Positions 1 through 64,000 of a stretch of 64,000 nt of DNA are shown here, piece after piece. Within the stretch, counting starts at the first letter, position 1, and each line of letters opens with the position of its first letter. The notes beneath the pieces were generated by a model. That model was not told the DNA's origin, ran no database searches, and worked only from the letters and a program-made list of their open reading frames with translations. Origin of the DNA: Mobula birostris (taxonomy: Eukaryota); contig NC_092385.1 of assembly GCF_030028105.1 (NCBI RefSeq), forward strand, positions 38,468,774 through 38,532,773, read 5' to 3'. The translations under genes were made by a program, and so were the position numbers.

Positions 1-91
1 TCAAGGCAGGAACTGGAACATTCTTTTTTTCCTCAGCAATCTGAGGATTGCTTGCCAAAACTGTTTCACTGTAAGACCGCCTCTCTACTTA

Positions 92-337
92 TGTTTTGTA
101 CTTAATACTTCTGTAGTATTTGACTAATATTGTAAATATATTATTTGATTAAGCATTCTTGTTCATTTAAATAATTTATTACAGGTTATATGTAAAAATA
201 AGTGGATTGCATACATCATAATGCTACCACATTACGTTTGTGTCTCAGTTAATGTAAACACAAAGTTAGACTTGCATTCCTGACTCTCTTCTTTTCCTTT
301 GAATTAGTTTAATGTTTTGGAGTTACAAAATGTAACA
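92..337 (+). repeat. 5' LTR of the Gypsy element
   Basis: Starts tgttttgtac, ends tgtaaca, and aligns with 2285-2532. Confidence 0.85.
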
Positions 338-2089
338 GTGATGATGAGGTATTTTTAAAGCAAACCCGAGACGCTGCTGACCTGTTGAAGTGCAGTGAGA
401 TGTTTGAGTTTATAAAAACACAGCGATCAATAGTCTGTTAAAAAAAACAGCACAGCATGTGCAGAAGCAGTCAAGGCAAAAAAGGGCAGAAAATGGAAGA
501 ATTCACGGGTTCATAAACAGAGGGTAATGGGTAATAGTAATCATTAAAAAAGAACAGAAATCACTGGCTATAACAGAAAGAATTACACATTTGATTCTCA
601 ATGGGTATCTGGCTCAAGTATACTGAGCTAACTGAACAGTATTTTGAAGAAAGTGAAATGGCCAATGAGAAATGAGTGCCAATTTTGCTGAGTACATTGG
701 GGTTCAAGGCATGCAAATGCTTCAAGGTCTAACTGCTTCAATCAAATGAGCCGAAGTGAGCTTTGCTAATAAAATGAAAGTAGTGCAGGAACATTTATAA
801 CCAAATCCATTGTTGATTGCAGAATGCTTTAGATTTTATAAGTGGAATCAAAAGGAAGAGGAGTCCATTTCAATGTGCAAGGCTGAATTGAAGAGATTGT
901 TTGAGCATACTAATTTCAATGATGGATTTAATAATGCACTGAGAGATTGTTTACTTTGTGGAATCTAACAAGGAAGCATTCAAAAATGGTTCCTAACTGA
1001 AGCACAACTTACATTTAACACAGCAGTTGAAATAGCTGTACCAATGGAAACAGTAAACAGAGACACAACTGAGCTGCAGTCAGGAATGTAAAGGAGCATG
1101 AACAAAATTGCAATGTCTAGATAGAGGCCTACCTGGCTGAACAAATTGTGTCACCTTTGTCGAAGGGGTTCACATTCACTAGACCAATACAGATTAAAAG
1201 GAGCAACTTGCAGTAGGATACATTAAAAGAGCTTTTCATCCAGGCAAAGATAAATGGACTACACAGGGAAGAGAAAAAGCCAAAAAGTCAAGTTGCAGTT
1301 TCAAAAAGAGCGCTAATCTATATGCTGCTGATGAAAAATCTGATAATTATGAGAATTTCACAGGACTGAGTAACCTTGAGATGTACAATGTGAAAACAAA
1401 TAATAGGCACACAATATGGCTTACACAATAAGTTAACAGCAAATTAATAAGACATATTACATCTGCACCATATCACCCAGTGACAAATGGCTAGGCAGAA
1501 AGGTTTGTCCAGAGTCTAAAGAACACACTACACTGACACTGAATCAGATACTCACCAATTTCCTCCTTGTATATCAGGATGCTGCACACTCTACAGCCAA
1601 CATCTCATCAGTTATGCTGTTCTTGGGTCGTCTCTTGTGCTCACAATTGGATTTCTGGAAAACCAATCTCAGAAGGAGTATGCATGAAAAGTAGCTGAGA
1701 CAAATCGAAGGGTCTGCAAACAAGGAGGTTCATGCTTCATTCTTGGATAAGCAGTCCTGGCAAGGGACTATGGAAGAGATCAAAAGTGGGTACATAGAAA
1801 GTTTAAGGACAGACCAGGACCACTCTCCTACACAACAGAGATTGCTTCTGATATCATCTGGAGATGACACATCGATCAGCTGAGGAGAGCAGAATGAATT
1901 GCTAGAGAAGAAAAGTAGCTACCACTGTCAGAACCACTTCCTTTCGCCTCAGTGTCAACTCCTAAAATCACCATGGAGATGGCCCCAGAACTTGAGATTG
2001 TTTTACAGCAATAAGTCCTACCCGCCAAACAGAGTGATCCCCCTTGTCAGGAAAAACGTTATCCCACAAGGGTAAGAAAGCCTCCACAA

Positions 2090-2156
2090 TAGGGGCTCCC
2101 AACCTGGGGTTCAGTTAACAGTAGGGATCCCTGGCATAAAAAAAAGGGCTGCTCTG
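2090..2156. mobile_element. Short hAT/Charlie-like MITE remnant
   Basis: aggggctcccaacctgggg...ggcataaaaaaaaggg resembles CAGGGGTTCCCAAC-type TIR MITEs; the right TIR is degraded. Confidence 0.4.
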
Positions 2157-2284
2157 CAGCGGACAAGTTATAATTTATTATGCTGTGGATGTCTGTAGAT
2201 AGTAGCTGTGTTATATGGTATACTGTATACATAGTTCAAGTACATTCTATATTGAGTTGGAGTTTATAGCTAAGCGGGGAGGAG

Positions 2285-2532
2285 AGATGTGTATTTAATA
2301 GTTCAGTAGCATTTGAGTAATATTGTAAATATATTATTTGGGTAAACATTCTTGTTCATTTCAATAATTCATTACAGTTTATATGTTAAAATAAGTGAAT
2401 TGCATACATCATGACGCTACCATGTGTTACGTACATGCCTCGTTTAAAGTAAACACCAAGTTAGACTTGCATTCCCAGCTCCCTTGTTTTCCTTTGTATT
2501 AATTTAATGTTTTGGAGTTACCAAACATAAAA
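2285..2532 (+). repeat. 3' LTR of the Gypsy element
   Basis: Follows the PPT and aligns with 92-337; both termini are mutated. Confidence 0.85.
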
Positions 2533-3825
2533 CTACTTGGTCGAACTTTGTACAGTGACATATGCTTTTGCTAATGATTCTTTTTCCGGAGTCAGTAACT
2601 CAACCTTCTCCCCACCAAACAAAACCGGTAATGTATCAAGTTGTCTAACGCCTCCCATTTTCTGTATCAAACCCCAAACTTCCCCTACCTGCATCTCTTT
2701 CCCAATGCTATATCAGTACATCCTACAATATATTTTCATTGGCCTTCTTAGTATTTTTCTAACTATAGCTTGAGCTGTTCTACAGGAAAGATGAATAGGA
2801 GTAACACTGCCCAACTTTCCGAAAACCTTTATTCTGCTCCTACACAGCTCTTTTACATTTATCCATCCACCAGGGAACATCTCTCTTTTTATTATTGCCT
2901 CATTGATTCCTTAGCTATTGAGTCGGGTACAGTACGTGAAGTATTATTACTCAATTCAATATCCTACAAAACCAAATGATCAGGAAATCTACTTTCACAT
3001 GTTCATCAAATACATCCCAATTTGTCTTTTTAAACTTCCGTCTGGGGATATGAGAACATTTCCTCTGATACACATTTATTCCCATTGTACAGATAATGGG
3101 GAAATGATTACTCCCCACTTTTGTATTATTACACGCTTCACACTTACACACCCTAGATATATCCTCAGATACCAGTGTAAGATCCATAGCAGAAACAGCA
3201 TTGTTAAATAGATTTATCCTTGTACTTCCAGAAAGTCTTTCTCCACCATCCCATTCACATTTGTATGACTACATCCTCACGGGCATTAAAATCCCCACAC
3301 CAAATTACCTTATTTTTTTCCCATTTCCACCCATACTTTCCAATATACCAGGTATTATCCTTTCACAAATATTATAAAAATATCTGTACTTTATTATTCT
3401 TTCCCCAAATTTCAACCACGATTGACTCAAGCAACCCCAATTTCAAAAACTCTGTGTGCTTTCCCATTTTTGACAGAGGTAGCCACTCCTCCTCCATTGC
3501 CCATTTTCTAATTGGGTCTTATATGAACATAAACTTTTATCTTAAAACTTAGGTTAGATTTCAGCCAGGTTTCCTGCACATATATAACATCAGGTTTATT
3601 TGGTAAATCTTCAATAACTTTCTTAAACTCTTGACCATTAGCTAACAGGCTTCTAGCATTCCATTGTAAGATTAGAAAAACCATTAACATCTCTCCTTTG
3701 AAGTCTGAACATTATTTACTCCTCCTTGTAAGGCATTATTAATAACTTCTAGAGTTACGTTTTTCTGCAGCTTTTAATATAATTTTAATTTTTTCTGTCT
3801 TACTTTTAGTTTGTGCTGTACAATT

Positions 3826-4332
3826 TGCCATCATTGGAGAGAGCCCAGAGGAGGTTCAAGAGGGCGATTCCAGGAATGAAGTGGTTAACATATGAGGAGC
3901 ATTTGGCAGCTTTGGGTCTGAACTCCTTGGAACTTAGAACAATGCAGGGGGATCTCATTGAAACCTACTGAATGTTTTAAGGACTAGATAGGGTGGATAT
4001 GGAGAGGATGTTTCCTGTGGTGGTGGTATCCAGAATTAGAGGACACAGCCTCAGAATTGAGGGGTAACCGTTTAGAATAGAGATAAGGAGGATTTTTTTA
4101 GCCAGAGTGTATTAAATCTATGGAATGCTCTACCACAGACTGCAGTGGAGGCCAAGTCCATGGGTATATTTAAGGCAGAAGTTGATTGTTTCCTGATCAG
4201 TCAGGGCATCAGAGGATATGGCAAGAAGCCAGGTGTACATGGTTGCGTGGGATCCGAGGTCGGCCATGATGGAATGGCAGAGTAGACTTGATGGGCTGAA
4301 TGGCCTAATACTGCTCCTCCATCTTATGGTCT
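3826..4332 (+). mobile_element. CR1 LINE 3' fragment inserted in Nimb copy A
   Basis: LERAQRRF.R.IPGMK.L.YEE.L and RGDLIETY-type CR1 ORF2 C-terminus, followed by 3' UTR gggctgaatggcct and a cttatggtct tail. Confidence 0.85.
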
Positions 4333-5599
4333 AAAAGTGACAAACTTTATCAACAGCCAGAGAATCCTTTTTTATACATTCATTCACTTTATTTTAAACT
4401 GTCTGTATTCTGGATATTAATAGGTATCATCAGCACTGTCTTCTGTACTGATTGCAGAGCCTCTGCATATGTGCCCATTTCCAGCCAGACACTGCACTTC
4501 CCACAACCTTCTTACATACAAGATACCCTGCACAAGCAGAGCTATGTTCTCCTCCACATTTGCTACAACTTAGCCTAACACCTTCTGTTCAATTGCCATA
4601 ATCATGTTCTCCACCAGACCACTTTTTAACCCTTTCACACAGCTGCTACATGACAAATTTATGGTATTGAAAACGTCAGAGAGGAGGCAGCACATAGACT
4701 CAAAAAACCATACAAATCATAAAACCTAAATTAACCATATCTGGCAACTTTCTTTTCCCCATCAAATTTAAATCAATACCAATAAGCTACCTACTCTAAC
4801 TCCACCATGAAACCCTTTTGAACATTTAGCATCCACAAATTTTCCCAATTAAATTATTCTTAACTTGGCACATGGATGCATTTCAAGGCACTCTAGAGAT
4901 TCATCCCCAAAGCCGCTGCCATTCTTATTTTGGCGTTATTTTCCTTTTCGCCACAGCTTTTAACCCCAAAACTTTCTCAAATTGCTTACTATCTTTACAA
5001 AATACTAAGCATGCCTCATCACTTAAAGGTTTTGCCCCCACAATATCAACTAATGCTTTTTTCAAATCATTAGTCTAATTAGACCAACAACCGAAACAGG
5101 TCCACATTCGAAACTCAACAAAACCTTAAGTTCTTCCTTCTTTCTTTTACTTAAATCCTGTTTGCTGCCTTCCTCACTGGACAATAAGCCACTGCTATCC
5201 TCAATGAGCCATTTATTTTTCCATTTCCCAGAATCCTGCCATTCACTTTCCTCCATACAACTCCTATCACCCAATACCACCTCCTGTTCACTGCCTCAAT
5301 CCTTTCTGACTATTTATGCCATCTCTCCCACCACCCTCCCCTTCTTCCTGCCTGAGGGAATACTCCCAACAACAGGCTTAGTCCTTCCCAATCTGCTTCT
5401 TCTTCTTCTATTTCCGGCTGTTTAGATGCATCTAGGTGTATTACAGCCCTCCGCAGGATGTATAATTAATTATAGAACTTAAAGGAACGCAAATTCTGGA
5501 ATACAACCTAGTCTCACGTATAAACTGAATAATAGAATCTTCAATTAGATGTTGATTCTCTTGATGGCCAAACAAAGATTTAATAGAAAACCAAAATAA

Positions 5600-8500
5600 A
5601 TTTAAGCCAGATAGCATCTAGATCCACATGCTTCTTTCCATTTTGTATCGATTACAGCTCAGCAAAACATGCTAGACTGTCTCTGAACTACCACAGTCAC
5701 ATAATCCAGTAGGATGTTTTCCTATTATCTTTAAATAATAGTTTAGCCCACAATGCCCCAACCTAAGTCTTGTAAATTTCACCATATCTCTACGACTTAA
5801 AAGGTAACAGTCTGAGACCTTTTTAACTAGTGGGTGACTAGAAAAATAATGCCTGGCCCTTAATTCATTTTTCCAATCCTTCTGCCACTTCTTCTCTATA
5901 CCTTTTTTAATCCCACTTCTCAATTCTGCTCTGCCTAGGGGAACTCTAATTTCTACTTGCCTGCTCTGTAAGGAAGACTTTGCAATGCCATCCACAATTT
6001 CATTTCCCTCCACCCCAGCATGCCCAGGTATCCATGAAAATCTAACTGCACAACCCATCTTCCCTACTCTAAACAACACTAAGAGAATCTCAATACTGTA
6101 ACTATGTCAGGACAAGCTTTTGATTTACTCCCTCTAATTGGCTCTAAAGCAGCAGCAGAATCCGAACAGATGATAACCCTATGTGGTCAAGAGTCTTCTA
6201 TCCACCATAAGGCCCAGAGGATTGCTAATAATTCTGTTGCAAAGACAGAAACACCATCTGAAACCCGGTGACCAATCTTAACTCCAAGTTGAGACACATA
6301 CATCCCAAATCCTGCCCTACTGCTCTCTGGGTCCACTAAGCCATCAGTAAAAATCTTCAGATAAGATCCCCATTTATTATTTAAATATTCATTTGTGATC
6401 AACGCTAATGAAATTGCACTGCTTCCTTTAAGCTGAAAAAGGAGGAATAGGTCTACTTCTGGTTCTGGAAAGAGCCAAAAAGGGATGGGTGGCAAGCAAA
6501 TTTGGTCAACTATGTCTTCCTCAGTCAGTTTCAATTTCACAGCCCAGTTATTAACCAAATCTAGAAATGGGTATCTTTTAATTTTACTTTGGTGCTCCGA
6601 CTTCCCCTACAAATGACGCTTTGATGGACAGCTGTGATTGAATCCATTTAGTTTTACCCAATACTGCAGGCCCAACTAAATTTATCTTAAGTGCAGAGGC
6701 ACTTCTCCCATCTCCACACATAATGCCAGGACTGTTGTTGTTCTAAAAGCTCCACAACAGAGTCTAAGTGCTTTGGACTGCACAGTGTCTAGTTTTCCAA
6801 GCACTGCCACAGCAGCGGAACCATAAGCAATACAACCATAATCTATAACTGATCTAATCATAGCTAGATATATTAAGTACATAGTTTCCCGCCCTGCTCC
6901 CCAGTCGCATCCAGCAATACTTCTCATAACATTTAAAACTTTCTCACATTTTCCAATTGTTTTATCTATATGAACCCTCCAAGTAAGTCTTTCATCAAAC
7001 CAGACACCTAAAAACTTGAATACCTTGACTCTTTCTAGTGGAGAATCACATAGACACAATTCACAATCAGGAATCTTTCTTCTAAAGCCAAAAATCATGT
7101 ATTTGGACTTAGAAGCAGAAATCCTGAAACCCCTTTATTAGCCCAGTTTTCAACTGATCTTAAAGCCTTTGTACCTGCCTTAATATATACTTGATGTTTC
7201 TTCCTCTTTTCCAGATTGCAGCATCGTCTGCAAACAATGATTTGCCAAATCCAGTCCCTACCTGATCAAAGATATCATTTATCATGACATTCAAAAGAAC
7301 TGGACTAATGACACTTCCTTGAGGGGTACCATTACCTATTTTAACTGACTTGGAGCTTGTTCCACCTATTCTTATTTGAATTGTCCTTTCCTTAAGGAAA
7401 CCTTTGATCCAATTAAACATTCTACCTCTAATTCCCGCAGCATAGAGTTTAATTAATAAGCCATCCTTCCATAGTGAGTCATATGCTCTTTCAATATCTA
7501 GAAATACACTTACCGTTACTTCTCTATTTTGAAATGCTTTTTTAATATCATGATCTAAAAGGGCAACAGATTCCATTGTTGATCTTCCAGTTCTAAAAGC
7601 ATTTTGATAGGCAGCAAAATGTCCCTTATTTTCCAAAAGATAAACAAGTCTGTTGGTGACCATTCGTTCCATAGTTTTACAAAGCACTGACATTAAAGCT
7701 ATAGGTCGCTACGAACTAGGACTAGACGTGCCCTTACCTGGCTTTAAAACTGGAACTACCACCGCATGTTTCCATTCTACTGGTAATTTTCCTTCTTTCC
7801 ACACTGAATTAAACAATGCTAGAAATTCTATTAATACAGAATCATCTAAATGCTTAAGCAATTCATAACACAGTCCTTCCCTACCAGGAGAAGTGTTTGA
7901 ACCTGATTGGACAGCTTCCTGCAATTCCTGAAGGGAGAAAAACAAATTTATGGAGCTATTATCATCCAAACTCCCGTCTAATTTCCAACTTTCCTTTAAC
8001 AATTTCCTTTTCAGATCACCTAACTCTCCAGAACTGTGTAACGCTTGGAACACCTCTACAAACATATCAGCCTTTTCCTTATTGGTTACAGCTTCAATAT
8101 CTCCTTCCAGCAAAGCTGGGATAGATGGTTTCCTATATATCCCTGACGTTCTGTGAATGATCATCCATAGCTGCTTTATAGGTGTCTCAGGGCCCAGAGT
8201 TCCACAAAATCTTCTCCAACTATCCCTCTTTGCATTTTTAATTACTCTCCTTGCTACTGCTCTTTCCTTTTTATACTCCATAACATTATCTAACACTGGG
8301 TACTTTCTTAATTTCCTGTAAGCTCTATTTCTGTTTCTTACTGCTATATCACAACTTTTATTCCACCACGGAACTAATGCTCGAGCCTTAAGTACATTCC
8401 ATAGTGGAATAGTCAACTGAGCAACTTTATGAATTACAGAACAGAGGGATTCATTCCAATTGTCTATGGAGTCCTCGCTATTAATCTCCTCTATTATATC

Positions 8501-9235
8501 CACAGCTTTCTCCTGATACTCATCCCAATGGCCCAGAGAAAAATTCTACCTAGCAGACCTCTCCTCAACTTCTACTATCAAATTTCTGCCAAATCTACAT
8601 AATGTAGGATACTGATCACTTCCTAGTGTGTATCTATCCATAACATCCCATTCCCCAACCTTAGCGAAGTTTGAGGAGGTGATAGATATGTCTAAGTGAC
8701 TACAAGTATTCTTTACAATATTAAATCTTGTAGGCCTTCCATCATTTAGCAGTACCATGTTGTATTTATCTAGAAACTCCTCTATTACCGCTCCATTACT
8801 ATCTTTACTTTCACTACCCCATATAGGATTATGGGCATTGAAATCTCCAACTCAGATTACTGGGGATTTTACCTTATTCATAATTTCATCCAAATCTGAT
8901 AATGTCATATTGCCTGGATTATAAAAGTTAATCAAAGTTATTTGACCACGAGAGCTCCAAACCTCCACAGCCACAATTTCAAGGTTAGAGTTAATATCAG
9001 GTCTTCTAAACTGGAGTCCTGTTTTTATGAAAGTTGCACACCCTCCACCAGATTTACCTGTTCTGTCAGCTCTCAAACGATCATATCCAGGGATCACAAA
9101 ATCTAAATGAGGCTTTAACCATGTCTCCTGTCTACTGATCAAATCAGGCTTGTCTTTAAAAGTTCCAACAAATCTTTTTAATTCTTGACCATTTGCAGAT
9201 AAACTTCTTGCATTCCATTGTAATATTAAAAGCAT
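5600..9235 (-). pseudogene. ORF2 of Nimb copy B (APE, RT, RNase H), fragmented
   Basis: ORF track pieces 8852-9268, 8546-8758, 7709-8503, 7160-7693, 6682-7098, 6187-6558 and 5672-6079 occur in canonical domain order. Confidence 0.9.
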
Positions 9236-9242
9236 TGTAATA

Positions 9243-10450
9243 CTAATTATTGGCCTCTTCATCCACATAAAGCTCCTCTGTACTCTCTGATCCCGACAAC
9301 TGGGAAGTATTCAGTGATTGTTTGTCTATCATATACTCATGTAATTTTTCTGGCAAAATCTGTTTTATATCAAGGAATCTCTCTGCAGCTCCAACAACTA
9401 CTTTTATCATATCCGACCTCTTTGCTATAGTTTTAGCCCCGACCAGTGCATCAGCAACAGACGCCAAAAAAGACTTTAGTCATCAACAACATGCCTGAAG
9501 GGACCATAGTTGGAGAACTCGGAATGAACTGACTCCCCATCATTGCAATCTTTTCTTTACTTATCCTTTGCTCTCTATCAACTTTCTTTACTGCTTCAGC
9601 ACACAATATTTTTTGTTAGATACTAACATCCTGAATCTGCTTTGCCTTACTAAAATACTCATCCTCTGAATGCCGCTATGTGGTCCCCTCCGCAGTTACT
9701 GCATTTAGGTACCGCTGCCTTACATGCTTTAATATCATAATCCTCTCCACACTTCATACATCTTCTTTTATCTTGACATGAACCAGCAACATGTCCAAAC
9801 CTCTGGCAATTATAACAGTGTAAGGGAGGCCTAATGTATTCTCTAACTTGATAAGACATGTACCCAAGGTAGACTCTAGTTGGAAGAACATCACCTGCAA
9901 AAACCAGAAGAACAGGGGAATCCCAATTACCACCTTCTCTCGATTTTAATTGTTTGGCTTCAATCACTCGACCACCTTTAATATTGTCCAAATTTTCCTT
10001 TTCAGTCATGCCAGACCAAATACCATACACTACCCCCTTAACTCCCTTCCTTTCTTTCAGAGTAATACACTCCACTTTCACAACCAATTTTCCCACCATT
10101 TTAGCACTGTTATATTGGTCAATATCCTTGCAACAAATTTTCAGCAATCCATTAGACAAAATCTTGGCCTAGAATCCTTTACCTATTTGGTCCTCTAATG
10201 CTGCTGCCACTTTCAAAGGATTAAGGGCTCTAAATCCTCCTTCTCCTTCCTTCTGACCTTTAATTTTATACGGAACTATAAATTCCTCCAATTCACCCAT
10301 TCTCCTCAATTTGTTGTCCCCCATTACTTCAGGTCTTTCACTTGATGCACCCCTTTTTTGGCTACCCTTACTTCTGGAGTATTCCACAGTCTCCCGCTCT
10401 CCCCTTTCAATCTCAACCCCCCCCCTCTTTTGCAGCCATAGGCTGCAAAC
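9243..10450 (-). pseudogene. ORF1 (gag-like zinc-knuckle protein) of Nimb copy B, fragmented
   Basis: Pieces 10169-10516, 9659-10159 and 9243-9467, with knuckles CYNCQRFGH, CMKCGED and CSNCGGDH. Confidence 0.85.
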
Positions 10451-10889
10451 TAACCCTTTCCAAACTACCAGGCTCCTCCACGCCAAAGTCCCCACCCACT
10501 CGATCAACAGCCCCAACTCGGGACCAAGGGAGCCAGCCAGCAGCCAACCAATTCGTCCTTCCCAATCCTACAGCTGCTCTTGAATTAAGCAGCTAATAAT
10601 CATTGCTTCTGTTCCAATGGCCATTCTGATTCTTCTTCTTCTTCTATTTCCGGCAGTTTAGATGCACCTAGGTGTATTACTGCCCTCCGCAGGATGTATA
10701 ATTAATTATAATTCCGCTTGCAAATGCTGTATGTGCACATTAAATAGCAATGCCGCAGATTGTTTTCCTTCTCAAATTTTGTCATGTGGTTTCCAAATAA
10801 TTGCATTGCCTCCAATTACATTAAATTCATTTGAATCATTTGTAAAAGTAAAAGCTTTTTGCTTGAGAATATTCATAATTGCATGCTTA

Positions 10890-11217
10890 ACATTTAAAAT
10901 TGTTGTTCCTTTTCTTGAATCAAAACCTGTAGTTGTTTATTGAGATCTTGAAATTCTTCCTCAGTTGATTCCATGTTTTCATTTTATAATCCGAATGTAG
11001 ATAATTCACTTTGCAACAAGTTCCTTTTTCCTTTTGTAACTTTGGAATAAGTTCCTCCGTTTTTAATCTGTTTTCCATGTCACTGAATTTTGACAACAAG
11101 CATCTTTTTCAGAAACCGTCTCCTTTAAATGCAGTACTGTTTCATCCAATCTCTTTCTAACTCACAGTTGTTCTTATTGAGTACTTCTTTTTGTTGATGG
11201 AGTTCTGTACATTTACC
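10890..11217 (-). pseudogene. Decayed coiled-coil coding fragment, probably host-derived, inside copy C
   Basis: With three frameshifts it reads GKCTELHQQKEVLNKNNCELE/KRLDETVLHLKETVSEKD/LLSKFSDMENRLKTEELIPKLQKEK/NLLQSELSTFGL*NENMESTEEEFQDLNKQLQVLIQEKEQQF. This is an E/K/Q/L-rich heptad-like pattern unlike any LINE ORF2 region. Confidence 0.55.
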
Positions 11218-11484
11218 CTGGGTTTCAACCATGTTTCTTGTAACATAAAATCTGAGGTTTTTCCTTAAATTCTGGTACATATTTCGTAAATTCTTGATCA
11301 TTTGCAATGACTTCTTTCATTCCCTTGTAATATATAAATATGTAGATATATACAGCCATGAATTTCCCTCCTCGCTTACCTGTGAACTGTTTGATCCTCC
11401 ATTCAGCGTATCTTTGACTACTTCCCACCTAAGCCCTGAAATACCAAGATATTTTTCTGCAGACTTGACTATAATTTTAATTTT

Positions 11485-12603
11485 TTAGGTTCTTTTGTCT
11501 GTTTGCGCTGAACAGTTAATTGCATCTACCATAAACAGTACGAAATCCTTCTTACTCATAATTAACGTGTCCTTATTTATCATATTACAACCTTCACAGT
11601 TCACCAGTTTATTATTCCCTGTACTTGTTTGCTTGATAGCCTTTTGTCCAGCAAATGCTTTCACTGCCTCTACGTAACTGATCCCTTGAGTTACTTTTAC
11701 ATATTGTATGTCAGCTTTTTTCTTGCTAATAATGCACCCTTGATAAGCTGCACTGTGTTCCTCACCACAATTGCAGCATTTCAGCCTAGCTCCCGCCTCA
11801 CATTTCCCATATTCATGCTCTCCGGCGCACCTTCCACATCTTTGTTTCCCTCTGTAGACCGCAGCAATATGCCCAAATTTCTGACATTTAAAGCATCTTA
11901 AAGGCGGTGGTATATATATTCTGACCTCATAACACATATACCCTAAATAAACTTTAGTCGGCAATCTCTCTTCATCAAAGTTGATCATAACCGATAAACG
12001 ATCACACTTTTTCCCGTTTCTTGTAACTTTCAAACGTTTGGCCTCAATAATTTTTGCTCCTTTTACGTTCTGTTTAATCTCATCCATTGTAACTTTTGTT
12101 GGTATACCTGAGATAACTCCTCTAGTCCACTTTCTATTGTTGAGTATTGAGCATTGTACTTTTTTGCCATCTATTTTATTTAATCTTATCACTTTGTCTT
12201 GTTGAGCACTGTCCCGACAAATCATTAATAGCGATCCATTTTGTAAAATCTTTGCTTTTTTGATTTCACCTATAAGTTTGTTGGTTATCTTCGTCAAATG
12301 AATCGGGTTCCATTCACCAAAAGACGCTCCGTCTTCGCTCAGTGTTATAATTGCTTTAATCTCATCTTCTTTCCATTGTTTTGCTATCCTATTTTGTTTG
12401 TCCCCCGACTCCTTAGAGTTTGACATCTCATACCTCGGTTTCCTTTCCTCACTCTCTTCATTCCATTCCTCTATCTCAAACTCACTTTCACTATCCGCCA
12501 ACCTGTTCATCCCACAGGATATTTTCTTCATCAACTCAGCAATTGCAGCCTCCGTGCTCTTTTCCAACTCCACCAGCCAACTCAAATTTCCAACTCCAGC
12601 CAA
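11485..12603 (-). CDS. ORF1 gag-like nucleic-acid-binding protein of copy C (372 open codons; the stop is probably premature)
   Basis: WNPIHLTK, ILQNGSLLMIC, RGVISGIP, LPTKVYLGYMCYEVRIYIPPPLRCFKCQKFGH, CGRCAGEH, CCNCGEEH. Homology continues past the TAA as KIKIIVKSAEKYLGI. The start codon is uncertain (TTG in the track). Confidence 0.75.
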   Translation of the reverse strand: MAGVGNLSWLVELEKSTEAAIAELMKKISCGMNRLADSESEFEIEEWNEESEERKPRYEMSNSKESGDKQNRIAKQWKEDEIKAIITLSEDGASFGEWNPIHLTKITNKLIGEIKKAKILQNGSLLMICRDSAQQDKVIRLNKIDGKKVQCSILNNRKWTRGVISGIPTKVTMDEIKQNVKGAKIIEAKRLKVTRNGKKCDRLSVMINFDEERLPTKVYLGYMCYEVRIYIPPPLRCFKCQKFGHIAAVYRGKQRCGRCAGEHEYGKCEAGARLKCCNCGEEHSAAYQGCIISKKKADIQYVKVTQGISYVEAVKAFAGQKAIKQTSTGNNKLVNCEGCNMINKDTLIMSKKDFVLFMVDAINCSAQTDKRT

Positions 12604-12804
12604 CCCCTGCCATTCTGATTAGCCCGAGCTTTTTTTAATTGGCTACTGTTAATTAGCTTATTAACTAACTAATAATCAAGTATTAACTAACAATTTGCAA
12701 ACCTCTATAGGGTCCTGTTTAGTGAAACTCATCAACAAGTCCCCTCACTCCTCTCACTCCAAGTCCTGGTTTGTCAATTTACTTTTTTCACAATTGACTT
12801 CCAG

Positions 12805-13020
12805 TTCATAGAAATACATGGGATAGGAACAAGCCTCTCACACCAACATGTCTCCTCTGACCATGATGTCGATTTACCTAATCCTATCTGTCCGCAATGG
12901 TCCATAGCCCTCTATTCTTTACTTCTTCAAGTGTCTGTCTAAATAGCCTCTTAACTACTGCTATCAAATTTGCTCCTACCACCTCCACAGGCAATAGATT
13001 CCAGGCTCCTACCACTCTCT
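12805..13020 (-). mobile_element. Old CR1 3' end fragment
   Basis: catagaaataca... tail and gcaatagattccaggctcctaccactct, typical of CR1 3' ends. Confidence 0.55.
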
Positions 13021-13449
13021 TACAAGATCTTGTCTTGCACACTTTCTACTCCCCCCCTACCACCTCACCTAAAACCATATTTAAGGAAACAGGTGCCTAG
13101 CAAAATGAGAAGCTGAGAGTGAGAGTGGGAAGATATTCATTCAACTCTTTTCAATTAATTAATCAGATTTATAATAGAAAGTTTCTAGTCAAGAAGATTC
13201 TAGTCTCCTTGTCAGCTATTAAGAGGCACAAACTACAAAAATATTTAAATGTTCTCAATTTCTACTGAAGCACAATCGGTTTGTAAATGATAAGGTTCTG
13301 ATTAGACAGTGAAATTATTAACAAAAATATGTTTGCTGTGTATCCAAAGTGAAATAGTTCCTGGATGGGAGACACTGCGGGCGGAGGTCGCCTGGAAGGG
13401 TGGGGATCTTCAGCACTTGAGCTCGTGGTTGTAATGTTGCCCAGGGCCA

Positions 13450-15720
13450 CCAACCTGAAATGAATTTTGTGAGGACAGATTAACTTCTGGAGCTGTGACT
13501 GGAGAGGAAATGGCAGGTAGTGAGTGGGAGATGGAGTATGGCGGCAGAAGTGGGAAGGAGGATGATAATTGACTGGTAGTTAAAGGATGTAGGAGAAAGC
13601 AGGAACATTGTGTAGGGAGCAAACTTAGTGATTGTGAGGAATGGTGTGACACTGATAATTCAAGGTATCGATGAAGATTGACTGCTCCTAGTAGTTCTCC
13701 TAATCCGATTTGGTTAACTTCTGATCTTACAAACATGCTGGGGGATATAGTGCTTGTCTGCTTTGAGATGGGAAGTTGCTGGTACTGTATACGAAGGGAT
13801 AGAGCCTTGACTTTGAAATCTGTAGGTGGTATGAATGTACCTATTTCACTGTTTATGGAAGGACAGTGGATGATTGTAGTGATATGGGGAGGTCCTTTAG
13901 ATGTTTCAGTGGACCAGATAAAAGAGAATTTGAAAGGGGGAAAAGTGATAGAAGCAAAAAGGTTAAAGTTTCAGCATAGAGTACGTAAAGATAATCTTTT
14001 GGTTAAGGTTAAACTTGACAGTAGTTTATTGTCAAATAGAGTGTCTTTCGGTTTTATGGGTTATGGGGTTCAGGTGTTGGTGCAGCTTCTTAGATGTTTT
14101 AATTGTCAGAAATTTGGACATGTAACTGCTGTGTGCCATGAGAAGAAATGTTGCAGTAAGTGTAGTGGTGAACATGACTACAGAGTCTGTAATAATGGTG
14201 TTAAGCTGAAATGTTGTAATAGTCATGGTGAACATAATGTTGCATATTGAGGGTCTGCAGCTTGTAATAAAGTGAAACTGAAATCTGGTATGTCGTATGC
14301 TGAATCCCTAAAGAAGTTCAAGGAAGTTGATAAGGTTATGCCTTGTCATACCCCTGTCCAATAAGAAATTGTTTCTCCAGCTCTCTCATTTATTACTAAT
14401 GAAACTTCAATAGAAGCTAAGGTAAGATTTCTCGCCTTTATGGCTGATGTAGTCAACTGTACTTCTCAAGCTGAGAGTCGAACAGAGAAAACAAAAATTA
14501 TTTTTTGAAGGCTGCAGTTAAGTATCTTGGTATTGCAGGAATGTCATTAGAGATAGTAAGGTAAGTGTTACGGGGTTGAACCTCAGTTGATTAATGGTGC
14601 TTACTATTTTACAGTGGAATTCCAGGATTTTGATTGCTAATGGTCAGAAATTTAAAGTTTGTGGAGGATATGCCTTCTCTTCCAGGTGCTATCTGTATTC
14701 AACAGACTTGGTTAAAACCTCAGTTTGACTTTGCTTTACAGGGATATGATGTATTATGGAGAGATCATGATTTGGGTGCTGGGGATGGTGTTGCTACTTT
14801 TATCAACAATTGGAGAAGGTATAGGGTGGGGCAGATAGGCGATTCTTATGAGTTTGTGTGTGGTAGAAATATGGGATAAGTGTAAGAAATTAGTGGTAAT
14901 TAATTTTTATAATCCCTATGATGAATTAACCTTTGTAGTGTTGGAGACTGTTGGGGGGGTCATAGGACTCAGAGACTAGATTGGTGTGGAGATTTTGATG
15001 CACACGGAACACTGTGGGGTGCAGTACAACGGATGCTAATAGTTAAAGTGGTGGAGGATTTCTTGGATAGTCATTGTTTGATGTGTCTTAATGGTGGTAG
15101 AGGAACTAGATTTGACATTTGGGAAAAAACAGTGTCTGCTACTGATCTCACATTGGTATCTGATTCTATTGCAGATATCCCAGAGTGGGATATTTACAAG
15201 AAGAGCTTGTTAGGGAGTGATCATTTCTTGATCAAGTGCATGGTAGGCATGGAACTATATAGGACTGAGAGCTCTTCTGTTCCTAGATGGAACTCTAGGC
15301 ATACAGAATGGGATAAATTTGAGAAATTATGTGAAATTATATAGTCTTTTAAAAATAATAATTTTGAACTTTTTAGTAATGTCCTATATCAAATAGCTGT
15401 GTATTCAATTCCTAAAGTAGCTGGTTATGGCAGGAGAAAGGTTGTGCCTTAGCGAACAGATGTCTGCGTTCAGGCAGTGAAAGATAGAAACAAGGCCTTT
15501 AATAAATGTAAAAAGTTTTATTTCGTGGAATATTTGTTTCAGTATAAACGAGTACAAGCGTCAAATACTGCAGCAGTATTGGTAGGGAGATTCCAGAAGG
15601 CAAAGTGTGGGGTATGATTCGGAAGATGAGAGGTGTGAGGCAGAGCAGAGTCCTTCCAGTCTTGTGTTCTGGGGAGAAAATGAGCTGTATTGGAAGTGAA
15701 AACTAATGCTGTTAGTTACA
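13450..15720 (+). mobile_element. I/Nimb-clade LINE copy D (ORF1 plus APE, 3'-truncated, decayed)
   Basis: ORF 13678-14250 DQIKENLKGGKVIEAKRL..LRCFNCQKFGHVTAVC..CSKCSGEH; ORF2 start at 14594 MVLTILQWNSRILIANGQKF; ICIQQTWLKP; DLTLVS..LGSDHF; no RT or tail follows. Confidence 0.85.
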
Positions 15721-18254
15721 TTTTTTTCAAATAATAAACCAACACTCTTCGTAAATACTGGGAGAAGAGAAATGATTAGCACAGACTTCTTGCCATTGAT
15801 AGATTCCCTTTTCCTGATTATTGTCTCAGGCAAAACATTTTACTTGTACTATGGAAATCTTTTATTGAACTTGTATTCTATCCAGTACAGAGATCAGTTA
15901 CATCCAGATCCAGTTACCTCCAGACTCAAAACAACTGCAATCCTCTCCTGTACAGCCACCGTTCCACTACTGTCTGTAATCTTTAGTTAACTATTAACAA
16001 TGCACATCCCATGGCCATATGCATTCACTTATTGACTCTATGGAAGATTTCCGTTAACACCTGGTCTCCCTACATCCATGACACCTCCATTTGCTCTCCT
16101 TACTGCATAGTTTCACTCTATCTACTATGTTGTCCCTAACTTCTTCCAGTTCTAAAACTTAGCGAACTCACCATTCTTCTGACTCATACCATCTCCTCTT
16201 GCTATTGTTGGTGGTTGTACCTTCAGGCCTGGATTTATCTTCCTGTATTTCCATGCTCCTTGACAGATTTCTTTAAAACCTACTCATTTGAAAGTACAAG
16301 TCATTACTAGGATATGAATTCATGAATTATAGACACTTCCTACATAAGAACAAACTCCCATAATAATTCATTTAAAATCTGATATATGTTAATTCCTACA
16401 AACAGTAGAACCAATTTCTCTCTCTGTGTCCACCTTTAGTAATTGTTTATTCTAATCAGTCTTATGTGCTTTTGATGCCATTCATTACAATACTGTGGAG
16501 GCAGAGTTACCATATTGAGTGATTTTTGTGAATTTTCTGACTTATGGGCAAAGCTGATTTATATGTAGATGTCTGTAAAAATGGAACATTTTGTTACCCA
16601 GGGAAGGCCTGTGTTGAACATTCCTCGCAATACCTCCTTTGACTTTACACTCATTTGATTTTAGTTATACACTTGTGAATCTTCTTTTCAATGTAAGTAC
16701 AATAATGGTAGTAATAATCCTAACCTTGGGATATGAAAGCATTTGTCATGCATATTGTAAGCTATGTGTTGAATTTAGAGTCCCATTCACTTGCCTTATC
16801 AAGTATCCATGTGGGATAAATTTTGAACTGAATGTGAAATACATTTTATTTCTCTCACTTTTAATTCATGTAGAAAGAAATTTAAACTTTTTGACTAAAT
16901 TTTATCAAGGATGAATCTTCTCTTCAATGGGAAAAGTTTGGGCCACATGCTCGCAATGTACAGCCAATATTAGAAGCATTCTTTCTTCAGGTTATTCATA
17001 ATCTGATGGTAAGCAATTATCCTTGATTCCAAATACAGCATCACCAAAAATAGCTGCAAACTTATTTTCATTCTGTTGTTACTGGAATGAATTCAGTTCA
17101 AACCATTCATGGTTACATAGTTAAATTTTTCCCCATAAACTTTATCTGCTTTATGCAGGAGAAGGTTCTGTATATGTTTGGATATACATATACGCAAAGT
17201 TGTCTCCCAAAAAATTAGAAATGACAATGCCTGGAAAGTGAGGATAGGAATATGCTTACACTCCAAATATTTTAATTAAGGTCATTTTCTGCTTCTGTGC
17301 CTTATGAGGTCCTATATACTTCATAGACATGTTCTGACCCCAAATTGGATTGAAATTCCATGCATTTTCACTTTAAAGATTGCTGCCTTTGGGAAATCTT
17401 CATGAAATGTTACCAGATTCAGACTGAATGCTGAATCCAGTCTTAAGTTGAGAGACTAATTTCATTACAAGTGTGAATCATTTAGTTTAATGCTAAATCC
17501 TTTTATTTATTCATAACAAGTTGTCATTACCAAGGCCCACAATTATTATCCATCCAGAATTGTTCCTGAATGAAGTTTCTTGTCGAACTATTTTAGATGG
17601 CTGTTAAAATCCATTCACTTTCATCCTGAACGCACCCCAAGTAGAAGTTATATGTATGTAGACTGAGAATGCAATAATATTGCACACATTCTTTTTTAAT
17701 CAAGCAAATGCAAAACCACAAATACAAGACAAATACTGTATATGTCAAATTCTGATAAATCATAAACATCCATATAAAGTAGTTTATTTGCTGATTATGT
17801 GAGCAGAGATGTGAAGAAATGATTTCTTTCCCTTTTAAATTAATATGTACTTTCAATAAAATTGGAACGTTCAATTTTAAAACATTTCAAAAAAGGTACA
17901 TCAATTAGGTTTACTGCAAAATATTTTTCATGAGACAGAAATAGAAATGGGAATTTGGCCCATCGAGTCTGCTTAAGGAGATCATGGCTGATTTGCTGCT
18001 TTTCTGACACTTCCTTATACCTTTCTCATAATATCAAAATCTGATCAATTTCTTATCTGCATATAATTCAGTGACTGGATATTTACTTATTATTTCGGTA
18101 TGAAAATGTCTACCCTTTCTTCTAAAACTCTGATTCATATTTTAAACTGTCCATTTGGAGCAACTTCCTCTCAGCCCTTAACGATTCTTTCCCAGTAGTG
18201 CTTTCTAAAATGCTGGAAAATAATCAGTAATTCAAACTAGCCGCAAGGATATTT

Positions 18255-18640
18255 TGGGTGGTGTAGTGGAGATACGTCCCCACCAAAGGAAGTCTAAAGT
18301 GATTCTTCCCTCTGCTAGTCTGCAGGTCACCCTTGGGCAAGGTATCGCGGGTTGCTTAGCCTCTCAGTCAGGGTCACGTAAAGCCATGGGAGTGGGTGGC
18401 GGATGGTCATATGAGCAGATGGTGCCAGTCATAAGTCGTGGTACCGTAATGCGACTGCTGCTGTCAGACTGCCAGTCTCTGAAGAGTATTGATGATGGCT
18501 GTGGTCACCCATCCTCTAGAAACTCTGCCCAGAAGAAGGCAGTGGAAAACCACTTCTGTAGAAAAATTTACCAAGAACAATCATAGTTATTGACCATGAT
18601 TGCCTATGTGATATGACATGGCACCTAATGATGATGGTGA
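18255..18640 (+). mobile_element. Short non-autonomous RTE-type retroposon or SINE
   Basis: 11-bp TSD caaggatattt at 18244-18254 and 18641-18651; (ATG)n-like tail; RTE-like 3' motif ggcagtggaaaaccacttctgta. Confidence 0.65.
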
Positions 18641-18809
18641 CAAGGATATTTAATTAAAGTAAAGCTTACAGTAGCAAGGCAGCATTCTTTTTTACTGTTG
18701 GTTTCTCTGTTGAAATAGACAAACTCTTTGACAAGTTCCACATTGAACAATGTTGCATCAACGTAGGAAGCAGTTGATTATATGTTAAAATTTTTAGGAC
18801 TGTAACCAT

Positions 18810-20990
18810 TATTACAAATAAGAAATTTTCAAAGGGAAGAAGGACACTACCATGGGTGACAAGTGAAGTCAGAGCCAAAGTGAAAGCAAAAGAGAGGGCA
18901 TACAAGGAAGCCAGAGCTAGTGGGTAGAGGATTGGGAAACTTTTAAAAACTTGCAGAAGGAAGCTAAGAAGGTCATTGGGAAGGAAAAGATGAATTATGA
19001 AAGGAAGCTGGTGACTAATATCAAAGAAGATACTGAAAGCTTTTTTAAGTATATAAAGGGTAAAAGAGAATCGAGGTTAGATATAGGGCCAATACAAAAT
19101 GACGCTGGAGATATTGTATTGAGAGATGCAGAGGTGAAGAGGAACTGAATGCGTATTTTGCATCAGTCTTCACAGTGGAAGGCATATGCATTCAAGATTG
19201 TCAGAGAAGTCAAGTATGTGCAGTGAAAATTACGACAAAAAGGTGTTCAGGAAGCTTAATGGTCTGAGGGTGGATAAATCTCCTGGACCTGATGGAATGC
19301 ACCCTCAGGTTCTGAAGGAAGTAGCTGGAGAGATTGCAGAGGCATTAGCAATGATCTTTCAAGAATCAATAGTACCAGATGACTGGAAAATTGTGAATGT
19401 TAGTCCACTATTTAAGAAGGGTGGGAGGCAGCAGAAAGGAAACCATAGACCTGTAAGCCTGACATCAGTGGTTGGGAAGTTGTTGGAATTGATCGTTAGG
19501 ATGAGATTACTGAGTACCTGGAGACACAAAGCCGGCATGGTTTCCTGAAAGGAAAATCCTGCCTGACAAACCTACTGCAATTCTTTGAGGAAATTACAAG
19601 CATGGTAGACAAAGGAGATGCAGTAGACGTGCTGCACTTGGATTTTCAGAAGGCCTTTGACAAGTTGCCACATGTGAGGCTGCTTAGCAAGATAAGAGCC
19701 CATGGAATTATAGGAAGTTACTAGCATGGGTGGAGCATTGGCTGGCCGACAGAAAACAGAGTGTGGGAATAAAGGGATCCTATTCTGTTTGGCTGCCAGT
19801 TATCAGTGGAGTTTCTGCCTGACAAACCTAATGCAATTCTTTGAGAAAATTACAAGCATGGTAGACAAAGGAGATGCAGCAGACATGGTGTACTTGGATT
19901 TTCAGAAGGCCTTTGACAAGTGGGACTGATGCTTTTTATGATGTATGTCAATGATTTGGACTATGGTATTAATGGATTTGTGACTAAATTTGCCGATGAT
20001 ACAAAGATAGGTGGCGGAGTGGGTAGTGTTGAGGAAACAGAGAGCCTGCAGAGAGACTTAGATAGTTTAGGGGAATGGACAAAGAAGTGGCAAATGAAAT
20101 ACAATGTTGGAAAGTGTATGGTCATGCACTTTGGTGGAAGAAATAAATGGGCAGACTATTATTTAGATGGGGAGAGAATTCAAAATGCAGAGATGAAAAG
20201 GGACTTGGGAGTCCTTGTGCAAGATACCCTAAAAGTTAACCTCCAGGTTGAATCGGTTGTAAAGAAGGTGAATGCAATGTTGGCATTTATTTCTAGAGGT
20301 ATAGAATATAAGAGAAGGGATGTGATGTTGAGGCTCTATAAGGCACTTGTGAGATGACACTTGGAGTATTGCATGCAGTTTTGGGCTCCTTGTTTTAGGA
20401 AGGAGATACTGACATTGGAAAGGGTTCAGAGAAGATTCACGAGAATGATTCCAGGAATGAAAGGGTTACCATATGAGGAACGTCTGGCAGCTCTTGGGCT
20501 GTATTCCCTGGAGTTCAGGAGAATGAGGAGGGATCTCATAGAAATATTCTGAATGTTAAAAGACCTGAACAGATTAGATATGGCAAGCAACACACACAAA
20601 AAATGCTGGTGGAATGCAGCAGGCCAGGTAGCATCTACAGGAAGAGGTGAAGTTATTTCCCATGCAGGGGATTCTAGGATAAGAGGGCACGGCTTCAGGA
20701 TTGAAGGACGTCCATTTAGAACTGAGATGTGGAGAAATTACTTTAGTCAGAGGGTGGTAAATCTGTGGAATCTGTTGCCACGAGCAGCCATGGAGGCCAA
20801 GTCACTGGGTGTATTTAAGGTAGAGATAGATAGGTTCTTGATTGGCCAGGCCATCAAAGGGTATGGGGTGAAGGCAGGGGAGTGGGGATGACTGAAAGAA
20901 TTGGATCAGCCTATGATTGAATGGCAGAGCAGCCTCAATGGGCCGAATGGCCTACTTCTGTTCCTATATCTTATAGTCTTATGGTCTTAC
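18810..20990 (+). mobile_element. CR1 LINE, 5'-truncated (ORF2 RT), decayed
   Basis: KSPGPDGMHPQVLKE, WKIVNVSPLFKKG, HRPVSLTSVVGK, YLDFQKAFDK, KFADDTKIGG, LERVQRRFTRMIPG; tail cttatagtcttatggtctta. Confidence 0.95.
20586..20650 (-). mobile_element. Penelope-like terminal fragment inserted in CR1
   Basis: gcaacacacacaaaaaatgctggtggaatgcagcaggccagg matches the repeat at 21190 and 57045. Confidence 0.6.
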
Positions 20991-21189
20991 GTGTCATATA
21001 TTTCACAAAAGACTTGAATTTTACACACTTGTAAGTTCACTTCTGATTCTTCTGAACTTTGTAAGCATAATTGTAATCATAATCCCAATGAATTAAATAT
21101 TTTTATGTTTCAACAACAACAAACTATTCATAATAAAAATAAATATACAAAAGAAGAAAGAGTGCAAAAAACTTTTACAGTCATTGTTA

Positions 21190-21722
21190 TAAACACAAGA
21201 GACTCGGCAGATGCTGGAAATCCAGAGCAACACACACAAGATGCTGGAAGAACTCAGCAGGCCAGGCTGCATCAATGGAAATGAATGAAAAGTCAACATT
21301 TTGGGCCGACACCCTTCATTGCTAATGGAAAAGAAGGGGGAAGAAGCCAGAATAAGAAGGTGGGTTGAGAGGAATGGGTACACGCTTGAAAATTACAGGT
21401 GAAGCCAGGTGGCTGGGGGAGGGAGATAAAATAAGTAGCTAGGTGGTGATAGGTGGAAATGGTTAAGGGCTGGAGAAGGGCTGATCAGAGAGGAGGATGG
21501 AGAAAGGAAGGAGGAGGGGCACCGGGGGAGATGGTAGGCAGCTGAAGCTAAGAGAAGAGGTAAGAAGGGGGCCAGAGTGGGGAATTGAAGAATAGGGAAG
21601 GGGGTAATCGATGTTCATGCCATTATTTTGGAGCCTGCCAAAACGGTAGCAAGAATCTTTTACATTCAGTTATAAACGTAAGAGGTGTTGCTCTTCCAAC
21701 CTACGGGTGGTCTCATCATGGC
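21190..21722 (-). mobile_element. Penelope-like element terminal fragment
   Basis: Same sequence family as 57045-57460, which is contiguous with GIY-YIG and RT remnants. Confidence 0.7.
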
Positions 21723-21899
21723 AGTACAATCATAGGTGTTAAATTCAGTAGTGTAAACCCTTTTTTAAAAGAAAAAAAAAACTAACAAATATAAGTTCAT
21801 GCCAGTCATGTGCCCACCACCCCCGCCCTGAAATGAATTACCATTTTCATTATTCGAGGGATTTCACTCCCAACCCATCTCTGCCCCTCCACATGCAGT

Positions 21900-22665
21900 A
21901 GCAAAAGGTGCATTTACTCTGGTCTGTCCCCATAGAGACTTGGCATTAGCTGCACTAAGCAGCAGTACTTCCCTCAGTACCTTCTCCTGCAGCATTCCCT
22001 TACAGATATTTCATGTGCTGAAAAACCAAGAGGTTTTGGGCAGATCAAAGGGGGTCTTTAACCAATGATGATCTTCCAGCTAAATTTGATGTCTGCCTTG
22101 GTGTGAGTTCCTGGGAACTGCTCATAAATCAGGGAATACTTTGTTTCACAGCTGACATGAGCATGGGCCCTTGGCATCCATCTCCACAGCTGCTTTTGAG
22201 ATGCACCATCTGCAAAGATGTAGGTGACCATATCTTCCCCTCAGCAGTTATCTCGAAGATAGCAAACATTGGAGGAGATATGTTATCTATATGGGAAGTA
22301 TCAGACAGGGAGGGCCTCCGTCACTGCCAGTCAAGTGAGATCTGCTGATGAGGCATTCTGCCAGATGGTTTGGATAATCTGCTCAGGAACCTTCTCACTG
22401 TCTCCATGGGGAGTCTGTCCTGCAGTATCTGCAGGAAGTTCCATGTTGACCACTGTCTGAGGACTTGTGGTTAAAGGTGTTTATTTGGAAGAACTCTACC
22501 ACAAAGGACATATAGTCCAGCAGACTGGGGTGTTGCACAGACCTATCTACTGTAAACCAGGGACAGGTAAAACATTAGCACGTAGTGACACTTAGTGCTC
22601 ACATACAGTACTTGGTTCTACACAGCCTGATACAGCCACACATGAAGATCAGGATGAAGCAACAT
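21900..22665 (-). mobile_element. Tx1/L1-like LINE ORF2 C-terminal remnant
   Basis: Minus-strand fragments read ILIFMCGCIRLC, TKCHYVL, FPEQIIQTIWQNASSADLT and VTYIFAD, which resemble the Tx1-clade ORF2 C-terminus; heavily decayed. Confidence 0.6.
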
Positions 22666-25210
22666 TCAATACACTTCTGCCCCCATTTTCAGGGAACTTA
22701 TTTATCATGGCCTATCAGACTCACTTCATTATACAGCATTCTTTTACTTCTGTTCTTACCAAATTCATTTAAATTAAATCTTTGCACACTTCTTAATTTC
22801 CCGCCTAGTCTTACCAAATTTACACTTATCAAATTTGGATACTCAGTTTAGTCTTCGATATTGCTAAAGCCCACTATGTTGCACTTTATCAAATATCTTT
22901 TGAGAATCTCAGTTCATGATATCCCAGGTACAGCACCATAGTGAATATTTTCCAAAATTTCAAATGCATATAATGTAGTAGTTCTCATAAGCTGTCTTGC
23001 TCATGATGATCTAAAAAACTTTAGTCAAGTATCACTTCCCTTTTACAATTTCATTCTGGCTCTATGAAATCCAGTTATGATTTTCTTTAGATTCCATTAG
23101 TACAATAATATGTCAACATTTTCCAAAACTGACAACCATCTAATTGTTTTCAGTTTTCTCTTTCTCTCAGTTTTTGTTGGGTTGAATTCTTAGGATTCAT
23201 ACTAAATGCAGGGAATTTTGGAAAATCAAAAGTAATGCATTTGCTATTTCTACAGGCAATCTGCAAGACATAGTCCATTAGGTCCAGGGGATTTGTCAGT
23301 TTTCATCCTATTGATTTCTTCAGCACTATGTCTTTGCCAGCACCAGCTTTTTTTAGTTTCTCATTCTCATTAGAATTTTGGTCCATTATTGCCAAAATGT
23401 ACTTTATTTCCTTTTCTATGAAGCTAAGGTTAGAGTATCTAAAATAAAAACTGGCATTTCCTTATTTTCTGTTATAATTTCCCCTATCACTCCCTCTAGC
23501 AAAATCATGTTTATTCACAGTGGTCTCTTCATATAACATTGCTGTAGAATCTTGCACAATATCTATTCACAGTTTATTCTTGCCTTCTATTTCTCACTTT
23601 ATAAAATTTAGTCATCATTTTCTGTAATCTAAAATCCTCTTCATCTGAATTGTTCTTTATAACAGCATAATAAACATCTTTTAATGTCTGATCTTATCTG
23701 TTATGTCCCTGGTTAGCAGATTACTTGTTATACCACTTTCTAGGGTTTTCATTCCTTGAAAAAGTGTGTGTCTATTGAGTTGTGAATAATTTCTTTATCC
23801 ATAAGCTCCTCAACAGTCCAATCCTTAACAAAATATTTTAAAATAAAGCCTGTGTGTATTATTCTACTCAGATTATAAACATGTATGTGCAAAACAAATC
23901 CTATTACATGGCCTCTATGTGCCTTCAACATGAGTAAGAATCCATATTCTTAATAAATGTGCACTGTGGGTCCTTAGCAGCTAATGAAAAGGATGAGTAA
24001 ATTATACTCTAGAGAATATTTAACATCAGTGAGTAATGAAACATTGCATCTGGATAAAGTTAATTCTTCCCTGTCTTTGCAAAACTCTACATGCTGACAA
24101 TTAATGCAATACTACTGATAAGGGACCAGAATAAATTAATGTTTTTGTTTGCAGTGAAGGGTGACAGTACATCACCAAAGAAACATTACTATGCAGAATT
24201 GTCCTTAAATAATAATACCCCTTTTAATTATCACAGAAATTGAAATTGTCATGATATACAATGAATATTCTATTCCATTTAAATGTAGGGAAATCATGGA
24301 CAGAAAAGTTCAGCTTGTTGCTTTAGATTCCAAAGTGAACCAATAAATGCATCTTCAGTAAGTTTCTGGCATTATATTTATTTTACATAAATGAAAACCA
24401 ACTTCACTACGAACAAGCCTTTCATTGGTATCTTCTGAGTTAAAACAATGGATTATAAATTGGATTATTAATAAGATTAATTCAGTGATATCAAACTCAG
24501 TTTGAAAATATAGCAGAACCAAATTAAACTCTATAGTTTAAGAGGAATATGCTTTTCTCAGGAGCAAATGCTTCCATTTAATTTCTTTTGATCCTTTGTG
24601 TTTTGATTGAATTTTGCACTCAAATTCCATAATGCAATAGCTTTACATCAATACACATGAGATTAGTCCATTGAGATTGGAGATGGAAACAATAAAAAGA
24701 CACAGAATTTTCTAGCTGTCATTAAAAAAAGAAGCTGGAAATCAAATGACGGGAAACAAAGTTGGAAGTCAAATGCAGAAAACTTTGGAAGATCAAAGAC
24801 AAAGAAATGCTTGGAATTGCTCGCAGAATTCTTATGTTAACAATTTTTTTTTCTTTGTAAAAAATAATTAATGCAGCTACTTTTGCATTGATGCTAAAGG
24901 GTTTTTGATATCAAAGGCAATTTAATTCCGACATCAAGCCTTTATTGAAATTTCAGTGCATTGAAGTCAAGTAGTGTATATCCCATTCAGATGAATATCT
25001 TGTATCAAGTCTGATGCTCATTTTGAACTTTATCTACATTTTGACCCAGGAAAATGCACATCATGGATGCAAACTCAATGCTTTAAAGATTAATTAATAC
25101 TGACCATGATTTAACTTCTTAGTGCAATCAGCAGACTACTGATTTTGCGAAAACTCGGTGAAGGTTGTACATTAAATCTTCCGACATGACCTACATTCCA
25201 AAAGAAGTCT

Positions 25211-26496
25211 GAAATCAGAATCAGGTTTATTATCACCGGCATGTGACGTGAAATTTGTTAGCTTAGCAGTAACGGTTCAATGTAATACATAATCTAGCAG
25301 AGAGAAAAAAAATAAACAAAATAAAGCATAATAATAATAAATAAACAAGTAAATCAATTACATATATTGAATAGATTGTAAAAAAACATGAAAAACAGAA
25401 ATACTGTATATTAAAAAAAAGTGAAGTAGTGTCCAAAGCTTCAACGTCCATTTAGGAATCAGATGGCAGAGGGGAAGAAGCTGTTCCTGAAGCTGTGCCT
25501 TCAGGCTTCTGTACCTCCTACCTGATGGTAACAGTGAGAAAAGGGCATGCCCTGGGTGCTGGCGGTCCTTAATAATGGACACAGAATTTCTGAGACACTG
25601 CTCCCTAAAGATGTCCTGGGTACTTTGTAGGCTACTGCCCAAGATGGAGCTGACTAGATTTACAACCTTCTGCAGCTTCTTTCGGTCCTGTGCAGTAGCC
25701 CCTCCATACCAGGCAGTGATGCAGCCTGTCAGAATGCTCTCCACGGTACAACTATAGAGGTTTTTGAGTGTATTTGTTGACATGCCAAATCTCTTCAAAC
25801 TCCTAATATAGACGCTGTCTTGCCTTCTTTATAACTACATCAATATATTGGAACCAGGTTAGATCCTCAGAGATCTTGACACCCAGGAACTTGAAGCTGC
25901 TCACTCTCTCCACTTCTGATCCCTCTATAAGGATTGGTGTGTGTTCCTTCATCTTACCTTTCCTGAAGTCCACAATCAGCTCTTTTGTCTTACTGACGTT
26001 GAGTGCCAGGTTGTTGCTGTGGCACCATTCCACTAATTGACATTATCTCACTGCTGTACGCCCTCTCGTCACCATCTGAGATTCTACCAACAATGGTTGC
26101 ATCGTCAGCAAATTTGTAGATGGTATTTAAGCTATACCTAGCCACACAGTCATGTGTATACAGAGAGTATAGCAGAGGGCTAAGCATACACCCCTGAGGT
26201 GCGCCAGTGTTGATTGTCAGTGAGGAGGATATATTATCACCAGTCTGCACAGATTGTGGTCTTCCGGTTAGGAAGTCAAGGATCCAATTGCAGATGGAGG
26301 TACAGAGGCTCAGGTTCTGCAAAATCAGGATTGTGGGAATGATGGTATTAAATGCTGAGCTATAGTCTATGAACAACATCCTGATGTATGTGTTTGTGTT
26401 GCTCAGGTGGTCTAAAGCCATGTGGAGAGCCATTGAGATTGTGTCTGTCATTGACCTATTGTGGCGATAGGCAAATTGCAATGGGTCCAGGTCCTT
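25211..26496 (-). mobile_element. Rex1/Babar-clade LINE, 5'-truncated
   Basis: [78 protein letters not shown]; (TCTGAT)n tail. Confidence 0.9.
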
Positions 26497-26498
26497 AT

Positions 26499-27700
26499 TA
26501 ACTTCAGGATGCAGTGAATATGCCCCTGTCTATGTCAATGGTGTTGAGGTTGAGAGGACTGGGAGCTCCATGTTGCAAGGAGTGAACATCACTAACAGCT
26601 TGTTCTGGTCCAACCATGTAGATGTCATGGCCAAGTAAGTTTACCATGCCTCTACGTTTTCAGGATGCAAAAAAAGGGCACGTTAGAACCATAGAACACT
26701 ACAGCACAGAAAACAGGCCATTCGGCCCTTCTAGTCTGTGCCAAAACTTTATTCCACTAGTCCCATTGACCTGCACCCAGTCCATAACCCTCCAGACCTC
26801 TCCCATCCATGTATCTATCCAATTTATTCTTAAAACTTAAGAGTGAGCCTGCATTTACGTCAGATGGCAGCTTGTTCCACATTCCCTCCATTCTCTGATT
26901 GAAAAGGTTCCCCCTAAACCTTTCGCCTTTCACCCTAAAACCATGTCCTCTCGTATTTATCTCTCCTAATCTGTGGAAAGAGCCTACTCACATTTACTCT
27001 GTCTATACCCCTCATAATTTTGTAAACCTCTGTCAAATCTCCCCTCATTCTTCTACGCTCCAAGGAATAAAGTCCTAACCTGTTCAATCTTTCCCTGTAG
27101 CTCAACTGCTGATTTAATCTTTCCCTGTAACTCAGATCCTGTTGAACTTACCAACTTTTATCAATGCACTGTAGAAAGCATCCCATCTAGGTGCATAACT
27201 GCTTGTTATGGTAGGTACTCTCGTGACTGCAAGAAGATGCAGAGCGAAGTGGGCACAGCTCAGAATATCACAGAAACCTGTCTCTCCTTCATGGACTTCC
27301 CACTGCCTCAGTAAAGCAGAGAGCATTATCAAAACCCCACCTACCCCAGACATTCTCCCTTCTCTCCTCTTCTATCAGACAGAAGATACAAAAGCCTGAA
27401 AGCACAAATCATCAGGCTCAAGGACAGCTTCTACCCTGAGGTTATAAGGCTATTGCTGTTCTCTATTATGTTAAAATCGACTCTTGCGCTCACAATCTAC
27501 CTCATTCTGAGCAGCACCTTATTTTTTTTTCACCTCCACTGCAGTTTCTCTGTAGCTGTTGTAATTTATCCTACATTTTGCTATTGTTTTACTAGTTCTA
27601 CCTCAATGCACTGTGCAATGATTTGATCTGTGTGAACAGTATGCAAGACCAGCTTTGCACTGTATCTTGGTACATGTGACAATAATAAAACATTTCCAGT
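26499..27700 (+). mobile_element. Older Rex1/Babar 3' fragment, split by CR1
   Basis: 26499-26680 and 27135-27700 carry decayed V.R..SFKFLGV.I-type and FYQCTVES-type segments plus a 3' UTR ending gacaataataaa. Confidence 0.7.
26684..27132 (-). mobile_element. CR1 3' fragment
   Basis: tagaaccatagaacactacagcacag tail; minus strand reads YRERLNRLGLYSLERRRMRGDLTEVYKIMRG. Confidence 0.85.
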
Positions 27701-28229
27701 TCCAATTCCATGCATCGGCACCATCAAGCAATCAAGAGAAACAGGATTTACAGGAACTGACTGCAATAATACTCTTGGTCTTCCTTTTCAATTGGCTTCA
27801 GTTGACTTTGAACTGAGTCTACATTAAACCTATAACAAACAGCCCAATCTGAAGCCATGCAGCTGTGTTCAGTAATTTACTGAATTTGACCTAATTTTAA
27901 CTGAATTTAAGTACGTGTAACAGCAGCAGAGGGATTGGAGATCACGATCAAGCTCCAATTTACTGGTGATCATTCCAGGTAAAGATGTTTAACCTTGGAG
28001 CCTATACACACAAGGTACAATGTAGTGCAAATCTCAGATGGGGACAATTAGCAGGAAATACACCTTTCTAATGGAAAGGTACAGTAGGCCCAGATTCCTG
28101 GGTGGGATACAGCTTCAATTTAATATACTTTGGACTGGCATTCCACGTAAACAAATTATGAACACAGTTCATATTTAAAATTTTCAATACCATAAGCTTT
28201 TTTAGATCGGAAAGAATTTATTTTAATAT

Positions 28230-28545
28230 GTGGTGGCACAACACAGAAAACTTAGTACTCCGTCTCACAGCTTCATTATAGTGCATTTCCTCTGGTGCTG
28301 TGTAGGTTTTGCACATTCTCCCTGTGACTGTGTGGGTTCCTCCTGGATAATCTGGTTTTCTCCCTCATGCCAAAGAGATGATGGAAGGCTAATTAGCTAT
28401 AGTAAATGGCCCCCAGTGAAGGTAAATGTCAAATTAATCAATAACAGTTAAGTGGGGGGGTGAGTTTATAATTTGCAGGAATACATGGAAAGAAGAAAAG
28501 CTATCAAAGCAGCTGCTCTGCGGCAAGCTGGCATGGATTTCATAG
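28230..28545 (+). mobile_element. V-SINE (HE1-like) remnant
   Basis: V-domain-like ttttgcacattctccctgtgactgtgtgggttcctcctgga...ccaaaga. Confidence 0.55.
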
Positions 28546-30129
28546 TCCAAATGTTTCCCACTCCATCCTGTTAAGTAAATGTGCATATACGTTGATTTTA
28601 ACAGAATTGTTAATACAGAAAAGGAGACTGATTAGTCATAGAGTCTATGGCCCACTTACATAACAAAATTCCCCTGCTCTTTCTAACAATCATTCTGCCT
28701 TTAGTCCCCTTTCGGTGGTTAATTAGATATTTACTTACACTAGGGGTCTTTTACAACAGTCAGTTAATCTATCCTCCAATTCTCCTTTGGAAACATTGCT
28801 TCCCGCCATTTACATTCAGTGAAACTTGGCTCCAAAAATATCGTCATATCTCCCTTTGTAGCTTTTGCTCTGGATTTAAAATAATGCGAAGATCTTGACC
28901 ATCATGCAGGCTTTTTAAAATATTTTATTACTATGGTACGGTCTTGCTTGCGTGCATTTGTACCTCAAAACAGTTTTTACCCTTCCCCTCTTCCGGAACA
29001 AATGCGATTAAGGCGATATAATTAATTCTTAGAACGTTAATTTACTATTATGTTTCAATAATTTATGATGGACGTATTCATTTGTATAGTCTTTCAGTCA
29101 ATGATTTTTCGTCTAGTTCCGATGAACGTTCATTGACTTGAAACGCTAATTCTGTTTCTCACTCCACAGATGCTGCCTGGTGCTGTTTCAGCACTCCGCT
29201 TTTCTCTTAGCACTTTACACGTAATCGCAATCATTGTACAAGTATGTGTAGTTATACTAGCGCCTGATGGGTAAATATTTCAAAATCGTCAACTATGGGA
29301 TTAGCTTCCAAGTTTTTTTTCCGGTTAGAATCTTTAGGGGGTTCCGTGGTTGGTTTCCTGTGAAGCCCGCCTCCCAACACGATCAGAGCTATAACGAACA
29401 TGTCCATAGGGGGTGCATGTGTATCAACTACTGTACATGAAGGGAGATCTCAAGCAGAGGAGAGTCATAGCTGCTTGCAAGTTGGCGTTGAATAGGCAGG
29501 TTTTGTCCAATTGTTTGTGTCAGAGCCACCAGATTAATTGTATTTATCTTCAATCCTCCTCTCCATTTGTTTCTACTACGGTTTTGGTGTCTGGTGTAAA
29601 ACCTAAAAAAAAACATGAGTTGGTCGCAACAACATAAAATGGATCCTTTGTTGCATAATTCTTTTGTACTCCGAGAGAGGACAGTGCCAAAAGAATGAAC
29701 ACAAAAAGATGGGTATTGATCATATTTTCGTTCCGGTATGCTCCATGCAATCTTGCCCTCCCCCACCCTTCCCGTTGGTTACAAGCAGACTAGTAACGAC
29801 ATCATAACTGCTATTAAGCTATCTTTGTGAAAGTGCAGTGAACATTTGTTGCTTTGTATATACGTGTCATTATTATCAGGGTTTACTTAAGAAAATATGC
29901 AGCAGAAAAAGCTATGTAAGGGAACACTCCCTTCATTTGTGCAATTCACGCATGAGCGACTGTGATTTATTGTGAGTACAGATCAAATCCGTTGGGTTTC
30001 TAATGATATCATCAACAAGAAAAAAAAGATTCTCTATTGAAACTGATATTAATGATCACTGCTATCATCTAGGAATAGATTTACATGTACAGTACAGGAA
30101 ATAAAGGGGATAATAGTCGTTCCCTTGTG

Positions 30130-30520
30130 CTTATAAATACGGGCTAGTGCCACTCATGCCGGGGTTCGGTAACAGAGACAGCAGCACGGAAGACCGAGCC
30201 TGTTTTGCCAGGGGGAGTAGGGGAGGGAGGGGAAGGTGGGGGATGATATTCTTGTATAGTGCAGCAGGGAACTTGCGCAGTTGGAGAGGAAGGACTGGAT
30301 TTTTCTCCATGCAAGAGAAAGCTCGAAGCCTGTGCTGGCCAGATGGCGGGGCGAGGGATTTAACCAGCTCAAAACAAAAGGATTGAGATTTTATAAGTAT
30401 ATATTTAAAAAGGCTGGGAAAAAAAACTGTCACCTTCTGCGCAGGCTCACTTTAACCCCAAAGACATTCTGTTAGCACTCACCGGAAGTTCAGCTCCCTG
30501 CCACGGCTGGAGAAGAAGAG
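30130..30520 (+). promoter_or_regulatory. Putative promoter or 5' region of the SREB GPCR gene (CpG-rich)
   Basis: CpG density rises from about 29300 to 31900 against a CpG-depleted background; TATAAA at 30132-30137; perfect ETS motif ACCGGAAGT at 30481-30489; TGCGCA sites. The TSS is not determined. Confidence 0.45.
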
Positions 30521-30966
30521 GTATTATTATTTATTAGTATTTTTTTACCTAGCCCGGGGATTGTATGTGCTTGTGTTGCGGGTGTTATGTCGCTCGTTTG
30601 ACAACGTCCTTTGAAGCGGCGGCAATTGCTGTACTGGGGGGCGGGGGTACAAGAGACCCGAGGTTGCTTTCCCTATTGAGTCAGACAGTTAAACGAATGT
30701 CTCCTGTTCCTATTTCAGAAATGATTGGTCTTCAGGGTGGATAGAAACAAAAAAAACCCCCACAAAAACCATTCGTTTAAGGAAGACTGTCTTCCCCCAC
30801 ACCCTTTCCCGTTTCCATCCTCTCCCCTCCCCACCGCAACGGTGGTTACACAATGAGGATTAAAAGGAACTTTGTGGTTTGTGGGGTCTGCCCTTTCCGA
30901 TGGAAATGGAGACACTGAGCTGTTGACGGCGAGGATCGAGGCTGCCCCATTCTGATGCTCGCCTCG

Positions 30967-32082
30967 ATGGCGAACGCCAGTGAGCTAGAAGAGACGAATA
31001 GCTCTCTTCAGAATTACGCCATCACCGCCTCGGCCGTCAAGCTGGCTTCCCTGGGTTTGATCATCTGCATCAGCCTGACCGGCAACCTGCTGCTCTCCTT
31101 CCTGCTCTTCAAAGAGCCAAGCTTGCACCGGGCTCCCTACTACTTTCTGCTGGACCTCTGCCTGGCCGACATCGTGCGCTCGCTCCTCTGCTTCCCGTTC
31201 GTCATGATCTCCATCAGCAGCGGCTCGGCTTGGACCTACAGCCTGCTCAGCTGCAAGATCATCGCCTTCGCCGCCGTCCTCTTCTGTTTCCACGCCGCCT
31301 TCATGATGTTCTGCATCAGCATCACCCGTTACATGGCCATCGCCCACCACCGCTTCTATTCCAAACGAATGACGGTGTGGACTTGTGTGGCGGTCATCTG
31401 CATGGTGTGGACCCTGTCGGTCGCCATGGCCTTCCCGCCAGTTTTCGACGTGGGCACCTACAAGTTCATCCGTGAGGAGGAGCAGTGCATCTTCGAGCAC
31501 CGCTACGTGAAGGCCAACGACACCCTGGGCTTCATGCTGATGCTGGCGGTTATCATCGCCGCCACACACATGGTCTATGTCAAGCTCATCTTTTTCGTAT
31601 ACGACCACCGCAAGATGAAACCCGCTCAGTTGATCCCGGCCATCAGCCAAAATTGGACGTTTCACGGCCCGGGCGCCACAGGCCAGGCGGCCGCCAACTG
31701 GATCGCTGGCTTCGGCAGAGGACCCACGCCCCCTACCCTAGTGGGCATCCGGCAGACCACGCACAACCAGAACAAGAGACTGCTGGTCTTAGATGAGTTC
31801 AAAATGGAAAAGAGAATAGGCAGGATGTTCTACATCATAACCGTACTCTTCCTGCTGCTGTGGTCGCCATATATTGTCGCATGTTATCTGCGGGTCTTTG
31901 TCAAAGCCAGTACCATCCCCCAGGTCTACCTGACCGCCGCAGTGTGGATGACATTTGCCCAGGCGGGGGTCAATCCGATTTTGTGCTTTATCTTCAACAA
32001 AGAGCTGAGGATTTGCTTCAGAACCCACTTCCCTTGTTTTCAAAGCACACAGACGCCCAGGGAAGCTTACTGCGTTATTTAA
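30967..32082 (+). CDS. GPR27: SREB-family class A orphan GPCR, most likely GPR27/SREB1 (371 aa from MANASE; an in-frame ATG at 30955 would add 4 aa)
   Basis: Intact 7TM ORF with SREB signatures HRAPYYFLLDLC, TRYMAIAHHRFY and QNWTFHGPGATGQAAANW.AGFGRGPTPP. GPR27-type residues as recalled: MANASE start, KM.PA.L.PA, LVGIR, YLRV, PQ.YLTA.VW.TFAQAG, CF.FN.ELR.CFR..FPC.QS. The family is secure; paralog assignment against GPR173 is less so. Confidence 0.8.
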   Translation: MANASELEETNSSLQNYAITASAVKLASLGLIICISLTGNLLLSFLLFKEPSLHRAPYYFLLDLCLADIVRSLLCFPFVMISISSGSAWTYSLLSCKIIAFAAVLFCFHAAFMMFCISITRYMAIAHHRFYSKRMTVWTCVAVICMVWTLSVAMAFPPVFDVGTYKFIREEEQCIFEHRYVKANDTLGFMLMLAVIIAATHMVYVKLIFFVYDHRKMKPAQLIPAISQNWTFHGPGATGQAAANWIAGFGRGPTPPTLVGIRQTTHNQNKRLLVLDEFKMEKRIGRMFYIITVLFLLLWSPYIVACYLRVFVKASTIPQVYLTAAVWMTFAQAGVNPILCFIFNKELRICFRTHFPCFQSTQTPREAYCVI

Positions 32083-32888
32083 AATACATTTAAGTAGTAG
32101 AAAGACACCGTCTTTTAAAAAGAAAATCCGCAAGGGAACTCATAATAATGTATGTGCAGGCGTTTGGCGGATTAATCTTTGTCACAGAACAGTCAACTGC
32201 ACTGGTTTCTGTTTACATTTAAGAAGTGCGAGACACTGAGTCAAGTATTTTGAGGACAAGCCAATTTCTCTGGAATACGAATTCATGGAGGCCACTTTAT
32301 ATTAGGATCTCTCACGTTGACTCCACGTTGGACCCAGTTTGATACAAATTTTACTGATTGCTTAAAAACGTATTGATCAGGGAATTCAAACACAATTAAG
32401 CAATCCCAATCTCAGAGTGTTTTACAATAAATGAAATATATTTGTTCCTAGTTGTGCTGCGCTTTATACAGGGCAGTGAATTATTAATAACATCCAGAAG
32501 AGGAAAAAAAAGCAAACTGGAGTGTAAAAATTGTACAAATCATAATTTCAGTGACACTTTTCACCCTTCCCACTGCAATTTAAGAACTTTGTATGATTGT
32601 ACTTTCCTTTTGATATTTTCTTAGCTTGTTTCTCTGCATTGTAATATACTGGAAAATGTTTTGACCTTCAAACATTACTTTTTGCAATTTCATATCTTAA
32701 TGTGCATTTGTCTTTGAAAAACAAATGTCAATTTTACATTTCTCTAGCTGAATGTAAATAAGTCTTGTAGTGTTAGCTGTAGTTATTGTCATACAAAATT
32801 ATCAGTTAGTAAGTTATACTGTACTCATTTGATTGAATCAAGAAGGTAGCTCTTTTTCTCTTGTACATTTCCACTGTTTTTACTTGAA

Positions 32889-32894
32889 AATAAA
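32889..32894 (+). terminator. Candidate polyadenylation signal (alternative AATAAA at 32426-32431)
   Basis: AATAAA about 800 nt after the stop codon, preceded by TGTA motifs and followed by a GT/T-rich stretch (gtagttttctctt). Confidence 0.5.
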
Positions 32895-35749
32895 TTTATT
32901 AAGCAGAAGGGTAGTTTTCTCTTCACAATGAAAAATCAAATTAATGGATCTCATTTAATGTACTTTGGGTGTTTTGGTGAGAGTAGCAATCAATTGCAGG
33001 AAAGGATATTTAAGTGGACTAGGTGAATGAGGTACAAAGTCTCCTTATTGATATGTAAAGATTGACAGTTATGAATAATCATGCAGGTTGTTGAAAGAAG
33101 GACAAATCCAAGAAACTGTTGAACATCACATGAAATTAAAACAAAAATCACTTTTAAAGTTGCATATGTTTTATTAACATTGGTTTAAATAAATGGTGGA
33201 ATGGGTTCAGGGCTGAATGGCCTAATCGTTTTCCTATGTTTCTTTCAAATAACGTAGAAACTGGCCAAGTTGCTGAAATGTAACAAAATCTCCATTCAGC
33301 AGCCAAACTATTATGCAACAAATGATATCCAAAAATTACCTACAGATACCAAGTAAATGCTGCCAAAATATAGCTAATTTGTAAATCTTGTTGCTGGCAT
33401 TGGATTGAAAATGCTTAACTGGACAAATGTTGGATCAGCATTCTACTAATGTTCCCAACACAAGGGACAACAGCCTTTGATATAAATGTGTTTTACTTAA
33501 TTGAGGTGTACAACCTGCAAACCCACAGTGTAGGAATCTGAAATGATACAACTCTGTCCCCTAAGTTAGTGCAATTAATTCACTTTCATTTTGTTAATGT
33601 GAAAATGAAAAGTAATTTTTCAAAATGAAAACTAATTCTTTATTTGGCATGTTGGAACCCTGTCACAATGTTGAAAAAAATAAAGGTTATGAAATAAATT
33701 TTAAGTATATTGGAGACCTTTTATTATCCATCCAATTTACAACTTAAATTAAAAAAAAATAAAGTGGGTTATGCCATTGTGATGGTTTAGTGAAGTCAAA
33801 TACATCTAAAAACAGCCAATAAAGAATATAACTGGGTAAAGAAATCACAAAAATCAGACTGAACTTGGAAACTTAGAAAATCTTTAGTTGTGTTTGATAA
33901 TTAGGTTACGATTCATTGTGACAATCTGAAGTGCTTCAATCTATATGATGCAACTTGGTTTTATTGCTACGTAAAATTTGTTGCAATAAAACCAATCCAA
34001 AAGAAGAATTAGTAGTTTAATGTTTATTTATTTCAATATACAAACAAATTCTGTAGTACGATATGAATTAGCCAACCTAACTTTTATTTCACTTGCTGAA
34101 TGCTCTATAAATTCGATCTGAAATTAAATAAAATAATTATTTTATTAATGATGTAGAATTTAAGGAAATCTGTTGAATTCATGAGGGATTTATAGATGCC
34201 TTCCTCCCATAAGGGATCAGTTATATTTCACATTTATCAATTGAATGATGGTATGGTTAAATAGCCATTGAAGATGCAGTAATCTCAGGTGATTATAAAT
34301 TTCAGAATGTTTGTGTTTGAAATATTAACAAAAATAAAGATATGTCATTCTGATGATTAAGGGACAGATCCTCCAGTGTTGGTATGAGATTTTGCTTAAA
34401 ATCAAGTATTTTTCTGCAAAGTGGATTGGCAGACATTTTATATGAAGAAGATCTCAGTAATCTGCAGAGTAAATGTACAATAATTTTCAAACTAAATTTT
34501 AGTTTTCAGTGTACTTGGGGGACAGTGAGAGAGTAGAATTCATTCTCTAAAATGACCAGAATCTGAATCCAAATCCATCCAGCAGTCTTTCTTTTCTGAC
34601 TGCGGTGTTTCTGTCCGAGATGACTGGGTCTTTCATTGTGGGGGTGGGGCATTTATAAGTGAAAAACTGTCAGCATTGTTCAGTATTGGCTGGTTCTAGC
34701 AGGAAGACCACAATACATGTTGGCACAGACAATGAAAAAAAAATGTGATGGTGGTAAATTTGTAATCTGTGCAATGTATCTTTCAAAGAAAAAGGGCCGG
34801 CTAAATTTAAAACCATTTCATCATAACTTCTCATCGAAGAGTCATTTGCAAGCTTGTTCAAACAGGATTAATTACATTTGACTTGCTTATACCATTTTCA
34901 CAATAAGCAGATGAAATGTATCACCAACAAAAGATGTGTTAACTTTCCTTCAAATTATGAAAGAAATCATACAACATAACCATAAACTAATCTTTTGATC
35001 TTTGCATATGATTTTCAAATTGGTAATATTTTAAATACATTGGGAGGATGTAATGTATTAAACGTAAAATTACCTGAATTTTGCAAAGACAGGACAGTAT
35101 TCTCAAATAATGTAGCATCACCTGGATTTTACTTAACTGTTGTTAGATATCAAGCACATAAAATTGTCCTCTGCAGAGTTTAAAGGCTAGGTTACAAGCT
35201 TTAAATAACTTTTGGGGAAGAAATTAATAGTTTTAGCAATTATTCTTGAACATTGGCTTAGCACAGTTGATTGCTTTACTTTCTTCTTGGATGCTCATAT
35301 GAGCTGCCTGGGACATTGAAGTAAAGCATCTCCATCTGTGAATGATATATCTGTCCCCTCTGGGTCTTCTGTCTTTCTTAGGAGACCCATCTTACATGGC
35401 AGTAGCTACTTTTAGAGTAGAGCTGATCAAATTCCTCTTCTCTTTTTGAATGAATCTGAGTCAATATAACTATTTCTTCAGTGGCACCAAAGCAGTCAGC
35501 TCTCTGATCTAGATGAAAGGCAGAGAGAAAGAAAATAGATGAAACAATCTTGCAAAATTTTGTTTCTATCTATTGCACTCAGAAATATAATCTTTAATGC
35601 CTTTTGTTTTTGTAAAAGTAAGCTTAGATTACCTTCCATTCCATTCCAGTGAAGCTGAGTGAAACCATTTAGTTTAAAGATGAACGTCCAAGTGCATCAC
35701 CTTAAAACAGATGCTTGTTTAGTTAAGTATCAAAAAAAAAGCATATTTT

Positions 35750-35910
35750 CTGCATCTTCCCCCTTCCTTTCCAGTCATGATGAAGAGCCTTGGCCTGAAA
35801 TGTCAACTGTTTATTTATTTCCATAGATGCTGCCTGACCTGCTGAGTTCCTCCAGCAACTTGTATATGTTGCTCTGGATTTCCAGCGTCTGCAGAATCTC
35901 TTGTGTTTAC
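35750..35910 (+). mobile_element. Penelope-like terminal fragment
   Basis: gatgctgcctgacctgctgagttcctccagc...tgcagaatctcttgtgttt is the reverse complement of the 21190 repeat. Confidence 0.65.
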
Positions 35911-36429
35911 TTATTTAGAGTTTATTTTGCTGCCAATCAAAGTGATTGTGTTCGCTGACTTGTAATATCCTGTTAATTCTCAACCCTTCATAACAAGGAA
36001 CGTGAATACTAGTGATATCTTTCAGTCATTCTAACATTAGCTATCTTTAATGCAGTGACCTATGTTAGGACCCCAAACTCCCATTATGAAATATGTTTTT
36101 CCTATGATACAATTTTGAAGTGTTGCTGTTCCTTGTGTTTTCGTAGAGTTGAAATGGGTTGTTAAAAATCTCACTTTATGTATATTGTTTACTATATCGC
36201 GAAATTAGTACAAAATGTTTTAAATGACCATGCTTGAGTTGACTGACTTAATGTTAAATCTGATAAATTAACGTTTTTGTCCAACTTGCAAAAGAACGGC
36301 CAAAAAGGAATCATGATGATAGAGAATTGATAAGGTTATTTCTGATACTGGTCCAAATAAAAGCATTATACCATCAATTTTCCATTCCAATGTATATGTC
36401 CAAACAGAGCTTCTCCAGTTCTTTTTATA

Positions 36430-36660
36430 AAATTACAGGAGTACAGGAGATTGAAGATCCATGCTCAAAGGTTCAGAAACAGCTTGTTCCCCTCTGTCAT
36501 CAGTTTTCAGAATAGGCCACGAATACTGCCTCATTATTCCATTTTCTTTTTGCACTATTTACTTACTTTAGTAATTTATAGATTTTTAAACTCTTTACAC
36601 TATACTACTGCTGCAAAACAACAAATTTCAAGTCGTGTGTCAGTCTTAGAGAATCTAATT
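36430..36660 (+). mobile_element. Rex1/Babar 3' end fragment
   Basis: RFRNSLFPSVI motif and 3' UTR tactgctgcaaaacaacaaatttca. Confidence 0.6.
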
Positions 36661-37019
36661 CTACTTTGCAGTCCTAAATTTACAGATGAATTTCAATTAA
36701 ATTACCGATAGAGAAATATTATCAAAACAGAAATGGAAATATTGCAATTATCATTTTGCAGTAAGAAATTACGTGGTTGGAAATGGTCAATTTTTGTAAG
36801 GAGTAGTTGAATAATTTTATGTAAGCATGGCTGCACCAATATGTTAAAAGCAAATTCCTAATTACATAAAGCCAACTTTTGTTACAACTTTTTATTATTC
36901 GTCCTGTAAAACAGTCAAAGAGTCTTGGTGTTCTACACAGAATATTGGTTATGTGTACTTTGAATGAGGTGCAAGTGTTCATTTAACATTATTTTGAAGA
37001 GCAGAAGTAATTGAATGAC

Positions 37020-37200
37020 ATTGTGCCTTTCATGACCTCAGAACTTCCCAAAGCAGTGAAATAATTTAAAAATATTATTTCTGGTATAAAATACCGAATA
37101 GAGCAGCCAATTTGTACAAAGCAAGTTGCTGCAAGTGCTATGGAGTAATGACACAGATAATCTTTTTTGATAGAGAAATAGCAGGATTCTCCCTAATGCC
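37020..37200. mobile_element. Deu-domain SINE remnant (AmnSINE1/SacSINE1-like)
   Basis: gcagccaatttgtacaaagcaag...taatgacacagataatct resembles the recalled Deu central domain. Confidence 0.45.
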
Positions 37201-37417
37201 TCGGATATTACAAAAATACTAGTCAAGCAAATGGTATCGTATACTTGGAACTGATTGCTGCATTTCTTAAATAGAAGTCTCTCTTTTTTGGTTGATAACT
37301 GACAATACTTTCTGAGGTTCAAGATTATCAGAGGTGCCTTATAAAGGATACATTTTTACCTGTGATTCTTTCTGTAATCATAAATGTAGATTATTAACAT
37401 CGTAGATCCTATACATT

Positions 37418-38137
37418 GTTCAAAGTGCAAAGTAATTTATGAAAGTACATATATGTCACCATATACTATCTTGCGATTCATTTTCTTGCAGGCAATTGCA
37501 GTTAGAATGGAAAAATACAACATATTCAATGAAAAACTATGTATTAACAAAGACTGACAATCAAACGAATAAGTAAATAAGTAATATGGAGAACATGAAT
37601 TGTAGAGTCCTTGAAAGTGAGTCTATAGGTTGTGAATCAGTTCAGAATTCAGATGTGAAGTTGTTCACACTGGATGAGGAGCCTGATTGTTGAACGGTAT
37701 GAAGTGTTCCTGATCCTGGTGATGTGGGACCTAAGACTCATGTACCTTCTTCCTGATGGCAGCAGCAAGAAGAGAGCATGCCCTGGATGGTGGAATTCCT
37801 TGATGATAGATGCCACTTCCTTGTGGCAGCGCTCCTTGTGGATGTGCTCAATGATGGGGAGGTGTTTACCTGCGATGGACTGGGCTGTGCCCGCTACTTT
37901 TTGTGGATTCTTCCGTTCTTGGGCATTGGTGCTTCCATGCCAGACCATAGTGCAACTAGTCAGGGTGTTCTTCACTGTGCATCTATTAAAACGTTTGCCA
38001 AAGCTTTAGATGACATACCAAGTCTGCGCAACCTTCTTAGAAAGTAGAGGTGCTATTGTGCCTTCTTTGTGATGTCAGTTACATGCTGGTCCCAGGACAC
38101 ATCCTCTGATAGGATAACACCAAGGAATTTAAAGTTC
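37418..38137 (-). mobile_element. Rex1/Babar 3' fragment
   Basis: ORF 37649-37975 TSCTMVWHG..HHPGHALFLLLPSGRRY. Confidence 0.85.
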
Positions 38138-39689
38138 CCTACGCTAACCATTGTGTTTATTATGTAAATTTATTATTATTATCTCAGTCTATTTAAGTTT
38201 TCCTCCATTTTTGTACTTATTTTCATTGATCTTAGATTCCAAAATTATAAGTGAAGTTTACATTTGGCACAACTCCATGCAAGCTCTTTTGGGTTTGATA
38301 TGGCCTACTCCAGGTTCTCATGATGGAAATCAATTTACTGGTACTAACTTAGTGTACTGCAGATGAAAGCCAATTTATATTTTGAACATTCTAGCATAGT
38401 TCTTACATCTTGCAAATACATTATAAAAAATTAAGAGAGTTAACTAGATTTGTTTAACTGCTGTTGGGGAGGGGATTGATACAATATGATACGTCCCCTT
38501 TTGCTTTAGTTGTATACAATTCCAGATTGAGTAAAGTGCAAGTAGATGAATAAACATTAATTCCTGCACCACATCTCCAAATGTTGGAAGGAGACCAGTA
38601 TAATCTTCCTTGATGCAATGCTAAGTGTTTGTCTGTGGACCTGGATCTACTGGGAGTAGATTGCATTTGCTACAACTCATTAATCTTGTGTCATGTAATA
38701 GCCTTTGCAGATTTGTGATGATCATTGCTGAGCTTAAATCAAATTAGATCTTCAGAGATCAAGTCTCATCACATTCACTGTAATTTATTACAGACAGATA
38801 AATTGTCTAATATAATCATAATTGGGTTGTTTTACTTAGGATACTGTTTTTGAAAACAGAATCATTTTAACTGTTCTTTATTAATTGGATTCTCTGAGCT
38901 GAATTCAAGAGATGTTATAAGATTTTAATTTTGGTATTTTAATAGGTAAAATTACGAAATCAGTAATATTTGGAAAAAAATGCTGTCTTTGTAAAGTTTT
39001 ATATTAATCAGTCAGTAAAAGCTAGTATTGCATTGTTTTTAGAATATAAAATATTAATTTACCAGTAGGACTTTTAAGAGAACGATTATAAAACATGATC
39101 ATATACACAGAAAATCCTTCAATATTTTGTCATTTTTAGACAGTTAGCTGAACTTTATAGGAGCTGCACATAAAACCTGTTTACAAATGTAGATTTTTCT
39201 TGTATTTTTATTTTCTCTGTGTAGAGACTTGTGCCACTTCACTCTTAACATATTTTTCTACTGAATTTAAAAGTGTGAGATTCCCTAGTTTCTCAATTCT
39301 TTTCTCCTAGACTAATTCAAAGAAATAGATGTTAACAAAGTGTTACCTTTTAAATGAATTCTAATTTAAAATTTCGTAATAGCTGCTGATCTAGTGCTGG
39401 TGAATCCTACATCAACAGGTTCTCATGCAAGTGCCAAATGGAGTATCATTGTGCAAAAGAACATTCATTAATAAGATGTGCTTAACCTGCAGCATTTCAA
39501 TTTTTTTATTACACACTTGCCTGTCTCTTGCAAAATAATACTGAATGGGGAATAATAAGTTCCAAAATGAGTATTAAAATAAATGGGGGGGGGGCGAGCT
39601 GGAGATTGATAGATGGTAATCAAGAACCATTAAAGGAGGCCATACCATTGGCAACTAAAGGATGACCGTGACTGCCACATCCAACAATA

Positions 39690-40176
39690 ATCAGCACCAG
39701 AATCAGGTTGAATATCACTGGCATATGTTGGAAAATTTGTTAACTTTGCGGCAGCAGTACAATGAAATACATGATAAATAAATGTAGATAACAAAACTGG
39801 ATTACAGTGTGTGTGTGTGTGTATATATATGTCTATTAAATAGTAAGTTAAAATAAGCATTGCAAAAACAGACATAAAAAAAGTAGTGAGGTAGTGTTCA
39901 TGGGTTTGTCGTGTATTTAGAAATTGGATGGCTGAGGAGAAGAAGCTGTTTCTGAATGGCTAAGTGTGTGCATTCAGGCTTCTGTATCTCCTTTCTGATG
40001 GTGCCAATGAGAAGAAGGCATGTCCTGGGTGGTGGGGGCCTTTGATGATGTATGCCACCTTCCTAAGGCACTACCACTTGAAGCTCTCTTGGATACTATG
40101 GAGGGTGGTAGCCATAATGGAGCGAACTAGTCTTACAAGTTTCTGCAACTTACTTCAATCCTGTGCAGTAGCCTGC
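39690..40176 (-). mobile_element. Rex1/Babar 3' fragment
   Basis: PHHPGHAFFSLAPSERRY on the minus strand; gaatcaggtt tail. Confidence 0.8.
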
Positions 40177-41987
40177 GCCCCCCCCCCCGCAGACAATATG
40201 CCTTTCCACTTACCTACTAGATCCAGTTTATCCATGACTACCCACCACACCCCACAGCTTAGATCCCATAATGCAATATCTGATGTGAACACCTCCCACC
40301 AATCAGAATCAAAGAAAGAGAAACTGCTGGAGGAACTCCGGGGTTTGAGAAAGGTATTGTCGATATTTTGGGTTGAGACTCCAATTGCAGATTCCACAGG
40401 AAACACTGACAATTCCTTCTCCCTCTCAGATGCTGCTTATCACTGCGATCCTCCAACAGTTTTTTTTTGTTCTAGGTTACAGCATCTGCAGCCCTGTGTG
40501 TCATCCACTCATCTGAAATTTATAATCTCCCACTGGTAACTCCTCTCTGACTTCCCAATCCTCACTATGATGGTTCCAATTACACTTTTGATCTCCTGAT
40601 GACCTTGTATATCTTGTTTTCCCAACCAGCACCTTATCTCCCAATGCTTTTGATGTCTCAGTATCCCCAACTGCATTCAGACAGGTACCAAATCATAAAT
40701 TCTTCTATGCTTCTCTAAGTTTATTGTTTCTTGTCACATACATCAGGATTCAATGAAACTCTTGCTCTCATGAAACCCACAGAGTAAATAGTATGCATGG
40801 CTATAAGAAATACAATTGATTCTCTGGCTGTTGTATGATGCTATGTTTCCATGGACAGGCATCCTCTTAATGTGGCTGGCTTTAGTCAGGAAGTGGAGAA
40901 AAAGAATTGTTAAAGATTCCAATCAGGCTTTAAATCCAACAGGAGCTGAAATGAACCTGTTCATTTGAATCTCCCTGCAGCAAAACAACACATCTCACCT
41001 CCTATTCTGCCTCCTCTCTTTCTGTACATTCAAAGTTAATACAGAGCCAGAGCTATGCTAAATATCTTAAGTCTGAGAGGTTAACATGGATACTATGAGG
41101 CTCTTTCTCCTATTGGAGGACTTTAGAACTAAGGAACATAATCCCAGGACGAAGAATCATCAATAATAAGAAGATATTGCATCTGCCAGAGAGCTGTGTA
41201 TCTTTGGAATTACCTAGAGATTTATGACTGCTGAGCACATTCAAAGCAGAATTTGGATTACATTAATTTCGAGGGTTAAGGTAATTGAGCAGAAAAATGT
41301 AGTCAAGGTCAATGATCTGATCAGTGATGATCTTAATGATTTGTGAAGTGGGATTGAGGGGATATTTGGCCTTCTCCTGCAACTTTTCATGGTGTTTGGT
41401 TCTGAGGGGAATCATCGTCATGGACATGAGTGAGGAAAGATTAAAATCTAGTTAAGGTTGGAGGTCAGATGCCCCTGCTGCCCAAGGGCAGATGACTCAT
41501 GTGCTAAAGAGGGAGTCAAGATGCACCATATTCCTGTCCCTTAACTTTCTACTGGGGAAGACTGGGAGCAATGACCCCATTCATATGAATGGGTTCCCTG
41601 ACACCATGCAATAGCACGTGCTGGCTAAGCTCTTGACTCAGTTTATTTTAATGATTTTTATTATTTGTGAATATGTTAATCTGATGTTAAATACATAGAA
41701 TACTGTAAAGAAGTCTTCGATGTATATAAGGGTCTCAGTCCAAAATGTTAATTGTTTATTCATTTTCACAGATGCTGCCTGATTTGCTGATTCTCCAGCA
41801 TTTTGTGTGTGTTGCTATACATATCTAGGGTGTATAAGACTTTTACGCTACTGTATCTACTATATGTTTAGCAATATTTACATAAGACTCACAGATATTG
41901 CTGTTTCAAGGGCAAAAAAGAGAGGATGGGGATAGATGTTTTTCCACAATGTGCTTCAAATCAAATCAAAATTAATTCAGGCAGAAA

Positions 41988-42053
41988 CGTACTGTGCAAA
42001 CGTCTTAGGCACCCCAGCTATATATTTGTGTCTAAGACTTCGGCACAGTACTG
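41988..42053. mobile_element. Palindromic Tc1/mariner-type mini-MITE
   Basis: Inverted repeats gtactgtgcaaacgtcttaggcac (41989-42012) and gtgtctaagacttcggcacagtac (42028-42051) around a 15-bp spacer; a degraded relative at about 41698-41855 is interrupted by a Penelope fragment. Confidence 0.65.
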
Positions 42054-42849
42054 TACATCTATCTCACCAATTTTTGAAATAACTTTATCATTAAAAAAGT
42101 TGCCACTTAACCTAAAAACTGTTGGGGCCTCAGGATATGCCACTGAAGCCTAGCGAGTGCTTGGAACATGCTGTGACTCATCAGATAGTTGTTGAGTGCT
42201 GAGGATCAGTTTATCTGGTTCTAAAATCTGCATGTGCACATGAAAGGGACCTCAGGTAGCAGTCAAATTCGTGATGATGCGATCATTTATGGGCTTCTAA
42301 TATTAAATTTCCACATGATGATCAACAGGTTGTGTGGTAGTATCTATACAATATATTGTTGACCCTTATTCATCTTAATCCAGCATGATTCATAAACGAC
42401 AGGAAAGAATGGGAAACAGAATGGAAAAAGGGGGAAAAGAAAGAGGAAGCCATGGCTTTGACACATCCTGAACTTTATGCTGTGGATAAAAAAAAGTCAC
42501 ATCATTTTTCAGCATCATTGCAGCATCACTCAGAAAAAAGAAAAATCCTTTCTACAAACTGCTAAAGAAAGTGTAGTATTTTGGGGAAGTCTTCCTTTGA
42601 AAATTCTACTTCAGGACTGCCACAATGGCAGCAAAGGAAAGCTTGAGCTGCAGCAGATGTTATATATTTTCAAAATAATTTTTCAATTTGCAATTCTTAT
42701 AAATTTGTTTGTTAGGATGAATGCCAAATTCATTTTTAAGAGAAAAATGCCAATAGGGCATTCAATCAGATATTGAACAAATTAAAATTCAGAGCATAGA
42801 TTTCTCCACTCTGCCACTTTGGTGCTCATTTTTGATCATTTTTGCAGTG

Positions 42850-43065
42850 GCCTTCATGATCGTAGGATGTCTCAAATTGTTTCGCAGCCAATGAAAATGC
42901 ATTTGAAATGTATTCATTAATGTAATGGAAAATAAAGAAAATACCAGCTGTGCAGAGCAAGGCCCTGCAAGCAAGAACATATTAATCACCGGATAATCTG
43001 CTTTTTCCTGAATAAGAGATAAATATTGGCAAGACACCAAGGGGAAATCCCCTACCCTTCTTGCT
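42850..43065. mobile_element. Deu-domain SINE remnant (AmnSINE1/SacSINE1-like)
   Basis: cagccaatgaaaatgcatttgaaatgtattca...ggataatctg...gataaatattggcaagacacc...cccctacccttctt matches the recalled Deu domain. Confidence 0.6.
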
Positions 43066-43458
43066 GTAAACTAATGCCACTACTTTGTGAAAGGATCCCT
43101 TGCTTGGCCACTGCTTCCATTATAGTTAAGCTATTATAATGATAATAACTATTTCCAGGGAACACTCCCTCCTTTATATCCAACATAATAACTTAATTTC
43201 TTTACAGTCCTTTTTTTCGCTATTTCAACTCCCATCACTTCATATTGTGATAATTTTTGGACAGCTCCTTTGGTTACAGTCATCTTTAACCTACTCTATG
43301 CAATTTTGTGAATGTCAGTGGAATTTTCATCCTGGTTAAATTATAGGAAACCCAGCGCAGATATGGTGAATTAAGAATCCTTGATTTTTAAAATGTTACT
43401 CCTCTTCCTCCAAGTGGACGTCTGTCAAAGATGATCCCTATACTCCTGCCATCAATGC

Positions 43459-44120
43459 CGAATCAGAATCAGGTTTATTATTACTGTCATGTGGTAAAAT
43501 TTATTGTTTTACAGCATCAGTACAGTGCACAATATAACAATTCTATAAGTTATGAAAAAAAGTACAAGGATTAAGGGCATGTGTAGCATCCCTCCCCCTT
43601 CCACTTTCAAATCTCTTACTATATCTTCTTTCAGTTAGTCCTGATGAAGGGTCTCGGCCCGAAATGTCGACTGTACCTCTTCCTATAGAAGCTGCCTGGC
43701 CTGCTGCATTCACCAGCATTTTGTGTGTGTTCCTAATGAAGTATAGCTGCTGCTGCTGCACCTTCTTCATAATTGCATAAACGTGTTGCACCCTGGATAG
43801 ATTTTCTGAAATGTTTATGCCCGGGAACTTAAAGCTGATCACCAACCACTAGCCCCTCAATAAGGACAAGTGTATGTTCTCCTAACTTCCCCTTCCTGAA
43901 GTCCACAATCATTCCTATGGTCTTGCTAACATTGAGTGCGAGGTCAATCTGTCTCACTCCTGTATGGCTTCTCATCGCCAGTCTGAGATTCTGCCAAAAA
44001 CACTGGTGTCATCTGCTAATTTATAGATGGTGTTGGAGCTGTGCTTAGCCACACAATCATGAGTTTAGAGAATGCAGAGCAGTGTGCGAAGCACGCAATC
44101 TTGAGGTTCGCCTGTGTTAT
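43459..44120 (-). mobile_element. Rex1/Babar fragment with a Penelope fragment (about 43590-43731) inserted
   Basis: SFKFPGINISENLS, IVDFRKG and IYKLADDT; gaatcagaatcagg tail. Confidence 0.75.
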
Positions 44121-44674
44121 CTGTTAACAACTGAGTTTTGTAATTAGTATTATGAAGACTGCAATAATTATCTTTAGTTTGCTTGCATAGTTGCACAGTG
44201 ATGAATCCCTAAATTTAGTGCTTGAGTGTGAATGTATAATCTCACTTGCATTGTTATAACGAATGTTGAAGATAAAGGATTACCTTTGGTTTAATATGTG
44301 CCCTCACCACAGATCATGGTATTAATTTACAGCAATGAGTGAACCATGTTCTCATTTGGATACATCTGGGTTCGACTGAACTTTCAAAATTCATTACATG
44401 CTTAGATAGCATTCACTGCCCATTGCTTCAGAATGTGCTGGTGAGTTGTCTTCTTGAATCATTTCAGTTTGATTATGTTGTTAGGCTAGGAAATACTAGT
44501 CTCACTGAAGGCACAGACAGTCAACGCTGTCTGAAACTTGGAAGGAATCTTGTAAGTTGTTCTGTGATTTTAATCAGTTAATCAAAGGTTGCTATCTTTG
44601 TCCTTCTGGTAGCAGAAGATTGAAATGAGGACACACTGTTAGTGAAACATTTCTGGATGTTTATAAACAACAGT

Positions 44675-45385
44675 GCTTTTACTTCCTTAGACATTTGCAT
44701 AGATTCGGAATGTCACCAAAAACTTTGACGTACTTCTCTAGATGCACAGTGGAAAGTATGCATAGAAATACCAATACCCTGGAACAGAAAAGGCTACAGA
44801 AAGTGGTATGTACAGCCCAGTCCAGCACAGGCAAAGCCATCTCCACCATGATTACATTTACATGCAGCAACTATCATCAAAGACCCTCACTATCCAGGGT
44901 GGTCTCCTTGCTACTACCATCAAGCAGGTTGTACAGAAACCTTAAGTCCCACAACACCAGGTGGAGGAACAGTTATTACCATACAACAACCAGGCTCCTG
45001 AACTGGTATGGATAACTTCATTCACTACTACTCTGAACTGCTTCCACAACCTTTCAAGTTGTCTCGTTCATAGCTCGTGTTCTCAGTGTTATTATTATTT
45101 GCACAGTTTGGCTTCTTTTGCACATTGGCTGTTTATTAGTCCTTGTCTATTTATGTATAGTCTTTTAGTAAAGTTCTGTTATATTTCTTACCTCCTGTAG
45201 ATACTTGTAAGAAAAGTAATCTCAAGGTAGTATATGGTAACTTAGAGTCATAGAGAAGTACAGCACAGAAACATGCCCTTCGCCCATCTAGTCCATGCCA
45301 AAACCATTTCAACTGCTTACATATGTGTATATATATATGTATATAATACATTTATCTAATTTGATAATAAATTTATTTTGAACTT
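44675..45385 (+). mobile_element. Rex1/Babar 3' fragment
   Basis: ORF 44695-45015 RFGMSPKTLTYFSRCTVES..LLPSSRLYRNL; tail ttttgaactttgaa. Confidence 0.8.
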
Positions 45386-46018
45386 TGAATTGCCGCAGTG
45401 CATTATCTAGATGATACACACTGGAAATACACCACTGAGTGTTTGCTATCATGGGAAAGTTCCTAGACTCTTTTATTGGAGAAGATATTTCACTGTTTGA
45501 CACTTGTATGACATGAGTATTTCTTGCTAATTATCAGCCAGATAGCATCAAAGTCTGTATGTAGTTATGGACTTATTTGTTATCTGAAGAATTACAAATG
45601 GAGATTTTGTAGTGAATTCATTGGTAAACAGCCTCACTTCCAACACTTCTAGCTTCAAGGTAACCACAAGCTTACAGTTGTCTGCCATTTTAATTTGCCA
45701 TCTCACTCCGACCCCTGTCTATAGCCTCCTGTATTGTTATGAAACTCAATGTAAGCCTGAGGAAAAATACTTTATTTTCTGGGTGCATTGCAGCCCATGG
45801 GTCTCAATGTTGAGTTCTAAACTTAAAGTTTGCACTTTGTTTCTGTTGGTATCAGGACTGAACATTTGTTTCTACTATTCCTTTTACTTTGTGCTCATTT
45901 GTATTTTCTGGCCTGCAGTGCAAGTCCCAGTAAGCTAGACCATGCATCATCATTTAGAATTCGCATCAGCAACACCATACTCAGACGAAGGAATTTTACT
46001 GTCTATTAAATGGCTTCA

Positions 46019-46890
46019 TCAGAATCAGAATCAAAGTTAGTTTTATTGTTACTGACATACTGTCCACCTAGATTATAATAAGAAATTATTAATAAATAAT
46101 TAAATAAGTAGAGCAAAAAAGAGCAGAAATATTGAGGTAGTGTTCATGGGTTCATTGTCCATTCAGAAATCTAATGGTGGAGGGAAAGCAGCTGTCTCTC
46201 AAATACTTAATCTGTGTCTTCAGGCTCCTGTACCTCTTCTCTGATGGTAGCAATGAGAAGAGCGCATGTCCTGGGTGGTGGGAGTCATAAATAATAGATG
46301 ACGCCTTTTTGAGGCATTGTCCTTTGAAGATGTCCTTGATGGTGGGGAGGCTAGTAACCATGATGGAGCTAGCTGAGTTTACAACTCCCTGCAGCTTTTT
46401 CTAATCCATACAGTGATGCAACCAGTTAGAATGTTCTCCATGGTAGATCTGTAGAAATTTGCTAGTGTTTGTTGAAATACTAAATCTCCGCAAATCCCTA
46501 ATGAAACAGAGCTGCTGGAGGGCCCTCTTTATAACTGCATTAATTATACTGGGCCCAGGATAGATCTTCAGAGATGTTGACACTCAGGAACATGGAACTG
46601 TTCAGCTTTTCCACTGCCGACCTATTGATAAGGACTGTTGTGTGTTCCCTCAACTTCCCCTTCCTGAAGCCCACAATCAATACTGACATTAAGTGACACC
46701 ACTCAACCAGTCAATTTATCTTGCTCCTCTATGCTCCATGTTAACATCTAGATTCTGCCAACAACAGTGTTGTCATCAACAAATTTATAGATGGCATTTG
46801 TGCTGTGCCTAGCACACAGTTATAGGTGTAGAGAGAGTGAAGCAACAGGGTAAGTATACGTTCTTGAGGTGTGCCTCAATTTTCAGGATG
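46019..46890 (-). mobile_element. Rex1/Babar fragment
   Basis: HHPGHALFSLLPSEKRYRSL and IYKFVDDNT; (tcagaa)n tail. Confidence 0.8.
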
Positions 46891-49800
46891 GGAAGAAGAT
46901 ATCTGCAGTGGACAACAGTTACCCAAACTGATGCAAAAAATTGGGGAAAAAAATGGCAGAAAGTGAAGGCTAATAAAAGTAGTACACTTTATGGTGGTTT
47001 GGATTTTTATATTGCAATCTTTGCATTTTTGCAAATTCTTTGCAAGATTCTGTATTAAATCTACTTTTCTTCACTGCAATAGCTTTTATTCATTTTTATT
47101 TTCTTGGATTTGCATTATTTCCAGATTTTTTCAGATAAAGTATTTACAAACCACAATGCTGTGATACTTAGCATGAACCCAAAATGTGCCACTTTATGAG
47201 ACTCTGAAAGCCACACATTAGGTAATATAACTAGTCCATATTTTCTCACATTAACACACTGTAATGAGCAGAAACACTTTCAAACATACTGGGAGGGCAA
47301 ATTTGTAGCAGTGCAAGTGCTAGACAACAGCATAAACTGTTGTGTATGTGTGTGGGTGTCACAGGATTGAGGTATATTTTTGTACCACTTACGTCTTCTG
47401 TTATTATATTTGCATACGCACTTTTGATGTATCTGTACCTGTTTTTTTGATATGTTAATTTAAAAATATTGTAGCCCAAAAATGAAGTGTAGGTAAATGC
47501 AAGTTGAAATCTGTGAAAACAATGGGTGAAATGTTATATTTTCAAGAAGCACTGCCCTTTTTATTTGCACATCTCTTTTGTTTAAGTGTTACTAAATATC
47601 TCAAAAAGCTTCAGAAAGCAGGCATGACACCTGGACTAGAAGGTATCATTAAAAATGATAACTGAAATCTGTTTCGATTAGATAACTGGATCATGTTGGT
47701 TGAAAATCTTCCCACCAAATAGGGCAATGGGAGAATAGAGATCATAAAGTAATTCTGAAAGGGTACATAGGAATGAAATGACACAGGAATTCTGAGGCAG
47801 GGTTAAAGTTTTTGCATTCAATATGTTCTAGAGCGGTTATCCAGTGAATATGTAAACGTGAGTTGACATCAAGATGGAACGTATTTAGAGCTGTGATGGA
47901 AGTAAGCAACCTTGATAAACTAAATGTGGTTTTAGTGCTCAACGGTAAGAAATATGAACCTTGGAGGCCTTTGGTGATGGGGTGAAAGCATGAGGGAAGA
48001 GGCCAGTACAGGAAATATGAAGGCTGTAACATGTTGAATGCAAAGGCATTGTCACAATGAAGGAAGCCCTGTACAGTGTTCCCACATTGTAAGAAGCTAT
48101 TAACTAGTGATCAAATATTGGGCTCAGCCACCCTCTTGTGGATTTAAACAATCTTTAATGTTTCTTTGCACTTCAGATTTTGTGAGCTGTTGATTTATAT
48201 TCTTCATCTTTAGTATTATTTGCCAAAGCTAATATTTAAACAAAAATTGTGAGGGCTTTCCTAATCTACAGAAATTTTTGGACATTTGATTTTAATTGTC
48301 TGCATCCCATAGATTTACTGAACAGGATCATAAAATCATTATAGCATAAGAAGAGGCTAAGCAGCTCATTGAGTCTATATGCTCTTTTCTAGTGGAGCAA
48401 CGCATCATAATCCTCCATTCTTTTCCCACGGTCCTGCTCTTTTCCCTCAAGGCCCATTTAATTCCTTTTATATCTTTAGTACAAAATTGTAATTCTGCCC
48501 CTTGTCTTGAATTATTTTCAAATGGATATTTTTATCTTATCACTAACTAACCTACTGAAACCAGTCAAAATTTGAACATCTCAATCAAATCCTCTTTCAA
48601 CCTTCTTTTCTCCAAGAATAAAGGCATCCTTACAAGTCTGACCTTGTAGCTGAAATCCTCATTACATTTCATTAAAATTCACTTAGAATTTCTTGCACAT
48701 CACTACATTGCACTGAGCATACACCCACAGATCAGAATTTGAATCTATGTATGATTATAAAAATTCAAAGATAAAGTTAAAGGTTAGGTTTATTTGTCAC
48801 ATGTACTTTGAAACATCAAAACATACAATGAAATGCATCATTTGCATCAATGAACGCGCAGTCTGAGGATAAAGCTGGATTTTATTTCTAGGGTCACTTT
48901 CTACGCCCTTCAATACTCCATATTTATTAGGGTTGGTTCCTTACCTTCATTATGCTGGTAGGGTTCAGGATGTTTTAGCTCTTTAAGCTACAGAACACAA
49001 TGGATTACAATTGTTGATGGGCTAGCTCGTGGATGTTGAGATGCCGTTTCTATTCTTTATCTTCCCAAATTAGCACCACACAAGGGCCTGTAACGTGTTG
49101 TAGATTTCTACGTACTATATTCAAGGGTATCCCAAGTGTTATAGGCAGTAGGTGTTATCTACATTCATAGACACTTCTGTTGAGAGAAGGCAAATTACTG
49201 AGATTGAGGTTAAGGATATTTAGACCTCTTTGTACCAGCCACAGACCCAGTCTAGCAAATATGTCATCTAGCACTTAGCCAGCTTGGTCAGTGGTAGCCC
49301 CAATAAGTTGCACTTTGAAGATGGATTTTGACCTTCCAGGATACATTTTGTGCTTTTATTCTTTTTTCATATTCTACATTCAGCACGGAGTAGCATTGAC
49401 TTATCAGCTGAAGGGGACTACAGTTGGCAATCAGTCTGTGGTTTACCAGACCATATTTGATTTGATCTGAATATATAGGGTATAAAGTCAATGGTGAAAA
49501 TTTGCAGAGCCACTCTTTCCTGACTGTGTACCAAGTTTCCTGGTGGTCTATCTGAATTTTAATGTATCTATAATTAAATGTAGCGGTTTTGATACAGCTC
49601 TATGGTATTCCCCCTTTTGGAGAGCAGTTAATAATCAAGCATATTGCACTGGGTTTTGAGTTGTAAATGGTCAGGTCTATGGTTCTGAAGGATCAAATAA
49701 TTTTAGAAGCAATTTCATGGTCAGTGGTCCAGTTTAGTATATTAGCTGAATTTAACCTTTCCAGATAATTTAGTGGACTAATGTCTCCATATCAATGCTC

Positions 49801-50771
49801 CAGACTTCTGAATTACTTTGAAAATTATGGGTAATAATGAAATAAAATCGGGTGTCATGAAGTGTATTGCATAAGGTTAGAGCACAATTTCTGAAGGGCA
49901 ATCTCTAATGTAATGCATTAAATATGGTGAGGGATATTGCAATAATATATAATATAGACCCAAAGTTTAATTTGTTTGTGGTACTGTATATGAACAAGAT
50001 GATAATTAAATCCATGCAATCGAAAGTTAATCATTGAATAGAAAATGTGTTGTTTGCATTCCCAGAGCTGCATCTCTAAGGAACTTGGACGGATAGACAT
50101 TCTCAATGGACAGTGGTAACTATGTGATCACTTGTCCTATCTTCTATTGTTTAATGTGGACTATAGCATTCTCTGTATGATGTTGAAAAAGTTCACATTG
50201 TGACAGATGAAAATACAGTTCCGTAGTAAAGTCATGCACTGATATCAGTCCTGACAGATGATGTTGTGCCAATTCTAGCAATCATATAGACCTGGATTTA
50301 AGTAAACAAAACATGCTTTATTGAAAAGTGTTATAAATGCTATAGATGAGCAGAAAGCGGGATCAAATCCCACAACAACAATCAGGAGCAGCAATTTATT
50401 CTACATTAAAATCATTGCTTTGATATGACCTGTTACAGAGTCCCACAATGCCTGAATATGTTTAGAACTATAGAGAGAAACAGGTATCTTTTCATTTAGA
50501 AATACAGGAATCACATCTTAGTCTTTAGTTTTATGTAGGTCTTAGAATTCAATTAATCTAACAAGTACAGCTTGAAATTAATTTTTTTCATACTAAACCT
50601 CTTTGTTCTTTAATATTGTTTAAAAACATCAAAAATCTCGCTATTGAATAGAGTAATTAAAAGAACTGTATTATTGTCTTCCCTAATGAAAAGCATGGTG
50701 ATCATATATACAGCAGGCATTATTCAAAACCTCCAACTGAATTTCTCATATCTGCCAGAATTTTGACATGT

Positions 50772-51080
50772 TGTCAGGAAACGTAGAGGAAGCTTGACCC
50801 AAATGCAGAGCAGCGGAGATGATTAAGTGGTGAACGATAACTTTAATAATAAACTGCGGATGAACAAGCCATGAGGGGCCACAAAGCAAGAGAGAATAGA
50901 TATTCAACATGACAAGGCAACAAGGTAACAAGTTGAGGCTGAGTGATTCAGAGGATGAACAAGGACTGTAGATGAGAGCTGGGTTCAAATAGGCTGCAGG
51001 TGAAGAGTTGGAAATGAGTGGCAGGTGACGGCTGTTCACTGGGTGGAGACTGGGAGGTCCCTGCCTGTGCAGGCCTGACA
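50772..51080 (-). repeat. 3' LTR of the Sushi-like element
   Basis: TG...CA with a 7-bp terminal inverted repeat; adjacent purine tract on the minus strand at about 51086-51098. Confidence 0.85.
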
Positions 51081-54000
51081 TGACCATCCCTACCCTCCTA
51101 CAGATAGTGCCCGATGGTCCAGATCTATCTGGATGAGTTGGGTGGAACTCCTCAAAGAGTGATGGATCGAAGATGAATCTGGAGGGAACCCAAGACCACA
51201 CCTCTAGGCCGTATTCTTCCCAGTTGACCAGGTACTGCATACCCCATTCACAAAGACGTGAATCCATCAAACAGTGGACCCTGTACACTGGACCACCTTC
51301 CACCATCCTAGGTACTGGAGGTACAGGCTCGGTTGGGTTGAGACAATGTGCCTGAGGCAGGACACATGGAAGTTAGGTGTGATCCTGAGAACGGAAAAAG
51401 CTGGAAGTGGTAAGTGACTGGATCATGTGATGGGTAACCTTGAAGGGACCGATGAACCGTTGCAAGATCTTGCAGGAGTTGCTTTGCAAGGGCAAGTCTT
51501 GGGTTGACAGCCAGACACTGTTCCCTGGCAGATTGCTGGGGGCTGCCAGTGGTTGGCCCAGCGACAGTAGGCATGGACAGCTAGGATCTCCATGCCTCTT
51601 CCAATTATTCCAGCAGCAGTGAACCAGTACCTAGCAGATGGGATATCACAGTTGACTCCTCCATGGGGAACAGGGGTTGGTAACCATGAAGCACTTCAAA
51701 GGGTGACATACCCTTGGCAAAGGAGATGTGTAGACTGTGGGACAGCTCGGCCCAGAGCAGATACATTTTGTATGTGGAAGGGTTATAGGTGGTGAAGCAG
51801 CTCAGAAGTCTCCCCACTCTTTCTGAATAACCATAGTTTGGCAGATGATAGCCAGAGGACAAGCACACTGAGATGTGGAGGAGGGAGCAGGTGGCTTGCC
51901 AGAAGTGGAATTGTGTGTCCTGAGGGAAACTGTGGAGGCAAACTACATGTTGGAGAACCAGGTCCACTGTCACAGTGGCTGATGGAAGTTTGGGGAGGGC
52001 AATAATGGGGCCATCTTGGAAAACTGGTCCACCACTGTCATGATCACTGTAGCCCCATTGGAAGGAGGCAAGTCCACGATAAAATGCGTAGCAATGTGGG
52101 ACCACGAGCGAGGATTGCTGAGAGTGCCACTGGTTGGAGGACTGGGCACATCGAGGGCAAGTCAGCAATGAACCGACATACATCTGCAGTCATGGTGGTA
52201 CACCAGAACTGGTGCACAGGAAATCTGGAGTCCGTCGCGTGCCTGGATGGCTAGAGAGGGCTGAGAATTGCGCCCACTGGAATGCCTCAGAGTGCATTGT
52301 GAAGTTGAATTGCTCGAAGAAGAGGGTCCAGTGAGCCTGACATGGGTTGAGTTGGCAGGTCTCTTGTATGGATGAGGTTCCAGTGGGCAGACCAGATCAG
52401 AAAGGGCTCTGTGTTTCCCATTAGCCAATGTCTCCATTCTGCCAATACCCATCTAATGGTGAGTAGCTCACTGTCTCCTGCTCCATAATGGTGCTGTGTA
52501 GAGTTAAACAGACATGAGAAGATGGCACAAGGTTGTGTCTCTGTCTGGTCCTTGCTGGGAGAGGATAACCCGGATCAGATGTTTCCACCTCTACCACAAA
52601 AGTTTCAGAGGGGTTTGGATGGCTGAGAATGGAAGCAGTGGTGAAGAATCCCTTGAGCACCTCGAAACTGTGGTCCTTGGCAGTAGACCAAGTTATCCAT
52701 GAGGTCGGTGATTTGGTGAGGGAGATGAGAGTGGCGATTTGGCTGTAGTTTCTGATGAAACGGCGATAGAAGTTGGAGAACACCAAGAGGTGCAGCAGCT
52801 TTGAGGGAGCGCAGCCAGAGCCATTCAACAATAGTGTGCATTTTCTCCTTGTCCATGGTTATGCCTATGGTGAAAAGACATAGCCCAGGAAGGAAATGAC
52901 TGGGGTGTGGAACTGACATTTCTCTAACTTACAGTACAACTAGTTTGAGGAGATGCTGAAGGACAGAATGGACATGACAGCTGTGGTCTTGGGGTCCATG
53001 GAGAAGATGAGGATGTCGCCGAGGCAGACGAACACATACCTGTATAACATATATTGGAGGATCTCATTAATGAAGGTTTGGAATGTGGTGGGACTATTGG
53101 AAAGTCTCAAAACCATCACCAAGTATTTCTGGTGACCAGTGAGTATTATGTACACTGTCTTCCACTCATCCTCCCTGGCGGATGCAGGTCAGGTTGTATG
53201 CACTCCACAGATCTAGTTTGGTGAAGATGTGGGCCCTGCTGACTGTTTTGAATGTGCTATCCATCAAGGGGAGAGGGTAGCGGTTCTTAATGGTGATTTT
53301 GCTGTGTTCATGGTAGTCAATGCAGGGATGAATACCCCCATCTTTCTTTTTGAAAAAGAAGAATCATGCACTGGCTGGGGACTGGAATGGTCGAATGAAG
53401 CCACACTGTAGTGCTTTGGCAATGTAATAGCTCGTGTCTCGGGGGAGGAGAGGGTTGGCGCCTGTGAGGTGGCAGGGTGCTGCTTTCCCTTTTGCTGAAG
53501 GTGGTGGCTAAGTCATGATATTACTGTGGGAGTTTGGTGAGGTTCAGGGTTTCCTCCATCTCCACCGATTTACGGGGTGAAGTCAGCTGGGGTTGCAGGC
53601 GGGTGGTCCAGTAGGTGGATCCCCAACTCAGCAGTGAACCTGATGACCAGGTGAAGTGAGGGTTATGAGTGGAGAGCCAGCGGTAACCCAAGATGCAAGG
53701 AGTGTTGGTTGAGTCAATCAGGAGGAATTGGATGGACTTGCGGTGCTCTCCGATGCTCAAGTTCACGGGCTGTGTGCATGATATGATCAACCCAGACCCC
53801 AAGGGACATGTGTCAATGGCTGTGATACAAAAGGGACAAGAGGCAAGCTTGTTAGGGAGCCCAAGCTGCAGAGCCCAGTGCATAAATTTGCCTGCAGTGC
53901 CAGATTCCACCAGAGCCCCTTGTACAAGTAAAGCAGTCGGGGTGTGAAGAAGGACAGAGAGAGTGATCTTGAGCTATGGTGCTGGAATGAGGGACATGGG

Positions 54001-54250
54001 GGAGCTTACCAGATAGAAGCTCGCTTGTCTCTACCTGGTGGTGCCATTTTCCTGGACTCAGTGGTTTTGATATGTGGGTGATCAGCTGCAATGCAGTAAG
54101 CACACAAGTTGTTTCTCCACCAACTCTCATGCTCTTGGGGTGGGGTTGGGGCAGTTAAGGGAGTTTTCCCTAACCGCATGGGTTCTGAAAACATTAATAA
54201 TGAAGGCCTGCAGCCTCAAATGATTCTGGGAATGGACCTGGGGATAGCCC

Positions 54251-55752
54251 ACAAGACATAAGAGCAGAACAAGGCCATTCCATCATGGTTGATTTATTAT
54301 CCCTCTCAACCCCATTCTCCTGCATTCCCCCAGTAAACTTTGACACCCTAATTAATCAAGAACCTATCAACTTCTGCCTTAAATACACACAATGTCTTGG
54401 CCTGCACAGCCATCTGTGGCAAAGAATTCCATAGATTCACCACCCTCTGGCTAAAGAAACTCAGTTCTAAATGGATGTCCCTCAATTCTGAGGCTATGCC
54501 CTCTGGACCTAGACTCCCCTACTATTGGAAATATCCTCTCCACATCCACTCTATCTAGGCCTTTCAACATTTGAGAAGGTGCAATAAGATGCCCCCTCAT
54601 TCTGCAAAACTCCAGTGATTCCAGGACCAGAACCATCAAACACTCCTCATATGCTAACACTTCACTTACGTCCCTGGGATCATTCTCGTGGACCTCCTCT
54701 GCAACCTCTCCAAAGCAAGCACATCTTTTCTAAGATAAGGGGCACAAAACTGCTCACACTACTCTGTGTGGTCTGACCAATGCCTTTTAAAGTCTCAGCA
54801 TTACATCCTTGCTTTTGTATTCTAGTCCTCTCAAAATGAATGCTAACATTGCATTTGCCTTCCTTACCACTGACTCAGCCTGCAAGTAAACCTTTAGGGA
54901 ATCCTGCACGAGGACTCCTGAGTCCCTTTGCACCTTTGATTTTTGAATTTTCTCCCCATTTAGAAAACAGTCTATATGTTTATTCCTTCTACCAAAGTGC
55001 ATGGCAATGCATTTCCCTACACTCTAGTCCTTCTGCTACTTCTTTGCTTATTCCCCTAGTCTAAATCCTTCTGTGGACACCCTGCTTCCTCAACGCTGCC
55101 TGCACCTCCACTTCCATTGTATCGTCCACAAACCTGGCCAGAAAGCCATCAATTCCTTCATCTAAATCACTGACATAATGTTTAAGAAGTGGTCTAACAC
55201 CCAGCCTGTGGCACACCACTAATCACTGGCAGTCAGCCAGAAAATGCTTCCTTTATTCCCACTCTTTGCCTCCTGCCAGTCAAGTCAGCCAGTGCTCTAT
55301 CCATGCTAGTACCTTTCATGTAATAACATGGGCTCTTATCTTGTTAAGCAGCCTCATGTGTGGCACTTTGTCAAATGCCTTCTGTGAATCTAAAACAGAT
55401 TCTCCTTTGTCTACCCTGCCTGTTAGTTCTCAAAGAATTCCAAATGATTTGCCAGGCAAGGTTCCTCCTTTAGAAAACCATGCTGACTGGCCAATTTTAT
55501 CATGTGCCTCCAAGTACCATGATACCCTATTTTTAATAATAGTCTCACATCTTTCCAACTACTGAAGTCAAGCTAACTGGCTTACAATTTTCTTTCTATT
55601 GCCTTTCTCCCTTCTTAAAGAGTGGAGCGACATTTGCAATTTTCCAGTCCTTAGGAACTATTTCAGAATCTAGTGATTCTTGAAAGATCGTTACTAATGC
55701 CTCTTTCAGAACCCTGGGGTGTAGTCCATCTGGTCCTGGTGACTTATCCACT
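54251..55752 (-). mobile_element. CR1 LINE 5'-truncated copy inserted in the gag region of the Sushi-like element
   Basis: VDKSPGPDGLHPRVLKE, WKIANVAPLFKKG, MHFGRRNK, RGHSLRIEGHPFRTE; tail near 54251. Confidence 0.9.
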
Positions 55753-56437
55753 GGCTGATGATCTGGAGAGTCATTCCATAAGACACTTGTCAATATGGAG
55801 GACCAGAGTGATAAGATTTGAGGTTGACAGACATCTTCTGGGTAAGCAGCTCATCTTCAAGTGCTTCAAGGGTCCTTGATGGTAATGAGCTAGCATCCTT
55901 CCATATTCTGGCACAAGGGACCTGAATTCTACATTGCAACTCAGCACCAAGTGCGAGCCTTGACACAGGCTAACTATCTGATCTGCTGACTCCCATCCAC
56001 TTCCCAGATAGTCAAAAACTCAGTGCATCTGAGCGGTGAAAGCCTCAACTGTTGCCAATAGTGGTCTTATTGTCCCAGTTGGCAGCAGCTCAGCTCAGAG
56101 CCTACCCAGTCAAAAAGAGAGCTGAAGAAAGCAATCTTGGCTTGGTCTGTGGAATAGTGATGCAGCTGGAGCTCAAAATGTAAGTCGCACTGGGACAGGA
56201 AGTTGCAACGTCGGATTGGTGATCCATCAAAGCATTTGAACACTGGACCTCGATGCTCAGGGGAAGGAACCTGTTTTGCATGGGGTTCCTGTATCAAACA
56301 CGAGATTTGGAAAAGAACTGCACATAGATCATTCATGCTTTCCTACTGCTTCTGGATCATGTATTCATGTCAACAGATGCCTTCCTTTATTTGAGCATAC
56401 TGGTACTCTGCTGGGTCAATCGTTGGTTCACCCATTC

Positions 56438-56809
56438 TGTCAGGGGATGTAGACGAAGCTTGTTCCAAACGCAGAGCAGCAGTGATGATTAAGCAGTGAT
56501 TGATAATTTATGAATGCACTGCAAAATAACAAGCCATGAGGGGCTATAAAACAAGAGAGAACAGATACTTAATACAACAAGGTAATTGAAGGCTAGGAGG
56601 AACTGGTTGAGGCTGACAGCTTGATGGATGAACAAAGGTTGTCTGTCTGTATCTTGTTTTACGGCGCTTGGCATCCAGCTTAATGGTGCATTACCACCAC
56701 AACAAAGGTTGTGGATGTGAGCTGGGTTTAAATAGGCCACTGGTGATGAGTTGGAAATGAGTGGCAGATGACTCATGTTAGCTGGGTGGAGACTAGGAGG
56801 TGCCTGACA
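56438..56809 (-). repeat. 5' LTR of the Sushi-like element
   Basis: Aligns with 50772-51080 apart from the insertion at 56643-56700; the end could instead be about 56824. Confidence 0.8.
56643..56700 (-). mobile_element. 58-bp Nimb/I-type 3'-tail-only insertion
   Basis: 12-bp TSD aacaaaggttgt at 56631-56642 and 56701-56712; absent from the sister LTR; minus strand gtggtggtaatgcaccattaagctggatgccaagcgccgtaaaacaagatacagacag. Confidence 0.75.
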
Positions 56810-57469
56810 CATGCAGAGGTGACCTTATCAGCCAGTCCATAAAAGGCACCTATGTACAGTGGAATAAGTACTCTTTTAGTTATGGGAGAGTGATATTTAC
56901 TTGCAGATGGTTGATTTCTGAGGGCAGGTTTGGTGAAAGTTGTTGAACTTGCTGCCGACTGAGAGTTCCTGAGACCTATTCCATGCACAAGGTACTGAGG
57001 ATTCTAACAAAAGTGGTTTCGCCAGGCTGAAGCCGCACACTTTGCAGAGCAACACACACAAAGTGCTGGAGGAACTGAGCAGGTCAGGCAGCCTCTAGAC
57101 AAATGAATAAACAGCTCTGGGCTGAGACCCTTCATCAAGATTGGAAAGGAAATGGAAGATGCCAGAATATGAATGTGGTGGTGGGGCGGGGGCAGGGGAA
57201 GGAGGACAGGCTGGAGAGTGATAGGTGAAGTCAGGTGGGTGGGCAGGTAAGATGAAGTAAGAAGCTGAAAGGTGACAGGTGAAAAAGGTAAAGAGCTGAA
57301 GAAAATGGAATCTGATAGGAGAGAGAGTGGACAGTGGTAGAAAGGGAAGGAGGAAGGGCATCGATGGTGGTGATAGGCAGATGAGAAGAAGAGGTAAGAG
57401 TCCAGTGTGGTGAATTGAAAATGAGGGAAGGGGGAGGAGAAAAAATTTATGGAAAGTTTGAGAAAAATT

Positions 57470-57780
57470 GGGTGCTATTGTAGCATAGTGGTTAGTGCGA
57501 TGTTATTATAGCCTGGGGCGTTCCAGAATTCGGAGTTCAATTCCATTGCCATCTGTAAGGAGCCTGTATGTCCTCCCCGTGGAATGCAAGGGTTTTCCCT
57601 GGGTGCTCTGGTTTCCTCCTACAGTGCAAAGATGTACAGGGTAGGTTAATTGGTCATTGTAAATTGTCCTGTGAGTAGGTTGGAGTAAATTGGGCTTGCT
57701 GGGGACTGCTGGAGTGGCGTGGCTAGAAAGATTGGAAGGGTCAACTCTGCAGTGTTCCACTAAATAAATAAAATTAAAAT
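57470..57780 (+). mobile_element. tRNA-derived V-SINE (HE1-like)
   Basis: A-box-like tagcatagtgg, B-box-like gagttcaattcc, V domain ctccccgtggaatgc..gggttttccctgggtgctctggtttcctc, and a (TAAA)n tail. Confidence 0.75.
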
Positions 57781-58257
57781 AAAATTAATGTCGGTGCATC
57801 AGGTAGGAGGCTATCTAGATGGAATATGAGCTGTTGCTCCTCCAGTTTGTGAATGGTCACATTGTAGCAGCAGAGGAGGCCATGGACTGACATGTCAGAA
57901 TGGGAATGGGGATAGGAATTAAAATGGTTGATCACCAGGAAATTCTGCAGTTTTTGGATGGAGCAGATGTGCTCGGAAAAGTGGTTCCCCAGTCTATGTC
58001 AGGTCTCACCAATGTAGAGGAGGCCACATACAGTAGACGACCCCGGCAGATTCATGGGTGAAGTGTTGCCTGAACTGTAAGGACTGTTTGGGGCCCTGGA
58101 TGGAGGAGAGGGAAGAGGTGAATGGGCAAGTGTAGCACTTCTGCCATGTGCAGGGATAATTATGAGGAGGGAGATTAGTAAGGAGGGACGAATTGAGAAG
58201 AGAATCATGGAGGGAGCGATCCCTGCAGAAAGTCGGGTGCGGGGGGAGGTAAAGATG

Positions 58258-59194
58258 TAGAAACAGAAACCTACAGCACAATACAGGCCCTTCGGCCCAC
58301 AAAGCTGTGCCAAAAATGTCCTTTCCTTAGAAATTACCTAGGGTTACCCATAGCCCTCTATTTCTCTAAGCTCCATGTACCTATCTGGGGTCTCTTAAAA
58401 GACCCTATGGTATTTGCCTCCACCACCGTCACTGGCAGGCCATTCCACGCATTCACCACTCTCTGTGTAAAAAAAACTTACCCCTGACATCTCCTCCATA
58501 CCTACTTCCAAGCACCTTAAAGCTGTGCCCTCTCATGCTAGCCATTTCAGCCCTGGGGGGAAAAGCCTCCCCACACGATCAATGCCTCTCATCATCTTAT
58601 ACACCACTATCAGGTCATCTCTCATCCTCCTTAGTTCCAAGGAGAAAAGGCTGAGTTCACTCAGCCTATTCAGATAAGGCATGCTCCCCAATCCAGGCAA
58701 ATCTCCTCTGCACCTTTTCTATGGTTTCCACATCCTTCCTGTAGTGAGGTGACCAGAACTGAGCACAGTACTCCAAGTGGGGTCTGACCGGGGTCCTATA
58801 TAGCTGCAACGTTACCTCTTGACTCCTAAACTCAATCCCACGGTTGATGAAGGCCAATGCACCATATGCCTTCTTAACCACAGAGTCAACCTGTGCAGCA
58901 GCTTTGAGTGTCCTATGGACTTGGACACCAAGATCCCTCTGATCCTCCACACTGCCAAGAGTCTTACTATTAATGCTATATTCTGCCATCATAATTGACC
59001 TACCAGAATAAACCACTTCACACTTATCTAGGTTGAACTCCATCTGCCACTTCTCAGCCCGGTTTTGCATCCTATCAATGTCCCACTGTAACCTCTGACA
59101 GCCCTGAACACTATTCAAAACACCCCCAACCTTTGTGTCATCAGCAAACTTACCAACTCATCCTTCCACTACTTTTATCCAGCTCATTTATAAA
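58258..59194 (-). mobile_element. CR1 3' fragment inserted in Penelope
   Basis: ORF 58666-59118 WQMEFNLDKCEV..RDLGV..VRPHLEYCAQFWSPHYRKD. Confidence 0.9.
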
Positions 59195-60419
59195 AAGCAC
59201 TGTTTGGTGTTAGGGTCCAATTTAAGATGGCGAAAGTTGCAGAGAATTTTATGTTGGATGTGGAGGCTCATGGGGTAGCAGGTGAGGACTCCATCCCTGT
59301 TAAGGCAGCGGGAAGATGGGTTGAGTGTGGAAATGGATGAGATGTGGGTGACAGCAACATCAATGGTGGAGGAAGGGAAACCCCGATCTTTAAAGAAGGA
59401 GGACATCTCGGATGTCCTAGAAAGGAAAGCCTCATCCTGGGAACAGGTGAAGTGTAGATGAAGGAACTGGGAAAGGGGAATGGCACTTTTACAGGAGACA
59501 CGGTGGGAAGACGTATAATCAATACAGCCATGGGGATCTGTAGGCTTATGAAATATATTGCATAAAAAATAAAAAAGAGATTGAGAAAGGGGAGAGAAGT
59601 TTCAGAAATGAGCCAAGTGAATTTAAGGGCAGGGTGGAAGTTGGAGGCAAAGTTGACGAAATTTTCGAGCTCAGCATGGGTGTATGAAGTAGCACCAATG
59701 CAGTTGTCAATGTAGTGCAGCAAGGGTTGGGGAGCACTGGAACATGGACTGTTCCACATAGCCAACAAAAAAGGCAGGCATAGCTGGAGCCCATGCAGTT
59801 GCTACACCTTGAGTTTGGAGAAAGCAGGAGGAGCCAAAAAAATTGTTGAGGGCGAGGACCAGTTCTACCAGACAGAGGAGGTTGGTGGCGGAGGGACACT
59901 GGTCATGTCTGTTCTCAAGAAAGAAGCAGAGAGTTTTAAGGCCTTCTTGATGAGAATAGAAGTATAAAAGAATTAGACTTCCATAGTGAAAATGAGACAA
60001 TCAAGGCCAGAGAATTGAAAGTTGTTGAGGAGATGGCGAGCATGTGAAGTGTCACGAATCTAGGTGGGAAGGAACTGAACCAATCGGAATAAAAATGAAT
60101 TGAGGTACGTGGACATGAGTTTGGTGGGGCAGGAGCAGGAAAAGTCAATGGGCCTACTCGGACAGTCAGGTTTGTGGTGTGAGGTAGAAACACGCAGTGT
60201 GGGGTAAGGGAGCTATGAGGTTGGAGGCAGTGGATAGGAGATCTCCACTGTTTACATTGTTTGCAAGATGTGCAATATAGTCTGCAGCCTGCAGATATAA
60301 GGTGTAGCTAAGAGGTATAGCAGGGTGCCTGGAACTTGGGAAGATTGAACTATGGTAAGGATTTTTACATGGTCTTTCTTTCCTCAAACTTTCATTGAGA
60401 ATATCTATTTTTCCACAAT

Positions 60420-60560
60420 CTCTCTCTCTCTCTCACACATACATGCACACATGTATAGAAATGTGTGTATATCTATCTATGTATACATAATATGTATATG
60501 TGTGTGTATGTATGTACAAAAGTTTGTATCTATCTTCTCTCTGTCTCTCTCCCTCTGTCT
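60420..60560. repeat. Degenerate compound microsatellite (CT/CA/TA/GT)
   Basis: Directly visible dinucleotide runs. Confidence 0.7.
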
Positions 60561-63199
60561 TTTGCAGTGGTCTTACTCTTTCTCCCTCGCTCCTGAACAC
60601 ACACTGGTTCTGCCCTCCCCCTTGTTGAAATCAAACGTTCACATTTCATCCTGAGTCATTGTGACTCCGTCAATGTCCACTCGCTCATACACTGATTCAG
60701 TTGGGCACTTGTTCCTCACTCCATTGTTTGCTGCATATTCGCAGTTACACTATCACTCCATGACATTTGCATCTGGTAATTCAAGATGCAACAACATAAT
60801 TTACCTCAGGTATCTTTCACAAATTGTTCTCCAGTGTGACTGAAGATAACCAGGAGTAACAGATGCTGTTTCAGACTTGAGGGGCTCCATCTCTGTGTGG
60901 CAGGTTGATGTTTTTGCAGGAGAGAGCACTGGGCTTGACAAATAGTTAATCAGGTGAACCCCAACCATCAGAAGAAACAAAGCTTGTTCAAAATCAACAA
61001 GGTGCAATTTAATTGTACTTGGCACAACCTGATTCTGGTACAAGTGGTTTTACCTGCAGCTACTACATCTACAACCAGGAGGATTATTTCCAACCGCTAT
61101 CAACATTTAGGACTGGAGTGCGGAGAATTTAAGTGACAGGATGATCAGGAAACTATGTCATGTACTGGAATAATCCTTCAGCAAGGAGTTTGAATATGAA
61201 GGGCATCTTGACTTTGACTGAGAGAACACACTGACTTTGGCTGGAGACACCTATCCTGGCGTTGGAGGACTGTGTATGTCCATTGGTGAGTGGGAGGGAG
61301 GAAGGAACGGAGCTTGTTTTGTTACTTGTGTTCTGTTTTGTTGTATTCTGTGGTGTTCTGCTGAGCATTGTGGGTGTGAAATGTTGGCACCAGAACGTAT
61401 GGCAGTACTTGTGAGCTAGCCCAAGCACAGCCTTAGTTTCCGTTGGTTGTTGCATTTCACTGTATGTTTCAACGTACATGTAATAAGTATTTTAAGCTTG
61501 TACTTTCACAGGCATGTTATCCATGAAGAGGAAGAAAATGCCTTAGCAAAAGTTCATGTTAAGTCTTGATTGGAAGGGACTGTTGTCCATGTGAACAATC
61601 TGGCTATTGGATACATTTTTAATATAATGTCTCTTGAAATAGCATTATAAGCCAGCATTAGTAACAGTTTGTTCATCTGTGAGTGAACAACAACTACACA
61701 CTTTCAAACTAATGTCACTGAAAATCTTTCAGTTGATGAATTTTGAGTGCTGTATTACTGTTGACATCATTTTGGTATGCTTGGTGATAGGGAAAAAGAG
61801 CACCAGCAAACACAGAATTTTTGCCCAAAGTTGAGCTGATGTTTTGCAGTGATTGGTGCCAAGATACACAGCAACATGTGCAAAATTGCTTCACTCCACA
61901 TTAGTTCCATCTCATCCAAGGCATGCTGTTAACTTGGCAGAGAACAAATCAATTGCAAGTCCATGGTGATTTCCAAGTCCTTTAATATGTTGGTGTTGCC
62001 CAGGCATCAGGTATAATTGATGAAAGCAGAACGGATGGCATCCATAGAGAACAGCTTGCGAGGAGTGGTAAATAGCTACTCCTTTGAGTACTGCAACAGA
62101 AGTATCAATGGTGAATGGAAAATTGGCAGACGTAACAGTAAGATTATGGCCAGGCTAAAGTACCTAAAATACCACAGCCTAGTGGGTAGCAGGAGCTGAG
62201 TGAAATCTAATTTTTAACGAAAAGGAGAAGGCATATAAATAATAAGATCATACATGTAAAATAACAACATCTCAATATCCATTTGTTCTTGTATTTGAAT
62301 TATGTCTAAGATGACAGAATGAGATATTCATACCATATAGTCATAGAACAATTTAGCATGCAATAAGGCCCTTCAGCCCAACCTATCCATGCCAACAAAG
62401 ATGCCTATGTAGGCTAGTTCCCTTTCCCCATGTTTGGCTCATATCCCTTTTGAGACTTTACTATCCATGTAATATGCACAAAGACAAATTTGTTTGGCAT
62501 TGTCAAGGATAGAGTCCGAAGTATTGTAAGTCCTGATTGTGAAGAAGATTGCATCAGAATTAGCAGCAAGCAAATATACTTAGCAAATAATATTGCTCTG
62601 TAAAGATGAACCATCCCTAGAACTTTGGTATGGCTATCACTACCATGAAGTTTAAATTTTGTATAAAATATCCAGTCGATCTCTGAAGAACTTAGGAAGT
62701 GTGCTGTGTTCTATGTTATACATATCTAAATTGATAATATTTTGATAAACAATTTAATAGTTAATGCCTTGGGAAATTAATTGTATTTGTTGTCATGGAA
62801 ACTAAAAGCTTATCTAACTCAGGATGTAGTTCCTCAATATATCCTGTTTAGCAAGAGTGCACATCTTACCATTAAAAATCATCGAATAATGAGCAAAGCA
62901 GATCAACGTGATCATGTGTGCAGGATATTATTGTGTGAAAATATGAAAATTTATCTAATTGTAATCACACCCGGACTAAATGAAGTTCTATTACAGAAGT
63001 AATGATACCAGAATTAAGGAGTGTAGTTGGAACCTAGAGTGCAGTTCAGTGATGTGCCATACAACATAGAAACAAGGAGTGCCTTTTTATTAGTGATTCT
63101 TGATTTCACCACATCTCACTTTTGTTTTTAGTTTTGAGATATTGGAATATGCAGTGGAAGCTCTGGCTTTTATGCTCAAAGGAACAAGAGTAAAAGTGC

Positions 63200-63715
63200 T
63201 GTACAGCACAGAAACATACTTTCACAGATTTATTGGCTTGTTCATCAACACCCCCTAGGGTCTTATCATTTCCTGTGTATGTTTTTTCCTTTGTTTGCCT
63301 TCCCAAAATACATCCTTTGCATGTATTAAGATTAAATTCCACTGGCCATTGCTTTGCCCAACTTTCCATTTGATCTATATCCAGCTGTTGCTTAGAGAAT
63401 CCTCCCCATTATTCACATCACCAACTTTCACGTCATCTACAAACTTACTAAACATACATCCTACGTTCACATCCAAGCTGTTAATGTATATCACAAACAA
63501 GAAGGGAACTGCATTGATCTAAATCACTAGCCAAAAAATTTGACTCAGTAAACAACTCAACAACATCATTCACTGCCTTCTATTACTAAGTGAACTTTGG
63601 ATCCATTTTGCCAGCTTGCCCTGGATCTAACATGCCACGTATGATTTTGACTAAAACCTTACTAAAGTCCATGTAAACACCACCTACCACACTGCACTTA
63701 TTAATATGCTTAATT
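63200..63715 (-). mobile_element. Old CR1 RT fragment
   Basis: WAKQWPVEFNLNTC, KFVDDVKVG and VYMDFSKGFS remnants. Confidence 0.65.
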
Positions 63716-63749
63716 ATTTTCTTAAAAATTACTCAGCAAGATAGTAGTT

Positions 63750-64000
63750 CCATAGAACCATAGAACACTACAGCACAGAAAACCCCTCATAATTTTGTAA
63801 ACCTCTATCAAATCCCCCCTCATTCTTCTACGTTCCAAGGAATAAAATCTTAACCTGTTCAATCTTTCCCTGTAACTCAACTCCTGAAGACCCGGTAACA
63901 TCCTAGTAAATCTTCTCTGCACTCGTTCAATCTTACTGATATCCTTCCTATAGTTAGGTGACCAGAACTGTACACAATACTCCAAATTTGGCCTCACCAA
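63750..64000 (-). mobile_element. CR1 3' fragment with an internal deletion (runs off the window end)
   Basis: VRPNLEYCVQFWSP..RGDLIEVYKIMRG joined directly to the tail; lacks about 300 bp present in the 26684-27132 copy. Confidence 0.85.

Follow-up and report, generated by a model that had tools for sequence, protein, structure and literature searches.

A multi-copy, non-autonomous LINE of rays that joins an ORF1, a host GCC2 fragment and a 3′ tail probably drawn from a second LINE lineage

Element C is a chimeric unit of 1,977 bp located at positions 10632–12608 (minus strand) of the 64 kb window, i.e., the whole stretch of DNA that was analysed. It has a tripartite structure, with LINE sequence including ORF1 on its 5′ side, a host GCC2 gene piece of myliobatiform origin in the middle and a LINE tail at its 3′ end; it is a genuine insertion flanked by TSDs, and related copies are present many times over in ray sequencing data. 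With a probability of roughly 0.6, C belongs to a multi-copy, non-autonomous ray LINE that combines the ORF1 of one lineage, the GCC2 piece and the tail of a second lineage whose RT it likely uses, and that probably supplies an ORF1 protein of its own.

The best reading of C is that of an ORF1-only LINE of the I/Nimb group, with Nimb rather than I as a putative label taken over from the earlier note. RNase H in ORF2 is an I-group trait, and the relatives of C carry APE, RT and RNase H in their ORF2. Locus L001 is full-length and has all three domains (the tested part being RT and RNase H) and a (GAA)n tail; L002 also possesses APE, RT and RNase H. The neighbouring element B yields matches to RVT_1 (E 2e-27), Exo_endo_phos_2 (E 2e-17) and, weakly, RNase_H (E 0.001). 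To our knowledge, L1 has neither CCHC knuckles nor RNase H; the knuckles in ORF1 and the RNase H in the ORF2 of relatives rule out C as a HAL1 proper, which would be L1-derived.

The unit lies between two copies of a 12-bp TSD, gccattctgatt, one at its 3′ end (10620–10631) and one at its 5′ end (12609–12620), both defined by sequence and by an empty-site joint. This 12-mer has two occurrences in the window, counted on both strands. A contig from run X10 (organism D) joins 10619 to 12609 and skips 1,989 nt, which equals 1,977 + 12 nt; the joint is represented by one contig with a depth of 11.8 and a short side of 52 nt. Since organism D has an empty site with one 12-bp copy, C and the duplication constitute a single real insertion, and the earlier note, which had described a 1,977-bp unit between perfect 12-bp TSDs, was right on this point. 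The flank in organism D differs from the window by 4–6% and the site is empty there; the insertion took place after organism D had split off. A flank contig of run X8 (organism B, not element B), different at 7 of 393 positions, opens with 30 nt of element C, which suggests that the same insertion is present in organism B. The flank in run X1 has 0 differences in 438 nt, and this run may be the window's own source rather than an independent one. The 5′ leader (12532–12608, minus strand) resembles, as judged by eye, the 5′ motif of full-length L001, and the C copy is therefore probably 5′-complete.

The gag-like ORF1 of C (11356–12531, minus strand) is homologous to LINE ORF1s and contains three CCHC knuckles. 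Its first in-frame ATG is at 12531, the start codon being uncertain. The earlier description of a 372-codon open ORF1 holds in part: the frame comprises 377 codons from stop to stop, with 0 frameshifts across 373 aligned codons, but the ORF is not intact. A premature TAA at 11485–11487 ends it ~42 codons short of the homologous end, and at 11855 Tyr stands in place of the final Cys of knuckle 1. Both lesions are private to the C copy. At the stop site (position 11487), other contigs encode Glu, with 12,061 of 14,214 of the depth in X1, 2,866 of 2,885 in X8 and all of it in X10 and X17; at the knuckle site they encode Cys at a level of at least 99%. Because of these two private lesions, C is a dead copy of a multi-copy ray element. 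All three knuckle spacings, CX2CX4HX4C, CX2CX3HX4C and CX2CX3HX6C, are present in C; the same spacings are described for Limi, a Nimb element of the locust (PMC3391268). Neither an intact ORF1 of the C family nor a close chondrichthyan ORF1 was found in the protein database among the best 120 of 200 matches, which reached at most 63%.

The unit has no RT. All that it contains of ORF2 is the decayed start (11221–11359, minus strand), recognised by alignment with L001: ~46 codons of the APE endonuclease that end in QETWLKP, are identical to the L001 APE at 24 of 44 positions and contain two frameshifts. The earlier note had seen about 40 decayed APE codons stopping at the same motif, and its junction at about 11218 lies within 2 nt of the APE/GCC2 junction found here, 11221/11220.

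The approximately 500 bp of non-LINE sequence that follows, formerly a putative host coiled-coil fragment, can now be named. It is a captured fragment of GCC2 (golgin GCC185), amino acids 612–805, located at 10711–11220 on the minus strand in the sense orientation of the element and identified by protein search, alignment and a tree. The GCC2 proteins of Hemitrygon and Mobula were the sole two matches of the protein search among 154 candidates (E 3e-8), and tblastn gave E 2e-21; a Pfam search of all six frames of the cargo gave nothing useful. A frameshift-aware alignment counts six frameshifts and one stop in it, along with two deletions, one of 13 codons and one of 10. In a comparison with 17 orthologues, the cargo is identical to GCC2 of the stingray Hemitrygon at 129/163 positions (79%), to that of two Mobula at 124–126/162 and to that of Pristis at 106/163, while identity to the remaining batoids and sharks is 50–57%. 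In the GCC2 tree, the cargo joins Myliobatiformes with a bootstrap of 100, and its position near the dasyatid–mobulid split has weak support (69). These comparisons indicate capture in the myliobatiform ray lineage, after the split from sawfishes. In mammals, the captured region lies within one large exon. An APE–GCC2 fusion protein is ruled out, as the junction is out of frame in C and reads the same in loose ends of X10 and X17.

The 3′ tail (10632–10710, minus strand) is of the B-type LINE and ends in (GAA)n. As reported earlier, this 79-bp tail is identical at 76 of 79 positions to the tail of B, located at 5396–5474; a self-search of the window gives this match E 1.5e-31. Neighbour B (5396–10555, minus strand) is a full-length, decayed, autonomous-type LINE with an ORF1, an APE–RT–RNase H ORF2 and a 13-bp TSD; it has accumulated 5 frameshifts and 11 stops. 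The ORF1s of C and B are only 36% identical over 326 aa (34–36% for B versus the clade), which rules out C as a deletion product of B and agrees with the earlier view of a clearly divergent ORF1. ORF1 identity between C and L001 is 60%. A quick ORF1 tree of 46 rows, comprising about half of the matches of at least 370 aa and with long branches for A, B and D, places C in a 17-row clade with L001 (SH-aLRT 97) and B outside it. The ORF2 of B is 39–45% identical to that of L001 along its whole length, and that of L002 is 48–49% identical to L001; B is a coherent outsider to the C/L001 lineage in both ORFs. Scans of contigs yielded 48 metagenome and 2 genome loci, four of them full-length with tails (L001, and L002–L004, which form one family); blastn of C against these 50 loci found matches to the ORF1 or APE parts only.

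Alignments of the tails give 62/65 for C and B, 46/83 for C and L001 and 44/76 for C and L002 (55–58% to L001 and L002). The comparison of ORF1 and tail proposed in the earlier note is thus discordant, ORF1 going with L001 and the tail with B. Since ORF1 is 36% identical to that of B but the tail is 96% identical, and the L001 tail is only ~55% alike, the tail of C appears foreign to its ORF1 lineage. Judged by the tail, the family likely borrows a B-type RT in trans, with B as a likely representative of the helper lineage and the tail as the likely, predicted RT-recognition signal. A 6-bp stem formed by 10652–10657 with 10679–10684 is paired in all four tails; where 10655 faces 10681, C has A-U, B has U-A, and L001 and L002 have G-C. 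The covariation over the four tails falls short of significance, an equally high score being reached by 54 of 500 shuffles, and the folding energy of the tail is no better than that of shuffles (z −0.11 to 0.12); the stem is suggestive of a predicted recognition structure. Because one stem pair has changed on both of its sides between the tails of C and B, a sister of B, and not B itself, may be the helper.

Public sequencing runs contain further copies. Part of C occurs in 20 of the 24 listed runs, from organisms A–G and skin metagenomes, each with at most 0.39 of the words. Four of the 24 (X1, X8, X10 and X17), none of them RNA, were compared at 80% likeness, individual pieces and loose ends being read from the best 32 of 5,084 and the best 24 of 538, ranked by support. 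GCC2-bearing contigs occur in all four, and in the three deep runs their depth greatly exceeds that of a single copy. The unique flank has a depth of 44.7 in X1, 5 in X8 and ~6 in X10, and the summed depth of the cargo bins, which is not a copy number, is 3,953–7,948, 291–1,141 and 64–1,921 in these runs, one to two orders above a single copy. A single 316-nt contig of X1 that runs from the cargo into the APE stub has a depth of 378 versus 44.7 for the unique flank, so it is not explained by one real GCC2 gene. The small fourth run (17.6 Mb) has no cover on the unique flank, yet contains cargo contigs. A rough estimate of copy number is tens to low hundreds.

Among the best 32 of 5,084 pieces, two bridge the tail/GCC2 junction with at least 31 letters per side, record 1 from X1 and record 26 from X8, the latter continuing into 285 nt of a different flank. 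Three pieces of the same set (X1, X10 and X17) cross the APE/GCC2 junction with 16–23 letters on the APE side, short of the 31 letters per side that define bridging. Other copies retain 30 nt of GCC2 lost from the C copy and have different deletions, and these differing GCC2 deletions point to possible subfamilies. The earlier note had named dispersed copies that share both junctions, each with a different TSD, as what would establish a family. Multiple GCC2-bearing copies were indeed found in several organisms, at least one of them with a different flank, but no piece among the best 32 of 5,084 spans both junctions. Its wider reading of a mobilised chimeric family is supported: the TSD and empty site, the high cargo depth and the copy with a different flank together characterise a non-autonomous family.

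The observation that ORF1 has no frameshift while the APE stub and cargo carry several is also confirmed (0 versus 2 + 6). None falls within the 1,119 nt of ORF1, against 8 in the 641 nt that stub and cargo make up (P 3e-4). The decay rate of B predicts 0.66 frameshifts in these 641 nt and 1.15 in ORF1, at which rate a zero in ORF1 alone is unremarkable (P0 0.32). As the insertion is young and the cargo branch measures 0.196 aa, most of the decay of the cargo took place in the propagating lineage, where ORF1 remained in frame. Substitutions were taken from the best 40 of 286 rows by support; 26 differences are listed in 11376–12542, of which one upstream of the first ATG was dropped. Of the remainder, 13/25 are synonymous versus 20–29% expected (P 0.0003–0.011), and only 8/17 are synonymous in rows at or above 0.8 in all three deep runs (P 0.01–0.08). 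Since autonomous donors and the chimeric family are mixed in the ORF1 contigs, it may be the donors that account for the synonymous excess. The best 12 of 30 indel rows include one in ORF1 (3 nt) and eight in the stub and cargo (1–2 nt). A variant with ORF1 deleted by a 498-nt skip has multiplied in X1 (depth 458 versus 45 for the unique flank). Taken together, purifying selection on ORF1 in the family has moderate support and seems a good deal more probable than its absence, and the family probably supplies its own RNA-binding ORF1 protein.

Double template switching is the likely origin of such a unit. A B-type RT would prime on its own RNA tail and copy ~79 nt, jump onto GCC2 RNA for ~580 nt and then jump onto RNA of a C-lineage LINE at APE codon 46, running to the 5′ end. 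The product, having a leader with a promoter, an ORF1 and a tail that binds RT, could then undergo transcription and return to the genome by target-primed reverse transcription. Later exchange of the tail would be an alternative source of the tail match, and exchange of tails is documented for SINEs (PMC5786205).

A single parent could also be imagined, although we consider this improbable. An autonomous element with the ORF1 and APE of C and a B-type 3′ end would have existed beforehand, its RT jumping to GCC2 and back to the same RNA; the family would then depend on its own parent, as HAL1 does, and borrow no foreign RT. An autonomous donor of C-type ORF1 does exist, since contigs of X10 and X17 leave the unit at 11221 with the C-type APE stub and go on into APE-like sequence; the two-sided stem change between the tails of C and B and the replacement of UTRs known in L1 (PMC5753468) are in keeping with this account as well. 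However, where contigs run on from this tail into ORF2, the end of that ORF2 resembles B (21/24 by eye; agreement 0.96 among 11 contigs of X1), both ORFs of B are uniformly remote from the C/L001 lineage, and L001 has a different tail. The evidence does not fit internal deletion within the same parent, an outcome that an unseen recombinant parent would change. Marginally less probable still is that ORF1 is carried as a passenger of a long SINE-like RNA that moves by its 5′ promoter and tail alone, the clean ORF1 being a signal of autonomous donors or the result of recombination with donors that refreshed the 5′ part. The ORF1-deleted variant, at ~10x the unique flank in X1, and the stop and knuckle loss in the C copy would agree with this, as would the ORF1 bins, which are several times deeper than the cargo bins, so that donors contribute. 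Yet in the APE stub, which adjoins ORF1 and shares its donor, 134 nt contain 2 frameshifts, against 0 in 1,119 nt of ORF1 (P 0.011), and the stop and Cys loss are private to the C copy.

[quoted passage not shown] GCC2 is a Golgi tether, and we know of no piRNA role for it. Drosophila telomeric LINEs offer a precedent, and part of the cargo appears duplicated in some copies of organism D (joint 11073→10703, depth 65), but the cargo is ~21% diverged in protein and undergoing deletion, and PMC13534243, which also describes the precedent, reports almost no host-gene piRNAs at 79–82% identity. A test of the host gene for escape was likewise negative. GCC2 protein p-distances in 8 segments and 13 species pairs, a test of low power, showed no myliobatiform-specific acceleration; the captured segment has 18 differences between Hemitrygon and Mobula versus 4–16 in the seven other segments, and it is also the fastest in non-myliobatiform batoid pairs. 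The GCC2 piece is most likely neutral filler: it does not share the reading frame and is being eroded, and no acceleration after capture is seen in the host region. Least probable of all, and already largely refuted, is that the chimera arose only once, or by rearrangement after insertion, and is confined to this locus. Tripartite chimeras with TSDs have been described as single cases (PMC2104539), but the high cargo depth in three deep runs, the cargo contigs in the fourth, the different flank and the structural variants stand against it.

The reading of C as a member of a chimeric, non-autonomous family can be set beside several known systems. Kojima (2018, PMC5786205) lists non-autonomous LINEs with ORF1 from no clades other than L1, Jockey and CR1. 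HAL1, HeT-A and Ag-Sponge resemble C in having retained ORF1 and lost ORF2 function and in being multi-copy, with a TSD and a LINE tail (PMC5786205); they likewise rely on an autonomous partner (PMC5786205; PMC5753468). These elements are described as internal-deletion derivatives from L1, Jockey and CR1 (PMC5786205), whereas C is assigned to the I/Nimb group, has 5′ and 3′ lineages that are 36% alike in ORF1, and has a host coding fragment between them. Gene capture, represented in the C family by GCC2 aa 612–805, has a parallel in TART/nxf2 and in Drosophila telomeric LINEs with pieces of piwi or aub, among which ORF1-only families are common (PMC13534243). Those elements are fly telomeric Jockey LINEs with 140–235 bp fragments, mostly of piRNA genes, and with evidence of host targeting (PMC13534243); C, in contrast, is a dispersed vertebrate insertion with a TSD and ~510–580 bp of a golgin gene, without a sign of host-gene escape.

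The proposed birth of the family also has parallels. Magnaporthe WEIRD/Mg-SINE/MGL chimeras combine three RNA-derived parts in one TSD through double template switching (PMC2104539), and mammalian L1 chimeras show double template switching within one TSD (bioRxiv 10.1101/2025.02.02.635956). The abstracts of both sources describe these as individual insertions, whereas the chimera of C became an amplifying family. The RT of Nimb has been proposed to mobilise foreign RNAs and SINEs with Nimb tails (PMC11481361); unlike such SINEs, C is protein-coding, and no tRNA-type head was seen in it by eye. The ingredients are each known elsewhere (HAL1, HeT-A, TART gene capture), and neither this family nor this combination was found described in the literature searched, subscription journals, Repbase Reports and Dfam aside, where a consensus may exist.

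The family adds to vertebrates an ORF1-only LINE of the I/Nimb group with a traceable birth. It provides a natural test of whether the 3′ tail alone chooses the RT that mobilises an RNA, and of whether ORF1p and ORF2p have to come from the same element. The GCC2 piece serves as a built-in neutral clock and as a control for selection on ORF1, and the insertions give presence/absence markers for ray phylogeny; scattered GCC2-like sequence can, at the same time, mislead annotation and read mapping. The broadest version of the preferred reading, namely that of a two-parent vertebrate parasite that spread across the ray radiation with its own ORF1p selected to work with a foreign ORF2 whose native ORF1 is just 36% alike, is tentative and falls a little short of even odds. 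If true, it would mean that LINEs of the I group can work with a non-cognate pair of ORF1p and ORF2p, and that a chimeric pseudogene formed a single time can give rise to a protein-coding family that persists for long.

Four I/Nimb-like elements of separate lineages (A, B, D and C, the 1,977-bp chimeric retroelement) are packed into 13 kb at window positions 2530-15760, with ORF1s that are mutually 27-38% alike. The insertions of B (a decayed, full-length autonomous-type LINE) and C are spaced by 51 bp, the target site duplication (TSD) of B ending at 10568 and that of C starting at 10620, and both sit just upstream of the ORF1 of A. Such a grouping might reflect a hotspot for insertion, or the elements may simply form a cluster of repeats. 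The 3′ part of A is cut off by an LTR-flanked element at 97-2530, the LTRs of which (97-335 and 2290-2530) are 83-89% identical to each other; by eye, the decayed internal region between them looks Gypsy-like. The ORF1 of A also contains an inserted repeat fragment of another family (3832-4330), which occurs a second time in the window at 20413-20878. The window further contains an intact single-exon rhodopsin-family GPCR gene on the forward strand (30919-32082; 7tm_1, E 1.5e-37), which presumably resembles the SREB group (GPR173/GPR85).

In public sequencing run X1, a joint at 11846->12345 marks a variant without 498 nt of ORF1, at a depth of 458, about 10× that of the unique flank. A second ORF1 deletion has its joint at 11916->12198 (depth 64). 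The deleted variants are possibly ORF1-less sub-parasites. In run X10, a joint at 11073->10703 (depth 65) suggests a 371-nt duplication of the captured GCC2 cargo in some organism D copies; it resembles the amplified aub fragments of Zaprionus elements.

Among the listed named protein matches to the ORF1 of C, bony fishes are in the majority. In goldfish, a protein that bears the name dUTPase isoform X2 in its annotation (P0086) is mostly Nimb-like ORF1; it is probably a gene-model artefact and possibly another ORF1-host chimera. The nearest full-length relative of C's ORF1 (P0004; L001:339-5570) comes from a metagenome contig and is 60-61% identical. Since such identity spans such a distance in a fast-evolving ORF, horizontal transfer may lie behind the likeness of C's ORF1 to its distant relatives.
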